A stretch of DNA of 63,384 bases, counting the filler, from Hyphochytrium catenoides (Eukaryota; Protista; Hyphochytriomycota), in the NCBI GenBank assembly GCA_900088475.1. It is 8 parts of 8 records of this genome, joined end to end, with 100 filler letters (N's around TTAATTAATTAA, not from the genome) between each part and the next. Parts side by side here need not be neighbours in the genome. Positions count along the whole stretch, not along the records: positions 1 to 23,649 come from FLMG01004455.1; 7 more parts are not named here. One strand, written 5' to 3'. The position numbers and the translations under genes are program-made. A model generated the notes under the pieces. That model was given only the letters and a program-made list of their open reading frames with translations, searched no databases and was not told where the DNA came from. Position 1 is the stretch's first letter, and each line of letters opens with the position of its first letter. Shown in pieces: positions 1 through 63,384 of the stretch.

Positions 1-956
1 ATGATGATAAGGAAGGAGCAGCTCCGCCCGCGGCTCCTCCTCCTCTGATGGCGGCCACTGTCGCCATCTCTTCATGTGCAGTCAAGATGCCCAGCCATCA
101 GATTCTGATCCGCCTTCTTTCTTCCCTATGACGAGCATCATCCTCGTGCCAAGCTGCATGAAAAAACGACGAAGAGAATCAAGGAGGGAACAGCAGCCAG
201 GCGGCCCGGCCCGACCGTGCGGCCAGAGATCCAAAGCTCTCCTCGCCGTCAACAGAGCAGAGAGAAGGAGCGAAGGAGCTTATGGCTCTTGACAGACAAG
301 ACAATAGCTTCAAACGAAGGAGGAGTACAGCGGGGGCGGACAGCCAAGCGCGCCACAAGCACGCAAGGCCAAGGCCAAGGCCCAGGGCCAAGGCCAGGCA
401 AGCTGAAAGGAGGAAGAAGAAGCAGCAGCAAGGAGCAAGGAGCAAGTTTGGACGTCGTGGACACCATCATCAGTAACTTCCTCCGCCCGCCCTGCCGCCG
501 ACAAGAAGCTTCTTGACAGTCTGTCAAAATGAAGGTCAAATTGACGTGAAGAAAGCAGCGGCAGCATTAGGAGAGGAGGAGGAAAGGAGCTGCCTTCCAC
601 GGGCTTCATGATGTCCTCCTCCTCGCACCTGTTCTTCTTCTTCCTCAGTCAGGGAGAACAGCTGTCCAAAAGCTTGGTAAGCAAGGGCAGTGGTCCTACC
701 TCCGTCTGGGCAGAGGAAGAAGAAGAGACGTTAGGCTGTGGCGGCCAAGGCTGGGCTTGCCACTGTGCGAAAGGGCTGGGGGAAGACGAAGAGGAGGAGG
801 AAGGGTTCCAATCGTGCTGAGCGATGGATCTTCTTCTCTCGCTCTGCTGATGAGGGAGGAAGATGGAGTTCGATAAGGGCGATAGACTGTCCTACCGCCG
901 CCTTGATCATGACGGGAGGCACATCGTTGTAAGCTACTGCTGTTGATAGTACTGCC

Positions 957-1002
<46 letters not shown>

Positions 1003-1058
1003 GTCTCTCTCTCTCTCTTCCCCTTTCTTGCCTAGTTCGTCCTCCCTTCCAAGAGACT

Positions 1059-1110
<52 letters not shown>

Positions 1111-2327
1111 CTCTCCCCTCGTCTTATCGCTCTCTTGCTTGTCCTCCCAGAGGGACTGATTGACACGCAGACATAGCATCATCCTCAGAAGTGGCAGGCT
1201 AGGACCAAAGGATCTCACCATCAGCGGGAGCTCCAAAGCAGGACATTTCTTACCCTTTCCAGAGCTCAGAGAAGCCTCAGCTCTCGCTGCTGCCGCTAAA
1301 GCCGCTGCCACCGCTGCTGATACATCTTCCCTCAGAGTGAGCAAGCATCAGAAGTGACTCGACCAAAAACGTACAACGACAGTCTTACCCTTGTCCGCCC
1401 CAATAGGAAAGAAAGATGGGATCTTGAGACGAGCAGGTGCCATGTCTCCTCTTCTCTCTCTCTCTCCCTCGTCCCCCTCGAGCCGCGCTTGTCTTCCCTT
1501 TAGACGATGAGCTGACAGGTGACCAGACATCCCTTGTTCTCTTCTTCCTTCCTTCTAGATCAGTAACGGAAGAAGGACGACCAGCTCCACAGCGGAGGAC
1601 AATCAGAACCGCTGCCGTTCTCTTGTTCAGCAAAGGACAAGCTCAAGGCCAGCAGGTGTGCTCTTGTTCTTTGTTGAGGCATAGTAGCGACCTAACCAGC
1701 AGGACTGGACGGAGGAGAGTCCAAAGAGGAGGAGCGGCGACAACTGTCTTGTCTGCTATGATCCATTATCATCCTTTCTTCTTTCTGATGGTTAGCATGA
1801 CGCTTCCAGCCCTGACACTATTATGTCTCTTCTCTCAACGAGAGTGCAGGAGTTTCTGCTTGGGACTGGGTGGTAGGAAGACCAAGCCTCTTTCGCCTTC
1901 TTCTTCTTCGTCGTCCCAAGGGCGCAGGTTGTCAGACAGTAGAGGGAGTCAGTGCTTCTGCGGAGGGTAACTGGCTATCGCTTGATTATCGCCGACCAAA
2001 GCAGCGGGCGAAGAATCCAGACAATCTTACGGAGAGAAACGAGAAGCAGATAGGAAGAGGAAAGGACAACTGGCGGTTGGAAGTGTAGGTTATCAGGAGC
2101 GTAGCTGTCAGTGTCGACAGCAGCAGCACCTGGCTGGCGTCAGAAGCCAAGCAAACAAGAGGACAACCTTCCGAAGCTGGCACATAGAAAGTGGCAGCAG
2201 CAGTACATTTATTGACCGAAGGGGATTCTCTTCTCCACACCGGCGGCGCGTCTCCTCTTCATCAGGGGACGCGGCAGTAGGGAGGAGGGCATCTCCTAAG
2301 CACATTATCCGTTGGCGCAAGAGCCTC

Positions 2328-2342
2328 TCATTCCCACTTTTC
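2328..2342 (+). promoter_or_regulatory. Oomycete-type Inr+FPR core promoter upstream of the GH18 gene
   Basis: TCATTCCCACTTTTC matches the oomycete YCAYTYBNNNWTTTY initiator/flanking promoter region consensus, about 160 nt upstream of ATG 2489. Confidence 0.6.
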
Positions 2343-2488
2343 CAGCCTCCAGGTCATTCCCAGCCCACCAAGAAGAGAGCCTCCCCCGTCCGTCCAGCCT
2401 GGACCAAGCTCGAGAGACTCGACAACTGAGCTCAATCAGCAGCATCGTTCCAAAGCCCAACAACGTACGGACCGTCCGCACTGCGACC

Positions 2489-3745
2489 ATGAAGCTCTCA
2501 CATCTTCTTGCAGCCTTTGCATGCGCTGCCACTCTCCTCGTTGAGGCTCCTGAGCCTTGCATGGGCATGTTCTTCAGCCCCTACAAGGATGTCACGGTGA
2601 ACATGGACTGGAACACCAACGTTATATCTACCGCGGTCCGAGGGTCAAGAGAGACGTTGCTCCCCGTGTTATCCCAAAGCGGCTTGGACACAGTGACCTG
2701 GGCTTTCGCTACTGGCGTCTGTGGCAGTGAGACATGGGGCGGCATAGCCCCTGATGCCCTTGCGTCGTCCAACATCCAGGCGTGGGCTGCGGCTGGGAAG
2801 AAGTACATCATCTCCACCGGCGGTGCCGCAGGATCATTCAAATGTCCGACAGACGCGGCATTCCTGAAGTTCATTGAGAGGTATCACTCCTCTGGCCTCG
2901 TAGGGATCGACTTTGATATCGAAGGAGGCGTCAGTCAACAAGATATTCAAGACCTTGTCCAGCGTATCAAAGCTGCACGAGCGCGCTATCCTGATCTCAG
3001 GTTCAGCTTTACTCTCGCCACGCTGGGAGGAAATAGCTCCCCTAACTTGGGCACCCTTGGCGTTATGGCTGTCAATGCAATCAAGGAGAACGGACTCACG
3101 GACATCGCCTTCGTCAATCTGATGGCTATGGACTATGGCTCTGCCAGCCCCAGCACGTGCATTGTAGAAAATGGCAAGTGCGAGATGGGGAAGTCTGCCG
3201 TACGAGCAGCGAAGAGCCTGCATGAGGACTTTGGCATACCCTACTCTCAGATTGAGGTCACGCCGATGATCGGGGGCAATGACTCTCCTGGCCAAACCTT
3301 CACCACTGGCGACGTGCAGACTCTCGCTAACTTTGCAAAGGAGGTTGGACTAGGAGGAATCCACTTGTGGTCGCTGGATCGTGACCGTGACTGCCCTCCA
3401 GGCAGCGCGTCACCCATATGCAACACCTATGGACAGGCAGGAACTCTAGGCTTTATTCAGGCCTTTCAAGCGAGCCTTAATGGAGGTGCCAACGACAAGC
3501 CACCATCTACCAAGCAACCATCTCCAGCGCCTGGGCCATCACCTTCATCAGCGCCAACCACCCCGACAATGACGCCTCCTCCGGCTCCAGCTCCAAGTGA
3601 TGGGAAGCCCACAGAAGAGTGTGCGAAGGCAGGATGCGCCAAGGGCTGTCTTTGGACTTACCCGACAGGAACGCAATGCTTCCAAGACTATCCGCGAGAA
3701 AGCTGCGAGCTCTATATGAAGTTTGGATACACCTGGTGCCCATGA
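2489..3745 (+). CDS. Secreted GH18 chitinase (PF-ChiA-like catalytic domain), Pro/Thr linker, C-terminal 6-Cys module; intronless, 418 aa
   Basis: Signal peptide MKLSHLLAAFACAATLL from ATG 2489 (ORF track starts at an upstream TTG); motifs FSPYKD, TWAFATG, ISTGGA, catalytic GIDFDIE (DxDxE), NLMAMDYG, TPMIGGND, HLWSLDRD. Confidence 0.9.
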   Translation: MKLSHLLAAFACAATLLVEAPEPCMGMFFSPYKDVTVNMDWNTNVISTAVRGSRETLLPVLSQSGLDTVTWAFATGVCGSETWGGIAPDALASSNIQAWAAAGKKYIISTGGAAGSFKCPTDAAFLKFIERYHSSGLVGIDFDIEGGVSQQDIQDLVQRIKAARARYPDLRFSFTLATLGGNSSPNLGTLGVMAVNAIKENGLTDIAFVNLMAMDYGSASPSTCIVENGKCEMGKSAVRAAKSLHEDFGIPYSQIEVTPMIGGNDSPGQTFTTGDVQTLANFAKEVGLGGIHLWSLDRDRDCPPGSASPICNTYGQAGTLGFIQAFQASLNGGANDKPPSTKQPSPAPGPSPSSAPTTPTMTPPPAPAPSDGKPTEECAKAGCAKGCLWTYPTGTQCFQDYPRESCELYMKFGYTWCP

Positions 3746-3899
3746 TGGGGCAGAGAAGAGAAGAAGCGAGGCGGTGAGATGAGCTTATTATAAAGATAAT
3801 AAAGAAGGAAGAAGCCTTCTGCATTGAGAATGCTCTCTGACTAACAGCAGCGTAGCGTTCATGATGACTGGCTAGGGAGGCTCTGCTTGGTCCTTGAAG

Positions 3900-6340
3900 C
3901 TTCTTAACTACCTGAGTGGTGATTGAGAGCTAGAGGGCCGCTGAGGTTTGAGGGCGGGACCTGCTCAATGTCCCTAGTGACTCGTAGAGTGAAGAAAGAT
4001 AGTGAGCATGTGGCCAGCACCGTCCTGAGCCTCATAGTAGCGTTTAGCGGTGGCGGTGGTGGCGGCCCCGTCTTTGCTGGGGACGACGCTTGCTCCTTCA
4101 TTGTGCTGCCAAGACAAGTGCTTCCGTCTCTAACTAGAGTGGTCTGCTGATCTGTTGAGCTCGTTTAGGAAAGGCTGAAGCGATGAGATGGAGGCTCAAG
4201 AAGAAGAAGAAGAAGAAGTGGAGTGAGAAGTGAGTCGTTTCTATTATCCTTCTTCCACTATGCTTTATGATCAACCTCGACATGACTTGCGCTGGGCAAT
4301 GTGCGAGCCGTAGGACCCTAAAGATAAGCTGCTCAGGATGCCGCTGGCTGTTGGAGACGCGGTCCTCAAGCATGAGCGATGGGACTTAGAAGTTGAAGCG
4401 TTAGCAGATTGAAGTCAGAGATATTTCCTTCTTCCAGCTCAGCCGTCATGGCATCACAAGGAAGTCACGGCAGTGGATGATGATCGAAGGGTTGGAGTCA
4501 AGACACGTAAGCTTCTTCTTGAGGTCCAAGGCTTGTAGAGAGACTTTCTCTTCTGCCTTGTCATCGCTTCTCTTGCTAGGTCATATCCTCTAGCTAGACC
4601 ATCAGATACCGCCTACAGGGTCAATGTCCTCTGTTTCTTATCGCTGCCGTCCTTTGTTCACGCCGCCGCTGATGGTGTCTGGATGCCACTGATGTTAGCG
4701 CTGATAGATCCCCGCTCCTCAGTGATGAGGCTGAGAAGCATGAAGCACTGTCCAAGCCAAAAGTAAGTCGGCCTCTTCTGTCCAAGCAACGGGCCTGAGC
4801 CACTAACGAGCCTTCACTCTTCTTTCTTTCATCACCTGGGACTGCGGGCTGCTTCTCATCAGCCACCAGCCTTACGAGGCCTCCAGCAGCAGCAGCACAC
4901 GCATCCTGGCACGGGATGTTCGTCCTACTATTAGCCTCTTCTTCCGTTGCTGAGATAGACGGTAGAGAGAGCTCGGTAGATTAGAAGGAGGAGATGGACG
5001 TAAGAAGAGATTCTGGCAGGAGAAGGATAACAAAGGTTACACAGAAGAGTTGCGACATCTCTTCATCCCTCCGAGCACTTACCAGCAAGACACGCCGTCC
5101 GCACGATCTGCCTGCACGGGAAGAGCAGCAGCCTGTCTCTCTGCCTCGCGTCCTCCAGATCTCTAGGACCAGCTGCTGCTTCTGCTGGCTGGGCAGAAGA
5201 GGGAAGGAAGAAGATTCCTACTAGCTTCCTTCGTTCATCAATGGTGCCTGTCCTTCTTTGGCACTTCCAGTCCAAAAGGCCGATATCTACCTTCTCCTTC
5301 TTCTTCTTCTAGAATCATCTGAAGTCCTGCAGCCGTTGCTGCCAGCAAAGGTCTGAGGACGATTGAGAGCGGGCTGCTGGGACTCTATAAAACGATGAGG
5401 TTCCTGGGTCAAAGAGAAGGAGGAGTGACAGCGATAAACTAGAGAAGAGCAAGATCCTTGAGGTCTCTCTCCAGCTGCCTTGGATACGGGCTGCTGCTTC
5501 CTGATACTGTTGGAGGGCGAAGAAGGGCGGAGGATAGGACAGCCCGGGTCGGACAGAGGATGGACATAGAGAAGGAAGTCAACCGACGACTAAGATGGAT
5601 GCAGAACTACGGGTCGGACAATGCTGGCCAAATCTCTTGGAATGATAGGTGCGCTTCTGTACCTTCTTACAGAGAGAGAGAGCGAGAGAGAGCGCGCGAG
5701 CGAGAGAGAGAGAGAGAGAGAACGATGGAGATGCTTGCAGCGGTCCCAAAGCATCAACAGGTTGCCTCCAATAATTCACATCTGAGGGCCATAAATGACA
5801 AGGAGAGGAGCCGCTTCTCTCATCTCGTCCCGAACAATGTTCGATGTTGAGCCTCTGCCCTGCCTTTGCCTTTTGGCCTTTCAGACTTCTAAACAGCAGC
5901 GCTGAGGCCGCCTAAAATGTGGCACAGCGGCCCGAAGGCAAGCCATGAGACGATGAAAGAGTTCGTCCATCAGCAGCATCATCGTTATATTGCCTGCCTC
6001 GCCTGCCTCGCCTACACTGTGGCACAAGCTGCCTGAACGGAGATGTCGATGGAGATGCGAGAGGTTTAATGACCTGCTTGCTGACACTGCAGGCCAAAAA
6101 TGGACTAACATCATAAGAGTTTCCCTATCGAACAGCAGGGACAAAGACTCCACGTCCTTCTGGCCGGTCCTTGTGCTTGAGAAGATGCGCATGATCCTTG
6201 TTCATGAGCTAAATAAACAGGGAAAGCCAGTGCTTCATGGGCTTGTTGATCCTTCTTCACCAGCACTTCTTCCTCCCGCCTCTGGCTGCTGGGTGGTGCC
6301 CTGCTGGTGCTGCAGTGCCAGCCGTGGATCTGATGCTTGA
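3900..6340. pseudogene. Degenerate ORF fragments resembling plant-type F-box/F-box-associated genes
   Basis: Minus strand HPEQLIFRVLRL..SRLII..RRII (~4345-4225), AAAAGGLVRLV (~4900-4862), GYDLARE (~4590-4565); plus strand LWHKLPE..RWRCERFNDLL (~6017-6080); broken by stops and frameshifts. Confidence 0.3.
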
Positions 6341-6859
6341 TGCTGCAGAATCATCAGCCTTCTTCGCCTTTCTTTGTCGCCATCGTTCCCTTCCTTAACC
6401 TTCTCCTGCTGATGCGCTTTTCTGTTTCCCTGGCAGAACAGACAAGATGCGCTGACTATGGGCCGAGGACAGCGGGCGGGGCTTAGGCTTGTCACTATGT
6501 CCTGGGTGCAGAGAAGCCACAGCCCGCCGTGACCTCTTGGTAGGACGGCAGGGATGATGATGACGGTCATCATCATCATCTTCAAGCGTGAGGAGACAGA
6601 AGAAGGAAGGAAAGGATCTGCTGGTGGATTTCTTAGCGAAGGATTGGATTCAGGAAGAGGGTTCCTCTTAAGGTCTCGCCGCGGTGGTCTTTGCGTGCTG
6701 TCAGCGTGCTGCAGATACCAAGCACGTAGCAGCTGAAACTTTCTTCTTCCTTTGGCTGTCATCAGGATCTTTGCCATGCAGCTCTTCCTGGTTGCAGAGA
6801 GGAAAGACGGCACTTCATGGCGAGTGTCTTGGTAGGACTTTGGGATCTGGAAAAGAAGA

Positions 6860-7220
6860 AAGACGGTGCTTTCTTCATGTTCGGACCAGGTTCTTGGATT
6901 GCAGATGGACTTCTTCGTCTCAGCGAAGGAAACTGTGCGTCATCAGGACCGCAGCCGCGGTGTTAAGGCAAAGGCGAGCTTTCATCTGGCGCGTCCAGGT
7001 GATGTCAAGAGTAGAGCCATCAGCCCTTGTTGATGATCTCTCGCTGGATAGTATGTACATTGTCCAAGGATATTGTCCTTGCAATGTGGCGGATGATCTG
7101 GCGACATCATGCTTCGGACAACGCATTGAGCCTGCTGATCCTTTGTGCTTTATAGATGGCGGCCGCGGGCTGGTTGATTGTGGCCGCGGGCTGGTTGATT
7201 GTGGCTCGGCCGTGATCATC
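6860..7220 (-). pseudogene. Decayed ORF of unknown origin with an internal 21-bp duplication
   Basis: Reads DDHGRATINQPAATINQPAAAIYKAQRISRLNALSEA*CRQIIRHIARTISLDNVHTIQREIINKG*WLYS*... with in-frame TGA/TAA stops. Confidence 0.3.
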
Positions 7221-7633
7221 ATCACTTGCTCGCTAGTCTTTGTGCTACTTTCCATTTGGATCTTCTTCCTGCTGCATCTCTTTCTCCGGCGATGTCACTC
7301 CTTGCCACTGGTGCCTCAGGATCTTCTAGAAAGGAAGAACTAGCTACCTCTTCTAGAGCAATCCATCGACTAAGCTCCTGCCCCGCCCTGACTGCTTGCA
7401 CTTGAACTTGCCTTTTGCCCATCAGAGCTCTTTAATCCTCTATCCCTTCTCGACGTCTACAGAGCTTGACTCAGTTGTTGACAGGTATATGCTATGGCGT
7501 TTTTTCTCGCGTTCTTACGGCCTGCCTGTTGCTTGCCGTCTCTCTCTGTCGGACGGAGAGCTGGGACTCTCTCTGCCCAGTTCCTGGTGAGCCTCAGGTC
7601 AGAGGAGCCCAACAGCAAGCAGCTAAGCCATCA

Positions 7634-7648
7634 TCACTTCTCAATTTC
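7634..7648 (+). promoter_or_regulatory. Oomycete-type Inr+FPR core promoter upstream of the kissper-GH26-DPBB gene
   Basis: TCACTTCTCAATTTC matches YCAYTYBNNNWTTTY, about 130 nt upstream of ATG 7776. Confidence 0.6.
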
Positions 7649-7775
7649 ATTGAGATTTAGCAGGTCGACAATCGACAAGCGAGGCAAGACACCTTGTCCA
7701 GCATCATTTACCAGCCAACCATAGCAGCAAGCCACATCGACTAGGCAGAAGCACGGCAGTCTGCAGCATCGCCCC

Positions 7776-9284
7776 ATGAATATCAAAGAGTTGCTTCTCG
7801 TTGCGGCTCTCGTTGCCACTTCGGCATCGTCTGCCTTTGCTACCCGAGACCAACCAGGAGGAGCTCGTGGCGGCTTTAGGCATCGACAACTTCTCGAGGA
7901 CTGCTATGGACCGTGCTCTAGTCACGATGACTGCAGCGGTCAGCTAGCCTGCATGGGCGGCGTCTGCAACGACGATCCTGACATGGGAACCCACATATGC
8001 AAGCCCTCACCACCCTCACCAACTGGGGCGCCAAGTCCTTCTCAACCTCCGTCTCCAGGTCCTGTCACCAAGAAGGAAGAGCTCATCCGCTTCTTGAAGA
8101 CTGGACTGGGTAACCACATCATCTCTGGTCAGCATAACAAGCTCAATGCTGACCCTCTGAGCTATACAAGGCGTATCACGGAGGTCACGGGCAAACATCC
8201 TGGCTTGTGGGGCGGAGACTTCCTCTTTGATGGCGATGACAACCGCCAGCGCATGATTGACGAAGCTATCCGTCAGTGGAAAGCTGGGTCTCTCGTGGCT
8301 CTGACTTGGCACACTTGCCCTCCTACCATGGGCGACCGGTGCCAGTGGGACGGTGATGTCAACGGTAGCCATCTCGATGATGATGAGTGGCGTGAGCTAG
8401 TCAAGGACGGAGGTCGGCTAAACAAGGCGTGGAAACAACGTTTGGACCTCATCGTTCCGTACCTGAGACAGCTTGAAAAGGCCGGAGTCATCCCAATCTT
8501 CAGACCTATCCACGAAATGAATGACGACTGGGCCTGGTGGGGCGGTCGCCCTGGACCCAGCGGCAGTCGGCGCCTCTATGAGATCACTTACGACTATCTG
8601 GTGGGCGTGCATGGATTCAAGAACATGGTCTGGACGTGGAATGTCAAGGACAAGAACACGTGGAACATCCAGGAGTACTTCCCAGGATCCAAGTACATGG
8701 ATGTTGTCTCCTTGGACGTGTGGATGCAAAAGTACCCGACGGACGAGGACTATCAAAAGCTGCTCTCCTTGGCCGGGGACAAGCCTATCGCTCTCGCAGA
8801 GGTCGGGCACTTCCCAACCACCAGCGTGCTCCAAGCGCAACCAAAGTGGACCTGGTTCATGCTCTGGTCTGAGTTCCTTGACCCTCTCTCTGATGAAGAG
8901 ATCAGCGCAGTCTATCATCAACCTCGCATCTGGTCCCGTGGGGACTTCAAGATCTCTTCTTCACGCAGGACCCTCCGCCGTCTGGCGGAGTACTCAGGGG
9001 ATGCCACGTACTACTATGTAGGCCTAGGAGCCTGTGGCTGGGATAACACTGACGATGAGTACGTGGCGGCGCTGAACGGCGCGCAGTTCGGAGATGTGCC
9101 TGGATCCTCTGAGTGGTGTGGCAAGACAGTCACGGTCACGGGTCCCACGGGCACAGTTGACGTTAGGATTGTGGACAAGTGCCCTGGATGCAGCTATGGT
9201 GACCTAGACCTCAGTCCAGCAGCTTTCCAGGCCATCGCTGGGGACCTTGACCTCGGCCGTGTCCGTATCACTTGGCATGACTGA
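7776..9284 (+). CDS. Secreted multidomain protein: kissper-like Cys module + Pro linker + GH26 beta-mannanase-type domain + C-terminal double-psi beta-barrel (RlpA/expansin/barwin-like); intronless, 502 aa
   Basis: Signal peptide; CYGPC..DCSGQLAC.GG.CNDDPDMGTHIC (7902-8000); GH26 motifs SGQH, LTWH, FRPIHEMN (acid/base Glu), WWG, YFPG..YMDVVSLD, IALAEVG (nucleophile Glu), WFMLW; DPBB GDATYY..GLGACG..VAAL..CGK..IVDKCPGC..DLDLSPAAF..GRV.ITW (8991-9281). Confidence 0.9.
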   Translation: MNIKELLLVAALVATSASSAFATRDQPGGARGGFRHRQLLEDCYGPCSSHDDCSGQLACMGGVCNDDPDMGTHICKPSPPSPTGAPSPSQPPSPGPVTKKEELIRFLKTGLGNHIISGQHNKLNADPLSYTRRITEVTGKHPGLWGGDFLFDGDDNRQRMIDEAIRQWKAGSLVALTWHTCPPTMGDRCQWDGDVNGSHLDDDEWRELVKDGGRLNKAWKQRLDLIVPYLRQLEKAGVIPIFRPIHEMNDDWAWWGGRPGPSGSRRLYEITYDYLVGVHGFKNMVWTWNVKDKNTWNIQEYFPGSKYMDVVSLDVWMQKYPTDEDYQKLLSLAGDKPIALAEVGHFPTTSVLQAQPKWTWFMLWSEFLDPLSDEEISAVYHQPRIWSRGDFKISSSRRTLRRLAEYSGDATYYYVGLGACGWDNTDDEYVAALNGAQFGDVPGSSEWCGKTVTVTGPTGTVDVRIVDKCPGCSYGDLDLSPAAFQAIAGDLDLGRVRITWHD

Positions 9285-9499
9285 GCATTAGTTATAAGGA
9301 TGACGGGCAAAGCCGCCCAATCGGCGATTTCGGGGAGAGAGAAAGATTCTTCGTAGAGGCAGGGAGAGGGCTGTGCAGCGTGGCTCTAGGGCTGTCGTTG
9401 GGAGACACTCTGAACAGCCAGTTAGCTGGTGATGAGCTCTAAGAAGCAAAGTATTAACAATGATTGAATGGAAACCACTACCTCGTGTGCTAGGTTATT

Positions 9500-10250
9500 C
9501 GCTATTGAACTCCTCTTCATCCTTCTAATCCACCTCTTCAATGGTTGCCATGCGCTGGAAGCATCTCACTGCTGCTTGCTTGGCTCGCGTCGTTAGCTAT
9601 AGGAGCTCGTCCTCCCTCGCCTCTGAACCTAAAGAAGAGCACGGCTCCATGAACCCTGACCATCCTCTTTTGATCCTCTAGGAAGCGGTGCGTCTGCTCT
9701 CTGAGCAACAAGAAGCTTACACCTTGATATATTGTAGGAGTTAGGACGAACTGCTTCTAGGACCAGCCTATGAGCGTCGCCTCTCAGAGACACACCGCCA
9801 TTGCTAGCAAGCACCTCGGACCTCCAGCCAACTCTTATGTGCCAGCATCCTGTACGTGGTCACCCCACGGCAGACCTTGTCGCCTAGCAGGGCCGTCAAA
9901 AGACGTTGAATGGGCGGGTCAGTTCCTTTGAAGCTGCTGCTTTGCTCGCCTTAAGTGCCAGCCAGTTTGGCTGGAAGCTACGCACCGCGATGCCTGTCGT
10001 CATCGACATGTCCCCGCTATCATTGTTCCCGTCTCTCTGTTGACTTACTGGCAATTCACTGGGAGATCCTTCCCCATCCCTGCGAATAGTCCGTCCGTCA
10101 CAGACGAGCCGCGATAGCCGCAGTTATGCCATCTCATTGGCTTCATGAAGTCTAGGGAGCAAGGGCTCTTGGTCCACTTCTCCTCTCCCCAGCACATCTT
10201 CAACGAGGTCTGAGTGATGGAGATGAAGCGCTGGACCGATGCCTCTCAGA
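9500..10250 (-). pseudogene. Degenerate ORF fragment resembling the beta-propeller part of plant F-box proteins
   Basis: EEKWTKSPCSLDFMKPMRW..SSVTDGL (~10200-10080) resembles the W..LSLDFL...ASSGGL pattern; many stops downstream. Confidence 0.25.
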
Positions 10251-10562
10251 GAGAAAAATCTGCAATAAATCTTCAAAGAAGCCCGTTAGCCGCCTCCTAA
10301 AGGCGTGAATGTTGAAGCTTTATCGCGTTTCTGTTTATTATGAGTCTCCTTGGGAACGTTGCGAAGCATTGGCATTGCCCTTCTCCGTCTGTCTCTTTGC
10401 GGTGCCTGTCCACTTGATGTGCCTTGGGCAGGGGCTGGCCCTCTCTTCTCTTGCATCATCCATCAACAGCAGCAGCAGCCGCAATCGCCGCGGCCCTTGT
10501 GACGTCTCTGTTTATCTTTCTGCCTCCAAATCCTCCCGGTGACCTTGTGTTGTCACCTTCTG

Positions 10563-10615
<53 letters not shown>

Positions 10616-10707
10616 TTCTCTCTCTCTCCCTCTTTCTTTCTCTCTCTCTCTCTTTCTCTCTCTGTCTCCCTGTCACACCGCTCTCTCTTCAGCTTTCAAG
10701 GGAAGCG

Positions 10708-11010
10708 ATGGAGGTGGAAGGTGACTCTGCGGCTGAGCTAGCAACGCCTTGGTGGCAGTTCCAAGGTGGAGGAGGCGAGGGAGACAGAGGAGGAGGAGAG
10801 GTTCCCTACTTTTCTCTTTTTGTCCAAGCCTCTTCTCTCCTCCTTTTGGCTGCTGGCTTTGGCATCCTCTTCGCAGCTTACTTCCAGGTACAGTCTTCTT
10901 CTTCTCATCTCTTCTTTCTCTCTTCTTTCTCTCTCTCCCTCTCTGACGTTTCTACCTTTCTCTCTCCTTCTCTCACCCTCTATCTCACTCTCTTTCCCTT
11001 TCTCTCTTTT

Positions 11011-11057
<47 letters not shown>

Positions 11058-11513
11058 GTTCACTTTCTTCCTCTCGCTCTTTCTTCTTTCTCTCTTTCTC
11101 TGTCTCTCTCACTATGTGTCTAACCTTCTCCTGCCTGTCATTAGCCTCTGGTGGTGATGGAGCTGTTGGTCAAGCGCCACCCTCGCGTCCTCTGGAAGAG
11201 CAGAACAAAGAGAAGAGTTCTCGCCCTGACGATCGACGACGCTCCTAATATGCACAAGGGCAAGAAGGGAGAGAGGGTGACGGAAGCAATCCTTGATGTT
11301 CTCAAGGAGCACGGCGTGCGCTGCACTTTCTTCATCATCTCCTCGCATGTGAGAAGAGAGAGAAAAGAAGAAAGTGACACAGCCGAGCACCGTGACGGCC
11401 TTCTCGTTAGAATGCTGAAGGAAGGCCATGAGCTAGGTGAAGACTGCTTGTCCAGCCCTTGCTTACTCTCTTTCTCTTGAGGATCGTCCCTCTCCGTTCA
11501 GATTTGTGCTTTG

Positions 11514-11551
<38 letters not shown>

Positions 11552-12488
11552 CTCGTCTCTTCCTCTCTCTCTCCCTTTTCCGCTCCCTCTCTCCAGCCCC
11601 AAATTTCTCTCTCGATCTTTCTTACTCTCTTTCATTGCTTCCTCCGCCTCTCTCACTCTCTGTTACCTGGCCTCCGTATCTCACCATCCCGTCTCTCTTT
11701 GTCTCTCTCTCTTTCTAGGGAACCATTTGACGGAAGACTTTCCTAGCATTCGCTACTCTCCTGCCGATTTTGAGAGACATCTTCTGTCTTGTGACCAGCT
11801 CCTCTCAGAAATCTCTGAAGTGTCTGACACTTCCTTTCCTCTCGCCTCTGGAGGAAAGAAGTGGCTGCGGCCTGGATCAGGTCTTGTTTCTCTTGAGTAC
11901 CTTTCTCTTTCTCTGTCTCTTTGCTTGCCAGCCATTGTGACTGTCGCCGTTTTTGTCTTTATCATCCTCTCTTTTGCTCTTTCTCTCTTTCCCTACCACT
12001 TGGGCCACACAGGCACTTCGTTGCGTCTTTTCTGTCTGTCCGTGGGATTCTCTCTCTTTCAAATAGTTTATGTTTTTACCTAGTCTTTCCTTGCTTCTAT
12101 TCCTTCTCCCTCTGAAGTCATCACGATACAGCGTCCCTGACGCTTTCACTCCTCTGGAGCTTGGATGATACTCTCTATTCCACTTTCCTTCTCTCCTTGT
12201 TCCCTTCTTTCTCTTTCTCTCTTTCTCTCTCTCTCTCTCTTTTTCTCTGTGCCTCTCACTCTCGCTCTCTCTTTGGTGTTTCTCTCCCTCTCCTGTGTGC
12301 CTCTCACTCGTCTCTCTCCCTCTCCTCTGTGCCTCCCACTCTCGCTCTATCTTTGCGTGTCTCTCTCCCTGTTCTCTCTCTCTCCCTCTCCATCTGCTCT
12401 ACATGCCGTCCTTTCGTCCAGGATGGTTCACCCAGGAGATGCTCCGGATCGCCGATCGACACAGCTATCGCATCGTTCTCGGGAATGN

Positions 12489-12537
<49 letters not shown>

Positions 12538-12670
12538 TGGGAAAGAAGAAGATCGAGATGCCCTGCGTTGGAAGAAGCGCTGGACAGGCAAGGATCTGTG
12601 TATGCCCGTTTGCCCCTTGTCTGTTTTATCATCGTCTCTCTCTTTCTCTCTCTCTTTCTCTCTCTCTCTT

Positions 12671-12701
<31 letters not shown>

Positions 12702-12936
12702 CTCTCTCCCCCCCCACCACGAAACCAAAGTGCATCACCTTTATGTCTTTATGACCATATATGTCATTCGCTGTCCGTGTCCTCTCCCTCATCTATCCCT
12801 TGCTCTTTCTTCAGGTTCTGTGATCATTCTCCATGACCGGCCTTGGACCGTAGGAGTTCTCAGGCGATGCCTACCAGAGCTCTGCAAGAAATATGAGTTC
12901 CTCACCCTCAGCGAGCTCGCAGCGCTGGATGACTGA
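10708..12936 (+). CDS. CE4/NodB polysaccharide (chitin/chitooligosaccharide) deacetylase with N-terminal membrane anchor; at least 5 exons
   Basis: Exons ~10708-10887, 11146-11437, 11719-11880, 12422-12486, 12815-12936 with GT..AG ends give LALTIDDAP, ILDVLKEHGVRCTFF, GHELGNH, WLRPGSGWF, GSVIILHDRPWT, FLTLSEL; one internal exon probably missing near the N at 12488. Confidence 0.85.
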
Positions 12937-13676
12937 AGCATAACATTGAGGCCACAGACCAGCTGACAGAAAAAGAGTCACGGACACGCAGATCTGAGGA
13001 AAAAATGACTGGCGCGAGGGAAGAAGATCCTTACTGTTCGTCAGCTCTCTGAGGCAAAAGAAAGAAAGCAAGATTCAACGCCGGAGAGTTAGAGCAAGGA
13101 CTGAGTATCGCGAGGTCTGAAAGAAGCGAAAGGGAACGAGAAACAACGATCCGCCGACTGGCACGCTCTTTGCCTGCATCAGACCATTTTTGATTACACT
13201 TTCTCCCATTCAACACGCATCCTTCCAGTTCCTCTCACCTGCTTCCACCTCTAGTTGAGTCCTTACTCATGCCTTGCCGCCTGCCTCTCTCTCTCTCTCT
13301 TTCTCTTTGAGGGATCTATTTTACGCTTCTCTCTCGTCCCTTCTCCGTTGCAAAGGCTTTCCATACTTTCCACAGTTAAAGAACACATTTTTGCTGGATC
13401 AGCACTGTCTTTGTTTGTTTACGAGAGAGAGAGATCATGATCGCTTGGCGACTGTTATAAGTAATGTTGCTAGGGCTTAACTGCTTGCTCTCTACCCATA
13501 TAGCCTTTATTGTTAGCCAGCACGACGGGCTAGTGATTGCAAGATAGGCAGAATGGAACTAGAGAGCTACGCAGATACCTGGTGGAGCGTGTGGTGAGGA
13601 ATGGGTGGCGCTGTTTCGTGTAGACAGAAAGAGAGAGAGTATAGTGGTTTGAGAAAGAGAGAGAGAGAGAAAAGAC

Positions 13677-14974
13677 CTAAAGTGCCTCTCTCCACTTTTG
13701 AGCGGTGGTCCAGGTAACGAAGACAAAGGTGACACAGCCAATGATGACCGTGGAATAGTCTAAGACTTTATCATGCAAGGTCGGCTTCGGATTCAGCTTC
13801 TGATAGAAAAGCGGGGGATAAATGAAGCTCAAGGGCACTGTGGAGAGACAAGGCAAGGAGATTCAAGCATCAGCATGAGGGAGGGAGATATGAAGAGAGA
13901 TCGGGCGGTAAAAGGCCTGGATCAGTCTTCCCATTGGGATTCCGAACAGCAAGAAGAGTCTAGGAGGGAGGACCTCTTGGGGAAAGCATGGACAGCTAAG
14001 ACATTCCAATCAAAGAAAGGTCAGAACGAGAGGTTGCTGGCCAAGCATGAGGGAGGCAGCTGGACCTTGACCTGGTTCAAAGTAGACAGGAGAGAATACC
14101 GTTGAGGACCAATGCACTGGAGTTTAGAGAGAGAGAGAGAGAGACGAGTAAATGGGGATGGGGAGAGAGAGGGAGAGAGAGAGAGAGAGGGAGGCTTACC
14201 GCAGCAGAAAGCTCCCACTACTGCCACGAAGAAGTCTAGCTTTGACTGTCCCAAGTAGGATATCAAGACTGTCACAACGACAATGACCGCCCTTAAGATA
14301 TTCTTCTGTCCTTTCATTCCGCTCCTTTGAGAAGGGAAGAGCAAAGAGTCTTCTACTATCTTTATCGCAGGGAAGAGGAAAAGAGGGTAAGAGAGCATCT
14401 GCGCGAGGGCGTAGCCTAGCTGCACAGACACAGCCCAAGGCCCAGATGGCAGGTTCGTGGTAGAGACTGTGTGGATGGAGGAGCCAAAGGCCGCGTACAC
14501 CGTGGCAGCAAAGAAAGTGTAGAAGAGAAGAAGAACGAAGACGGTGTATGACAGCAGCGCAGGGAACTTCTTCTCTCTTTCCCTGTTCAAGGAGGCTTGG
14601 GTTGGGATCACGAGACCGATGCCCTCGAACGTAAACACTGAGAGAGAGAGAGAGAGAGAGAGAGAAAAGAGCAGAGAGATGGGAGAAAATCGTCAGCCAT
14701 GAGAGGTCATAGAGATTGGAGGCTCGTCGGAGATAGCAGAGCGGAGGACGGAGTGAACGTCACACTCTCAAAAAGAAAGACGATGTTACAGGGCTGAGGA
14801 AGAGAAGAGAAGAGAGAGAGAGAAGAGAGAAAAAGAAAGTGGGAGAAGGATCTGTAGCATGATTGTTGCATAGCCATTTTAGAAAGTATGAGCCAGGCAA
14901 CAAAAGCTCTCTCATGGGTATATTCCGAGAGAGTCTCTATATGACCTTTCATCAGAAGGAAAAAGGATGAATGA

Positions 14975-15010
<36 letters not shown>

Positions 15011-15710
15011 AAAGAGAAAGAGGGCTGGTACCTGCAGTTCCTATGAAGGTTGTATAGTCGGACGTGTTAAAAAGTGTGCACTCCTGAGGTCCGTTGAGGG
15101 CGAGGAGATAGACAGAGTAGCCCAGGACAGAGGCCAGGCCGTAGAGGATGAAGAGATCCGCCAGCAGATTTGTCACAGAAAAATAGCTGCACGCCATGAA
15201 GGCGAAAGAAAGAAGAAAGAGCCAAGTGGTTGGAGAGAAGGTGAGAGAATGCGGAGATGCAGCAATGAGGGACACATCGGAAGGGATACAAAGTAAGAGA
15301 GAGGGGCTAGTGAGCAGAGGGAGTGTCCGTAGGAGAGAGGGAGACTTATGAGGGAGAGAGCCAGAGAGGAAGAGAGAAGAAAGTAAAATAAGAGAGAGAG
15401 GCAGCAGAAAATAGAGAGAGAGTGGAAGAGAACGAAGGAGGATGAGGTGAAAGAGAGCGATAGGCTTTTTCAAAAAGAGTGAATGGCATGGGGAGAGAGA
15501 GAGAGAGAACCAACGTAGTGGAACTACGGACCTGATGTGCCTGACCCAGCTGAGGGGAATGTACAGTGCGCTCTGCCCTAATATCAAGGTTGTAAGAGAG
15601 AGATCCAGTCCAAAGTGATGGAGCACGGACTGAAGGTTCGTGGCTACGAATATTGTGTATGTACAGCAGAAGCCTCCCTGCATTAGGATGATGGACACCT
15701 GGAGAGGGAA

Positions 15711-15743
<33 letters not shown>

Positions 15744-17339
15744 CAGAGAGCGAGAAGGGAGAGAGAGAGAAGTAGTGAGGGTGAGGGAGAGAGAGGTGAG
15801 AGAGAAGGGCATGGTGAGGAAGAGAGAGAGATATACGAGAGAGGCCTGCGCCAGCTTCAAGGAGAGAAGAAGGAATCATCCTTCACCGTTAGCGAGAGAG
15901 ATGTGGAGAGGATAAAAGAGCAAGAGAACCTGTACGATTCTTCTCCCCCATTCTCCGTAAGCCTTGCTCCCAATGTAACCGTACGAGCCGCCGACGAGCT
16001 TTCTGCATTCTAAAAGCCTGGAGGAAATAAAGAGATCAGGAGAGAGATTTATATAAGGAAGAAGGAGAGAGACGCTCCCCTTCTCTCTCGGAGAGAAAGA
16101 ATAGGAGGCAGAAAGGGGAAGAGAGAGAGAGAGAACGCAAGCGAGAGAGAAACAGGAGACGATAGACCTATCGAGAGCAAGAAATTGCTCTGACCTTAAC
16201 ATCGCAAAGAGAGTGAGCGCGGCGACAGCAATGAGGAGAAGGGGAGAGAAGATGATTCCTCCATTCATGAAGCCCTCCGGGAGAAAGAGAACGCCTGTTC
16301 CTACGAATGCCTTCAGAAGAGCGAGAAGCGCGTGTCCCAGCGTTGCTGTCTTGGAAGATTCGTCTCCTCCCTCCTGGAGAAGGAGCGGTGACGATTCAGT
16401 AGAGCCTTCAGCTATCAGTCTTGCTTGAGATCTACGCGAGAGGGAGAGAGAGAGAGAGAGAAAAGAGACAGAGAGAGAGAAAGAGCGCGCGAGAGAGAGA
16501 GAATAGACAGGAAGAGCATGCCGAAGCGAGAGACGGGAGAGACACAGAATGATACGTGAGGCCAGGCCTGGAAGAGAAAAGAGTCGAGGACCGTTCAGGA
16601 CGCGGTCAGACATCGTGAAGAGTGAGCCGGAAAGCAGCAGTCACGGTCAAAGGAAGCAGCAGCAAAGGATAAAGAGAAAGAGCTAGACACAGTGAAAGGT
16701 AGAGGAGTGGCGGATAAGCGAACACGAAAATGAGCTTTGGAAAGAAGGAAGGAAGGGAAAAAGAGAGAGAGAGAGAGAGAGAGAGAGGCATGAAGCGGCC
16801 ACATACCCCACTGGTTGGAGCTTGGGAGGGTGCAGCAGATAGTTGACCCGCTCCTCAGGCGTGAAGCCTTCATACTCATCAGAATCTAAGGAAAAAGGTC
16901 GTGAGAGACACAAGCATCCTCTGAACATAGAAAGAGACCAGAAACAGAAGAGCTCCAGAAAGAGAGAGAAAGAGAGAGAGGAAGAGAGAGTCCGAGAACC
17001 ACAGCGAGATATAGACACAAAGAGACAGACAGACAGAGACAAAGCCGTGGACANNNNNNNNNNNNNNNNNNNNNNNNNNNNNNNNNNNNNNNNNNNNNAG
17101 AGAGAGAGAGAGAGAAGAGAGAGAAGAGAGAGAAGAGAGAGCCGGACAGGCAGACATGCAGGCAGATTGAGGAGGAAGAATCCTTCCCTACCTGGTGTGA
17201 AGAGAGCGCCAACATATGGGTCATAGACTCTCTCAAGCTTGCCTAGGAGAGAAGGATGATGTACGGACCGTTGATCGCTGTGCTGGCCTGCCCGAGACGC
17301 CAGGGGCTCTGTTCTCTGGGTCTCTCTCCTCTCACTCAT
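13677..17339 (-). CDS. AAAP family (AVT3/AVT4-like) vacuolar amino-acid transporter, multi-exon
   Basis: Spliced exons give LLKAFVGTGVLFLPEGF.NGG, GFCCTY.IFV, LSWVRHISYFS, FIGTAVFTFEGIGLVIP, QMLSYPLFLFPA, VVGAFCCVPLSFIYPPLFY; stop TAG 13677; start uncertain. Confidence 0.9.
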
Positions 17340-18219
17340 CTTGCAGTTCCAAGGCAGACACAGGGAAAGAGATAGAGAGAACGAACCGAGAGACTAGGGA
17401 GGGGAAGAAGTTCTGATGAATAAGAAACAGAGAGAGATGGAAGAGTGAGAGAGAGAGAGAAACTTCAATGGAGAGAGAAAGAGAGTGCCACAGGGACCCA
17501 AAAAGCTTCACAATGGCAGTAGTGGCTCTCTCTTTGTTGCTCTGGTAGATCCGTGCTATTGATGACTGATGACCTCACCGAGCACTAGTCTCTCCTGCTT
17601 GAGGGCTTGTCTCTTCTTGTCTCTCGTCTCTTGTCTGTTCTCTCTTCCCTTTTGCCCTTGCTCCCTTTCTCCCTTCTCTTTCCTCTCTCCCTCTGTCTGT
17701 CTCTCTCTCTCTCTCTCTGTCTGTTCTCTCTCTCTCTCTGTTTCTCTCTCTTTTTTTCTCTCTCTTTTTTTCTCTCTCTCTGCTTTCTCTCTCTCTCTCT
17801 GTTCCTCTTTCTGGGTTACCCTCTCTCTCTGTTTCTCTCTCCCTCTGGTACTCTGTCTCTCTGTCTCTCTCTCTCTGTTTCTTTCTTTCTCTCTCTCTCT
17901 CTCTCTCCCTCTCTGCATTGACAACCGCATCAAGCCATCAATCACAGAGACCGACAAGACATAAATTACATCAAAGTGCTCTGATCAAGGACTAGTACAG
18001 AGGTATTAGGGATAGAAGGTTGTCGTTATCATGCTCGTGCCGTCGTTATCCACATTATAATGGCACATCGCCTGTATACATTCTCACATCGTCCTACGCA
18101 CAGAGACCTAGCTGGTAGAATCCGGGATCTGAATGACTACTGAGGCTTAATATAGCGGTTACCGGCTCTCATTGTTGAAGATGGATCAGGAGGATTGACC
18201 TCAAACCGGCGAGGTCTCA

Positions 18220-18269
<50 letters not shown>

Positions 18270-19136
18270 GCTTATTTTTACCCATTCTGCTGGTCTTTAA
18301 CTTCCTGTCTGAAAGAGTCAGACGGGGCCAGAAAGATGCCAGGGTGGAATTCAACCATTGCGTGAAGCGACAACTTCCCTGCCAATTGCTCAACTCTTTC
18401 TCTCTCTCTCTCCATCTCTCTCAATGTGTCTCTCCATAGTACATTTTCTCCCGAATCGTTCTGCACTCTTCTCATTGCCTGTCTTAGAAAGGTATCAATC
18501 TTCCTAGGCAAGCGTCAATGATGTCTGAAGCGCCGCGGGTGAAGAAGAGGAAAGATTCGTGAGCCGGGGATCCCTTTGCAGGCGGAAGACTGAAGAAAGA
18601 TCCTAGCCGAGACAGGAAAGACGTAAGATCTCGATAACAGTAGGGCTTAGTGACAGTCACTAGCGTAAAGTGAGAGAGAGAAGAAAAGAGTAAGCCTTCC
18701 TCTTCGTTGGCTAGAGAGATGTACTATCAGCGCCATTCTCTATGTGTCTACCTTACCCTCTTTCTCTTCCACGATCAACTAATCTTTAATTTCCTTCTAC
18801 TTCCGTGTAGACCATTTCTCTCTCTCTCTTTGTCCCTCTCTCTATACGACCTATCTATCTCCCTCTCGTTCATTATCTCTCGTACTTCTTTTCCATCTCT
18901 TCTCCCTATTTCCCTCCCTCTCGTATTCTCTCTCTGTCTCTCTCGGTCTCTGTCTCTCTCCCTCTCTCTCCCTCTCTCTCNNNNNNNNNNNNNNNNNNNN
19001 NNNNNNNNNNNNNNNNNNNNNNNNNNNNNNNNNNCTCTTATTATGTTGTCTATCCTGCCCCTTCATCTTTCCCTCTTTCTCTTTCTGTCTTATAATTTCC
19101 CTTGTCCTGTACTTTATACTCTCCTAATAGAATTAA

Positions 19137-20207
19137 TCATGATGCTGCGGCAGGGGATTCCTCTCCTCTCTCCTCCGCGATGATTGTACCGCTCTCCCCA
19201 GATCCAACACACTCTCTCTCTTCACTTGTTGCTGGCTTTCTCCCTCTTCTTAGCGCTCTCATGATTCTTCTTCGGTTATCTCCTCTCCCGAAAGAGTGAG
19301 GATCACTTGGGAGATAGGGGAGAAGAGAAGTTATCTGGCGAGGCGTAGACTGAAGAGAGAGAGATAACAAGAGCTCTGCCATCTCTTCATCTTCGCTCTC
19401 TCTCCTAGACGCAGGGAAAGGTAGCCGAGAAGAGAGAGACGAGAGAGATTCCGTGGGAGAGAAAGCGTTGTCTCTCTTGTCGAAGAGAGAGCTCTGCCTC
19501 TGGCATGAGTGGGAGAGAGACGATGTAACTGAAGACAAGCCTAAGAGAGCTTCAGCAGCCTCCACTTCCTCCTTTAGGTGTTGAGGGGGCGATGTCTCTC
19601 TCTCCAGGTTGTGCGGCTGATGGTGGTCTCTTCTCTCTCTCTCACCTTCAGACTCTTCTGCTTGGTCACTCCCGGCCTCTTTTTCTCGCTGCGATGTAGA
19701 GATGGTGTCCCTAGAAGTGGGACTAATGAGATGAAAACAGTGGTCCTGGGGCTGAGAGAGAGAGAGAGAAGCACGGTCTTTCTCTCTCTCTTCCTCTTTG
19801 ATCTCCTCGTCTTGATCCTTCTCTTCTACCTGGAACGATAAAGGAGGACGGGAGAGAGAAGCACGGTCTTTCTCTCTCTCTTCCTTTTTGCCCTCCTCGT
19901 CTTGATCCTTCTCTTCTACCTGGAAGGATAAAAGAGGAGGACCAGGAGAGACGAAGAGATCCTTTTTGGACGAGAGAGACTGTGACGCTTTGAGCTCTCT
20001 TCCTTGTAGAGGCGTGCCTGTTCTCTCTTCTCTTGCTTGTGTTATGATATTCCCGGCGGGAGAGAGAGAAGCAACAATTAGCCTGTCCAATTCAGTCACG
20101 AGCTCTTCCACGAGAGGGTCCCTCTCTCTCTCCAGCGCCGGTCCCATCTCTTTCTCTTCGGAAGAGAGAAGGTCAGGCCTAATCAAAGCAGAAGCAGGAG
20201 ACGCCAT
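19137..20207 (-). CDS. Hypothetical low-complexity Ser/Glu-rich protein (356 aa), possibly with a further exon at 18278-18505
   Basis: Long ATG-started ORF, internal duplication LSFQVEEKDQDEE..EEREKDRASLS x2, two helical EAAEALLGLS/EMAELLLSLS motifs. Confidence 0.45.
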   Translation of the reverse strand: MASPASALIRPDLLSSEEKEMGPALERERDPLVEELVTELDRLIVASLSPAGNIITQAREERTGTPLQGRELKASQSLSSKKDLFVSPGPPLLSFQVEEKDQDEEGKKEEREKDRASLSRPPLSFQVEEKDQDEEIKEEEREKDRASLSLSQPQDHCFHLISPTSRDTISTSQREKEAGSDQAEESEGERERRDHHQPHNLERETSPPQHLKEEVEAAEALLGLSSVTSSLSHSCQRQSSLFDKRDNAFSPTESLSSLSSRLPFPASRRESEDEEMAELLLSLSLQSTPRQITSLLPYLPSDPHSFGRGDNRRRIMRALRRGRKPATSEERECVGSGESGTIIAEERGEESPAAAS

Positions 20208-21869
20208 TGGAGGGTCTGACTATGAAGAAAGTGAAGTCAAGCGAAGGAGAGAAGGTAAGGAAAGATGTGAGAGCGGACGCAATGGAAGAGAGACTCGCGA
20301 GTTATGGCGAACCGAGCAAAAGAATGAAGATGTCAGGGCCGCTAAAGGAGAGAGGATGAGTGTTCCATTTCAGGGAGAGAGACCGTGGTTTTTTCTCTTC
20401 TTCTTTCATCTCACATCTGCTACTTTCTCTTCTTTGGAATATTCCAAACTCTTTAAACTCTCCCTTTCCCATCAACAGTGACGGGAGAATCGAAGAGAGA
20501 GGGAGAAAGGGGAAACAGAGCGAGGCGTTGAGAGTGAAAGAGAAAGAGAGATACAGGGTGAGGAGAGAGGGCGAGAGAGAGAGGCAAAGAGAATGTGAAC
20601 GGGGAGAGAGAAACAAGGGGGAAAAAGCAAGAGACAAGGGAACATTCTCTCTCTCTGTTCCATCTGCAGCCTCCTTCCCTCCGGCTGTTCACTCTCTCTG
20701 CTGTTTCTCCCTTTCACTCCGGCTTGGCTCTCGCTTGCTCTATGTCTCTTTCCCTTTCCCCCTCCTTTCACTCTCTCTCTCTCTCTCTCTGTATCTCTCA
20801 CTCGTGCCAGACTGCTCCCTTTCATAACATTAGTGACTTGACTTCTAAGTGTAAGAAGGAAGGAAGAGAAGGGAAGCTGGCATCAGAATCAGTGGCTGTG
20901 TGACCTTTGGTGAGATGATGGATATATTTCACTATCGTAACCTTCAATGAAATCTTTCAAAAGCGCCATTACCAGTAGCTGTCGCATGTCTGAAATTGTT
21001 GAAAGCTATCAAGTAATGGAAGCTTTCTTTTGTTTCTCTCTCGTTACTCTCGTTTCTTGGGNNNNNNNNNNNNNNNNNNNNNNNNNNNNNNNNNNNNNNN
21101 NNNNNNNNNNNNNNNNNNNNNNNNNNNNNNNNNNNNNNNNNNNNNNNNNNNNNNNNNNNNNNNNNNNNNNNNNNNNNNNNNTGTCTCTCTCTCTCTTTCC
21201 TTTTTCTCTCTCTCTTCTCTGTGTCTCTCACTCTCCGGTGCGCTTTCTCTGCTTATCTAGAATTTGCTTATTGTCGTTCAGGGTTTTCTCTCTCTCTTTC
21301 CTTGGACTCTCTCTTGCTCTTTTTAGCTCTTTCACTCGCACCAGGGGAGAGCGCTTTCTCACCCTCAGGATACTCCTCTCTCTCTCTCCATCCCTCAACA
21401 CCAACGTTCTTCTCTTCTCGTGATGATGCCACATCGGTCTCCTGGCCTTCCTTGCTTACCCGCTCACCGGCCTGTAAGCTCCCTCGTCGCTTGCCCAGTT
21501 CCTCGCTCTTCAAGGGTTTTATTCTCGTTCGCGTGGCATCTCTCTCTCTTTCTCTCTCTCTCTCTCNNNNNNNNNNNNNNNNNNNNNNNNNNNNNNNNNC
21601 TCTCTCTCTCTCTCTCTCTCTCTTTCTCCCTCTCTCTCTTTCGCCTTATTCTCACCTTTCTCTTCTCACTCTTACTCTCCCTCTGTTCTCGCGGCTCTTG
21701 TTAGCTTGAAAGAGAAAGTCGAGGATTTAAGCTTTTCATAAGGATATTTGTGCACCTACTCTCTCTCTCTCTCTCTCCGCCCCTCTCTCCTTCATTCTCT
21801 CCTACTTCTCTCTTCTCTGTCTCCCCTGTATCTCTTCATCCTGGCTCCTGTCTTTCTCCTAGATTTTTT

Positions 21870-22834
21870 TTACTTCTTGCCCTTCTTTCCTTTGCTCTTC
21901 TTCTTGGCGGCAGCAGCTTCTTCTGCTGCTTTGGCTGCAGCAATTCTGGCATCTTCCTGNNNNNNNNNNNNNNNNNNNNNNNNNNNNNNNNNNNNNNNNN
22001 NNNNNNNNNNNNNNNNNNNNNNNNNNNNNNNNNNNNNNNNNNNNNNNNNAGAACGAAAGAAAGAGAAAGGTAGATGCAGGAGGAGAAATGAGAGATAGGG
22101 ACGATTAGAGGAAGAGAGGGTAAAGAGGAAAGAGGCCTTTTATTAGATGGACAGAAAGAGGGGAGAGATCTTGAGGACAATGCCCAGAGAGAGAGAGAGG
22201 GAGAGAGAGAAAGAGCCACTGGCTGAAGAGAGAGAGAGAGTGAGCGAGGAAGAGCGAACTCTCTCTTCTTACCTCTGCAACTCTTTTCTCTTCTGCCACA
22301 AGGAGGCTTGCTCTCTCTTCCTCTATTTTCTTTGCCTCCGCTCTCTCCAACTTGATTCTCCCTAGATCCAACTTATAGAGAGAGACATTCTCCTCCAGTT
22401 TGGCACCAATCTAGTGGCAGGCCGGACAGACAGAGGAGAGAGGAAGTACACGGTAGAAAGAGACAAAGAGACAGAAAGAATAATGGAGGGAGAGAGAGAG
22501 AGAGAAAGAAAGAAAGAAAGAGAGAGAAAAAGAGAGAATCGGGGGAGAGGAGGAACAAATTTGGAGGAAGGAGAAGAAGAGAAAGAGAGAAATAACGGAA
22601 AGTGAGAGAGAGAGAGCGTGCACTCTATAAGAACAAAGGTCGGTCACAATCATCGCTGTCGGTAGAATCGCTGGATTCCGATGGCATCAAGGCGGAAAGA
22701 GAGATTATTGAGAGATACTCCAGAGAGTGAACGAGAGATAATGAGAGAAAGAGAGAGAAGAGAAAGAGAGAAGAGCTCAGAAAGATAAGGGAAACAGACT
22801 GCAAAAAAAGAGAGACAAAACTCCAGCGCAATAA

Positions 22835-22871
<37 letters not shown>

Positions 22872-23091
22872 TTTTCCTCTCTTGTCCCTTCCTCCCTCTA
22901 CCTTTTGTAGCTCTTCGACTCCGATGTCGTTGGTTCCTAGCTCAAGGATGCGGATCTGGTTGTTTCCCTGCAGCCCCTGGAGCAGCAGCCGCCCGCCCTC
23001 TCTCCCGATCCCAGCCCCGAAGAGGTTCAAACCCGTGAGAGACTTATTGACACGGAGCATCCCGCCTAACGCCTGCAGGCCCTGTGTGCTC
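21870..23091 (-). CDS. RNI-like leucine-rich-repeat protein with C-terminal coiled coil and KGKKGKK tail; 3' part only (5' end lost at scaffold end)
   Basis: GLQALGGMLRVNKSLTGLNLFGAGIGREGGRLLLQGLQGNNQIRILELGTNDIG exon; EAKKIEEER.. exon; last exon EDARIAAAKAAEEAAAAKKKSKGKKGKK* (TAA 21870). Confidence 0.75.
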
Positions 23092-23092
23092 T

Positions 23093-23127
<35 letters not shown>

Positions 23128-23649
23128 AGAGAGAAAGAGAGAGAGAGAGAGAGAATGGGGAGAGGGAGAAAATGAGAAGGAGTAGGTTGGGGGTGGGGTT
23201 AGGACGGAAGAACACCAGAAAGAAAAAGAAGAAGCGAGCCATCAAGGAAAGGAGAAGGTATGGCCTGATCAGGGAGAGAAAGAGACATGAAAGACGGAAG
23301 AGAGAGAAAGAAAGAGGACTGAAGAGACAGAATGAAAGATGAGTGAGAGGAGTACATAGAGAGAGATGCTAACCTTTGGAGAGCAGTAGAGATGAGAAGA
23401 GAAGGCAGCCGCAGACGAGCAGCAAAAGGAAGTGAGAAGTGTTGTCTGGCACAAAGAGAAGAAACGGAACGCAACGAAGAGACCAAGTAGAGAGATCAAG
23501 TGAGTCAGAACAACGGGAAGAGTGGTGAGAGACATAGCTTTAGAGAGGAAAGAATGAATCTTAAGGAACAAAGGGAGGACACAGACGGACAGAAAGAGAG
23601 GTAGAAAAAGAAAGAAAGAGGGAGAGAAGAGAGAGAGAGAGAGAGAGAG

Positions 23650-23749
23650 NNNNNNNNNNNNNNNNNNNNNNNNNNNNNNNNNNNNNNNNNNNNTTAATTA
23701 ATTAANNNNNNNNNNNNNNNNNNNNNNNNNNNNNNNNNNNNNNNNNNNN
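23650..23749. other. Artificial scaffold-concatenation linker (N44-TTAATTAATTAA-N44); others at 36259-36358, 43621-43720, 45530-45629, 47970-48069, 49631-49730, 59922-60021
   Basis: Identical 100-nt spacer containing stops in all six frames occurs seven times; genes are truncated at these points. Confidence 0.97.
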
Positions 23750-24329
23750 TTATCTCTGGCCTCAGGAAGGTCTAAAAGATGCAGTCTCAAGTGCTGCTCA
23801 AAGCCAAACGCCTCACCGGCACAGACTGAATGATGAGCCAGTGACGATATTAGACATTAGCTGATAATGTCACATCAGTAAAACCGAGCTTAGAGCTGCT
23901 CATGATCTAACCTTAAATTTGCATATGAAATGGACATTAATAAGGAAAAACAAAGGTTCTTGAAGAATAGAGGTAAAGCAAAGAGTGTTACGATCAAGTT
24001 GAAGGACAAGGCTACCTACTTAGCGGAAGCAGAGCGTAGGCAGTCCGGCCAGCAGCACCTAGCGGTCATGGACGCAGCAACAGTCAACACCATGGCGCGA
24101 TTTGGAAATGATGGGGGTGATTGAGAAGATTGCCGGGAATGAAGGCGCAACCAAAGAAGAGTGGCGCCTCAACCTCGATGGGTACTACCAGTGCCAGTAA
24201 CTAGTTATAAAGGACTGCGACAGAAAGCATCTTACCAGTCACGAGCACGGTTAGGGGCTCTTCTGGCCGAGGCTCGACAACAAATCTGCCAGAAAAGACT
24301 CGAAAGACGTCATCATCGGTGTCCGCCAT
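23750..24329 (-). CDS. MDH1: Malate dehydrogenase (cytosolic MDH1/type 2 family), 5' part
   Basis: Three spliced exons give MADTDDD..EEPLTVLVTGAAGRTAYALLPLICAGEAFGFEQHLRLHLLDLPEA, matching the MDH1 VLVTGAAGQIAY..GEVFG..Q...LHLLDI signature. Confidence 0.8.
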
Positions 24330-25014
24330 AGCTAAGCGTTCCAAGGCTAACAGACGGCCTCCTCTCCCAGATCGCCGCAAGTCGACTAAATAAACTCCTT
24401 TCTCTTACCGGCTTAAACCACCACCTTTCTCGCTTTGTTTTACGTAATAGAGGAAGACACAATGGCCGATTAGTACTGAAGCTCGGTCTCAACTCTTTCC
24501 TTTGTTGATCAATATTGTTGAGCGCTGTTCCGGTCTCTTCTCCCGTCATTCTCAACAGATTCCGAACTTCAATTCGCAGATGCGAAAATCAATCCCAAGA
24601 GAATCTTCAAGTTACGGGCAAGATTATTGGCGTTGCGCAATGTTATATGCTGTTCGTGACGCGTACTGCTGTTGTACAAGGGCTGGTGCTATAGGTCAAA
24701 AAGTGAGAACAGCGCACGTACAGAACAGTACATCGACGTACAACTGCTGGGACTGCTCTCTAATGATGTGATGATGATTCTTCATCCACCAGGATGACTT
24801 TGTTGATGATGTGAAGCTCCACCAGCAGCGGCAGACCATCATTGTCATGCAATAACAACCAGAGTTCATCCTCTTCTTTGCCCGCCTCTTCTATTTTTAA
24901 ATGTTGTTCCTCGGCGCCGTGTCCTGCAACATGATTTACAAAGATCCTCCTCCGTATGGCCCCAAGCACCAGAGGTGTCGCTTTACACTCTTGACTTTGT
25001 TTGGAGAATTCTCA

Positions 25015-26800
25015 GCTGCTCCACGCCAGCATTAAATTGAGGCCTTGAGCGTAGTAGAGGGCAGCAAAAATCTCCTCAAGCGACTCGACAGATAAGCCAC
25101 GCATAATCTTGGAAGCAGAGTGATCATTGAAAGACTTTTGTAGCTGAGCAAATTGGAACTGGGCACGTGTGAAGGTAAGGCTAATCTGCTTGGATTACCA
25201 GCAAAAGAGGAAGACGCTACTAGGATGAATTAGGGAAGTCGTGCTGGACAGATAAACTTTAGCCTTTATTGCATAGTGCAAAAGAGTAAAGAGCCCTAGG
25301 AGGGTAAACTTATATTGGACAATATCTCTTACTGCCTCCCCTCACTCTGGCTCGCCATGGGCTGTCTTCGATGTGCATGCCTCTCCACTCTACCTCATTA
25401 TGTCTTGTGGTGGAACTTGAGACATAACCTTTGCTTGAGTATCCTATAGCAAGAGAGAAGAACGCAAAGGTGAAGAAAGAACACTGGGTTGGCGGAAAGA
25501 AGCAATTGCATTGGGAGCACCACTACTGCCGTCGAAAAGGGAACAAGCTATTGCGCACCGCTAGATATTGAAGAAGACAAGAAACAGAACCAGGCCGTGC
25601 ACCCTAGATCCAATATACCTATTTCTAGTGGATTGGACCACCCTAAAACCATTAAATGCCAATGTTCATTCCTCTTTAAACTTCGGAGTGACTAGCGGGT
25701 GCCACTGGTGCATCCAAGTACACAGCCTATTGGAGGGAAAGGGTGGAACAAATTAGAGGTGCCTGCGGTTCAGGGCGCGAGATCGAGTACCGTAGCAGAG
25801 ACAAGCGAACTAGAAGACGGCGGTGGCAAAATGACGCGAACAAGAAGGATGCCTTCGTAGCGAATGTAAGGTCTAAAGTGGCCCTGCTGATATCAAGATA
25901 CCAAGCTGACTGAGGGGAGAGAGAAACGATAGGCAACCACGGCTTGGAGCTGAAGTTTGAGCATGCTCAACAACTTACCACATCAGCCACATACAAAAAG
26001 TCGCGATGGGGATAAGCACCATTGCAGTACTACGATATGCAGTAGCACAATAACCGAAGAGATCCATAAAGTGAATAAAAGAGCAATACAGTCAGACCGT
26101 GACCGTAAGATATACTTAACGATGAGTGAGATCTCTAGGTAGCTGACAACAATATCAAAGGAAAGTTGTGACACGTGACGTGCCTAGGTACTGAGAAAAA
26201 GGGGCGATTGAGCCCTGCAGGAAAAGAAGAAACACTCATCATCGGGACAAGAAGACACATGACCTGTGGCTATCAGTGAAGGAAGCAGCAGGACAAGATA
26301 AAGGGACAGTAGAGCATATAGAACCCGAGGCACTTAAAACACGCCGCAGGGAAGCGTACCTGACAGTGTCACTCTTTACGCCCATACATCTTCCCATAAA
26401 AGCGACACCGAGGAGGATCACACAGATTGCAACAAAGAAGTTGGTCCCCTGTACAAGTGGTGCTGGAACTGTCATTTTGAGTGTTTGAGTTTGCGGATCA
26501 ACGCCCACAAGAGCAACGCAGGTCACTGATCTCCAAGTAAGGCCGCCCTAGGGGAAGCTTCAGCCGTACGTTGATCCCCTTCCGAAGAGAAGGAAAGTCG
26601 GTATCACAAGAACAGATAGACGAGGATTCCTTAAAGACTCGAGTGCAAAGCCTCCAGCGTCCCGGGAATACGAGTCCAGGCTTTAATAAAGCTCTTCCTT
26701 TCCTCCCAATACCTGAGATCTCAACAAGAACCTTCCCACAGTCCTGCAAATCTGCATGTGAAGACCTCACAAACTCCAGCAGCAAGACTTCGTTGTCCTG
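25015..26800 (-). CDS. Probable multi-exon hypothetical membrane protein; exon structure not resolved
   Basis: GT/AG-bounded hydrophobic exon GTNFFVAICVILLGVAFMGRCMGVKSDTV (~26450-26360) and other short candidate exons; no family recognised. Confidence 0.3.
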
Positions 26801-27245
26801 GCATCATAAAAATCTCTTCTTGAGATGAAAGCGGGCTTCACATTCCCATTGCGGACCTAGGTCAGAGGTTCAGATTTGCAAAAGACGGAACTAAAAGCAT
26901 TTAACAGTTGCTCGTATCCCTGTATTTTAACGCGGATACCGAAGGTAACGTGATAAGGCTAACAAATGTACGGCAAAAGGTTTTATTTTACAGTCCTGGT
27001 TTCGGCGATTGTTGTGGTTGTGAGAGGAGTTTCACTGGTAAAGATGACGATGGCAGACAGATGAAGACGCAGAGACATGAGAGAGAGCATCCTTCTCTGT
27101 CTTTTCCTCTTGGCTCTTCTTCTCCTTAGCCGCTACTGCCTGCCTCTTATCGGGCCCAAGCTCTTCCCGTTTCTATCTCCTGTTTGTCTCTTACGATTGT
27201 CTCTCCTTTGCATATCTAAGACGCCTCGCGCCCTATAGATTGGGA

Positions 27246-30200
27246 TTATCGTCCGTCGCCATCATTCCTAACCTCCTCCTCGAGACGCAAACTTGGGCCC
27301 TCCGCAGGTTCGGAGCGCTGTAATGATTTATCAGCAGAAGAGGAAAGGCTTTGGACCACAGACTCCGTTGTAGGCGTGGGAGTGGTCGGCAAGAGCTTGG
27401 TCCATTCCGGTTCGGTAATATCTTTAGGTGACGGTTCATCCCTAGCTTGCCCATACTGGCTCTTTGTCTTTTTGCGGGGAGGGGAAGGAACCTGGTCTGT
27501 CCGAGCCTTCAGGCTAGTGCGGCGTGTGGGCGCAGTCTTGGCCATAGGGCTTTGCTTAGGCCTTAGGACTGGCCAAAGCGGCGTTTTAGGGGAAAAAGGA
27601 CGCCGCGTGAAATAGCGAATGTGAGAGGTGAAGGTAGATTTGGTGAGGGAGCAAAGGAACCGAAGAATAGCCATGGCTGGATAATGCTTATGACCTACAT
27701 TTATCCACGTCTTGCGGTCGCATTGGGGTAGCAGAGATGTAGTACGGCTCTTCATTGTCGGAGTCCTCTATAAAGGCTGGCGCATAATCCAAACCGACGA
27801 CGTCCACCTAGAAAGAGCAACGGCACCAGGAGGGTGGTAACGATGCTCAGCAAGGACGGTAGAGGTATTGAGGAAGGCGAGGGCAGGGAGCGCGCTTCTT
27901 TCTTACGTCTTCTTCTTCCCTGTCTTGCTTCTTTCTCGCCACCTCCTCTTCTGGCTCCTATAGGCGAAAGCAGATGAGTGCCGTATCCCTCTCTTCATTT
28001 GTTTTAGTACAATGGAAAAGCCTGACATTGCCCACAGCCAATTGAAAGTACAGCATGGGAGACAAGAAGATATTTGTGTCACTTACATAGTCAAATTCAT
28101 CTTCTTGTTCAATGTATTCTTCGTTCTCCTCTAACTCTTCAAAGTTGGGGGCGAATGCAGCCCAATTGGCTTCATAGTTGCTGGTCCAAACGTAGATCTT
28201 ACCCGCCTTGGAACCTGAGGCCACGAAGCAGCGACGAGGATGGCCCTGGAAGGAGTGACAAATAGATAATTAGACAAGGAAAGAGTAGTCCTGAAGAGAT
28301 TAGAAAGAGAGCTTAATACTGGGGAGAGCGAAGAACTGTGGGCTCAGGGTATTGGATTCCAGTGATAGGTCCCCACCCATTCATGGACGAAAAGAGAGCT
28401 ATGCCACTATGACGGTGGCTCACACTTGGAGATAGAAAAAGTAGACGGCGGAAGCTTAGAGCGTTTTAGCGCTTTACCGCCAAGCTATAGAGGGCGTCCT
28501 TGGGATACGTCAGCTGTTGAATCAACCTTCCATCAGCCGTGCTCCAAACATAGATATGGACACGATGGTCCTCGGTCGTCCCTAAGACGACTATTTATAA
28601 GCTGATCTCAAAGCAGGCAGATCGAAAGAGGTGGTGGAGTATCTATCTAGAGCAATAAAGAACGGAAATATCCGGAAGTCGCTAACAGCAGGATGATCTC
28701 TGTTCCTTGAAAATGAGCTCAGAAGCAGTCGCCACGGAGTGGCTGAGAAGGAGTGCTAGTTGAGGAGTTAGGCGTACCTCCCAGCACATACTCCGAGTCA
28801 CCTGTAAAGCAGCTCGCCNNNNNNNNNNNNNNNNNNNNNNNNNNNNNNNNNNNNNNNNNNNNNNNNNNNNNNNNNNNNNNGAGTCGAATCACTCTGTCCG
28901 CGGATGTGGTAAGAAAGAGTTGTCTGTTGCGGCTGGGTTTTATGGTACGGACGACAGTGGTTGATGACATCTGGTACACCTGGCACACCTTTCCATAATG
29001 GAGTAAGTAGCGTTTGTGGGCTAACATGTCCGTTTGGTTGACTCAAATGTCAGAAAGACTAAGAAACGTGATTGTTGAATCATCCGCGAAGCAGGGAGCT
29101 AGAGTTTACGTAACACGGGGAGCGGCTAGCAAGATCAATAAAAGGTGTGTCCAACAGACAGGATTAGAGGTAGGAACAAAGCAAACGCTCCGGCCAACCA
29201 AGCACCTACTTCGAGAGAGACTGTTCGCAGACAGTCTATGATACCCTTTCCCGTAGCTGCCAAGATACGACCACCGTCTCTATCATAGGATGCAGCCATG
29301 GCCAGACCAGGTTTCCCTTTCTTCGCAACAAGAGTGCGTGAGAATGAGGTGCGGTGGAGATAGACGAGAATCGAGTTAGACGCGATAGACCGGGAGCAGA
29401 TATGGCTGAGGGATCCCAGCTGTAAAGCACGATAAGCACATGTGGTAGCTGGCAATCCATTCCTCGCCACAGATGAGTTACGAGGTGGTGGAGCAAGAGG
29501 ATAGAAGAAGGATGTGGTGCCTCACCTCGGCACTGACAATCGGGCGTAGAGTAATCTCATTCGACCGAAGATCTATGAGCAGGGGCGGGCCCTCAGATAG
29601 GCAGACCAAACAATTTCCGCTACATTTTGCATAGAACCAATAAGATTAATGACAGCTCATTTCCTTACACGATTTCCCAGCGCTCGTCACTGCCATTCTT
29701 TGGATCCCTTCTTCGTTCTACTCTCTCCATCCCTGGTTTATGATCCTTTTCTTTGCTATGTAACTTGCTACCTACCTGTCCCTCGGATCCACATGCGCTG
29801 ATGTGGGAGTGCCTTCAAGGGCCACGGCTCTCAAACAGGTACCATGTTCTATGTCCCACAGCCGCAGGCGCTTGTCGTCTGACACTGAGCAAAGAAATCT
29901 GCTGCAGTGCGACCAGCTAGAAGAGAACGAATAAGGTAACTATCAGAAAAGCAACAAGAAATAAGCAAGATGGTCAAGCATAAGGTAGAGCCAGGAAAGC
30001 GGTAGATGTACATAGTAAGCACAATGTGCAATCAAGCATACCTGACTGAAGTAACAGGTAGGTCGCCGCAGTCCAAGACTCTTGCCACACCGCGGGTCTC
30101 AAAGTCAAAGAGTAGAACCCTGCCATCTAAGCACCCAGCAGCAAGGTAGTTCCCGAACCTATTGAACTCGCTGCAAAGAACGGGAGACCCGCATTCAAGC

Positions 30201-30319
30201 TCAGATTCACACCGCTCTGGGACGCAGTGCGGGTCTGTGGGGGAGACAACCTCAACAGACAGCTAAAAAGGCTTCCACTCCAAAGTTCGGACTGTGGTAC
30301 CTCGAAGCAGTAGATCCAT
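27246..30319 (-). CDS. RBBP5: RBBP5/Swd1 (COMPASS WD40 subunit), multi-exon
   Basis: MDLLLRDP..EFNRFGNYLAAGCLDGRVLLFDFETRGVAR; FLTTSADRVIRL; CFTGDSEYV; GKIYVW..NWAAFAPNFEELEENEEYIEQEDEFD. Confidence 0.9.
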
Positions 30320-30491
30320 TGCCGGCTACTCCGGGCTAGTCGGCTTGCTTCTTTCTGGGGCTTTAGCATAAAAAGATAGCTTCCAGCTTTGTCCACGACA
30401 AGCCTTCATCGTAAGCCCATGAGGAAGAGTTAGTCGCAGGTAAGCAGCTGCTGACCATTACAGCTAGCTTTGTTGGCAATAAGCTCCAGGA

Positions 30492-30925
30492 ATGAGTGAG
30501 CTCCAAGATCCCTGCCCTTCGTTGATCCTGGCCTTGAGAGATTCTGAAGTGCTCTGTCCGGGCTGAAGATTTTGTCAATAACTTGCGCTGCACCTAATGA
30601 AAAACAGCTTCTGACGCTTGAGTGATACAGATTCCGCAAACCACGCTGAATAATCAGCATAATGGCCGACTAAAGCCGGTAGGATTCCTGATAACAAAAT
30701 ACTCCTGCATACAGCAGCTGAAGAAGAGATCGTCGGAGCTCATCTGGGGAGATTGGCTTCCCGATGACAGGTGCTCCTTTGGAAGAGCCACTGAAGGACT
30801 CATTGGCAGAGCAAGCGCTGCGCTTTATGCGTGTATCACGGGTTCTACTCTTTGGTCTTCTAACATCTAGAGATTCCCAGGAGTTTGCTACATGTCTGGG
30901 AGCCTTTGCCCAAGCAATTCTGTAG
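30492..30925 (+). CDS. Putative 4-exon 71-aa ORF (small gene or spliced uORF) immediately upstream of XRCC4
   Basis: Exons 30492-30548, 30631-30678, 30715-30770, 30871-30925 splice in frame via GT..AG introns; ends in TAG 3 nt before the XRCC4 ATG. Confidence 0.35.
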
Positions 30926-30928
30926 CAC

Positions 30929-32615
30929 ATGACCAAACCTCGCGTAGAACTATCCTTACACCGTCAGAATGGAGAAGACATCTTCATCTCAGCCTCCAGG
31001 CACCAGGTAATTGAAGCTAGAACGTCACTTTATGTGGGTTGCTGCACTAACCTGCTTGACCTAGGATAAGAGCGTTATGCTTGAAGTGACCAACTGCGAA
31101 GCGGTCTACCGAGGCACGGTGACGCCGACCAATAAGTTCCCTTCCGTTGCTCAAAGCGATCAAGAGTTCCTGGACGTGGTCTATGATGTCCTTTCCGGCT
31201 CTCTCAGTGCAGATGACTATCCCATATTATTTGAAGGATGGTCCAAGGCAGCCCCTCGCATCCACCTTGAGATAGGACAGCGTATTCGAACAAAGCACTC
31301 CCAGATCGTGGGGAAATTTTGCACTGCTGGTCTTAGCCTACATTCCGTTGGAGGCGGTTCCAAGGAGCTCGTATCGGCAATATTTGCCCGAGGAGTGGCG
31401 ACCATGAACCAGCTACAGCTGCATATTCGCAGCTTAGAAGCAGGCATTGCGACCCAGAAGCGGCGTATTGAAGAGCAGGATAAGCTCATACAAGAAGCAG
31501 ACCAAGCTAAAACTGACCTCCAAACCCGACTGATTAGCGACATTATTGAGATTCTCAACGAGAAGAAGGCTTACTATGCAAGGCTAGAGAAGAAGGCCAT
31601 CCAAGAGTCATCACTAAGAAAGGTGGAGGAAGAGAACCTCTCAGACACGGACACCGATCAGGGAGCCCAATCATCCGAGGAGGAAGAAGAAGTGCCGGCG
31701 CCACCTCCGCCTCGGAAGACTCAGCGGGGTCAAACCCGAAAAAGAAAGGCTATAGAGGAACCCGAGAGCCCTCCTGCCTCCACGCAGAAGCCTGCAACAG
31801 CTTCTTCCTCTCTAAAGTCATCAATTTACTCCCAAGCAGAGCCGTTTGGCACGTCCCAAGTCAGCGTAAATGCTGCCGATTTGCTTTCCCAGTTGGAGCA
31901 AGAAGATCTGGATTGGAAGAACTCGCAGGGCTTACAAGGACTGCAGAGTCAGCAGAAAGGTTCAGCCGCCTCTGAACATAGTAGCAGTCAGCAATGGAAG
32001 GATGGGAGCCCCTCGAAGAAGACAAAAGACAGTGGATCCAATAGGCTGGAAGATTTATCTCTGTCAAGACCCAAGGAAGCGCACACTTTAGAGGATGTCC
32101 TAATGGCTGATACGCAAGAGGACGTTCTTCCCCTTAACAGCCAATCTAGTGGACGTGTCAGGGACCTCGACGGTGGAGATATACTGGGAACTAGTGGCAC
32201 CCGGGCCGGACATGGGACCTTATCGAGGGCACCAACTCTTCCCTCTCCTAGAAGGCCGGGGGATCAAGCGAACGGCCAGGAACCAACAGTGGTCCAGCTG
32301 AGTCCAAAGGCGGGACCTACCCCGAGGGCAAGCTCACCCGATAACAAGCACACAAGATCTCAAAGTCGGAGCAGGGACGCGGAGAGCCTACTCAGTGTGG
32401 GGACCATGGTTGTCAACACATTGGCACTCAGCTCCCTTCCAGATTCCTCGGAATCTAGCGGTCATGCGGAGCGGGCAAGGGCACCTACGGGGATCGCCAA
32501 GCCCAAAAGCCCAGTATCAACGCGTAAGAGTCAACCTTCATCAGTTGCAAATCAGCGAAGAGCCAGAGCTGACACTTCCGAGAGTGAGGATGACATTCTG
32601 GACTCTATTCTCTAA
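30929..32615 (+). CDS. XRCC4: XRCC4-like non-homologous end-joining factor (2 exons: 30929-31006, 31065-32615)
   Basis: N-terminal head (LEVTNCEAVYRGTV), coiled coil ending in KTDLQTRLISDIIEILNEKKAYYARLE (ligase IV-binding LNEKK motif), long disordered acidic/Ser tail. Confidence 0.7.
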
Positions 32616-32825
32616 CCAATCCGTGGAGAATGCCTTATGTGTGATATTACATAGAAGCAATGGTTGCGACAGGAGATGCTGCAGGAGCTCAGACGAGTAT
32701 CTAGGGAATAGCGGAGAACAAGGAAAGGGAGAAAGATGACTGAGTAAAGGAGGTCATGGCGTGCTTGTAGCCTCCAGACCCTATGTCCGCCGTCATCATA
32801 GGACATCCAGACACGTAGTGTTGCA

Positions 32826-33907
32826 TCACTTTGCCTCTGCAAAGCGCAGGAGCCGGAGACAGCGAAGGATGTTTATCTTGTCCGGCTCGCACTCTACCTC
32901 TAGGTAATGCTTCTTCTCCTTAGTTTGGATGCACAATCGTTTAAGAACTTTGTCAGCTTTCTTCTGGCTGGCTGACTCGGAACACTCTTCCACCTGCCGG
33001 GGAAAGGTGAGAATGAGAGGCTTTGGAACCTAAGAAGCACAGGACAAATCCCCGCCTGCCTCACCTTTATGATGTCGCATATCCGGATGCAGTTCTTCCG
33101 CTGTGGGTTGGAGCTGCTATGTCCCTCCTTGCACCAGAAGAGTGTAGTGCGCTCTACGTCGCAGAAAAGGTAGCCTTTTTGCGAGATGAAGCCTTTCTAT
33201 AATAGCACGGTGTGGCATATCAGCGAACATTGGAAAAGGGCACAGGAAGGAGATCCTGTCTTATTGACAATATGGAAACAGAGGATTTACCTTTTTGCAT
33301 TTCACTCCGGCCTTCATGATACGATCCACATACTCTAACTCTTTCACCAGTGCGTCTAGCTCATCTTCCTCTCCAGCGTTCACAGTTGTGGCGCTGGTGC
33401 TTTCTATGGCTTGGCAGCCTAATAGCCATGAATGCGGAGAAGAAAAGAAGAAAAAGACGATGAGGTCACAGCGGCTAGGGTTTGTCCAAATAGGAGAAGC
33501 GTATCACATCTTCAGAGGTACATGGAAAGACAGATGCAAAGAGGCAGAGACAATGAAGACGGGTGGATAGAGCAAAGTCTGCGATTTTGTTTGATAGCGC
33601 AGCTATACATCCTGTTTCCTCTAGTGTCAAGCTTCTATTACCTTTGCTGTCTGCCACCCGATACCGCTGCACGTGGACCACTGTCGAGTCCTGGCGCACT
33701 CCCTGGGCTGCCAGGCTTCAGAGAAGGAAGTCGTTTAGTATCTGTATAGGGTTGTAGAGTTTGTTATGGTGTTACCTCATCCACTCCTGAAGTTGCTTTC
33801 CTCCGTGGTGGAAGCTCACAGGTTGACCCTGAAGCCCCAGTTGGTGCTTCAGGGCCACTACTGTCATCTGCCCACTTGTCCTTAGTACCCGAACCTCCCC
33901 TGTCCAT
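32826..33907 (-). CDS. Small protein with C-terminal PH domain, multi-exon (5' end uncertain)
   Basis: Spliced IMKAGVKCKK|KGFISQKGYLFCDVERTTLFWCKEG..NCIRICDIIK|VEE..RLCIQTKEKKHYLEVE..NILRCLRLL* follows the PH strand/helix pattern. Confidence 0.6.
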
Positions 33908-36460
33908 AGGGTCACTTGTAAATCAAGGTCCATAGTTGGCTCTTAATGTCTTGGACAAGTGGCGCTCCTCAAGAGTGCTTATGATCAGACAAGTCTCGGC
34001 GTTTGAGGATGTATTCTCAACGGCTTCCGCTCAATAGCCGCAACAGGATAGCGCTGTATTGGCTACGGCGTCATGGCTCTTTATCACAGCGGATGAGGGA
34101 GGAAGATAATCAATGGTAAGGGAAGTTGAGAGAGACTGACAGGAAGGATGTTAAGCAAGGAGGATGGGAGTCGGGAAAGGCATATCTGGTGGAGACAGCG
34201 AGGAATGTCAGGCACACTCCACAGAAGTAGGGAATAGAGCGAGAAAAAAAAGAAGAGAGAGTGAGAGAGAGACGAAGGGCAAGACAGAGAGAAAGAAAAG
34301 GGTAGCGAGAATGGAGCGGGGTGAGAAGCAGGAGCAAGCGCAAGCGGAGAAGAAACCCCAAGAGCCAATATCTCAGAGATTCTCCAACAAGAGACGACGA
34401 AAGTGGTTAGAGGAGAGGCGGGAGGAAAGAAATAAAAGGAAAAGAGAGAGAGGAGAGAGAGAGAGAGAAAATGAGAGAGAGAGAGAGAGAGAAAATGAGA
34501 CAGAGTAACAGAGAAATAAAGAGAGAAAGAGAAGAAACACCAGGAGAAGGCAATAGCGGGCATAGAGACCGAGGCCTCCCTGAGAGAGAGAGAGAGAGAG
34601 AGAGGCAAGAGGAAGAAGAGAGAGAGAGAGAGAGGAGCGTGGAAACATCCGAAAGGTTACACTCTGAGCTCTACCGCGCCTGCCATCACTCACAGAATCC
34701 TGCAGGTGGTGGGCAGAAACGGCAAAATCTGCTCTGTGATTCCCTTTGTAGTTATTGTTCGGGACTGATTAATCAAAGCAACCGATAGTAATCTAGCATT
34801 GGAGGGGACTTGAAGGATTGTTGAAGATTGAAGAGCCAGAGTGGATTCGAAGAGTGATTTTCTCATAGCTCTCCCTACTGTACAGGTGGAAATAGTAGAG
34901 TGAACCGACGATGAGTCCTTGTCTTTGATGACCAGGGACAAGTGTCAGATGACTGGCTGACTGCCTGGCATCTCCCAGGAAGTCAGCCTCACTTTGCTTT
35001 TGTGATCTTCTCTCCGTAGGTTGAAAGTTGTCATCATTATTTCTGTTCGTCACTTGCTTCTTGCTATCGGGAAGGACGAGAGCTTTCTTCCTGAGCGCTG
35101 TTTGCCATCTAAGTACGATTCTGAGGTCGTTCCCGAGGCGAGAAGAGAGAGTTGTTGAGACTATGCTTTCGTTGGCAGACAAATAGAAGACACTAAGGTG
35201 ATAATGATGACCTCATGGGAAAAGAAAGGGAATCAATACTCAAGGGCACAAGAGGAAAGAGGATCATCATCTATGGTGGTTCACTGCCCATACATATTGT
35301 AATGTTGGGGGAGATTCGGGCGCCGCTGCCGGTTAGTAGGTTGACGGGGTAGAGACCTTTGGTGCGTCTCTCTTTCTCAAGNNNNNNNNNNNNNNNNNNN
35401 NNNNNNNNNNNNNNNNNNTACTACCCTTTTGCTACTTATGCTCCCCTCTATACCTCCTTGTCATGCTTCTGAAGAGAAGAAGTAGAATCAGCACTATCAC
35501 TAGAAGCTCGGTTGTTTGAGCGGTGACCTATGCTGTTCTCTACCTCTCCTTGGCTGATTTATAACGTAGTAAGGTCCTCCTTTCAGTTCGCAAGTCGGGT
35601 TTACTTGTTATCTCCCTCCTACCCCTCTACGGTGCTTGGACAGACCTTCTCTCTACAGCATGAGGTGAATGATGATTATGAAGGACTGGAGGCAAACAAT
35701 AACGCACTTAAGTTCTAGGTGGACGTGAAGGAGCTGCTGCACCTTTGCGGTACGATGAAGAATAGTGCGGGGAATGATTGAGCTCTTGAAAAAGAGTGCC
35801 TGTGGCTCTCAACGAGATTGTCAATATTGTCCTGTATAGGATGGTGCTGCGCGCCACTAGTGCAACTTTAGATCGNNNNNNNNNNNNNNNNNNNNNNNNN
35901 NNNNNNNNNNNNNNNNNNNNNNNNNNNNNNNNNNNNNNTTTGTATTGTTAGTTTTTTTGAATGGGGGTACATTGGTATGTTGCTCTATCTCAGGCGGAAC
36001 TACTAGAGCCAGCCCTCTACACGTCCTCTTTCTTATGACCGGAATATCCAAACAACCCACAAGTTCTCTTTCTCCCTCTTTATGATCTCCCATTCGTGCT
36101 AACTCTTGTCATCTAGGTGCCTGCTTTTTCGCTGGCTGCTCGGAGATATCCCCTTCTAAAGGGATCATAAGTGTGATGAAGTTACTCCGGTGTCAGCATC
36201 ACTTTGTCACAAGCTACCTTCCTGAGACCATTGCTGGTGACTAGCAGCATCTAAATCTNNNNNNNNNNNNNNNNNNNNNNNNNNNNNNNNNNNNNNNNNN
36301 NNTTAATTAATTAANNNNNNNNNNNNNNNNNNNNNNNNNNNNNNNNNNNNNNNNNNNNCTCTCTCTCTCTCTCTTCCTCTTCCCCTCTCTCTCTCTCTCT
36401 CCCTCCTCTCTCCCTCCTCTCTCCCTCCTCTCTCCCTCCTTCTGTCTGTCTGTCTGTCTG

Positions 36461-36494
<34 letters not shown>

Positions 36495-36764
36495 TCGCAC
36501 TCATAGTTTATTTTTGCAGCTCGATCTGCAGGAATGCCTGCTCTATCAGAGAGACAAAGTGAGGAGAGGACAGGGAAAGAGGAGAGAGAGGGGGGAAAAA
36601 ACAGTAGTGGGCCAGACAGAAAGAGAGAAGGGAAAGAAAGAAAGCAAGAGTCGAGAATAGAGAGAGACACAGAACAATAATAGAAGACAAGAACCAAGGG
36701 AGACCTCTTTGTAGAATCCTTTCTCTGTTTCTCTCTCTCTCCCCGCAGCAGCCACCACGCCATC

Positions 36765-37130
36765 TCTCTCTCTCTTCTCAGCCGTCTCTCCTCTCCTCAA
36801 GAGAGAGAGAGTGCGAGCCAGAGCGACAAAAGCTCCATAGGTTCTGCTCATTTATTCACGTTTAATAGAGGCAAAAGAGAAGCTGGCAGAGCGATAAATA
36901 GTGAGACCGGAAAGACATCAAAGAGAGAGACACACCTCTTTCTCTCTCTCTCTCTTCTCAGCCGTCTCTCCTCTCCTCAAGAGAGAAAGAGTGCGAGCCA
37001 GATTGACAAAAGCTCCATAGGTTCTGCTCATTTATTCACGTTTAATAGAGACAAAAGAGAAACTGGCAGAGCGATAAATAGTGAGACCGGAAAGACATCA
37101 AAGAGAGAGACACACCTCTTTCTCTCTCTC
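36765..37130. repeat. Tandem duplication, 180-bp period, two copies
   Basis: Lines starting 36781/36961, 36841/37021 and 36901/37081 align with five substitutions. Confidence 0.95.
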
Positions 37131-37184
37131 TTTCTTTCTCTCTCTCTCTCTTCTCCATCCTCCGGTCCCATTCTTTCCCTAACT

Positions 37185-38372
37185 CTAACTTCTAGGATCT
37201 AGCTTGGCCTCCACCTCTAGATAGTCAATGTAGAGCCTGTTTGCCTGGGGCTGTCCAGGCGCCACGAGGCCGAGAAGAAGACTCTGATCTTTCCCGATGA
37301 AGCCTTTCCCTTGCACAGTCCATACATAAGTTACCCATTTCAGTCTGTCCGAGGGCTGCGTCTTTATCTTCTGCACGGTCATCCACTGCATTCTCTGCCA
37401 GCTGTACATCTTCCACTCGATGTCTCCCTCTTCCCAGGTGGCTCTCTGCGTGACCTTCAATGTGAAGAGAATGTCAGCGGAAGAGAGGAGAAACGCCGGC
37501 GCGTTGAAGAGAAAGAAGCCGCTGAAAGAAGAGAGAGAAAGATACGTGGACGTGTCTTCTCTCTCCTCTCCTTCGAGGTTGTTTCTATTGTCTTGCACCT
37601 GTAAGGCGTTGATGGACGCGGAGAAGAGAGAAGGGATTCTTCCCTCTTCTGCTTCGACTCTGACAGGGAAGAACTTGGTGACAATGGCCTCAGGAGCAGG
37701 AGGAGGAATGACGGGAGGTTCAAAGATTTTAGGAGAGACAGTCTGGGGAAGGTCTTCATCTTCTCTCTCTCTCTCTTTCTCTTTCTCTTCTTCTGTCTTC
37801 TCTGTCGTAGGAGACGGCGTTGGCGCCACTGTGGGAGAGGGAGACGGGGGAAGAGGGGGAAGAGTCGTGGGAGACTCGGTAAAAGGAGGGAGAGAAGGAG
37901 CCTCTGTCTCTTCTGCAGGAGGAGGAAGAGTCGTGACGGGTTCTGTCTCAGGAGGGAGAGTAAGAGTTTCGTTCTTGGAAGAGTCGTTTGTCTTTCTCTC
38001 TTTCTCTCTTTCTCCTGGGAGAAGAATGGGTGTCACGATCGGAGAGAGAGCAGGAGAAGGAGAGAGAGAAGGTGGTTCAGTGGTGGAATGTGGTGGGGAA
38101 GAGGAAGAAGGCCGAAGGGAAGGGGAAGGGCGAGAGGAAGAAGGAGAAGAAGTTGTCTCGGGTGGAGAAGAAACGGGAGAGAGAGAGACAATGGTTGAGC
38201 TCTCTCTCTCTTCCGCTGCGACCACTGGAGCTACCACCACGGGAGCTCTCTCTCCTCCCTGTCCTGCCACTGCCACGAGAAGAGAAGAAGAGAGAAGCAC
38301 AAGGACCCCAACTATAGCGAAGAGAAGAGAGAGAACATTTCTCTCTCTCTTTCTCGGGGTGAGACTCGCCAT
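37185..38372 (-). CDS. Secreted/surface mucin-like Pro/Ser/Thr-rich protein with a C-terminal beta-sandwich-like domain; intronless, 395 aa
   Basis: Hydrophobic N-terminal segment, long PST region, Trp-rich C-terminal domain ending RLYIDYLEVEA. Confidence 0.7.
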   Translation of the reverse strand: MASLTPRKRERNVLSLLFAIVGVLVLLSSSLLVAVAGQGGERAPVVVAPVVAAEERESSTIVSLSPVSSPPETTSSPSSSRPSPSLRPSSSSPPHSTTEPPSLSPSPALSPIVTPILLPGEREKERKTNDSSKNETLTLPPETEPVTTLPPPAEETEAPSLPPFTESPTTLPPLPPSPSPTVAPTPSPTTEKTEEEKEKEREREDEDLPQTVSPKIFEPPVIPPPAPEAIVTKFFPVRVEAEEGRIPSLFSASINALQVQDNRNNLEGEEREDTSTYLSLSSFSGFFLFNAPAFLLSSADILFTLKVTQRATWEEGDIEWKMYSWQRMQWMTVQKIKTQPSDRLKWVTYVWTVQGKGFIGKDQSLLLGLVAPGQPQANRLYIDYLEVEAKLDPRS

Positions 38373-39732
38373 CGCGTCTCTCTCTCTTTTGCAAAGAAGA
38401 GTGGCTTTCTTTATAAAAACAAAGAGGAAAGAGCGCGCGGCCGGCGCTCAATTTCACTCTTGTTGGCGGCGTTAGCGCTGCATTGTCTTGCTGAGAAGAG
38501 AAAGTTCAGGACTGGGAGACCTGAGTACCTTTCTCTCTCTCGGTTGCTCTTTCTCTTCCCTCCTTTTTCCTCCATGCGTGATAGGACTCTCTCTCTCTCT
38601 CTGCCTGCGTCCAAAGTCCAAGTCTCTCTCTCTCTCTCTCTCTCTTCTTCCCCAATAAAGTTATCGTTAGGCAGCCAAGAGGTTTTGGGGGGAAAATGGA
38701 AGGGAGAGAGATGAGGTTGATGGCTCGGATAGGAGGAGTAATTTTTAGCGTGGCTCTATTCCTCTTACTTCTCNNNNNNNNNNNNNAGGGAAGAGAGATA
38801 GAAAGAAAAGAGGGAGAGCGGAAGAGAAGAGACAAGACAGAAAGAGAGAGAGAGGGGGGAAACTAAGAGAGAAAGAGGAGAGAGAGAGAGGTCGCAGCAG
38901 GTAAAAAGTGGCTCAGGTGAGGTCTTATACAGAGGATGTGGGTGAGGGTGCAAGAGGGACGATCGAGTGCGAGAGAGACTTGTGTGCCTCAGAGAGAGAG
39001 CCAGAATCTATCGTCAGAGCAAGAAAGAAAAGGGAAACAGAGAGGGAAAGAGAGAGAGAGATGGATCTATCCAGGGTTAATAAGCCTGACAACCAAAGAG
39101 AGAGAGAACAAGAGAAGAAAGAAAGAGAGGAGAGAGAGGGGTGGAGAGAGAGAGAGAGAACAAGAGAGAGAGAGAACAAGAGAGGAGAGAGAGGGGTGGA
39201 GAGAGAGAGAGAGAGAACAAGAGAGAGAGAGAACAAGAGAGAAAGAAAGAGAGGAGAGAAAGGGAAAGAGAGAGAGAGAGAAACAAGAGAGAGAGAGAGA
39301 GAGAGAGAGAAAAGAGGAGAGAAAGTCCCAACATCCGGACCAAAAGATATTTGACACTTTTCTGAGAGAGAAGAGGGGGAGCTGGACCGGATATTACTAC
39401 TTCAAATAACGCTATGAAATCTACAGTAAGTATTACACGTCTTACTACAGCATAGCCGTTACCCTCCCACTGATAAGGAAAGCTATTATTATGAGCTTAG
39501 CTAATAAATCTATAATTCGGATAGTATATTATTACTCCTCTTCCTGGTCATTCCCTTCTTGGCACAGTAGCCGTACTGATTACAGTATAAGAGGAACAGT
39601 TCTGCATCTTATTATGAATATGCTCATCCTTTTTGCTCTTTCTAGCTGCATTTTTAGTGCTCGTGGCGTGTCAAGCTGTTGACGTCCAAAGCGGGGCTGC
39701 AACTAGAGAGAGAGAGAGAGAGAGANNNNNNN

Positions 39733-39769
<37 letters not shown>

Positions 39770-40920
39770 GAGAGAAAAAGAGGTGGGAGAGAGAGAGAGT
39801 TCAAGCTCTTGACGTCAAGTGAACCTTTCGAGAGGGAGAGAGAAAGAGAGAGAAAAAGAGGAAGGAGTAGTGTGAGAGTGAGAGAGTGAGAGTTGAGATT
39901 GAGTGAGAGAGAGAGAGAGTGAGAGCGTGTGTAAGAGAGAGAGAGAGAGGGACGAGAAAGAGCGAAAGAGAGGGGAGAGAAAGAGAGGGAAGAGAGAGAG
40001 ACAGAGAGAGAGGGAGAAGAGTAGAGCAAGAGAGAAGAGTAGAACCGGAGAGAGAGAGGGAGGGAGAGAGTCAGCCGAGAGTACGTCCAAAGTAAAGGAG
40101 GGGGTTGAGGAAGAGAGAGAGAGAGAGACCAATGTGCGTGTGGGATGAGCGAAGAGACAGGAGAGAGATCTATGATGGGAGAGAGGGAGAGAGGGAAGGA
40201 TAAGTAGTGCGAATGATAGGAAGACGAGCAGAAGAAGAGCCCTTTGGATGGCAAGCAAGCTTGGGGAAGGGACCGAGAGATCGTTGACAAGGAGAAGAGA
40301 GGAGAGGAAGAGAGAGAGAGAGACTGTGGAAGAGATACGAAGGAAGACAGCACAGCAGTGAGAAAGAGAGAGAAAAACAAAGAGACTGATCGAGAGAGAC
40401 TCGCGCAACTTCAAGAGAAATCCAATAAACTCTGCTTGCAGTCATTACCAGCTCTCTGCGGTTATCTGGAGGAAAGAGAGAAGATATAAAATTCTTCTTG
40501 TCTTTCCGTCTGTACGTTGTCAGGAAAGAGGGACCTGAGAGAAGAAATCTCGAGGCCATTCAGATAATGAGAGAGAGAGAGGAGAGAGAGAGAGAGAAAG
40601 AGGGGGAAGAGAGAGAGAGACAAAAGGAGAAATAGAGTGGGAACCAGCAGTATCCTCACTTTTTTTAAGAAGAGGGCGGCCCAAGGGGAAGAGGCTGCTT
40701 TTGGACCGTCAGGAGGTGTGAGAGAGTGAACACAAGGAAATCTTTGCTGAAGAGAGAGAGAGAGAAAGAAAAAAAAAAAAGAGAGAGAGAAACCAGATTC
40801 TTCTGAAGAGAGAGCCGGTCCTCTCTCATCACGCTTAGATGCCTGACATTAGCCAGGTTTGGTCCATTGTACAATCGACAAGGAGGGCAGACCGAGGTTG
40901 ACTGCGCGTGGCAGAGAATA

Positions 40921-40977
<57 letters not shown>

Positions 40978-41108
40978 GCTTACCCTCCGAAAGGGAAGGA
41001 AGAACAATAACGGAACGAGAGCATGACCGGAAACGGAGGACGAAGTCAAGGAATTTAAACAGGAGACAGAGAGCTATTCAGAAGGTAAAAAGAAAGGATA
41101 AAGATTTG

Positions 41109-41144
<36 letters not shown>

Positions 41145-41582
41145 ACGAACTAGGACAAATAGATGGAGAAAGACGTGGGAAACTAAAGTTCATTTTCTTA
41201 TTATAAGTTACTACGCGAAGGAGAGAAGGTTCCTACTCTGTCTCCTCTCGCCAACCAGTCGGACATTTTGAACAATTGAAGATACTCGTACGCTACAGGG
41301 AAGAAAGAAGAGTCTCTCTTCCTTTCTCTCTCTCTCTCTCCTCCCTCCGCTGACATCTATCTCTTACTTTTATCTCAGAAGCTACGCATCGTCTCTGTTC
41401 AAGAGAGCTTCTAACCTTCTTAACGGCCTTTAAAGGTTTCCTCAAAGAGAGAGAGAGAGAGAACGAGAGAGAGAAAGAGAGTCCTTCACAGATTATTCCA
41501 CGCTCTTTCTTCCATCATCCATGCTTGTGGCAGGCCATCTCTCTCTCTCTCTCTTTCTTCTCTCTCGGCTGCTGCCTCATCT

Positions 41583-41921
41583 TCATGGCTTCCCGTTCCC
41601 TGTCTGAGCCGCTGCGGCTTTCTTCCCTTCCTGAGGATTATTCTTCTTATTCTTTTGGTCGTCTTGAGGAGGGAAGTAAGCTGCCTCTTTCCTCGCGGAA
41701 TTTATCCATCTCAACTCCTCCAGCGTCAGGGGCTCTCCCTCTATTCTGCCCATCGAGAGAGAAGAATCCTTTGCAGGTTGGTGGTTGGGAGAGAGAGGGA
41801 GAGAGAGAGCTTCCGACGCCAGCTGTCTTCTCAAGGAGAATTGTGAAACAGCGGCGAAAGAGAAGAGAAAGAGAGAGAGAAAGGTCGTGAAGAGAAGGGC
41901 GAGAGACATCCTTGTAGCCAT
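41583..41921 (-). CDS. Small secreted hypothetical protein (112 aa)
   Basis: MATRMSLALLFTTFLSLFLFSFAAVS signal-like segment followed by LRRQLA and a charged mature region. Confidence 0.45.
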   Translation of the reverse strand: MATRMSLALLFTTFLSLFLFSFAAVSQFSLRRQLASEALSLPLSPNHQPAKDSSLSMGRIEGEPLTLEELRWINSARKEAAYFPPQDDQKNKKNNPQEGKKAAAAQTGNGKP

Positions 41922-42756
41922 TTTTCTCCTAGAGTTGTCGAGCGTCTTCAAGCTTGGGACGGCACAGAGAGAGAGACACACACACGGAGAGAGAGATCTG
42001 CTAAGCTCTTTTCTCAAGGTTAGCTTCTCTCTTTAACGGCGAGAGAGGAAAAAGCCCGGATGAGCAAAAAGAGAGAGAATCTCTTTTGCCGCGGTGAAGC
42101 TTCTCAGGTGTGAGAGTTTATTTAAAGACTGAGGGCGATCAAGGCAATGAACGTCGGGCAATTGGATACTGGCGCAGGGGTACGAAGACGGGAGAGGCGA
42201 GAGAGAGAACAACGGGAAGAAGGAGGGAGAGAGTGATGCACAGAGAGAGAGAGAGANNNNNNNNNNNNNNNNNNNNNNNNNNNNNNNNNNNNNNNNNNNN
42301 NNNNNNNNNNNNNNGAGAGAGAGAGAGAGAGAGAGAGAGGGGAAGGCAGAGAGCTTTACGCTTTTCGTGTGCGCAGAGCAATTGCCCAGTCGTCAGAAAC
42401 AGCTCTTTTTTTCTTCCTTTAGAGAGAGAGAGAGAAGAAAAAGAGGTTTTCTAGGAGAGACAGACAGAGACAGACAGAGGGAAAGAAGCGAGGAGAGAGA
42501 GAGAGAGAAGGCGAAAGAGAGAGGGAAGGAGAGAGAGAGAGAGAGAGAGAATGTGGAGAGAGGAGGGTGGGTCTTTAGTCCCATATAAGCTTTCAAAGGA
42601 AAGGTCTAGGCTTCTTCTAGAAGACCATCAGGGCGACGAGGACGGCGGGTCTTCTAACAAGAGTACAAAGCTCCAGGCGGAGGACCGCCCGTTGCTCCAC
42701 TCATTTCCTCACTTGTCTCTTCTTGTCCAGACACGTCTCCCTCCTGTCCAATTCTT

Positions 42757-42787
<31 letters not shown>

Positions 42788-43099
42788 TTTCCTCTCTCTC
42801 CGTCCGTCTCTCTCCCTCACACACACACACTCCACCACTCCATCTCTCTCTCTCTCTTCTTACAAACGTTACCCTTCTTCCGCTGTCACACTTCTCTCTC
42901 TCTCTCTCTCTCTCTTTCTAGGTTTGATTCTAGCTTGAAGTTATGCCACTTCATCTCCCGCGACGATGGTTCTTTCGATAGTGAAAACATGACAGAAAGA
43001 CGCGCCCAAAGGATTCGATGAGCGAAGGACATTCTAAGCCAAGCGTTATAGAGAGGAATAGGCAAGGGAGAAGGGGAAGAGAAAGAGAGAAAACAGAAA

Positions 43100-43137
<38 letters not shown>

Positions 43138-43339
43138 GCACAGGTCCTTCCATTAGTGTGCTAGTCGTGCTTCACAGCCAACAAGGAACCTCTCTTCCTG
43201 TCCAAAGTGGCGACTTTCTCTCCCTCTTCTGTGCTAGTCTTTCCCCTCTCTCCATGCAAAATTTGTCTCTTCTTCACTATCTTACTCGCATTCTCTTGAT
43301 CTGTTTGTCTTCCTCTCTCTCGTCTTCCTCCCCTCCTCG

Positions 43340-43372
<33 letters not shown>

Positions 43373-43720
43373 AGAGGCGTTAATATCTGTTTTTCTCTCT
43401 TTCTTCGTCTCTTCTCTCTCTTTCGCTGAAAGCCATGCGAATAAGAAGAACGCCAGCGGGAAAGAGAGATGGAGAGAGAGCGAGAGAAGACAGGAAAAAG
43501 GTAGAGAGAGATAAAGAGAGTAGAGAGTAAGATAGAGGCAGAGAGAAAAATAAAAAGGAGAAAGACATAGATAGATCGATAGGCAGATCGATAGATAGGT
43601 TGTGTGTGTGTGTGTGAGAGNNNNNNNNNNNNNNNNNNNNNNNNNNNNNNNNNNNNNNNNNNNNTTAATTAATTAANNNNNNNNNNNNNNNNNNNNNNNN
43701 NNNNNNNNNNNNNNNNNNNN

Positions 43721-44342
43721 TGCACATAGACTGCTGAAGCCTTGGGAGAGAGAAAAGAGAGAGAGCGAGAGAGAGAGGAACGCGATATTTATGAGAGACG
43801 TACAAAAGCGAAGGTCAAAGAGATCAGAGAGAGAACAGTGGACCTTAGCTTGGAGAATGTTCTCCAAGATACAGAAAAAGAGATCGAAAGAGAAGAGAGA
43901 GAGAGAAAAAGAGAGAGAGGAGAGGAAATGGAAAGAATATATAGTGCAAAGACCGTCAACAGAGAAAACAACTCATGGGCAAGCCGCCACCCTCCTCTCT
44001 CTCTTCGTCCGTCTCTCCTATACTTTAACCTAATCTTTGCTCTTCTCTTTCTGTTTTTCCTCTCTTTATTCCCCTTTTCTCTTACTGAAAATCAAGTCTT
44101 TCCTGGCGCTGAGCTCCACAAACCGCAGAGCCAAGAGAAGCGTGTCCGGGGTCAGGAGCTGAGAGGCAAGAGGAACCACACAGAGAAGCAAGAGAGACGA
44201 TATGAGAGGGAAAGGCGGGAGAGAGAGAGAGNNNNNNNNNNNNNNNNNNNNNNNNNNNNNNNNNNNNNNNNNNNNNNNNNNNNNNNNNNNNNNNNNNNNN
44301 NNNNNNNNNNNNNNNNNNNNNNNNGGGAGAGAAAGTGGGGCG

Positions 44343-44373
<31 letters not shown>

Positions 44374-44891
44374 GGGAGAGCGGAGAAAGGAAAGAGAAAG
44401 AAAGAAAAGATGGGGAACTAGGGGGGACAAGAGAAAGAGAGTATGAGGTAGAAGAGAGAGGAGTAGGAGAGAGATCCTTTCTACCTGATGCAATCCATTT
44501 TGTCTGTACGGGACAAAGAGGAAGTGCCCCCGCAACTGATTGGAGAGGGAGAGAATCAAAGAAAGAGAGAGAGGCAAAGAAACAAGTTGGAGAGAGAGAG
44601 AGGAGAAGAGACAATAATGAGAAAGAGAGGAGGACAAAGATGAAGTGCAAAGGAAAGAAGTACAGGCTTAAGAGTAATAGTGAACGCTTTGGCCTGAAAG
44701 GGGAGAAGGAGGAGAGAGACGGAGGACCGACCACACATAACGGCGAACATAAAGGGAAAGAAACGAGAGACAGAGAAAGAGAGAGAACAAAGTGCTAGGA
44801 CAGAAGAAAGACTGGAACCACGCCGTAGAGACAGCTATCAGTAGAGACAGCCATCAGAATCATACGCAGAAACAGGGGAAGAGAGGCAGCA

Positions 44892-44937
<46 letters not shown>

Positions 44938-45450
44938 ATGGAAGGGTTAGGAAGCTACCATCGGGGAGAGATTAACAATAACGCAATTCTGTGCCTTTTT
45001 CTCCTTTGCCTCCAAGACTCTGGGCTGGTCCGCAGAGAAATCAATCCGGAACAGGATCTCGTCGTCACTAAGAAGCAGGAGGACAAGGGGAGAGAGAGAA
45101 AGAAAGAGAAAGAGAGAGAGAGAAGATGATGTCATGGCGAGACCCAACAAAGGGTTGAAATACAGAGAAAGAGTAGGGAGAGGGAAGAGCGATACACCGA
45201 AGAGAAGAGAGTGGAACATGTGTCTGCCCGAGGACGGGAAGACAAGAAAAATGAAAGAAAAATAGAAGTGAAGGAAATTTGCAGACAGAGAGAGCGAGAC
45301 AGAGAGAAGAAAGAACAGAGAGAGAGAGAGAGCAAAAAACCAGAGAAGGAGAGAGACTAACTTTATCTTTGTAAAGCTGAAGTCTGCGGGGTTGAAAGGC
45401 ATCTGCAGAGAGCGCGCCTGCACCCCGGGGCGTTTCTGGTAACATCATTA
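43721..45450 (-). CDS. GDPGP1: GDP-D-glucose/GDP-L-galactose phosphorylase (GDPGP1/VTC2-like HIT family), internal fragment
   Basis: Exons give QMPFNPADFSFTKIK|DEILFRID..VIVNLSPM|LRGHFLFVP..LHQ|LLTPDTLLLAL..DL|GFSSLCA, matching PF.P..FNFTKI, INVSP..GH.L.VP and GFNSL.A motifs; truncated at both scaffold ends. Confidence 0.8.
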
Positions 45451-45629
45451 ATGGAAGAGAGAGAGTGGAAAGAGAGAGAAGATTGTAGGTGAGGACAAGG
45501 TCGAAAGAGGAAGAAGAGAGAAGGGGGGGNNNNNNNNNNNNNNNNNNNNNNNNNNNNNNNNNNNNNNNNNNNNTTAATTAATTAANNNNNNNNNNNNNNN
45601 NNNNNNNNNNNNNNNNNNNNNNNNNNNNN

Positions 45630-46430
45630 AGCCCAGGAGCTATTCAATGATGACTAGAGCTGTGGGTCTTTCCCCTAGAGATTGGCAAACAGGCACCGCT
45701 CCAGTGCTCGTCGCACAGTGCGGCCTCCACACTCCCGAGGAAAGGTGATAGCGCTTTAGAAGCGCACTGTGGCAGAGAGAGGAAAGCGCCGCCCTTAGGA
45801 TGATCCAGACAGCTTCCCATGTTCAGTGCTGCCGTGGCGCTGGACCGTCCGTATGACAAGCCATAGCGCCCCACCTCTAGATGGCCACCTTGGGAGCAGG
45901 AGCTCAGTCAGGGATTGAGAAGTTCCTTACTTTCCAAACCTCCTGTCTGCCCTACGCCTGGCAGCGGGTGTTTCTACTTCTAAGTCACATTCAGAGTGGG
46001 AAAGGCGAGTATTGATTTCTAATATCCGCCCTTCCTCAGGCCAGTCCCTGCTTGCCGTAGGAATAGTGGCTATTAGCTGCCTTCCTTGCCTTGAGACTAG
46101 CAAACGGGGCTGGTCAGGCTGTAAGCAGTAACAGCGCCATAGACAATCTCTCATGTCCCTCAACCGAGCTGGTTCTCCTCTTCCCATCATGTTTTTTGGG
46201 GTACCACGACTCCTTTGGCAGCTCCACTGCCATAAGCTCCTGCAGGCATGGTACTGGCGTCTGCACTGATGGAGGAGTCAAGGATAGAGAGCGGGTGTGA
46301 AGTGCATAAATATCCTTAGATAACTGGCTCTCAAGTATAGCGCTCTTTGCTCCTGCTGGCCAACGTTTGCACAGAGAGACCCTCCTCTAGAACTCTCGCT
46401 TTCCTCCTTCCCGTATATATCCTTCTAGGT
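45630..46430 (-). mobile_element. Degenerate non-LTR retrotransposon (LINE) 3' fragment, zf-RVT-like
   Basis: Fragments IPTASR..SECDLEVET..QEVWK and WEAVWIILRAAL in shifting frames resemble the L1/Tx1 ORF2 C-terminal Cys/Trp region. Confidence 0.4.
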
Positions 46431-46495
46431 TTGCACAGAAGCGACCCTCCTTTCTAGAACTCTCGCTTTCCTTCCCGTATAATATATCCTTCTCC
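46365..46495. repeat. Two imperfect ~65-bp tandem copies
   Basis: gcacaga..gaccctcct..ctagaactctcgctttcc..ttcccgtata..tatccttct repeated. Confidence 0.85.
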
Positions 46496-46909
46496 TATCT
46501 TTCAATTATGCCGTGGGTTGGCCTGTGCTGCGGTTCCTCCTTGCTGCTTTCTAGGCCCCAAGATCTTCTCTGTTCTGGCGTACATCCCCCAGTTGCCGCT
46601 TCTGCGGTTACATCCTGCTGACTAGCTCTGTTGTCCTAATGAAAGTGGGCAAGCGCATTGATGGTTATGGGTGGAGATTTCTAAGGATGATAATAGGTCA
46701 TGCAGTGGATAATCGACGCCCATGCCCGACAAGAGGTCTACGGGCTGTGCCGCTATTTCCTCTTCTATGAGAAGCCTGGGCGAGAGCAATCTTGCAGTTG
46801 ACTCAATCTGAAGGTTTCCGTGGGAAGACGCAAGGCCAAGTTCATTTATTTTGCTACGATGAATATATGAACTCTGACTATGCCCTTGCTCCTACCATGA
46901 CTACCAGTT

Positions 46910-47030
46910 ATCTACTCTATCGCTATGTACAATGTACTCTATTGCTACGTACAAGGGGAGCTCTATATCTACACTATCGCTATGCACAAGAGGGAGCTCT
47001 ATATCTACACTATCGCTATGTACAAGGTGG
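46910..47030. repeat. 36-bp minisatellite, about 3 copies
   Basis: gagctctatatctacactatcgctatg(c/t)acaag units. Confidence 0.85.
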
Positions 47031-48885
47031 AGTGTCTTTGATGCTCCGTTCCCTCCTCGGCCCGCTCCAGGTCTTCTGCCCAGGCTTCTGTCTTGGTACT
47101 TCCTGAGCGCTGCCAAGTAGAGCCAAAGAAGAGATTGATTCTGTTTGTGGGTGGGCCTTTGAACGAGCTGGGGCGGATCCGGATGCCCCAAGAAACTCCA
47201 CTGGATGTTGAGAAGGGCGATCGGGGAAAGAACTAACGGATTCACCCCTTTCCAGTGACAGTACGTAGGGATCCTCCTCCTTCCTTTCTGCTCTCTCCTT
47301 TTTTCCTTCTCCCTACTGGACTTGACCAGCTATCCCCTCGCCGCAAAAGAGAAAGGTTTACCTCCTCTCCCCAAAAGACGGCTCTGATGCTTCCACGAGG
47401 AAGGCAGGGAAGGAGGCCGCTTCAACCAGCCGCCAATCCACCCCAGGCAGGCATGCTGAGAGAGTCCAGTCCCGCAGCCTCCTTTTTGATGAGCTCTATG
47501 CCGTAAATCGGAAGACAGAAAGAGCAAGCGACAAATCCCAACAACTTGCATAAAGACTAAAGGTCAAGACCAAGAAGTGAAAGGCTGCAAACCAACAACG
47601 ATCCGCCAGAAAAAAAGAACTGAAGAACAGTCCAAAAGGAAGAAACGACAAGAACCAGCAATAGAAAACAACCAAAAAAAGAGAACAGACGGGGCAGACC
47701 GACAGGGCGTCACACAGAAGCACATGGAGCAAAGTAGGAATCAACACAAAGGTCCAAGGTCACACAGCAAACAGCTCTCCAGACAAACCGGAATTATGAT
47801 GATGATGATGAAGGGAAAGGACCACAAAACCACCAATGTAAAGTCAAACAAGAAGATGGCACGTAGAGAATATACAAGTTGGAAGGACAACGCCTAAAGT
47901 GAAGACACGAGGGAAGGGAAGAGAAGAGAGCTCGTTTTAACCTAGAGGTAGGCAGGGGTTTCTCGTCGANNNNNNNNNNNNNNNNNNNNNNNNNNNNNNN
48001 NNNNNNNNNNNNNTTAATTAATTAANNNNNNNNNNNNNNNNNNNNNNNNNNNNNNNNNNNNNNNNNNNNGTAGACCACATAACCTAAATAAGAGTGTCTT
48101 CAAATCCCATACATTATAACACTGAGAGCATGGGGGGACAGGGTATCGATACACGAACGAACCCTGAACGAATGGAAGCCTCAATGGTAGGACGAACAAG
48201 CGTGCTAATGCTAGAACCTAACGTTTTACATCCGTGACCGAGAAGAGCAAGCCATACCCATATTACAAGACCACATGGCACCAGCAAGTGCACCAGCAAG
48301 AACGTCTTCTCCCCTATCGCAGCCACTCTGAGAAGAGCAAAGTGGAGTGGAACCGACGATCTGAAGCGGGAACACCAAATTGGCCTAAACCAGAGCACCG
48401 AACAATGTCCATCGAAATATGGACCCAAGTCATTCAAAGAGTAACCGGGCGGGTGAGGCAAGTCCCCAAGCCCTCAAGCCATCCAAGTGCGGGGAACACG
48501 GGAACTATGTGTCCCATTCTATATCTATGGCGGCTTACGGTCGTCAGTGCTGTATGATATTTTTGAGGAGCTTGGGGAGAACTCTGACAACCCCGACCCA
48601 AATGATATCCCAGGGAATACCGTGGGGAATCAGTCCCAGGAAGAAGATCCCATAATTCATTCTTCCTTAGGAACGCACCAAGCAAGTGATCAAGTCCAAG
48701 ACTCCCAACGCCGTGATTATTCAAACAGTGAACAGTACTCTGAAGACTCCTCGGAAGCATCGGAGGCATCAGACCGTGCAACCGCAGCAGACGCAGATAC
48801 AAGCTTGGAAGTCGACGAGTATGAGGACTGTGGTGAAACACCTGATCTCGGCTCTGTACCCCACTCATCCTTGGCACACAGGTAC

Positions 48886-49630
48886 TGTTGGATTTGTATG
48901 GGATGATTGGACAATGTCATTAAATGAGAGTGCTCCACTTATAAGCCCAACTGGGGTCCCATAATCTAGAGCTATTCTGACTATGCCAACTATTCCAAAT
49001 AAACCCTAAGATATTCAGTGATAGAGAAATCCCTGTCTACACCAATCAGTCTTGAAGGTATTCCGGGGTACTGACCATAAGCCATAGATATCAATAGCTT
49101 TAGGCTCCGCCTAGGGCTCGCCCGACGTTACGAGTGCGTAATCCAGCCTTCGGATGCATTATTAGTGGAAGATGCTTATTAAGACCACTGATATAGTCGT
49201 ACAAGTTCTTGTTGGATTTGTATGGGATGATTGGACAATGTCATTAGATGAGAGTGCNNNNNNNNNNNNNNNNNNNNNNNNNNNNNNNNNNNNNNNNNNN
49301 NNNNNNNNNNNNNNNNNNNNNNNNNNNNNNNNNNNCTTGCCAGCTTGTAGTCCACATAGCTGTGCCCTCAGACTCCAACAGTTCTTGTAACCGTAACACT
49401 ATAACTTGTAGGAGCTCTTCATTCTTCTATCGATATTTCCTAGATAGGCAGGCCCAGTCTCTCAAGGATCTCCCTACTCGTTCACCCACGCTCTCTACAG
49501 GAGAATAGTGAGTGAGTGAGTGAGCGAGTGAATGGCGAAACTGTCTCAACTCTCGACTGCTGCAGGAGTCGCGTGACATGTTGTTGGAATTTCTAATAGA
49601 GCAGCGAGCTCTCTTTACGGGTAGGGTTTG
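48886..49630. mobile_element. LTR retrotransposon LTR (outer copy from 48886) with a nested same-family copy at 49210-49380
   Basis: TGTTGGATTTGTATGGGATGATTGGACAATGTCATTA(A/G)ATGAGAGTGC at 48886 and 49210; inner copy ends TCCAACA (49380), inverse of TGTTGGA, flanked by 5-bp TSD GTTCT (49205-09, 49381-85). Confidence 0.8.
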
Positions 49631-49730
49631 NNNNNNNNNNNNNNNNNNNNNNNNNNNNNNNNNNNNNNNNNNNNTTAATTAATTAANNNNNNNNNNNNNN
49701 NNNNNNNNNNNNNNNNNNNNNNNNNNNNNN

Positions 49731-52700
49731 GACCCAGACTATATGAGAGCCGTTGGTGCTGCTAGAGGTTATACTTGAAGAGATAACAAGCAGCGCAGCT
49801 TGAATAGTAGAGAGAGAAGAGGAACGGGAAAGGGAAGTAGATCTGACGGCGGCACCATCACGCCCAACTCTGTCGTATCCGTCCGTATCTCTTTTCTATT
49901 GCAGTCGGTCTAAATGGTGCTGTCCGGTCCGAACATTGTCAAGCACCGGAGGATTCGCCCATCCTCCCACACTCTTATCCCCCTAAGTCGTCTTCATCAT
50001 AAATAGTAGACTCTCTGTAGCTCTCTACCTGTGTCAAAAGCTCCAAAGACCAGATGTAACCGGCCGCCGGCGTCCTTCCTCCACTACGCGATTAATGACG
50101 CGGAGAGTGTGAGGTCAATTTACCAGGCAGAAGTAAGATAAAGTGGCAGCGGAAAACAGAAGAAGGCAGGTAATAAGGCGGAGCAGAAATCATAAGTAGA
50201 AGCAAAGCAACATCCCAATGTGGCAATGGGGAGAGTAAGCCTTTCAAGAATGATGTGCCTTTATGCTAGCGGTCTAGCCACTTCTTCGGAACGATATATG
50301 GCTTGCTGTTGCGGGGTGGGGTCTATTGCTTAGTCCTCTTGTCTCACCTCTCACAGAGATGTAGGTGACTCTCCTTTCCAACCTCTTCTCTCTCCTCAGC
50401 TGGGGCAGAAAATTCACTCTGCAAGAGAATAGGACTTCTTGAACCGTGACGGCACCGATCCTCGGGGTCAGTCCTCTGGACGGCCACGTCTTTTAGCTCT
50501 GAGATGTCTTCCATCAGGATATTTTTCAGTGTTGAGGCGTTTGCATTGAACGGAATTGGCCTACAAGCAAGATTGGTTATCTTCATTGGATAACTCTTCT
50601 TATCTTCCTCTCTAGCAATCAGGTATCTTGGGTGTGACAAGCGTCTCTGCCTAGAGTCTCCATATCCTTCCTCTCTGGACTACTTCCCTTATAGTAGTAA
50701 GTGCGGGGTAATAGCTGTTTTAGCACTAAGAAGGACCCTGCCCTTACCCTCCTTACCCCACGGCCGCCCCGCCCCAGTATTCAGGTCGCTCTTCTCTGGC
50801 TGGTTTACTCTGATTTCTTTTCGTTCTTTCGTTTGCCTCCCTTTAAACTATCTGCACGATGATATGGCTCTCTCTACCTCGTCCGTCTGTTAAGGAACTC
50901 AATAGCAAATGTGCCTCCAAGCTCGTTTCCCTGTTGTACGGTCGAAATTGAGATTCCTGAACCTAGACCAGTGAAGGAGGAAGAGACTTGGAGTTCTGGT
51001 GGGTTCCCGACGTAAGAGGAAAACGTGATCCGCCAGCTCTTTTCTCCTGCTCCTCCTGAAGAGGAAGAGGGGGCTATTTCTTCAACCTCCAAGCGACCAA
51101 TGCCTGAGGGCGATAGAAGAGAGAAGGATATTACTTTGATGCATTGCGGACCAGAACTGCTCGATGAAAGAAGCGCATAATAATAAGGAATAATAAGGGT
51201 AGACAGAACAAACGGAGAGAATCTGAGGTGAATGATCCTATGACCCATTTGTAGCCCAGACTCCAGAAGAACAGGATAATAACCGACTAGGGGTCTCCGC
51301 AGTTGAACATTGGGAATCGACAAAAAGAAACGAGGCGCTAAATGCGGAAGGTGCTTGAGGATGTATAGCCCGAGATGAACTGAGGGCGCAGTAGAAGAAG
51401 GGGAATGTCTTACCTGGTAGGTCTGTTTCTAGGTAATGCCTTAGTAAAGACGCATCAGCGTCGCACGGAATGGGATGCGTGACGCCGGTTCCGCCCCAGG
51501 AAACGTTGAATGAGCCCCGAAGGGTCTGGCCAGAGGAAGTAAAGGTCTTGATTTGCTGAACCTGATGAACACACAAAGAAGTAGCGGTGGCGCCCAAGTA
51601 GTAACAGCGAGGAGTAAGAAGAGCTTTACCATGGGAGAAGGCGCGCAGAAGAAGAAGAGATGACAATATGGACGGAGGACACGATTTCCTAATTGCAAGC
51701 TGCGCTCTGCTTTCCCTAGTAGACTTAGTGATCCTTGTTGCTCTATATCATCTGATCCGCTTCTTTGCCCTCCTTTTGCTTATTCTTTCCCCCATCCCCT
51801 TCTCTGTCTCTCGAGACACATCATTAAACCCAATGATGCTGACATGTATACCCTCGAAGCCATAGAGAGCCGTCAATTACCTCTTTGATGTCATCCCCAG
51901 CGGTCATTAGAGTCTTGAGATAATGCCGAATACTGCTGCTACCTGGACCATTTACGTTCGAGAGGGATAAATCTCCACCTCCTCTGAACCCTCCACCGTG
52001 GCCTGGCGGGATAGTGATGTTGCACTCGATAAGGATACTGTTTCTACTCAGAAGAACCAATGGAAGGTCCCCAACCACCGACGTCTCCACTTCTGGCCCC
52101 TAGCATTCAGAATGGTGCAAGAACAAGACACATGGGGAAAGAGAGAATGAGAAGAAAGAGAGAGACCGGGGAACAGAGATCGACAGAGAAAGGTAGAGAG
52201 AGAATGAGACAGCAGAAGAAAGAGAGGCAGTTAGATAGAGGGAAGTGGGCAAGGGGGGATGATACCGGGAAGCCGAGAGAGAGTGTTGGGATACCGAGAA
52301 CATAGAGGAAAAATCGTCAAGGGAAAGACAGAGACACAGAAGAGTAGTAGTCGTACAACCCAGAGGGACGTCGCGCTGGAAGTGCTTTGGCAGTAGGCGA
52401 GATGGCGGAAGTAATAGGGTCAAGAGAATCATAGCGCTTCAGAAAGTCACTGCAGTAAGGCTGCGGAAGTCAGGCGCCAGCGGCAGCGGATGCGAGAATC
52501 CACGGCGGGAGAAGACACGAGCAGAAGCCGAGACGGGTAGGAAGAAACAGAGGAAAGTGTACCAGATGCACGTAGTCAAAGTTAAAAACTGCGGCTGGTG
52601 TCCCTTGCGACGTGTTGAAATGTAAACCTAAACAGATTAATGCGAACGCGAATGAAAGGCAACGGAAATGAGCTATGGCGTCCGAAGAAGAGCATCAGAG

Positions 52701-54321
52701 GATACGGTACTTCCGCTATTCAACTCTGCTTGTCCACTATGAATTTCTGTGCACTCTTCTTCTCTAGCTTTCAGTTGCCCGCAACCCATTGATAGTTCGA
52801 CTCTGTGCACTAGAGCACTAACTCATCAATTCTCTCTCTTGCCATCCATGTTCTCCGGGCATCAGCTTATCTGCTAATGGTGGTCTTTCTATGGTGCAAG
52901 CAGGACTCTGACCTTGGAAGGTGTTGTCTGGGGCTTGAAGAGTTCCCTTTGAGGTGTTAAAGGATATGGACCCAGCAGCAAGTTCAAGGGGACCCAGAAG
53001 GGGGAGCAAGAGTGGATCAAAGCCGAGAGCCCGCAACTTCTCATGGACTGCCGTGTAAACTAACGAGGAGTTTGAGGGCCCAAAGTCACCGCAGAGGAGA
53101 ACCAACAGCATAAACGGAGAGAAAGAGATTAGAATAGAGAAGCCAAGGAAACAGAAAGCAACGACAAGAGTCAGGCACTGGAAGAGTTAGCAGAGCCCCT
53201 TGGGAGATGGACATGTCTGCTGGTACTAAGGGGATAGAGGATAAATAGTAGAACACTAATACGGGTCTACAGACCTCCTCCTCTGTGCAGCCCAAAAGTG
53301 CCTGGCACCCAATCTTCAAAGTCCAAGAAGAGCTGAGCAGGCTTCTCCGGGTCAGAGGGGAACTTCCGATCGTAGAATGAATAAGTTGGATGGGTGACGT
53401 TGTAGACTAAAGAGAAGAAGGTACGAGTAGTTAGGCGCGGCACCAAGGCCAGGAATGTTGGTAGGATAGGGTGTAGCCGATTGTTAAGAGGAGACAAGAG
53501 GAAGCTTTGCGTTTGAGTTGAGTGTAAAGGTGAGAGGAAAAGAGCTCTGCTTGAGAAAAGAAGACTGGTTAGAACTATAGAACTGGTAGAACTATACGGA
53601 AATAGGGATGATGATCATTGCCATTCCGGCCGCAGAACCACCTCTGTGGTAGAAGTAGCAGCGAAGCTAAGTGGCTGTTGAGGATAGTGCTAGAGAACAA
53701 AAGCATCTAGCCAAGACCCGCAGCAGCTCGGCTGACAAAGAAGTGTAGACAATATACATCAGAGTTTGTCGGACTAAGAGTTTGTCGGTCTAAAGGAAAA
53801 GAGACAGGCTTCAACCTACTCTGCCGTCCCCAGTTGCATCTTTGAGTCCATTTACAGCGGTTGTAGGCGGCACAACGGGAGGAGGACGGCCCTGAGTCTA
53901 GGCAGCGTGTGGCGTTGTGCAGCGCACTTTCATAAGAGACGTCTTCTGCACCTGGAAAAGAGTAGAAAGTTCTCTTCCTCTCTCCCACTGCAGTGGTAGG
54001 GGTAGAATGGAAAACCGTTGAAGTAGGACAACTAGTTAGAGATAGCTTGGGGAAAAGGCAGGAAAAAGAGAAGAAAGAGAGAGAGAAAAGAGATGGAATA
54101 ATCGCGGAAGGCGGACTAAAGAGGCGAGGAAAGAGAGAAAAGAGTGAGAGAGAGTGTTTTGTGGGAGACAGAGAGGGGGAAGACTCACCACTCGAGACAT
54201 GTACCGGTATACTGAGCACTGCCGCTGCAAGAACTAGCAGGAGGAGGTGTCTTTGATTTGTCGAGGTTCTTCTGCACACAGAGTTCCCTGGGCCCCAGGC
54301 TCGTCGTGGACTTCGCGTCAT
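49731..54321 (-). CDS. Large secreted stramenopile adhesin-like protein, multi-exon, 5' part (3' end truncated at scaffold start)
   Basis: Hydrophobic leader, then exons ISFNTSKGTL, AAVFNFDYVHL, LVLLSRNSILI..GGGFRGGG..NVNGPGS, EVQQIKT..GSFNVSW..PIPCDADA..LE, SWRITF..GN.PEL..GNELGGTF..TRPIPFNA.A..LK repeats typical of this family. Confidence 0.7.
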
Positions 54322-54736
54322 CTTTATGAGGCGGGCCGCAAACGTAGTCTCCCTAAGGCCCTTTTCCTCTCCTAGACTTTTCTTGTCAGTCTCTTCTCAA
54401 CTTTGCTCCTCCTCCGCCACTACCATCGTCCTTGAAAAAAAGCCAGATAAAGATTAGCAGAGTTCTCTATTCATCGGCGAATGACTATCCATCGTCTTTA
54501 TGTGAGCATCCTCTTCCGCAGCTTGACCGGCTCATATGCTGCGAAGATGAGGGGAGAGGCTGGACCCCAAGATAGAGGAGTGCAAGCTTCCGAAGCTGCC
54601 TTCTCAGCCGAAAGAAGCATCTTCCTACGCGAACTCGGCTGCCTCTCTGCTGTTGGTTGAGTTTTTTCTGCACTTGATTACTCTGCGTCTTTGACCTGGC
54701 TTCGTCGCTTGTTGTCCCCTTGATCCTTGTAAGATG

Positions 54737-54775
<39 letters not shown>

Positions 54776-54827
54776 TCTTTCTTTCTCTCTCTCTCTTCCT
54801 CTCTCTTCCTCTCTCTCTTTCTCTCTC

Positions 54828-54858
<31 letters not shown>

Positions 54859-55089
54859 TCCTCTTTCTTTCTCTCTCTCTCTTCCTCTCTCTCTTTCTCT
54901 CTCTTTTCCTCTCTCTCTCTCTTTCTCTCTCTCTGTGTGTCCCACCTGGTCCCCCCAAGGCCAGATCCTTCCCTTCCCTCCTCTGAAAGGGCACATACCA
55001 AGCCGTTTCAGTCAATCTCCTGGGGGAGGCGTCGGGATCACCTGTACAGCTCGCTACTCCTGGAGGAGATGAGAAAAGGCTTTTTCTTC

Positions 55090-55670
55090 TGGAGGAGCTG
55101 TGGAAGTGGGTAGGTCATAGCCAGTTTCTACCACCATGAAGAACAGTTACTGCCAGGCGGTGTATTATCTGATACTTAGGTGGCCTTTGTGAGTTTGTTA
55201 ATGAGGAACACTGGCTAATGATTAGAAATAAAAATGGAGTCCGTTTCTCCTTGATTTGTCCTCTAGCACTTCTGTCCAGCCTATAACACCCACCCCAGCT
55301 CCCCAGCCCTGCCAGCTTGCAGAATAGCCTATTACTACTGAAACCTGGATTAATAATGTGGTAGCCCACTAGAAAAGCCCCATACACCGCCGTACCCTCT
55401 CACAAACCTGGGTAATATTGCTGGTGGGTACGCTCTCTGTGAAGAGCTAGGTGAGGGTAGACCTGGATGATGAACGTATTACTATAGGCGCCCCCTTTCC
55501 GAACGTTCTTCCAGTGTTGTATTCTTGGTTCCCCTCCATTCTCTCCTCTCCACCACCTTCCACATCGAAACTTTTCAGATCCTTTTGTGTTGCAATATGG
55601 CATTTACTGTTGTACCTTCCCGTGATATCTTTGTTAGAGTTAATACTCCAAAGCCATTTCTAGCGTGCAG
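55090..55670 (-). mobile_element. Possible degenerate retroelement fragment (RNase H-like)
   Basis: Stop-riddled frame ILQAGRAGELGW..GETDSIFISNH..INKL loosely resembles LINE RNase H (RVT_3) ETDS motif. Confidence 0.2.
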
Positions 55671-56911
55671 AGTCACCGGAATTCCACTTTCCCCCTAGTA
55701 TGTTAGTACTTCTAACGTGCAATGCTCCAACAAAGAGCGCCAAAAGCCTACGGAATGTTGGGGAAGCGGAGACCAAAAGGCTCTCTCTTCTCTCTTCCGC
55801 AATTTCCTCTCTCGTCCCGGGATTCCTTTTATAACTATGGGAGAACACACTCTTTCTCTCTCTCTCTTTCTCTCTCTCTCTCTTCTCTCTCTCTTCCTCT
55901 TTTCTCTCTCTCTCTCTCTCGCTCTCTCCTTTCGAAGCACCACCTGTTCCTTCGTCACTCGATGGGATGATGCCGTTTGTCAAGCAGTGTAGGAAGAGAG
56001 AAGAGAGAGGAAAGAGAGAGAGAGAGAGAAAAGAAAGACCAGCGGCGAGAAGAGAAGAAAGTGTATGTGCTCTCTCTTCTCTCTTCTCTCCCTCTTCACG
56101 TTGCTCTCTCTCCTACAAGGGACAGAGACTAATCATTCCTGCCGCCTCTCCAGCCTTCTAAAGCCTCTCCAGCCTTCTAAAGCCTCCGCCTCCTCGCCAC
56201 TCTCACGACAGAGGCCAACNNNNNNNNNNNNNNNNNNNNNNNNNNNNNNNNNNNNNNNNNNNNNNNNNNNNNNNNNNNNNNNNNNNNNNNNNNNNNNNNN
56301 NNNNNNNNNNNNNNNNNNNNNNNNNNNNCCAGTCGAAGCTTCACCACGCACGCAACGCCCTCAACCTTCAAAGCTCACTCCACATTCACGGACCAGGGAA
56401 ACTTCTCGGTGCAGTTCCTCGCCTCGCCTGGCTCAACCGCAGACGCAGGCGGCAGAAGGAAAGGACAAGGAGACCTCTTTCACATCTCTTTCCACTCTTT
56501 CTCTCTCTTCCTCCGCTTTTACCCTTCTTTGTCTCGTCTTCTCCCTGTTTGCGTCACACTCTTCTCTCTCTCCCTGTTGAGCGGCGGTGCGTGTATGTCT
56601 GCCATCTCTCAACAGGTCCGGAGAAACGCTTGAAGCAGGTAAAAGGTCGCCATTTGTCTGTCTCTCTCTGTTCTGTCTCCTTGCTCATTCTCCCTCTTTA
56701 GTGACTTTCTCTCGCTCTTTTCTTCATCACACTCTCTTTCTAACGCAGGTCTTCACCTATTGCTCTGCAGCTTCGCTAAGCTTCAACAACGAAGCTCTTG
56801 AAGGAGCAGCCTGAAGAAGATCTACGGAGATTCTCTGTCAAAGCTTTGAGCGTGGGAACGCGGAGCATTGACAGACAGGCGTTTTCCTAAAAGAGTTAAC
56901 GAAGCCGAGAA

Positions 56912-58414
56912 ATGGCAAGATTCTTCAACGGTCAACGCCCTCCAATGCCTTCAGCAAACAGCAGCGCCAGCAGCGGCGGCGTGGGACTAGCAGGAGAAGA
57001 GGTTCTGACAGTGGATCAGCTTGCGCATCAGGATGAGTGGGTCTGCGACAGCGAGCGCTACCGGTGCAACGTCTGCGCACGGAACTTCACTTCATTCCGC
57101 CGGAAGCACCATTGCAGATGCTGTGGAGAAGTCGTTTGTCGCAATTGCACGCTCTTCAAAGAGGCAGAACTCCCAATCTTGGGCAAGAGCCGCGTCCGCG
57201 TATGCATGTCCTGCATCTTGAACCACAATGCTGGTGGCGGCAGGCGAGGAGACCCGTCGGCGAGAAAGGTCTCGCGGCCTTCCAAGCTGGATATGGCCAA
57301 GTCTATGTCCAGCTCTGGATATAACCAGACGATCGACAGTCGGAGCAGCACGCACTCCAGCAATCAGCAAGATGACAGCAGTCACTGGCTCTCTATCCAC
57401 GCCCATTCTCCAACGAACGAAAGCGCAGAGAGCATTGAGTCCTTCGCGGAGACCGGAGTAACGACCTCCTACGACTATCCTTTGGACTTCAATTGGGAGC
57501 ATCCCTGGCCACGCCCTCCCGTTCCTCCTGATGAGGAAGAGAGACTGGCAGAGCTCCTTTCCTATAGCATTTTGGACACCTCGCCAGAGAAGACCATCGA
57601 CAACCTTTGTGAGCTGGCGAGCGTCTCCTTTAAATGCCCCATAGCTGGAGTCTCATTCATTGACGCCGACCGACAATGGTTCAAGGCTAGCGTTGGGCTG
57701 GCGCAGAGTGAGATTCCGCGAATGGTCTCACTATGCGCCCACACCATCATGTCCAACGACCCAGTGGTGGTCTTAGATACGACCAAGGACAAGCGCTTCC
57801 AGCACAATCCGATCGTTACTGGCCCAGCGAAGGTGCGCTTCTACGCGGCAGCCAGTATCAGAACCTCCAACGGCCATAATATCGGAACAATGTTCGTCTT
57901 CGATAACAAGCCCAGAGAGAGCTGTGATGTGGCTACACTGGAGAAGATAGCCAATGTGGCGATGCGACACATTGAAGATCGGAAGAATGAGATCGCTAAA
58001 CCGGTCACGAAGCCTGGCTTCAAGGCTCAGCAGAATGGCGTTCCAGCTGGCGCTAATAGTTCTCGTCCAGCGGAGAGGGCCCTAGAGGCAAGGCCGCAGG
58101 GAAGAGACACCCCTTCGCAGCCCCAACCGCAGCCTGCTAACCAGATTGTGCAAGCGCAGGGCCAAGCTTTGGCTCCTGCAGGTCAGGCAGCTATTATCCC
58201 TGGGTCTATGGAAGCAATGCTTATGGACTTGCTGACAAGAACAACGGAGACTCAACAGCAATTGGCCATACAGCAAGGCTCCATGTTTCAGACACTTGGT
58301 AACCAGCAGGTCAAGATTGATCGCATTGAAGACGATGTCACAAGGCTCAAGGACCAGATTGATAATATGACGAAGCTCTTTGAGCAGCAGAACAAGGCCG
58401 TCTTTGGAAAGTAG
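56912..58414 (+). CDS. FYVE zinc finger + GAF domain protein with C-terminal coiled coil (oomycete-type), 500 aa
   Basis: WVCD..CNVC..FRRKHHCRCCGEVVC..C..RVCMSC FYVE; PVPPDEEERLAELLSYSILDT..RQWFKASVGL..CAHTI..D.RF..NP.V..VRFYA GAF; MEAMLMDLLTRTTETQQQLA tail; probable 5' UTR intron 56639-56749. Confidence 0.92.
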   Translation: MARFFNGQRPPMPSANSSASSGGVGLAGEEVLTVDQLAHQDEWVCDSERYRCNVCARNFTSFRRKHHCRCCGEVVCRNCTLFKEAELPILGKSRVRVCMSCILNHNAGGGRRGDPSARKVSRPSKLDMAKSMSSSGYNQTIDSRSSTHSSNQQDDSSHWLSIHAHSPTNESAESIESFAETGVTTSYDYPLDFNWEHPWPRPPVPPDEEERLAELLSYSILDTSPEKTIDNLCELASVSFKCPIAGVSFIDADRQWFKASVGLAQSEIPRMVSLCAHTIMSNDPVVVLDTTKDKRFQHNPIVTGPAKVRFYAAASIRTSNGHNIGTMFVFDNKPRESCDVATLEKIANVAMRHIEDRKNEIAKPVTKPGFKAQQNGVPAGANSSRPAERALEARPQGRDTPSQPQPQPANQIVQAQGQALAPAGQAAIIPGSMEAMLMDLLTRTTETQQQLAIQQGSMFQTLGNQQVKIDRIEDDVTRLKDQIDNMTKLFEQQNKAVFGK

Positions 58415-59527
58415 ATGACACGAAGAGACAAAGAGGAGCTGCCCCGATGGAGAAATCCTCGATAGGAGTTCATATTTTCTAAATCCCTTCCTTCCACTGT
58501 CTCAGTGTGTCCCTTTCTTTCCTGACTTTTGCCTCATGGCTTTCTGCTTGTCTTCATCTAGAGTCTCTCTTTCTGGTCAACCCACCATTAAGGGACCCTA
58601 CAACTTCCCTTTTTTCCGTTAGTGCTCTCTATCCTATCTCCTTCCTTTCTTCAGGCTTTCCAGGTGTGCCCGTATGTATTATTAAGATGGCGCTAAGAGT
58701 ACACCTTTGACTAGGGTCGTGCATGTTTGTATAAAGTTGAAGAAAGTTTCTCAAGAAGAGGCGTGCTGCTGCTCAGATTGGCCATCTTAAGCCCTTCATC
58801 CAACATCCATCTCTTTGTCTTCAACATCGTCATCGACTCGTTTGTCCTCCTCCTTAACTTCTGAGGAATGCATCCGCCTCTTACACTATCGAGACTTTTT
58901 GTACTTTCTGCCGCCTCTCAAGGCTAGGCTGCTTGGACTCCAGAAGGAGTTAATAATTAAGCCGAGCGTGAAGGACTGTTGACGGAAGTAGTTACACGCT
59001 TGGCTGCTCCCTGTCTGTCGTGTTTGTTGTCATCATCAGATGCCCTACATACACTTCACGCGAGGATTCAATCCTTGACGGTGGTGGTGTTTCAATGGCT
59101 AAATCACTAGTTTTATAAATACTAACCTGAATAATAACGGCCACATCAACTCTAAGAATTATATTTTTTCATATTGTCAGAGAAATGTTATAGTTCATTG
59201 ACTATAACTAAGAAGAAGAAGAAAAAGTAAGAAGGAGGAGAAGAAGTCAAAAGAAGAGGTAAAAGAGAAGAAGAAGGAGGAGGAGGAAATGAGGGACAAG
59301 AAGAAGGAGAAGAGAAATGAAGAGTAGACAAGAGCTACAAAGCTCTGGACTCTTGAACACGTTCTCCACCACCCTCACCATCAATGCCAGAAAAAAGGAA
59401 AAAGAATCATAGTTGAACTCTTTCTTCCTCAATAATGAGGAGACGGAGGAGAAGAAGTAAGGGGCGTGGCGCCGAGACCACCATACTTTTTGTTCTTGTC
59501 TGCGTCGGAGGGGTGTATATGCATTTA

Positions 59528-59921
59528 CTCCCTCTGTTCGGAAATAAGTGTCCGATTTGAGGAAAAATTTTGTTCAGAATTAAGTGTCCAGTAGATGGGT
59601 TATTATTTTGTAAAGCCGTGTCTAAACGGGAGAAGAGTACAAGTTATTAGTGTATTACTATTGCTTTATTAGTGAGATTACACTGCTATGATAGGTTTGG
59701 TCTGATCATCAGCATCAACCTTCGCACGAGCAGCTTCATAAAGTGACAGTGGGCATTCGAGCCGCTCTGGTAGTTGTCCTTTGCGTTGGAGTCGCATCTT
59801 ACCCATATGGGGGACCTTGTAGTTGTTGCCGCCACCACATCTCATCACCTCAGTCAAGCAGCCCTGAAGTGTAAGAAAGACATTGTTGAGCTTGTCAGCG
59901 GACAAATCGTCAGAGTAGAAG
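59528..59921 (-). mobile_element. Tc1/mariner DD39D (plant-mariner/Stowaway-related) transposon 3' end
   Basis: TA + TIR CTCCCTCTGTTCGGAAATAAGTGTCC at 59528; transposase C-terminus KLNNVFLTLQGCLTEVMRCGGGNNYKVPHMGK..L.RKGQLPERL.C (59678-59921). Confidence 0.85.
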
Positions 59922-60167
59922 NNNNNNNNNNNNNNNNNNNNNNNNNNNNNNNNNNNNNNNNNNNNTTAATTAATTAANNNNNNNNNNNNNNNNNNNNNNN
60001 NNNNNNNNNNNNNNNNNNNNNGGGGAGAGAGAGAGAGAGAGAGAGAGGTTATCTTCGCTAAACAGAAACGCCTTGCTCCCCATTCGAAGTCAATTTGGCT
60101 GCATTATCCCATAGGCTTGTTGCTCGTCGTTAATCTCCTTTTCCCCTCTTTTTCCTCCCTCTCCTCT

Positions 60168-60205
<38 letters not shown>

Positions 60206-60248
60206 CTCTCTCTCTATATATAATATATATACATCTTCGCTCCCATTA

Positions 60249-60410
60249 CCTTCATCAACAGAAATGAGCAACCGAGAGTCTGGGGATACAGACAGAGTCC
60301 TAACGTTCTTGCGATTCTCACAGGGAAGAGTTATAGAGGTATTGCTGCACGTTGGGAGAGACGAAGAGAGAGAGAACGAGCGGGTAAGGAGAGAGAATTG
60401 CGCGACATAA

Positions 60411-60445
<35 letters not shown>

Positions 60446-60625
60446 AGGAGAGAGAGGGAGGAGAGCCGGGAGAGAGAAGGAGGGAGTGTGGGAGAAAGAC
60501 ACAGAGAGAGAGACAGAGAGAGAGAGAGAGAGGGACACCCAGCGGGTAGCGAGAGAGGATAAAAGAGAGCGAGAGAAACAGAGAGACACACACACATACA
60601 GAGCAAGAGGAGAGAAGAAATAGAC

Positions 60626-60658
<33 letters not shown>

Positions 60659-60786
60659 CAGAGAAAAGATAGCACAGGATGGCAGAAGATAAGGAGGCAT
60701 GACAACAGGAAAACATCATTAACACGTAGGAGAGAGAAAGGAAAAGACACCGGAGAGGACATATGGCAGGGTGAGGCCGACCGACG

Positions 60787-60824
<38 letters not shown>

Positions 60825-61166
60825 NNNNNNNNNNNNNNGGGGGGGGGGAGAACGGAGAGGAGAAAAAAGAGAAATCCGCTTTATCAATAGGCGGACGGAT
60901 GCTCAGAGGACGCCAGGGAAGAGGAGCGCATCAAAGTGCCACAGGAACAGAGAGGCGCAGAGAGGGGGAGAGGAGAGAGAGAGTGAGAGAGAGAGAGAGA
61001 GAGAGATGTGCAGAGGAAAGGTAAAAGGTCCTTACTTGACTAGATCAAAGCGAGTGATGCGGTTTCCAACTGGGCTGAAGAGAGAGTTCCCGTCGGGGGA
61101 GAAGACCAGCGTCCCGCCTGTATATACAGAGCCCAGCAGCTGACTGAACTGATAGGAGAATCTCAT
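60249..61166 (-). CDS. PWP2: Periodic tryptophan protein 2 (UTP1), 5' exons; truncated at scaffold start
   Basis: MRFSYQFSQLLGSVYTGGTLVFSPDGNSLFSPVGNRITRFDLV|NNTSITLPCENRKNVRTLSVSPDSRLLISVDE matches the PWP2 N-terminus. Confidence 0.9.
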
Positions 61167-61388
61167 CTTTCTCTTCTTCTTTCTCTCTCTCCTTTCTGTT
61201 TCTCTCTTTCCTTGCGTTACTCCTAGCTTGAAAGATGTCTGGAGAGAAAAAAGAAGGTCTTCTCCTAGCCTCGTCTTTCTCTTTCTTCAGGTGCGAGCAG
61301 AAGGGACAGGATGAGGTGAATAGGCGATGGCGGCAGAGGGGAAGCTTTGTGCTTCTTGCGGACAAGTGATGATGGTTCGCAATCTCAA

Positions 61389-61420
<32 letters not shown>

Positions 61421-61489
61421 CTCTCTCTATCTCTCTCTGTCTCTCTGTCTCTCTGTCTCTCTCTTCTCTCTCTCCCCCTCTCCCTCTTC

Positions 61490-61523
<34 letters not shown>

Positions 61524-62093
61524 GTCTCTCTGCCTCTCTCTCGCTCTCTCTCTCTCTCTCGCTCTCCCGCTTCTGAACCAATTTGGTTGGCCGCAGCTCT
61601 TGATCAGAAAAACGTAGAAAAGCGAAAGAAACGTGAAAGAATGCTTTCTCATCATTTCTAACGTTTCTTCGTTACAGATAGTTTCTAAGCCCTAACCATA
61701 AAAACAACCGAAGAAACATTCAAGTATAAGACTTGCAAACAACGTTTGATTACTACCGGTAACGGACATCTTTTTTGGTTTACGGCGCATACTACGTAAA
61801 CAACTACAACAGCGCAGAAACCTTTGGCGCCAAATCTGATCATCTTCAATCTGAAGCTCCAGAGCTTCAGATCCGCATTTCTGAAGACGCGATAAAACTT
61901 TGGTCTCTGGGTCTATGCAAGGCGCTCAATGCGGAGCGCTGCCAAATACTGCCATCCATCTGCTTGCTAGAATTTAATACAGTTCGTTCTCCTGTTGTGG
62001 GAAGACCTCTGTGAAGGCATGGCATCAGCATGTTGACGCCAACCTGACCTCTACTAGTGCTAGTTCTTTAGCTCTGCTCACGAGATATGAACC

Positions 62094-62762
62094 ATGACTG
62101 AGAGCAAAGACGAAGATCAGACGGCTCAAGGGCCTAATCTTCAGGTATCTATCTCGATCTCCTTTGCTTAGAGCTTCCATTCCGAGACCGACTCCCTATA
62201 TTGCGCAATGGCTTTATCTTGAGCTTCTGCCAATTCTGTTTTTTCTCTGAAGAACACACTCTGTCTCGTTTGTCTCGTTGTTTCTCTCTCTTCTGACACA
62301 CGCGGTCTCTCTTCCTCTCCTTTTCTCTCTCTTTTTCTCTTCTGACTCAGATCTTCTTAGTGCTAACTATCTCATCGTCTCGAGAACCTCCATCCGCTAT
62401 CCCACATTCTGCGAGCTTTCTCTGACACATTTCTGACCTCCTCTCCCTGCAGTTGAAGCACACCTTTGCAGGTCATAAGAGAGGCGTCACAAGCGTCAAG
62501 TTCTCTCCATGCGGCCGGTTGATCGCTTCTGCTTGTATGCACGCATTCTCTCTCTCTCTCTCTCTCTCACTCTCTTTCTATGTTTACCTATCCCTCTCTT
62601 ACTCTCTCTCTTCTTTCTATATCTGTCTCCCTTTCTCCTCTCATTTCTCTCTTGTCCTTTCTTTTCGCTTTGCCTTTGGCCTCTTCTTCTTGTTCTGCTG
62701 GTTTGCTCTTTGCATAGATTTGCTATTCCATTGCCCTCTCTCTCTCTGTTACACTCTTCTCC

Positions 62763-62820
<58 letters not shown>

Positions 62821-63198
62821 CCTGTTCTTCTGTTTAGTTTTCCCTTTGTGCCAGCTCTCTTCCACCCTGTGGTGTCTCGGGATCTCTTCTCTGATATCTT
62901 CTTTTCTTTATCCTTCCTCTTGTGGCTGGCTCCCTGGTGCTCCTCTATTTTGGCCTTTCGTCAATCTCTCTCTCTCTCTCTTTCTCTCTCTCATCATCAT
63001 GTCTTCTTATCTTCTGACATCCTGCGCTATCCTCTCTCTCTCTTCTGTTTTCTCTCTCTCTCTTCATTCCTCTCCTCTTTCTCTGTACATGTGCTGGTGT
63101 GTCTCTCTTATTCTCTCGTTCTCACCTTCCTGTTTCGCTACTCGCTCGGTGTTCCTCCCTCTCTACTCGCCGGGTGTCGTCACTCTCTTTCTCTCTCT

Positions 63199-63251
<53 letters not shown>

Positions 63252-63384
63252 GTCTTTGCATGTATGTAAAGCGGCGGACAGTACGGTGAAGCTCTGGTCT
63301 CTCTCTGACTCGGCTCTTGAGAGCTCTCTGGAGGGTCATGAGAGAGGAGTTTCCGACTGTTCCTGGTCCCACGACTCGCGCTGG
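62094..63384 (+). CDS. WDR5: WDR5/Swd3-like WD40 protein, 5' exons (62094-62144, 62453-62534, 63272->63384)
   Basis: PNLQ|LKHTFAGHKRGVTSVKFSPCGRLIASA|SADSTVKLW..SLEGHERGVSDCSWSHDSRW parallels WDR5 PNYALKFTLAGH..VSSVKFSP..ASSSADK..GH..GISDVAWS.DS. Confidence 0.8.

Follow-up and report, generated by a model that had tools for sequence, protein, structure and literature searches.

Does the open reading frame (ORF) at 7776..9284 of the 63,384-nt stretch of DNA analysed here (the window) encode a relative of the kiwellins of land plants, as the initial annotation proposed when it called the product a kiwellin-like chimera, or does it encode a wall-degrading enzyme with accessory modules, and does it belong to the genome in which it was found? 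The ORF on the + strand is unbroken and encodes 502 aa; its stop-to-stop frame starts at 7725 and the first ATG, which we use as the start codon, lies at 7776. The layout originally read from the DNA, with a signal-peptide-like start, a 33-aa six-Cys module at 7902-8000, a Pro linker, a GH26 domain and a double-psi beta-barrel (DPBB), was borne out by the ORF, by Pfam and by matches to solved structures. The features of the locus are as follows.

2489..3745, + strand: intronless gene for a secreted bacterial-type GH18 protein that also has a Pro-rich linker and, at its C-terminus, a Cys-rich module (Pfam GH18)
7776..7844, + strand: signal-peptide-like N-terminus, residues 1-23 (charged start, hydrophobic core, A-x-A before T23; by inspection)
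7845..7901, + strand: short basic/Gly-rich segment that follows the signal-peptide-like part and precedes the first Cys, residues 24-42
7902..8000, + strand: kissper-type six-Cys module, a putative cystine knot, residues 43-75 (Cys 43, 47, 53, 59, 64 and 75)
8001..8066, + strand: Pro/Ser-rich linker, residues 76-97
8067..8927, + strand: GH26 catalytic domain, residues 98-384 (Pfam PF02156; solved GH26 structures)
8514-8516, + strand: codon of E247 in the HEMN motif, GH26 acid/base
8799-8801, + strand: codon of E342 in the AEVG motif, GH26 nucleophile
8928..8981, + strand: basic linker between the two domains, rich in Ser and Arg and containing two RR pairs, residues 385-402
8982..9284, + strand: single DPBB of the RlpA-like/loosenin type (expansin domain 1 type), residues 403-502 and stop
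14201..16340, − strand: amino-acid transporter gene (Aa_trans) with at least 5 exons and GT-AG introns with CT-rich tracts (Pfam)

Provenance of the gene

The adjoining transporter gene contains at least four introns of ~190-400 nt, and two of its exons give Pfam matches, at profile positions 2-51 and 203-357. Because this gene is native and intron-bearing, the locus is eukaryotic nuclear DNA. On the other side, 4 kb upstream of the focal gene, the catalytic part of the GH18 protein is ~60% identical to GH18 enzymes of Burkholderiales, and its full-length relatives are unlabelled eukaryote-like proteins with 52-57% identity. The proteins of the window were not found in a collection of 15 billion proteins, and look-alikes of three neighbouring gene products pointed to no single taxon. 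No tRNA gene was found in the window, and the Rfam scan yielded nothing but artefacts below threshold, hairpins at AG/TC repeats. (CT/AG)n repeats make up 4.7% of the window. Such an intron-rich, (CT/AG)n-rich pattern is unlike that of oomycete genomes, and since both the transporter introns and the repeat content differ in this way, the earlier description of the genome as oomycete-like is unsupported. Contigs carrying relatives lack the (CT)n richness of the window.

A bacterial GH26 gene misjoined to eukaryotic DNA, through assembly or contamination, is suggested by the fact that all the closest relatives of the catalytic domain are bacterial, that the gene is intronless, and that an N gap lies elsewhere in the scaffold. 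Base composition and reads speak strongly the other way. The GC3 of the focal gene (0.63) matches that of the intron-bearing transporter (0.65), with the GH18 gene at 0.59, whereas actinobacterial genes would be expected to lie far higher. Read depth is even over the gene and its flanks in two DNA runs from different samples (~27x and ~400x), and one X1 contig (covering 6819-9142) joins 957 nt of upstream non-coding DNA to most of the ORF. Two heterozygous allelic contigs are present, and two of the three modules within the single ORF are of eukaryotic type. A chimeric or contaminant origin, which had been named as grounds for discarding the gene, is thus barely credible. The same alleles bear on whether the ORF is a silent or decaying relic that looks intact but is not expressed. 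A look for RNA runs listed none, which like the want of known orthologues would suit a relic, but the 8 listed differences between the alleles in the ORF comprise 6 synonymous and 2 non-synonymous changes, there are no indels in the 1.5-kb ORF against 11 in 4.2 kb of flanks, and all catalytic and structural residues are conserved; we consider decay very improbable. The focal gene is native to the eukaryotic genome and is under purifying selection.

The three modules and their relatives

The six-Cys module was compared with solved structures and with 1.84 billion representative proteins (phmmer). The former gave kiwellin 4PMK (E 6.3e-12) in an alignment without gaps, in which all six Cys are aligned and 21 of 33 residues are identical, in agreement with the identity of about 21/33 to kiwifruit kissper given in the initial annotation; the latter gave 33 matches at E<=1e-3, the best at 8e-16. 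The concern that the module might lack any significant kissper match can therefore be set aside. In an ungapped kissper alignment of 34 rows, the six Cys together with G, L and T are invariant and D-D-P is present in at least 90% of the rows, and the module of our protein has both the six-Cys spacing and the G-Q-L and D-D-P...G-T-H-x-C motifs. It is 58-61% identical to the modules of kissper-kiwellins. Judged from its sequence, this likeness is far above chance and the module is a true kissper homologue. The modules of the protein were modelled separately with AF2, and the kissper model (pLDDT 77) ranked Act d 5 (4X9U) at the top in Foldseek (TMq 0.61, 58% identity); its E of 7.6e-3 is not significant alone and no match reaches E<=0.001, but the ranking agrees with the sequence match, and knottins (inhibitor cystine knots) come next at E>=0.6. 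The resemblance to one unlabelled kissper-kiwellin, P0127, extends upstream, since its N-terminus is similar to residues 1-23 and it alone offers a loosely similar stretch to residues 24-42, possibly a pro-region, for which no other homology was found. Downstream, linker 76-97 lines up with a Pro-rich segment located after kissper in kiwellin.

The GH26 domain passes the curated Pfam threshold (E 3.5e-39; 135.4 bits, cut-off 20.2). It matches more than 30 GH26 chains of solved structure, the best being 6Q75 (E 7.7e-61), with 3ZM8 at E 1.9e-34. HEMN and AEVG, which we take to be the sites of the GH26 catalytic residues, are intact and line up with their counterparts in both structures, so the two catalytic Glu reported at the outset are indeed in place. 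The nearest relatives are bacterial, with 50-57% identity to actinobacterial enzymes, and in the GH26 tree the domain forms a long branch (0.75) within a clade made up mainly of Actinobacteria, without a eukaryotic sister and with a polytomy at the donor level; identity and tree together agree with the actinobacterial type assigned before. The GH26 family also includes beta-1,3-xylanases and lichenases, and beta-mannan is most probably the substrate here. The closest solved structure, GH26A from Muricauda sp. (6Q75), did not act on manno-oligosaccharides or commercial mannans, its +2 subsite being blocked by a loop, but was active on natural mannan from a diatom bloom (PMC9860051). Because this enzyme is inactive on commercial mannans, endo-mannanase activity cannot be assumed for ours. 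No characterised GH26 from the nearest actinobacterial genera was reported in the literature searched.

The C-terminal barrel (~403-502) scores 26.4 bits with Pfam DPBB_1, below the cut-off of 28.8. It nevertheless matches a solved Streptomyces expansin (9MS5, E 1.2e-17, 45% identity) and the fungal loosenin PcaLOOL12 (9CE9, E 3.6e-17, TMt 0.81), which upholds the earlier expansin/loosenin-like assignment. The AF2 model has a mean pLDDT of 91.5 over the barrel, whereas the first ~10 residues of the C-terminal model are low (block mean 52). Relatives at 47-62% identity are fungal and amoebozoan RlpA-like/loosenin proteins (Catenaria, Coemansia, Geotrichum, Allomyces and Planoprotostelium), with the best identities to unlabelled relatives (up to 62%) and 51% to Catenaria; several are membrane-anchored fungal proteins. 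T411, D467 and D478, presumably equivalent to T12, D71 and D82 of BsEXLX1, are invariant in the DPBB alignment, and the barrel carries Cys 420, 448, 469 and 472. A CBM63-like domain 2 is absent from the protein, which stops two residues past the last barrel strand (W500; stop at 9282), and the matches reach only residues ~8-100 of 200-aa expansins.

Kiwellin barrels are more distant. Structure comparison gave 38-45% identity to loosenins and expansin domain 1 versus 21-26% to kiwellins, which rank lower. KWL1 (PF24300) has no Pfam match in the protein even at E<=1, phmmer of the barrel against five kiwellin barrels gave one marginal partial match and no other, and tblastn found a weak likeness of 28-31% over 67-91 aa. 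The N-terminal extension of kiwellins is absent from the barrel. Since its DPBB belongs with the fungal and amoebozoan RlpA-like/loosenin barrels, the protein is not a kiwellin and the label of kiwellin-like chimera does not hold; the N-terminal module is its only tie to kiwellins. A kiwellin split by the insertion of GH26 was considered and rejected, as the barrel is not of the kiwellin type.

Architecture and probable function

Apart from kissper with kiwellin, no protein joining any two of kissper, GH26 and loosenin DPBB was found in very large databases. A metagenome scan with the whole protein found no relative, and no paper linking kiwellin with GH26 was found in the literature searched. 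The initial claim that no protein with this architecture has been described is therefore in line with the protein-database and metagenome searches, none of which turned one up. The architecture is unusual, yet it is a variant of known modular wall-degrading enzymes and not a new kind of system.

Each part has a familiar counterpart. Kissper-kiwellins (Kwl1; Act d 5, 4PMK/4X9U) share the N-terminal module of ~35 aa, with its six Cys equally spaced to ours and with the motif C-N-D-D-P-x-x-G-T-H-I-C, the Pro-rich segment after it, and secretion (predicted for our protein). Our protein differs in having a 290-aa GH26 domain after the linker and a DPBB of another family in place of the KWL1 barrel and its extension, and in coming from a host that is not evidently a land plant. 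Actinobacterial GH26 enzymes (auto-annotated as mannan endo-1,4-beta-mannosidases) have the same Glu pair and fall in the same tree clade, but they often carry ricin-B or F5/8 type C modules where ours has kissper and DPBB, and ours sits on a long branch in a genome of eukaryotic kind and base composition. Muricauda GH26A aligns with few gaps over nearly all of its length, but it is a bacterial enzyme of the periplasm and consists of a single domain. Fungal loosenins and RlpA-like proteins (9CE9), like expansin domain 1 (9MS5, BsEXLX1), show the single DPBB with Thr/Asp/Asp and no CBM63, but loosenins and RlpA-like proteins stand alone and do not form a C-terminal appendage of a glycoside hydrolase; two-domain expansins (EXLX) share the DPBB of domain 1 with the same Thr/Asp/Asp and have in addition the CBM63 domain 2. 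The closest precedents in design are secreted fusions of a wall-cutting enzyme or CBM with an expansin-type module, namely GH5-expansin of Xanthomonadaceae, GH5-CBM2-expansin CelA of Clavibacter and the CBM1-expansin swollenins. Known expansin fusions join GH5, CBM1, CBM2 or CBM32 with a two-domain expansin (10.1101/637728), whereas here GH26 is joined with a one-domain barrel and kissper.

The reading that we favour, and that we regard as probable though well short of secure, is that of an intronless nuclear gene, native to an intron-rich diploid eukaryotic microbe and kept by selection, encoding a secreted modular GH26 hydrolase with a bacterial core, acting most probably on beta-1,4-mannan, to which two non-catalytic modules were added. 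The retaining GH26 core would be of bacterial ancestry, and its horizontal transfer would be old enough for its base composition to have become that of the host. The protein would be secreted, and its GH26 domain would cut beta-1,4-mannan. Kissper, held at the N-terminus by the Pro/Ser linker in the position of CBM1 in fungal enzymes, may serve outside the cell as a small and stable module for binding or targeting, while the C-terminal DPBB may bind or loosen polysaccharide networks and so give the hydrolase access. The role suggested for the DPBB is supported by its membership of a eukaryotic family with the expansin-domain-1/loosenin fold, as both chitin binding and a weakening effect on cellulose networks are known for loosenins (PMC9888185).

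Two other functions would fit some of these data. The enzyme could be morphogenetic, remodelling the organism's own wall (mannan, glucomannan or a chitin-glucan matrix) and not attacking foreign walls. Loosenin-like proteins alter mycelial density as well as binding chitin, suggesting fungal wall processing (PMC9888185), and the membrane-anchored fungal relatives of the DPBB and the secreted chitinase-like GH18 gene nearby point the same way. We nevertheless consider this unlikely: the GH26 and GH18 catalytic domains are recent-looking bacterial types and not conserved eukaryotic housekeeping enzymes, and no orthologue of the same architecture was found in any sampled relative, whereas a core role in morphogenesis would not usually go with such an absence. 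Somewhat less likely still is that the protein serves mainly as an effector, a kissper-kiwellin with an inserted GH26 that imitates or disturbs kiwellin defence, with hydrolysis secondary. The kissper identity, the P0127-like leader, the tblastn likeness of the barrel and an order of kissper before DPBB that echoes kiwellin all favour such a decoy. Against it stand the KWL1 and phmmer results, the missing kiwellin extension and the far higher identity of the barrel to fungal RlpA-like DPBBs, together with intact catalytic residues and purifying selection over the whole gene. A secreted mannan hydrolase with two accessory modules accordingly remains our preferred reading.

Kissper beyond the kiwellins

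In a family survey, kissper was found only within Kwl1 kiwellins of land plants (PMC9813671). In our searches it also turned up in one bacterium and in repeat proteins of Selaginella, and it forms the ectodomain of receptor kinases in Apiaceae. A metagenome scan with a narrow kissper alignment recovered 25 loci, 24 of which are AT-rich plant DNA, nearly all with an adjoining kiwellin barrel; the remaining one is the bacterial contig already known to carry kissper. The existence of this bacterial carrier bears on the question of a plant source. Two further candidates for bacterial carriers, P0143 and P0148, were ruled out as first exons of plant kiwellins with junk leaders. In the kissper tree, which with 46 columns is weak, our module falls together with unlabelled kissper-kiwellins and modules of the Selaginella type. 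A plant origin of the module is plausible.

As to what kissper does, the sole activity reported for it, cited in PMC9813671, is ion-channel formation in lipid bilayers; proteolytic release and pore formation are reported there for no other peptide than that of kiwifruit. Its occurrence as a receptor-kinase ectodomain in Apiaceae agrees with a binding role outside the cell. Such a role is a guess all the same, because kissper lacks the flat aromatic face seen in CBM1 and only ion-channel activity has been reported for it. To our knowledge, the conserved plant kissper module has no established biological role.

A broader idea, which we put forward tentatively and hold to be possible but on balance doubtful, is that kissper did not arise in land plants as a part peculiar to kiwellins but is a mobile extracellular cystine knot passed between land plants and microbes, and that it was recruited here as a targeting or host-mimicking module of a wall-degrading enzyme. 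Our gene, P0127, whose leader is similar, and a kiwellin that PMC9813671 mentions from a chytrid may represent a non-plant lineage of kissper proteins.

The gene is a clean example of a eukaryote that adopted a bacterial catalytic domain and added accessory modules of its own type, and with it the known fusions of hydrolases with expansins come to include GH26 and loosenin barrels of one domain. A natural fusion of this kind may interest designers of enzymes for mannan-rich biomass. With an enzyme fusion here, in a genome that does not look like that of a plant, receptor kinases in Apiaceae, repeats in Selaginella and a bacterial carrier, kissper is recast as a portable extracellular module, and these occurrences suggest direct tests of what it binds. 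If kissper is indeed mobile and has a non-plant lineage, this protein would be the first handle on its binding partner.

Domain layout of the GH26 protein

The gene at 7776..9284 (plus strand) is one unbroken ORF in the ORF listing, with an ATG start and coding for 502 aa; its frame is open from 7725, and the first ATG lies at 7776. By inspection, the N-terminus has a short charged stretch followed by a hydrophobic core and A-x-A, so that it looks like a signal peptide, as the initial annotation had it. Two further features named there, a six-Cys module and a GH26 domain with both catalytic Glu, are located as follows.

Modules of the protein
7902-8000, plus strand: six-Cys module, Cys 43 to Cys 75
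residues 98-384, plus strand: GH26 domain (Pfam, E 3.5e-39)

Mapping of the Cys residues (43, 47, 53, 59, 64 and 75) showed the proposed module position to be exact, while the other Cys residues are divided between the GH26 domain (two) and the C-terminal barrel (four). The GH26 motifs HEMN (E247) and AEVG (E342), which carry the acid/base and nucleophile Glu, are both intact. At the C-terminus, the double-psi beta-barrel (DPBB_1) scored 26.4 bits in Pfam, under the 28.8 cut-off, and the kiwellin domain KWL1 was absent from the protein even at E<=1. Both linkers contain dibasic pairs, which, speculatively, might leave space for proteolytic release of modules.

Ancestry of the three modules

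When the six-Cys module plus linker was compared with all solved structures, the best kissper match was kiwifruit kiwellin 4PMK (E 6.3e-12), followed by Act d 5 (4X9U, E 4.4e-10). The 4PMK alignment has no gaps, matches six of six Cys and is identical at 21 of 33 positions from first to last Cys, in line with the figure in the initial annotation. An exhaustive phmmer search with residues 40-80 against 1.84 billion representative proteins gave only 33 matches at E<=1e-3, the majority being land-plant kissper-kiwellins (KWL1 by Pfam; source names). Two others, from celery and carrot, are G-type S-receptor-like kinases with an ectodomain of two kissper modules. Several Selaginella proteins in the set have the module in tandem and lack a kiwellin domain, one match is the bacterial protein P0124 described below, and remoter matches include chytrid DUF7107 repeat proteins. 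In the gap-free 34-row alignment, the six Cys never vary, nor do one Gly, one Leu and one Thr, and D-D-P is almost constant. An AlphaFold2 model from this alignment (mean pLDDT 77) had Act d 5 as its best PDB match (TMq 0.61, 58% identity, E 7.6e-3; none at E<=0.001), the next being spider-toxin and squash-inhibitor cystine knots at E>=0.6. The order of these fold matches is consistent with the sequence result but is not significant by itself. Judged by sequence, the module is truly homologous to kissper.

The kinase matches P0121/P0157 (Apium graveolens) and P0160 (Daucus carota) carry the annotation G-type lectin S-receptor-like kinase, yet have no lectin domain, and their two-kissper context is unmentioned in the kiwellin family survey. 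The Selaginella moellendorffii proteins P0123, P0126 and P0129, which lack a kiwellin domain and have either a single kissper-like module or two, share an L-A-C-M motif variant with the module studied here. The closest single relative is P0127 (61% over the aligned module), a kissper-kiwellin fragment without taxon label; its leader peptide is similar to that of the GH26 protein, and a short intron with about 50% GC interrupts its gene. In a weak tree of 46 columns, our module groups with Selaginella modules and three sequences lacking a taxon label, and a 94/95 split sets this group apart from angiosperm-type modules. Inside the latter lies a bacterial pair, the two tandem modules of P0124 (sharing 43-45% identity with the query module in the kissper-module alignment). 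P0124 is encoded on a metagenome contig (L002, the same as L024; 2905 bp, GC 0.62), which we regard as bacterial because it is GC-rich and the gene adjoins type II secretion (T2SS-M) and prepilin-peptidase genes. Its nesting in this small tree hints at plant-to-bacterium transfer.

As had been proposed, the GH26 domain is of a bacterial type dominated by Actinobacteria. The best matches of the protein among 5.8 billion proteins are actinobacterial enzymes (50-57% identity), most of them joined to ricin-B or F5/8 type C modules; no GH26 match in that set covers >75% of the query or has a DPBB or kissper. A tree built from 73 domains puts the query on a long branch (0.75 changes per column), in a polytomy inside an Actinobacteria-dominated clade, with Deinococcus within and Sorangium just outside, and the only other eukaryotic row, a springtail, is placed elsewhere. 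The tree supports bacterial ancestry of the domain, and a single specific donor is not supported. Among solved structures, Muricauda GH26A (6Q75) is the best match (E 7.7e-61), with Podospora GH26-CBM35 second (1.9e-34) and many bacterial mannanases after it. Since this closest solved relative was inactive on commercial mannans and manno-oligosaccharides (PMC9860051), endo-mannanase is only the likeliest reading of the domain.

Matches of the barrel alone
Streptomyces expansin 9MS5: E 1.2e-17
fungal loosenin PcaLOOL12, 9CE9: E 3.6e-17
Clavibacter expansin: E 1e-10
Bacillus expansin: E 1e-5
maize kiwellin 6TI2: E 0.0096

These matches bear out the expansin/loosenin-like barrel of the initial annotation. 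A search for relatives limited to proteins of 276-878 aa yielded RlpA-like DPBB proteins of eukaryotes (47-62% identity), from Catenaria, Coemansia, Geotrichum, Allomyces, Kwoniella and Planoprotostelium, as well as sequences without taxon label; none of them contains GH26. A compact, yeast-like contig carries one of these relatives. The barrel aligns cleanly with them, and T411, the G-L-G-A-C motif, C448, D467, C-P-G-C and L-D478 are conserved. Against five kiwellins, local phmmer gave a single marginal partial match, and plant kiwellin genes searched by tblastn were 28-31% identical over 67-91 aa; this amounts to kinship at the superfamily level only. The AlphaFold2 model (pLDDT 91.5) matches expansin domain 1, loosenin and a Streptomyces papain inhibitor at 34-45% identity, with kiwellins behind at 21-26%, so that structure comparison goes against a kiwellin-type barrel. 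The protein ends two residues past the barrel and therefore lacks a second domain of the CBM63 type; the barrel resembles loosenin and is neither kiwellin-like nor a full expansin. Of the proposed kiwellin-like chimera, the homologous kissper module stands, but the barrel and the missing KWL1 do not fit.

Genomic setting and nativeness

The window has 50.5% GC and about one gene per 6-8 kb. An intron-rich native gene, the amino-acid transporter at 14.2-16.3 kb (minus strand), stands beside two intronless secreted-type CAZyme genes with bacterial-type catalytic domains, the GH26 gene and the following one.

2489-3745, plus strand: GH18 CAZyme gene, intronless, secreted-type, 4 kb upstream of the GH26 gene on the same strand

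Its catalytic part is ~60% identical to Burkholderiales enzymes, and a Pro-rich linker connects it to a Cys-rich module of ~40 aa at the C-terminus that has no match in Pfam; full-length relatives (52-57%) are eukaryote-like proteins without taxon label and one EukProt entry. This suggests that the genome repeatedly fits bacterial catalytic domains with modules of its own. Searches with three window genes turned up no land-plant orthologue for any of them. The transporter has at least 5 exons, with ~190-400 nt gaps showing GT...AG ends and CT-rich tracts, and its N-terminal motif may resemble fungal Avt3. Because introns are generally few and short in oomycetes, the label of an oomycete-like genome is not supported. 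With barrel relatives that are fungal and amoebozoan, a tentative best guess for the source is an osmotrophic protist, either fungus-like or amoeboid.

A contaminant or chimeric join at the GH26 gene is very unlikely. Depth is even over the gene and its flanks in each of two DNA runs made on different samples, about 27x in one and about 400x in the other, and one read contig covers 6819-9142, while two allelic contigs lie side by side at 9113-9293. Third-position GC is 0.63 in the gene, 0.65 in one transporter exon and 0.59 in the GH18 neighbour; a recent actinobacterial gene would be expected to have a much higher value. The reads differ from the window by ~1%. Six of the eight listed ORF differences are synonymous and two non-synonymous (G55S, T399A), and indels number 0 in the 1.5-kb ORF versus 11 in 4.2 kb of flanks. 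Such a pattern marks a heterozygous diploid locus under purifying selection.

Perfect (CT/AG)n runs of at least 6 units make up an unusually dense 4.7% of window bases, and these microsatellites lie in introns and intergenic DNA (e.g., 957-1115, 10566-11110, 12206-12708 and 17675-17914). The many sub-threshold Rfam matches to plant-miRNA hairpins at 12489-12708 are artefacts of an AG-run/TC-run inverted pair. A 21-bp tandem repeat (2.1 copies, 7161-7205) lies ~570 nt upstream of the GH26 gene, and the allele in one read run (X1) is shorter by one copy. At 19137-20207 (minus strand), a 356-aa ATG ORF matches nothing in Pfam and scores very low for recognition in the protein atlas; a 90-bp tandem repeat (19762-19938) runs into it, and it is unlikely to be a real gene. 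An N run (assembly gap, ~17040-17090) immediately upstream of the transporter indicates that the piece is a scaffold, not a single contig.

Proposed action and novelty

The order of parts here (signal peptide, small cystine knot, Pro/Ser linker, catalytic domain, linker and non-lytic barrel) follows the plan usual for secreted wall-degrading enzymes. The GH26 enzyme, putatively secreted, is predicted to act on beta-mannan-type polymers, and the loosenin-type barrel could aid in reaching or holding polysaccharide networks; loosenins bind chitin and weaken cellulose networks (PMC9888185). By analogy with its use in receptor ectodomains in Apiaceae, the kissper knot may serve as a stable module for binding or targeting. 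Counting against this role, it lacks an aromatic face of the CBM1 kind, and the only activity reported for kissper is channel formation in bilayers (cited in PMC9813671).

Known expansin fusions have GH5, CBM1, CBM2 and CBM32 as partners (10.1101/637728), and the kiwellin family survey places kissper in land-plant Kwl1 proteins only and records one chytrid kiwellin (PMC9813671); a literature search gave no paper that connects kiwellin and GH26. Our searches with the whole protein, with the kissper module at any length, with the barrel in multidomain proteins and by metagenome scan found no protein uniting any two of the kissper, GH26 and DPBB modules, except kissper plus kiwellin. The architecture, for which the initial annotation knew of no described protein, thus appears unique so far. 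The protein still falls within the familiar modular CAZymes made by horizontal transfer and domain accretion, and its chief interest lies in kissper as a portable module.
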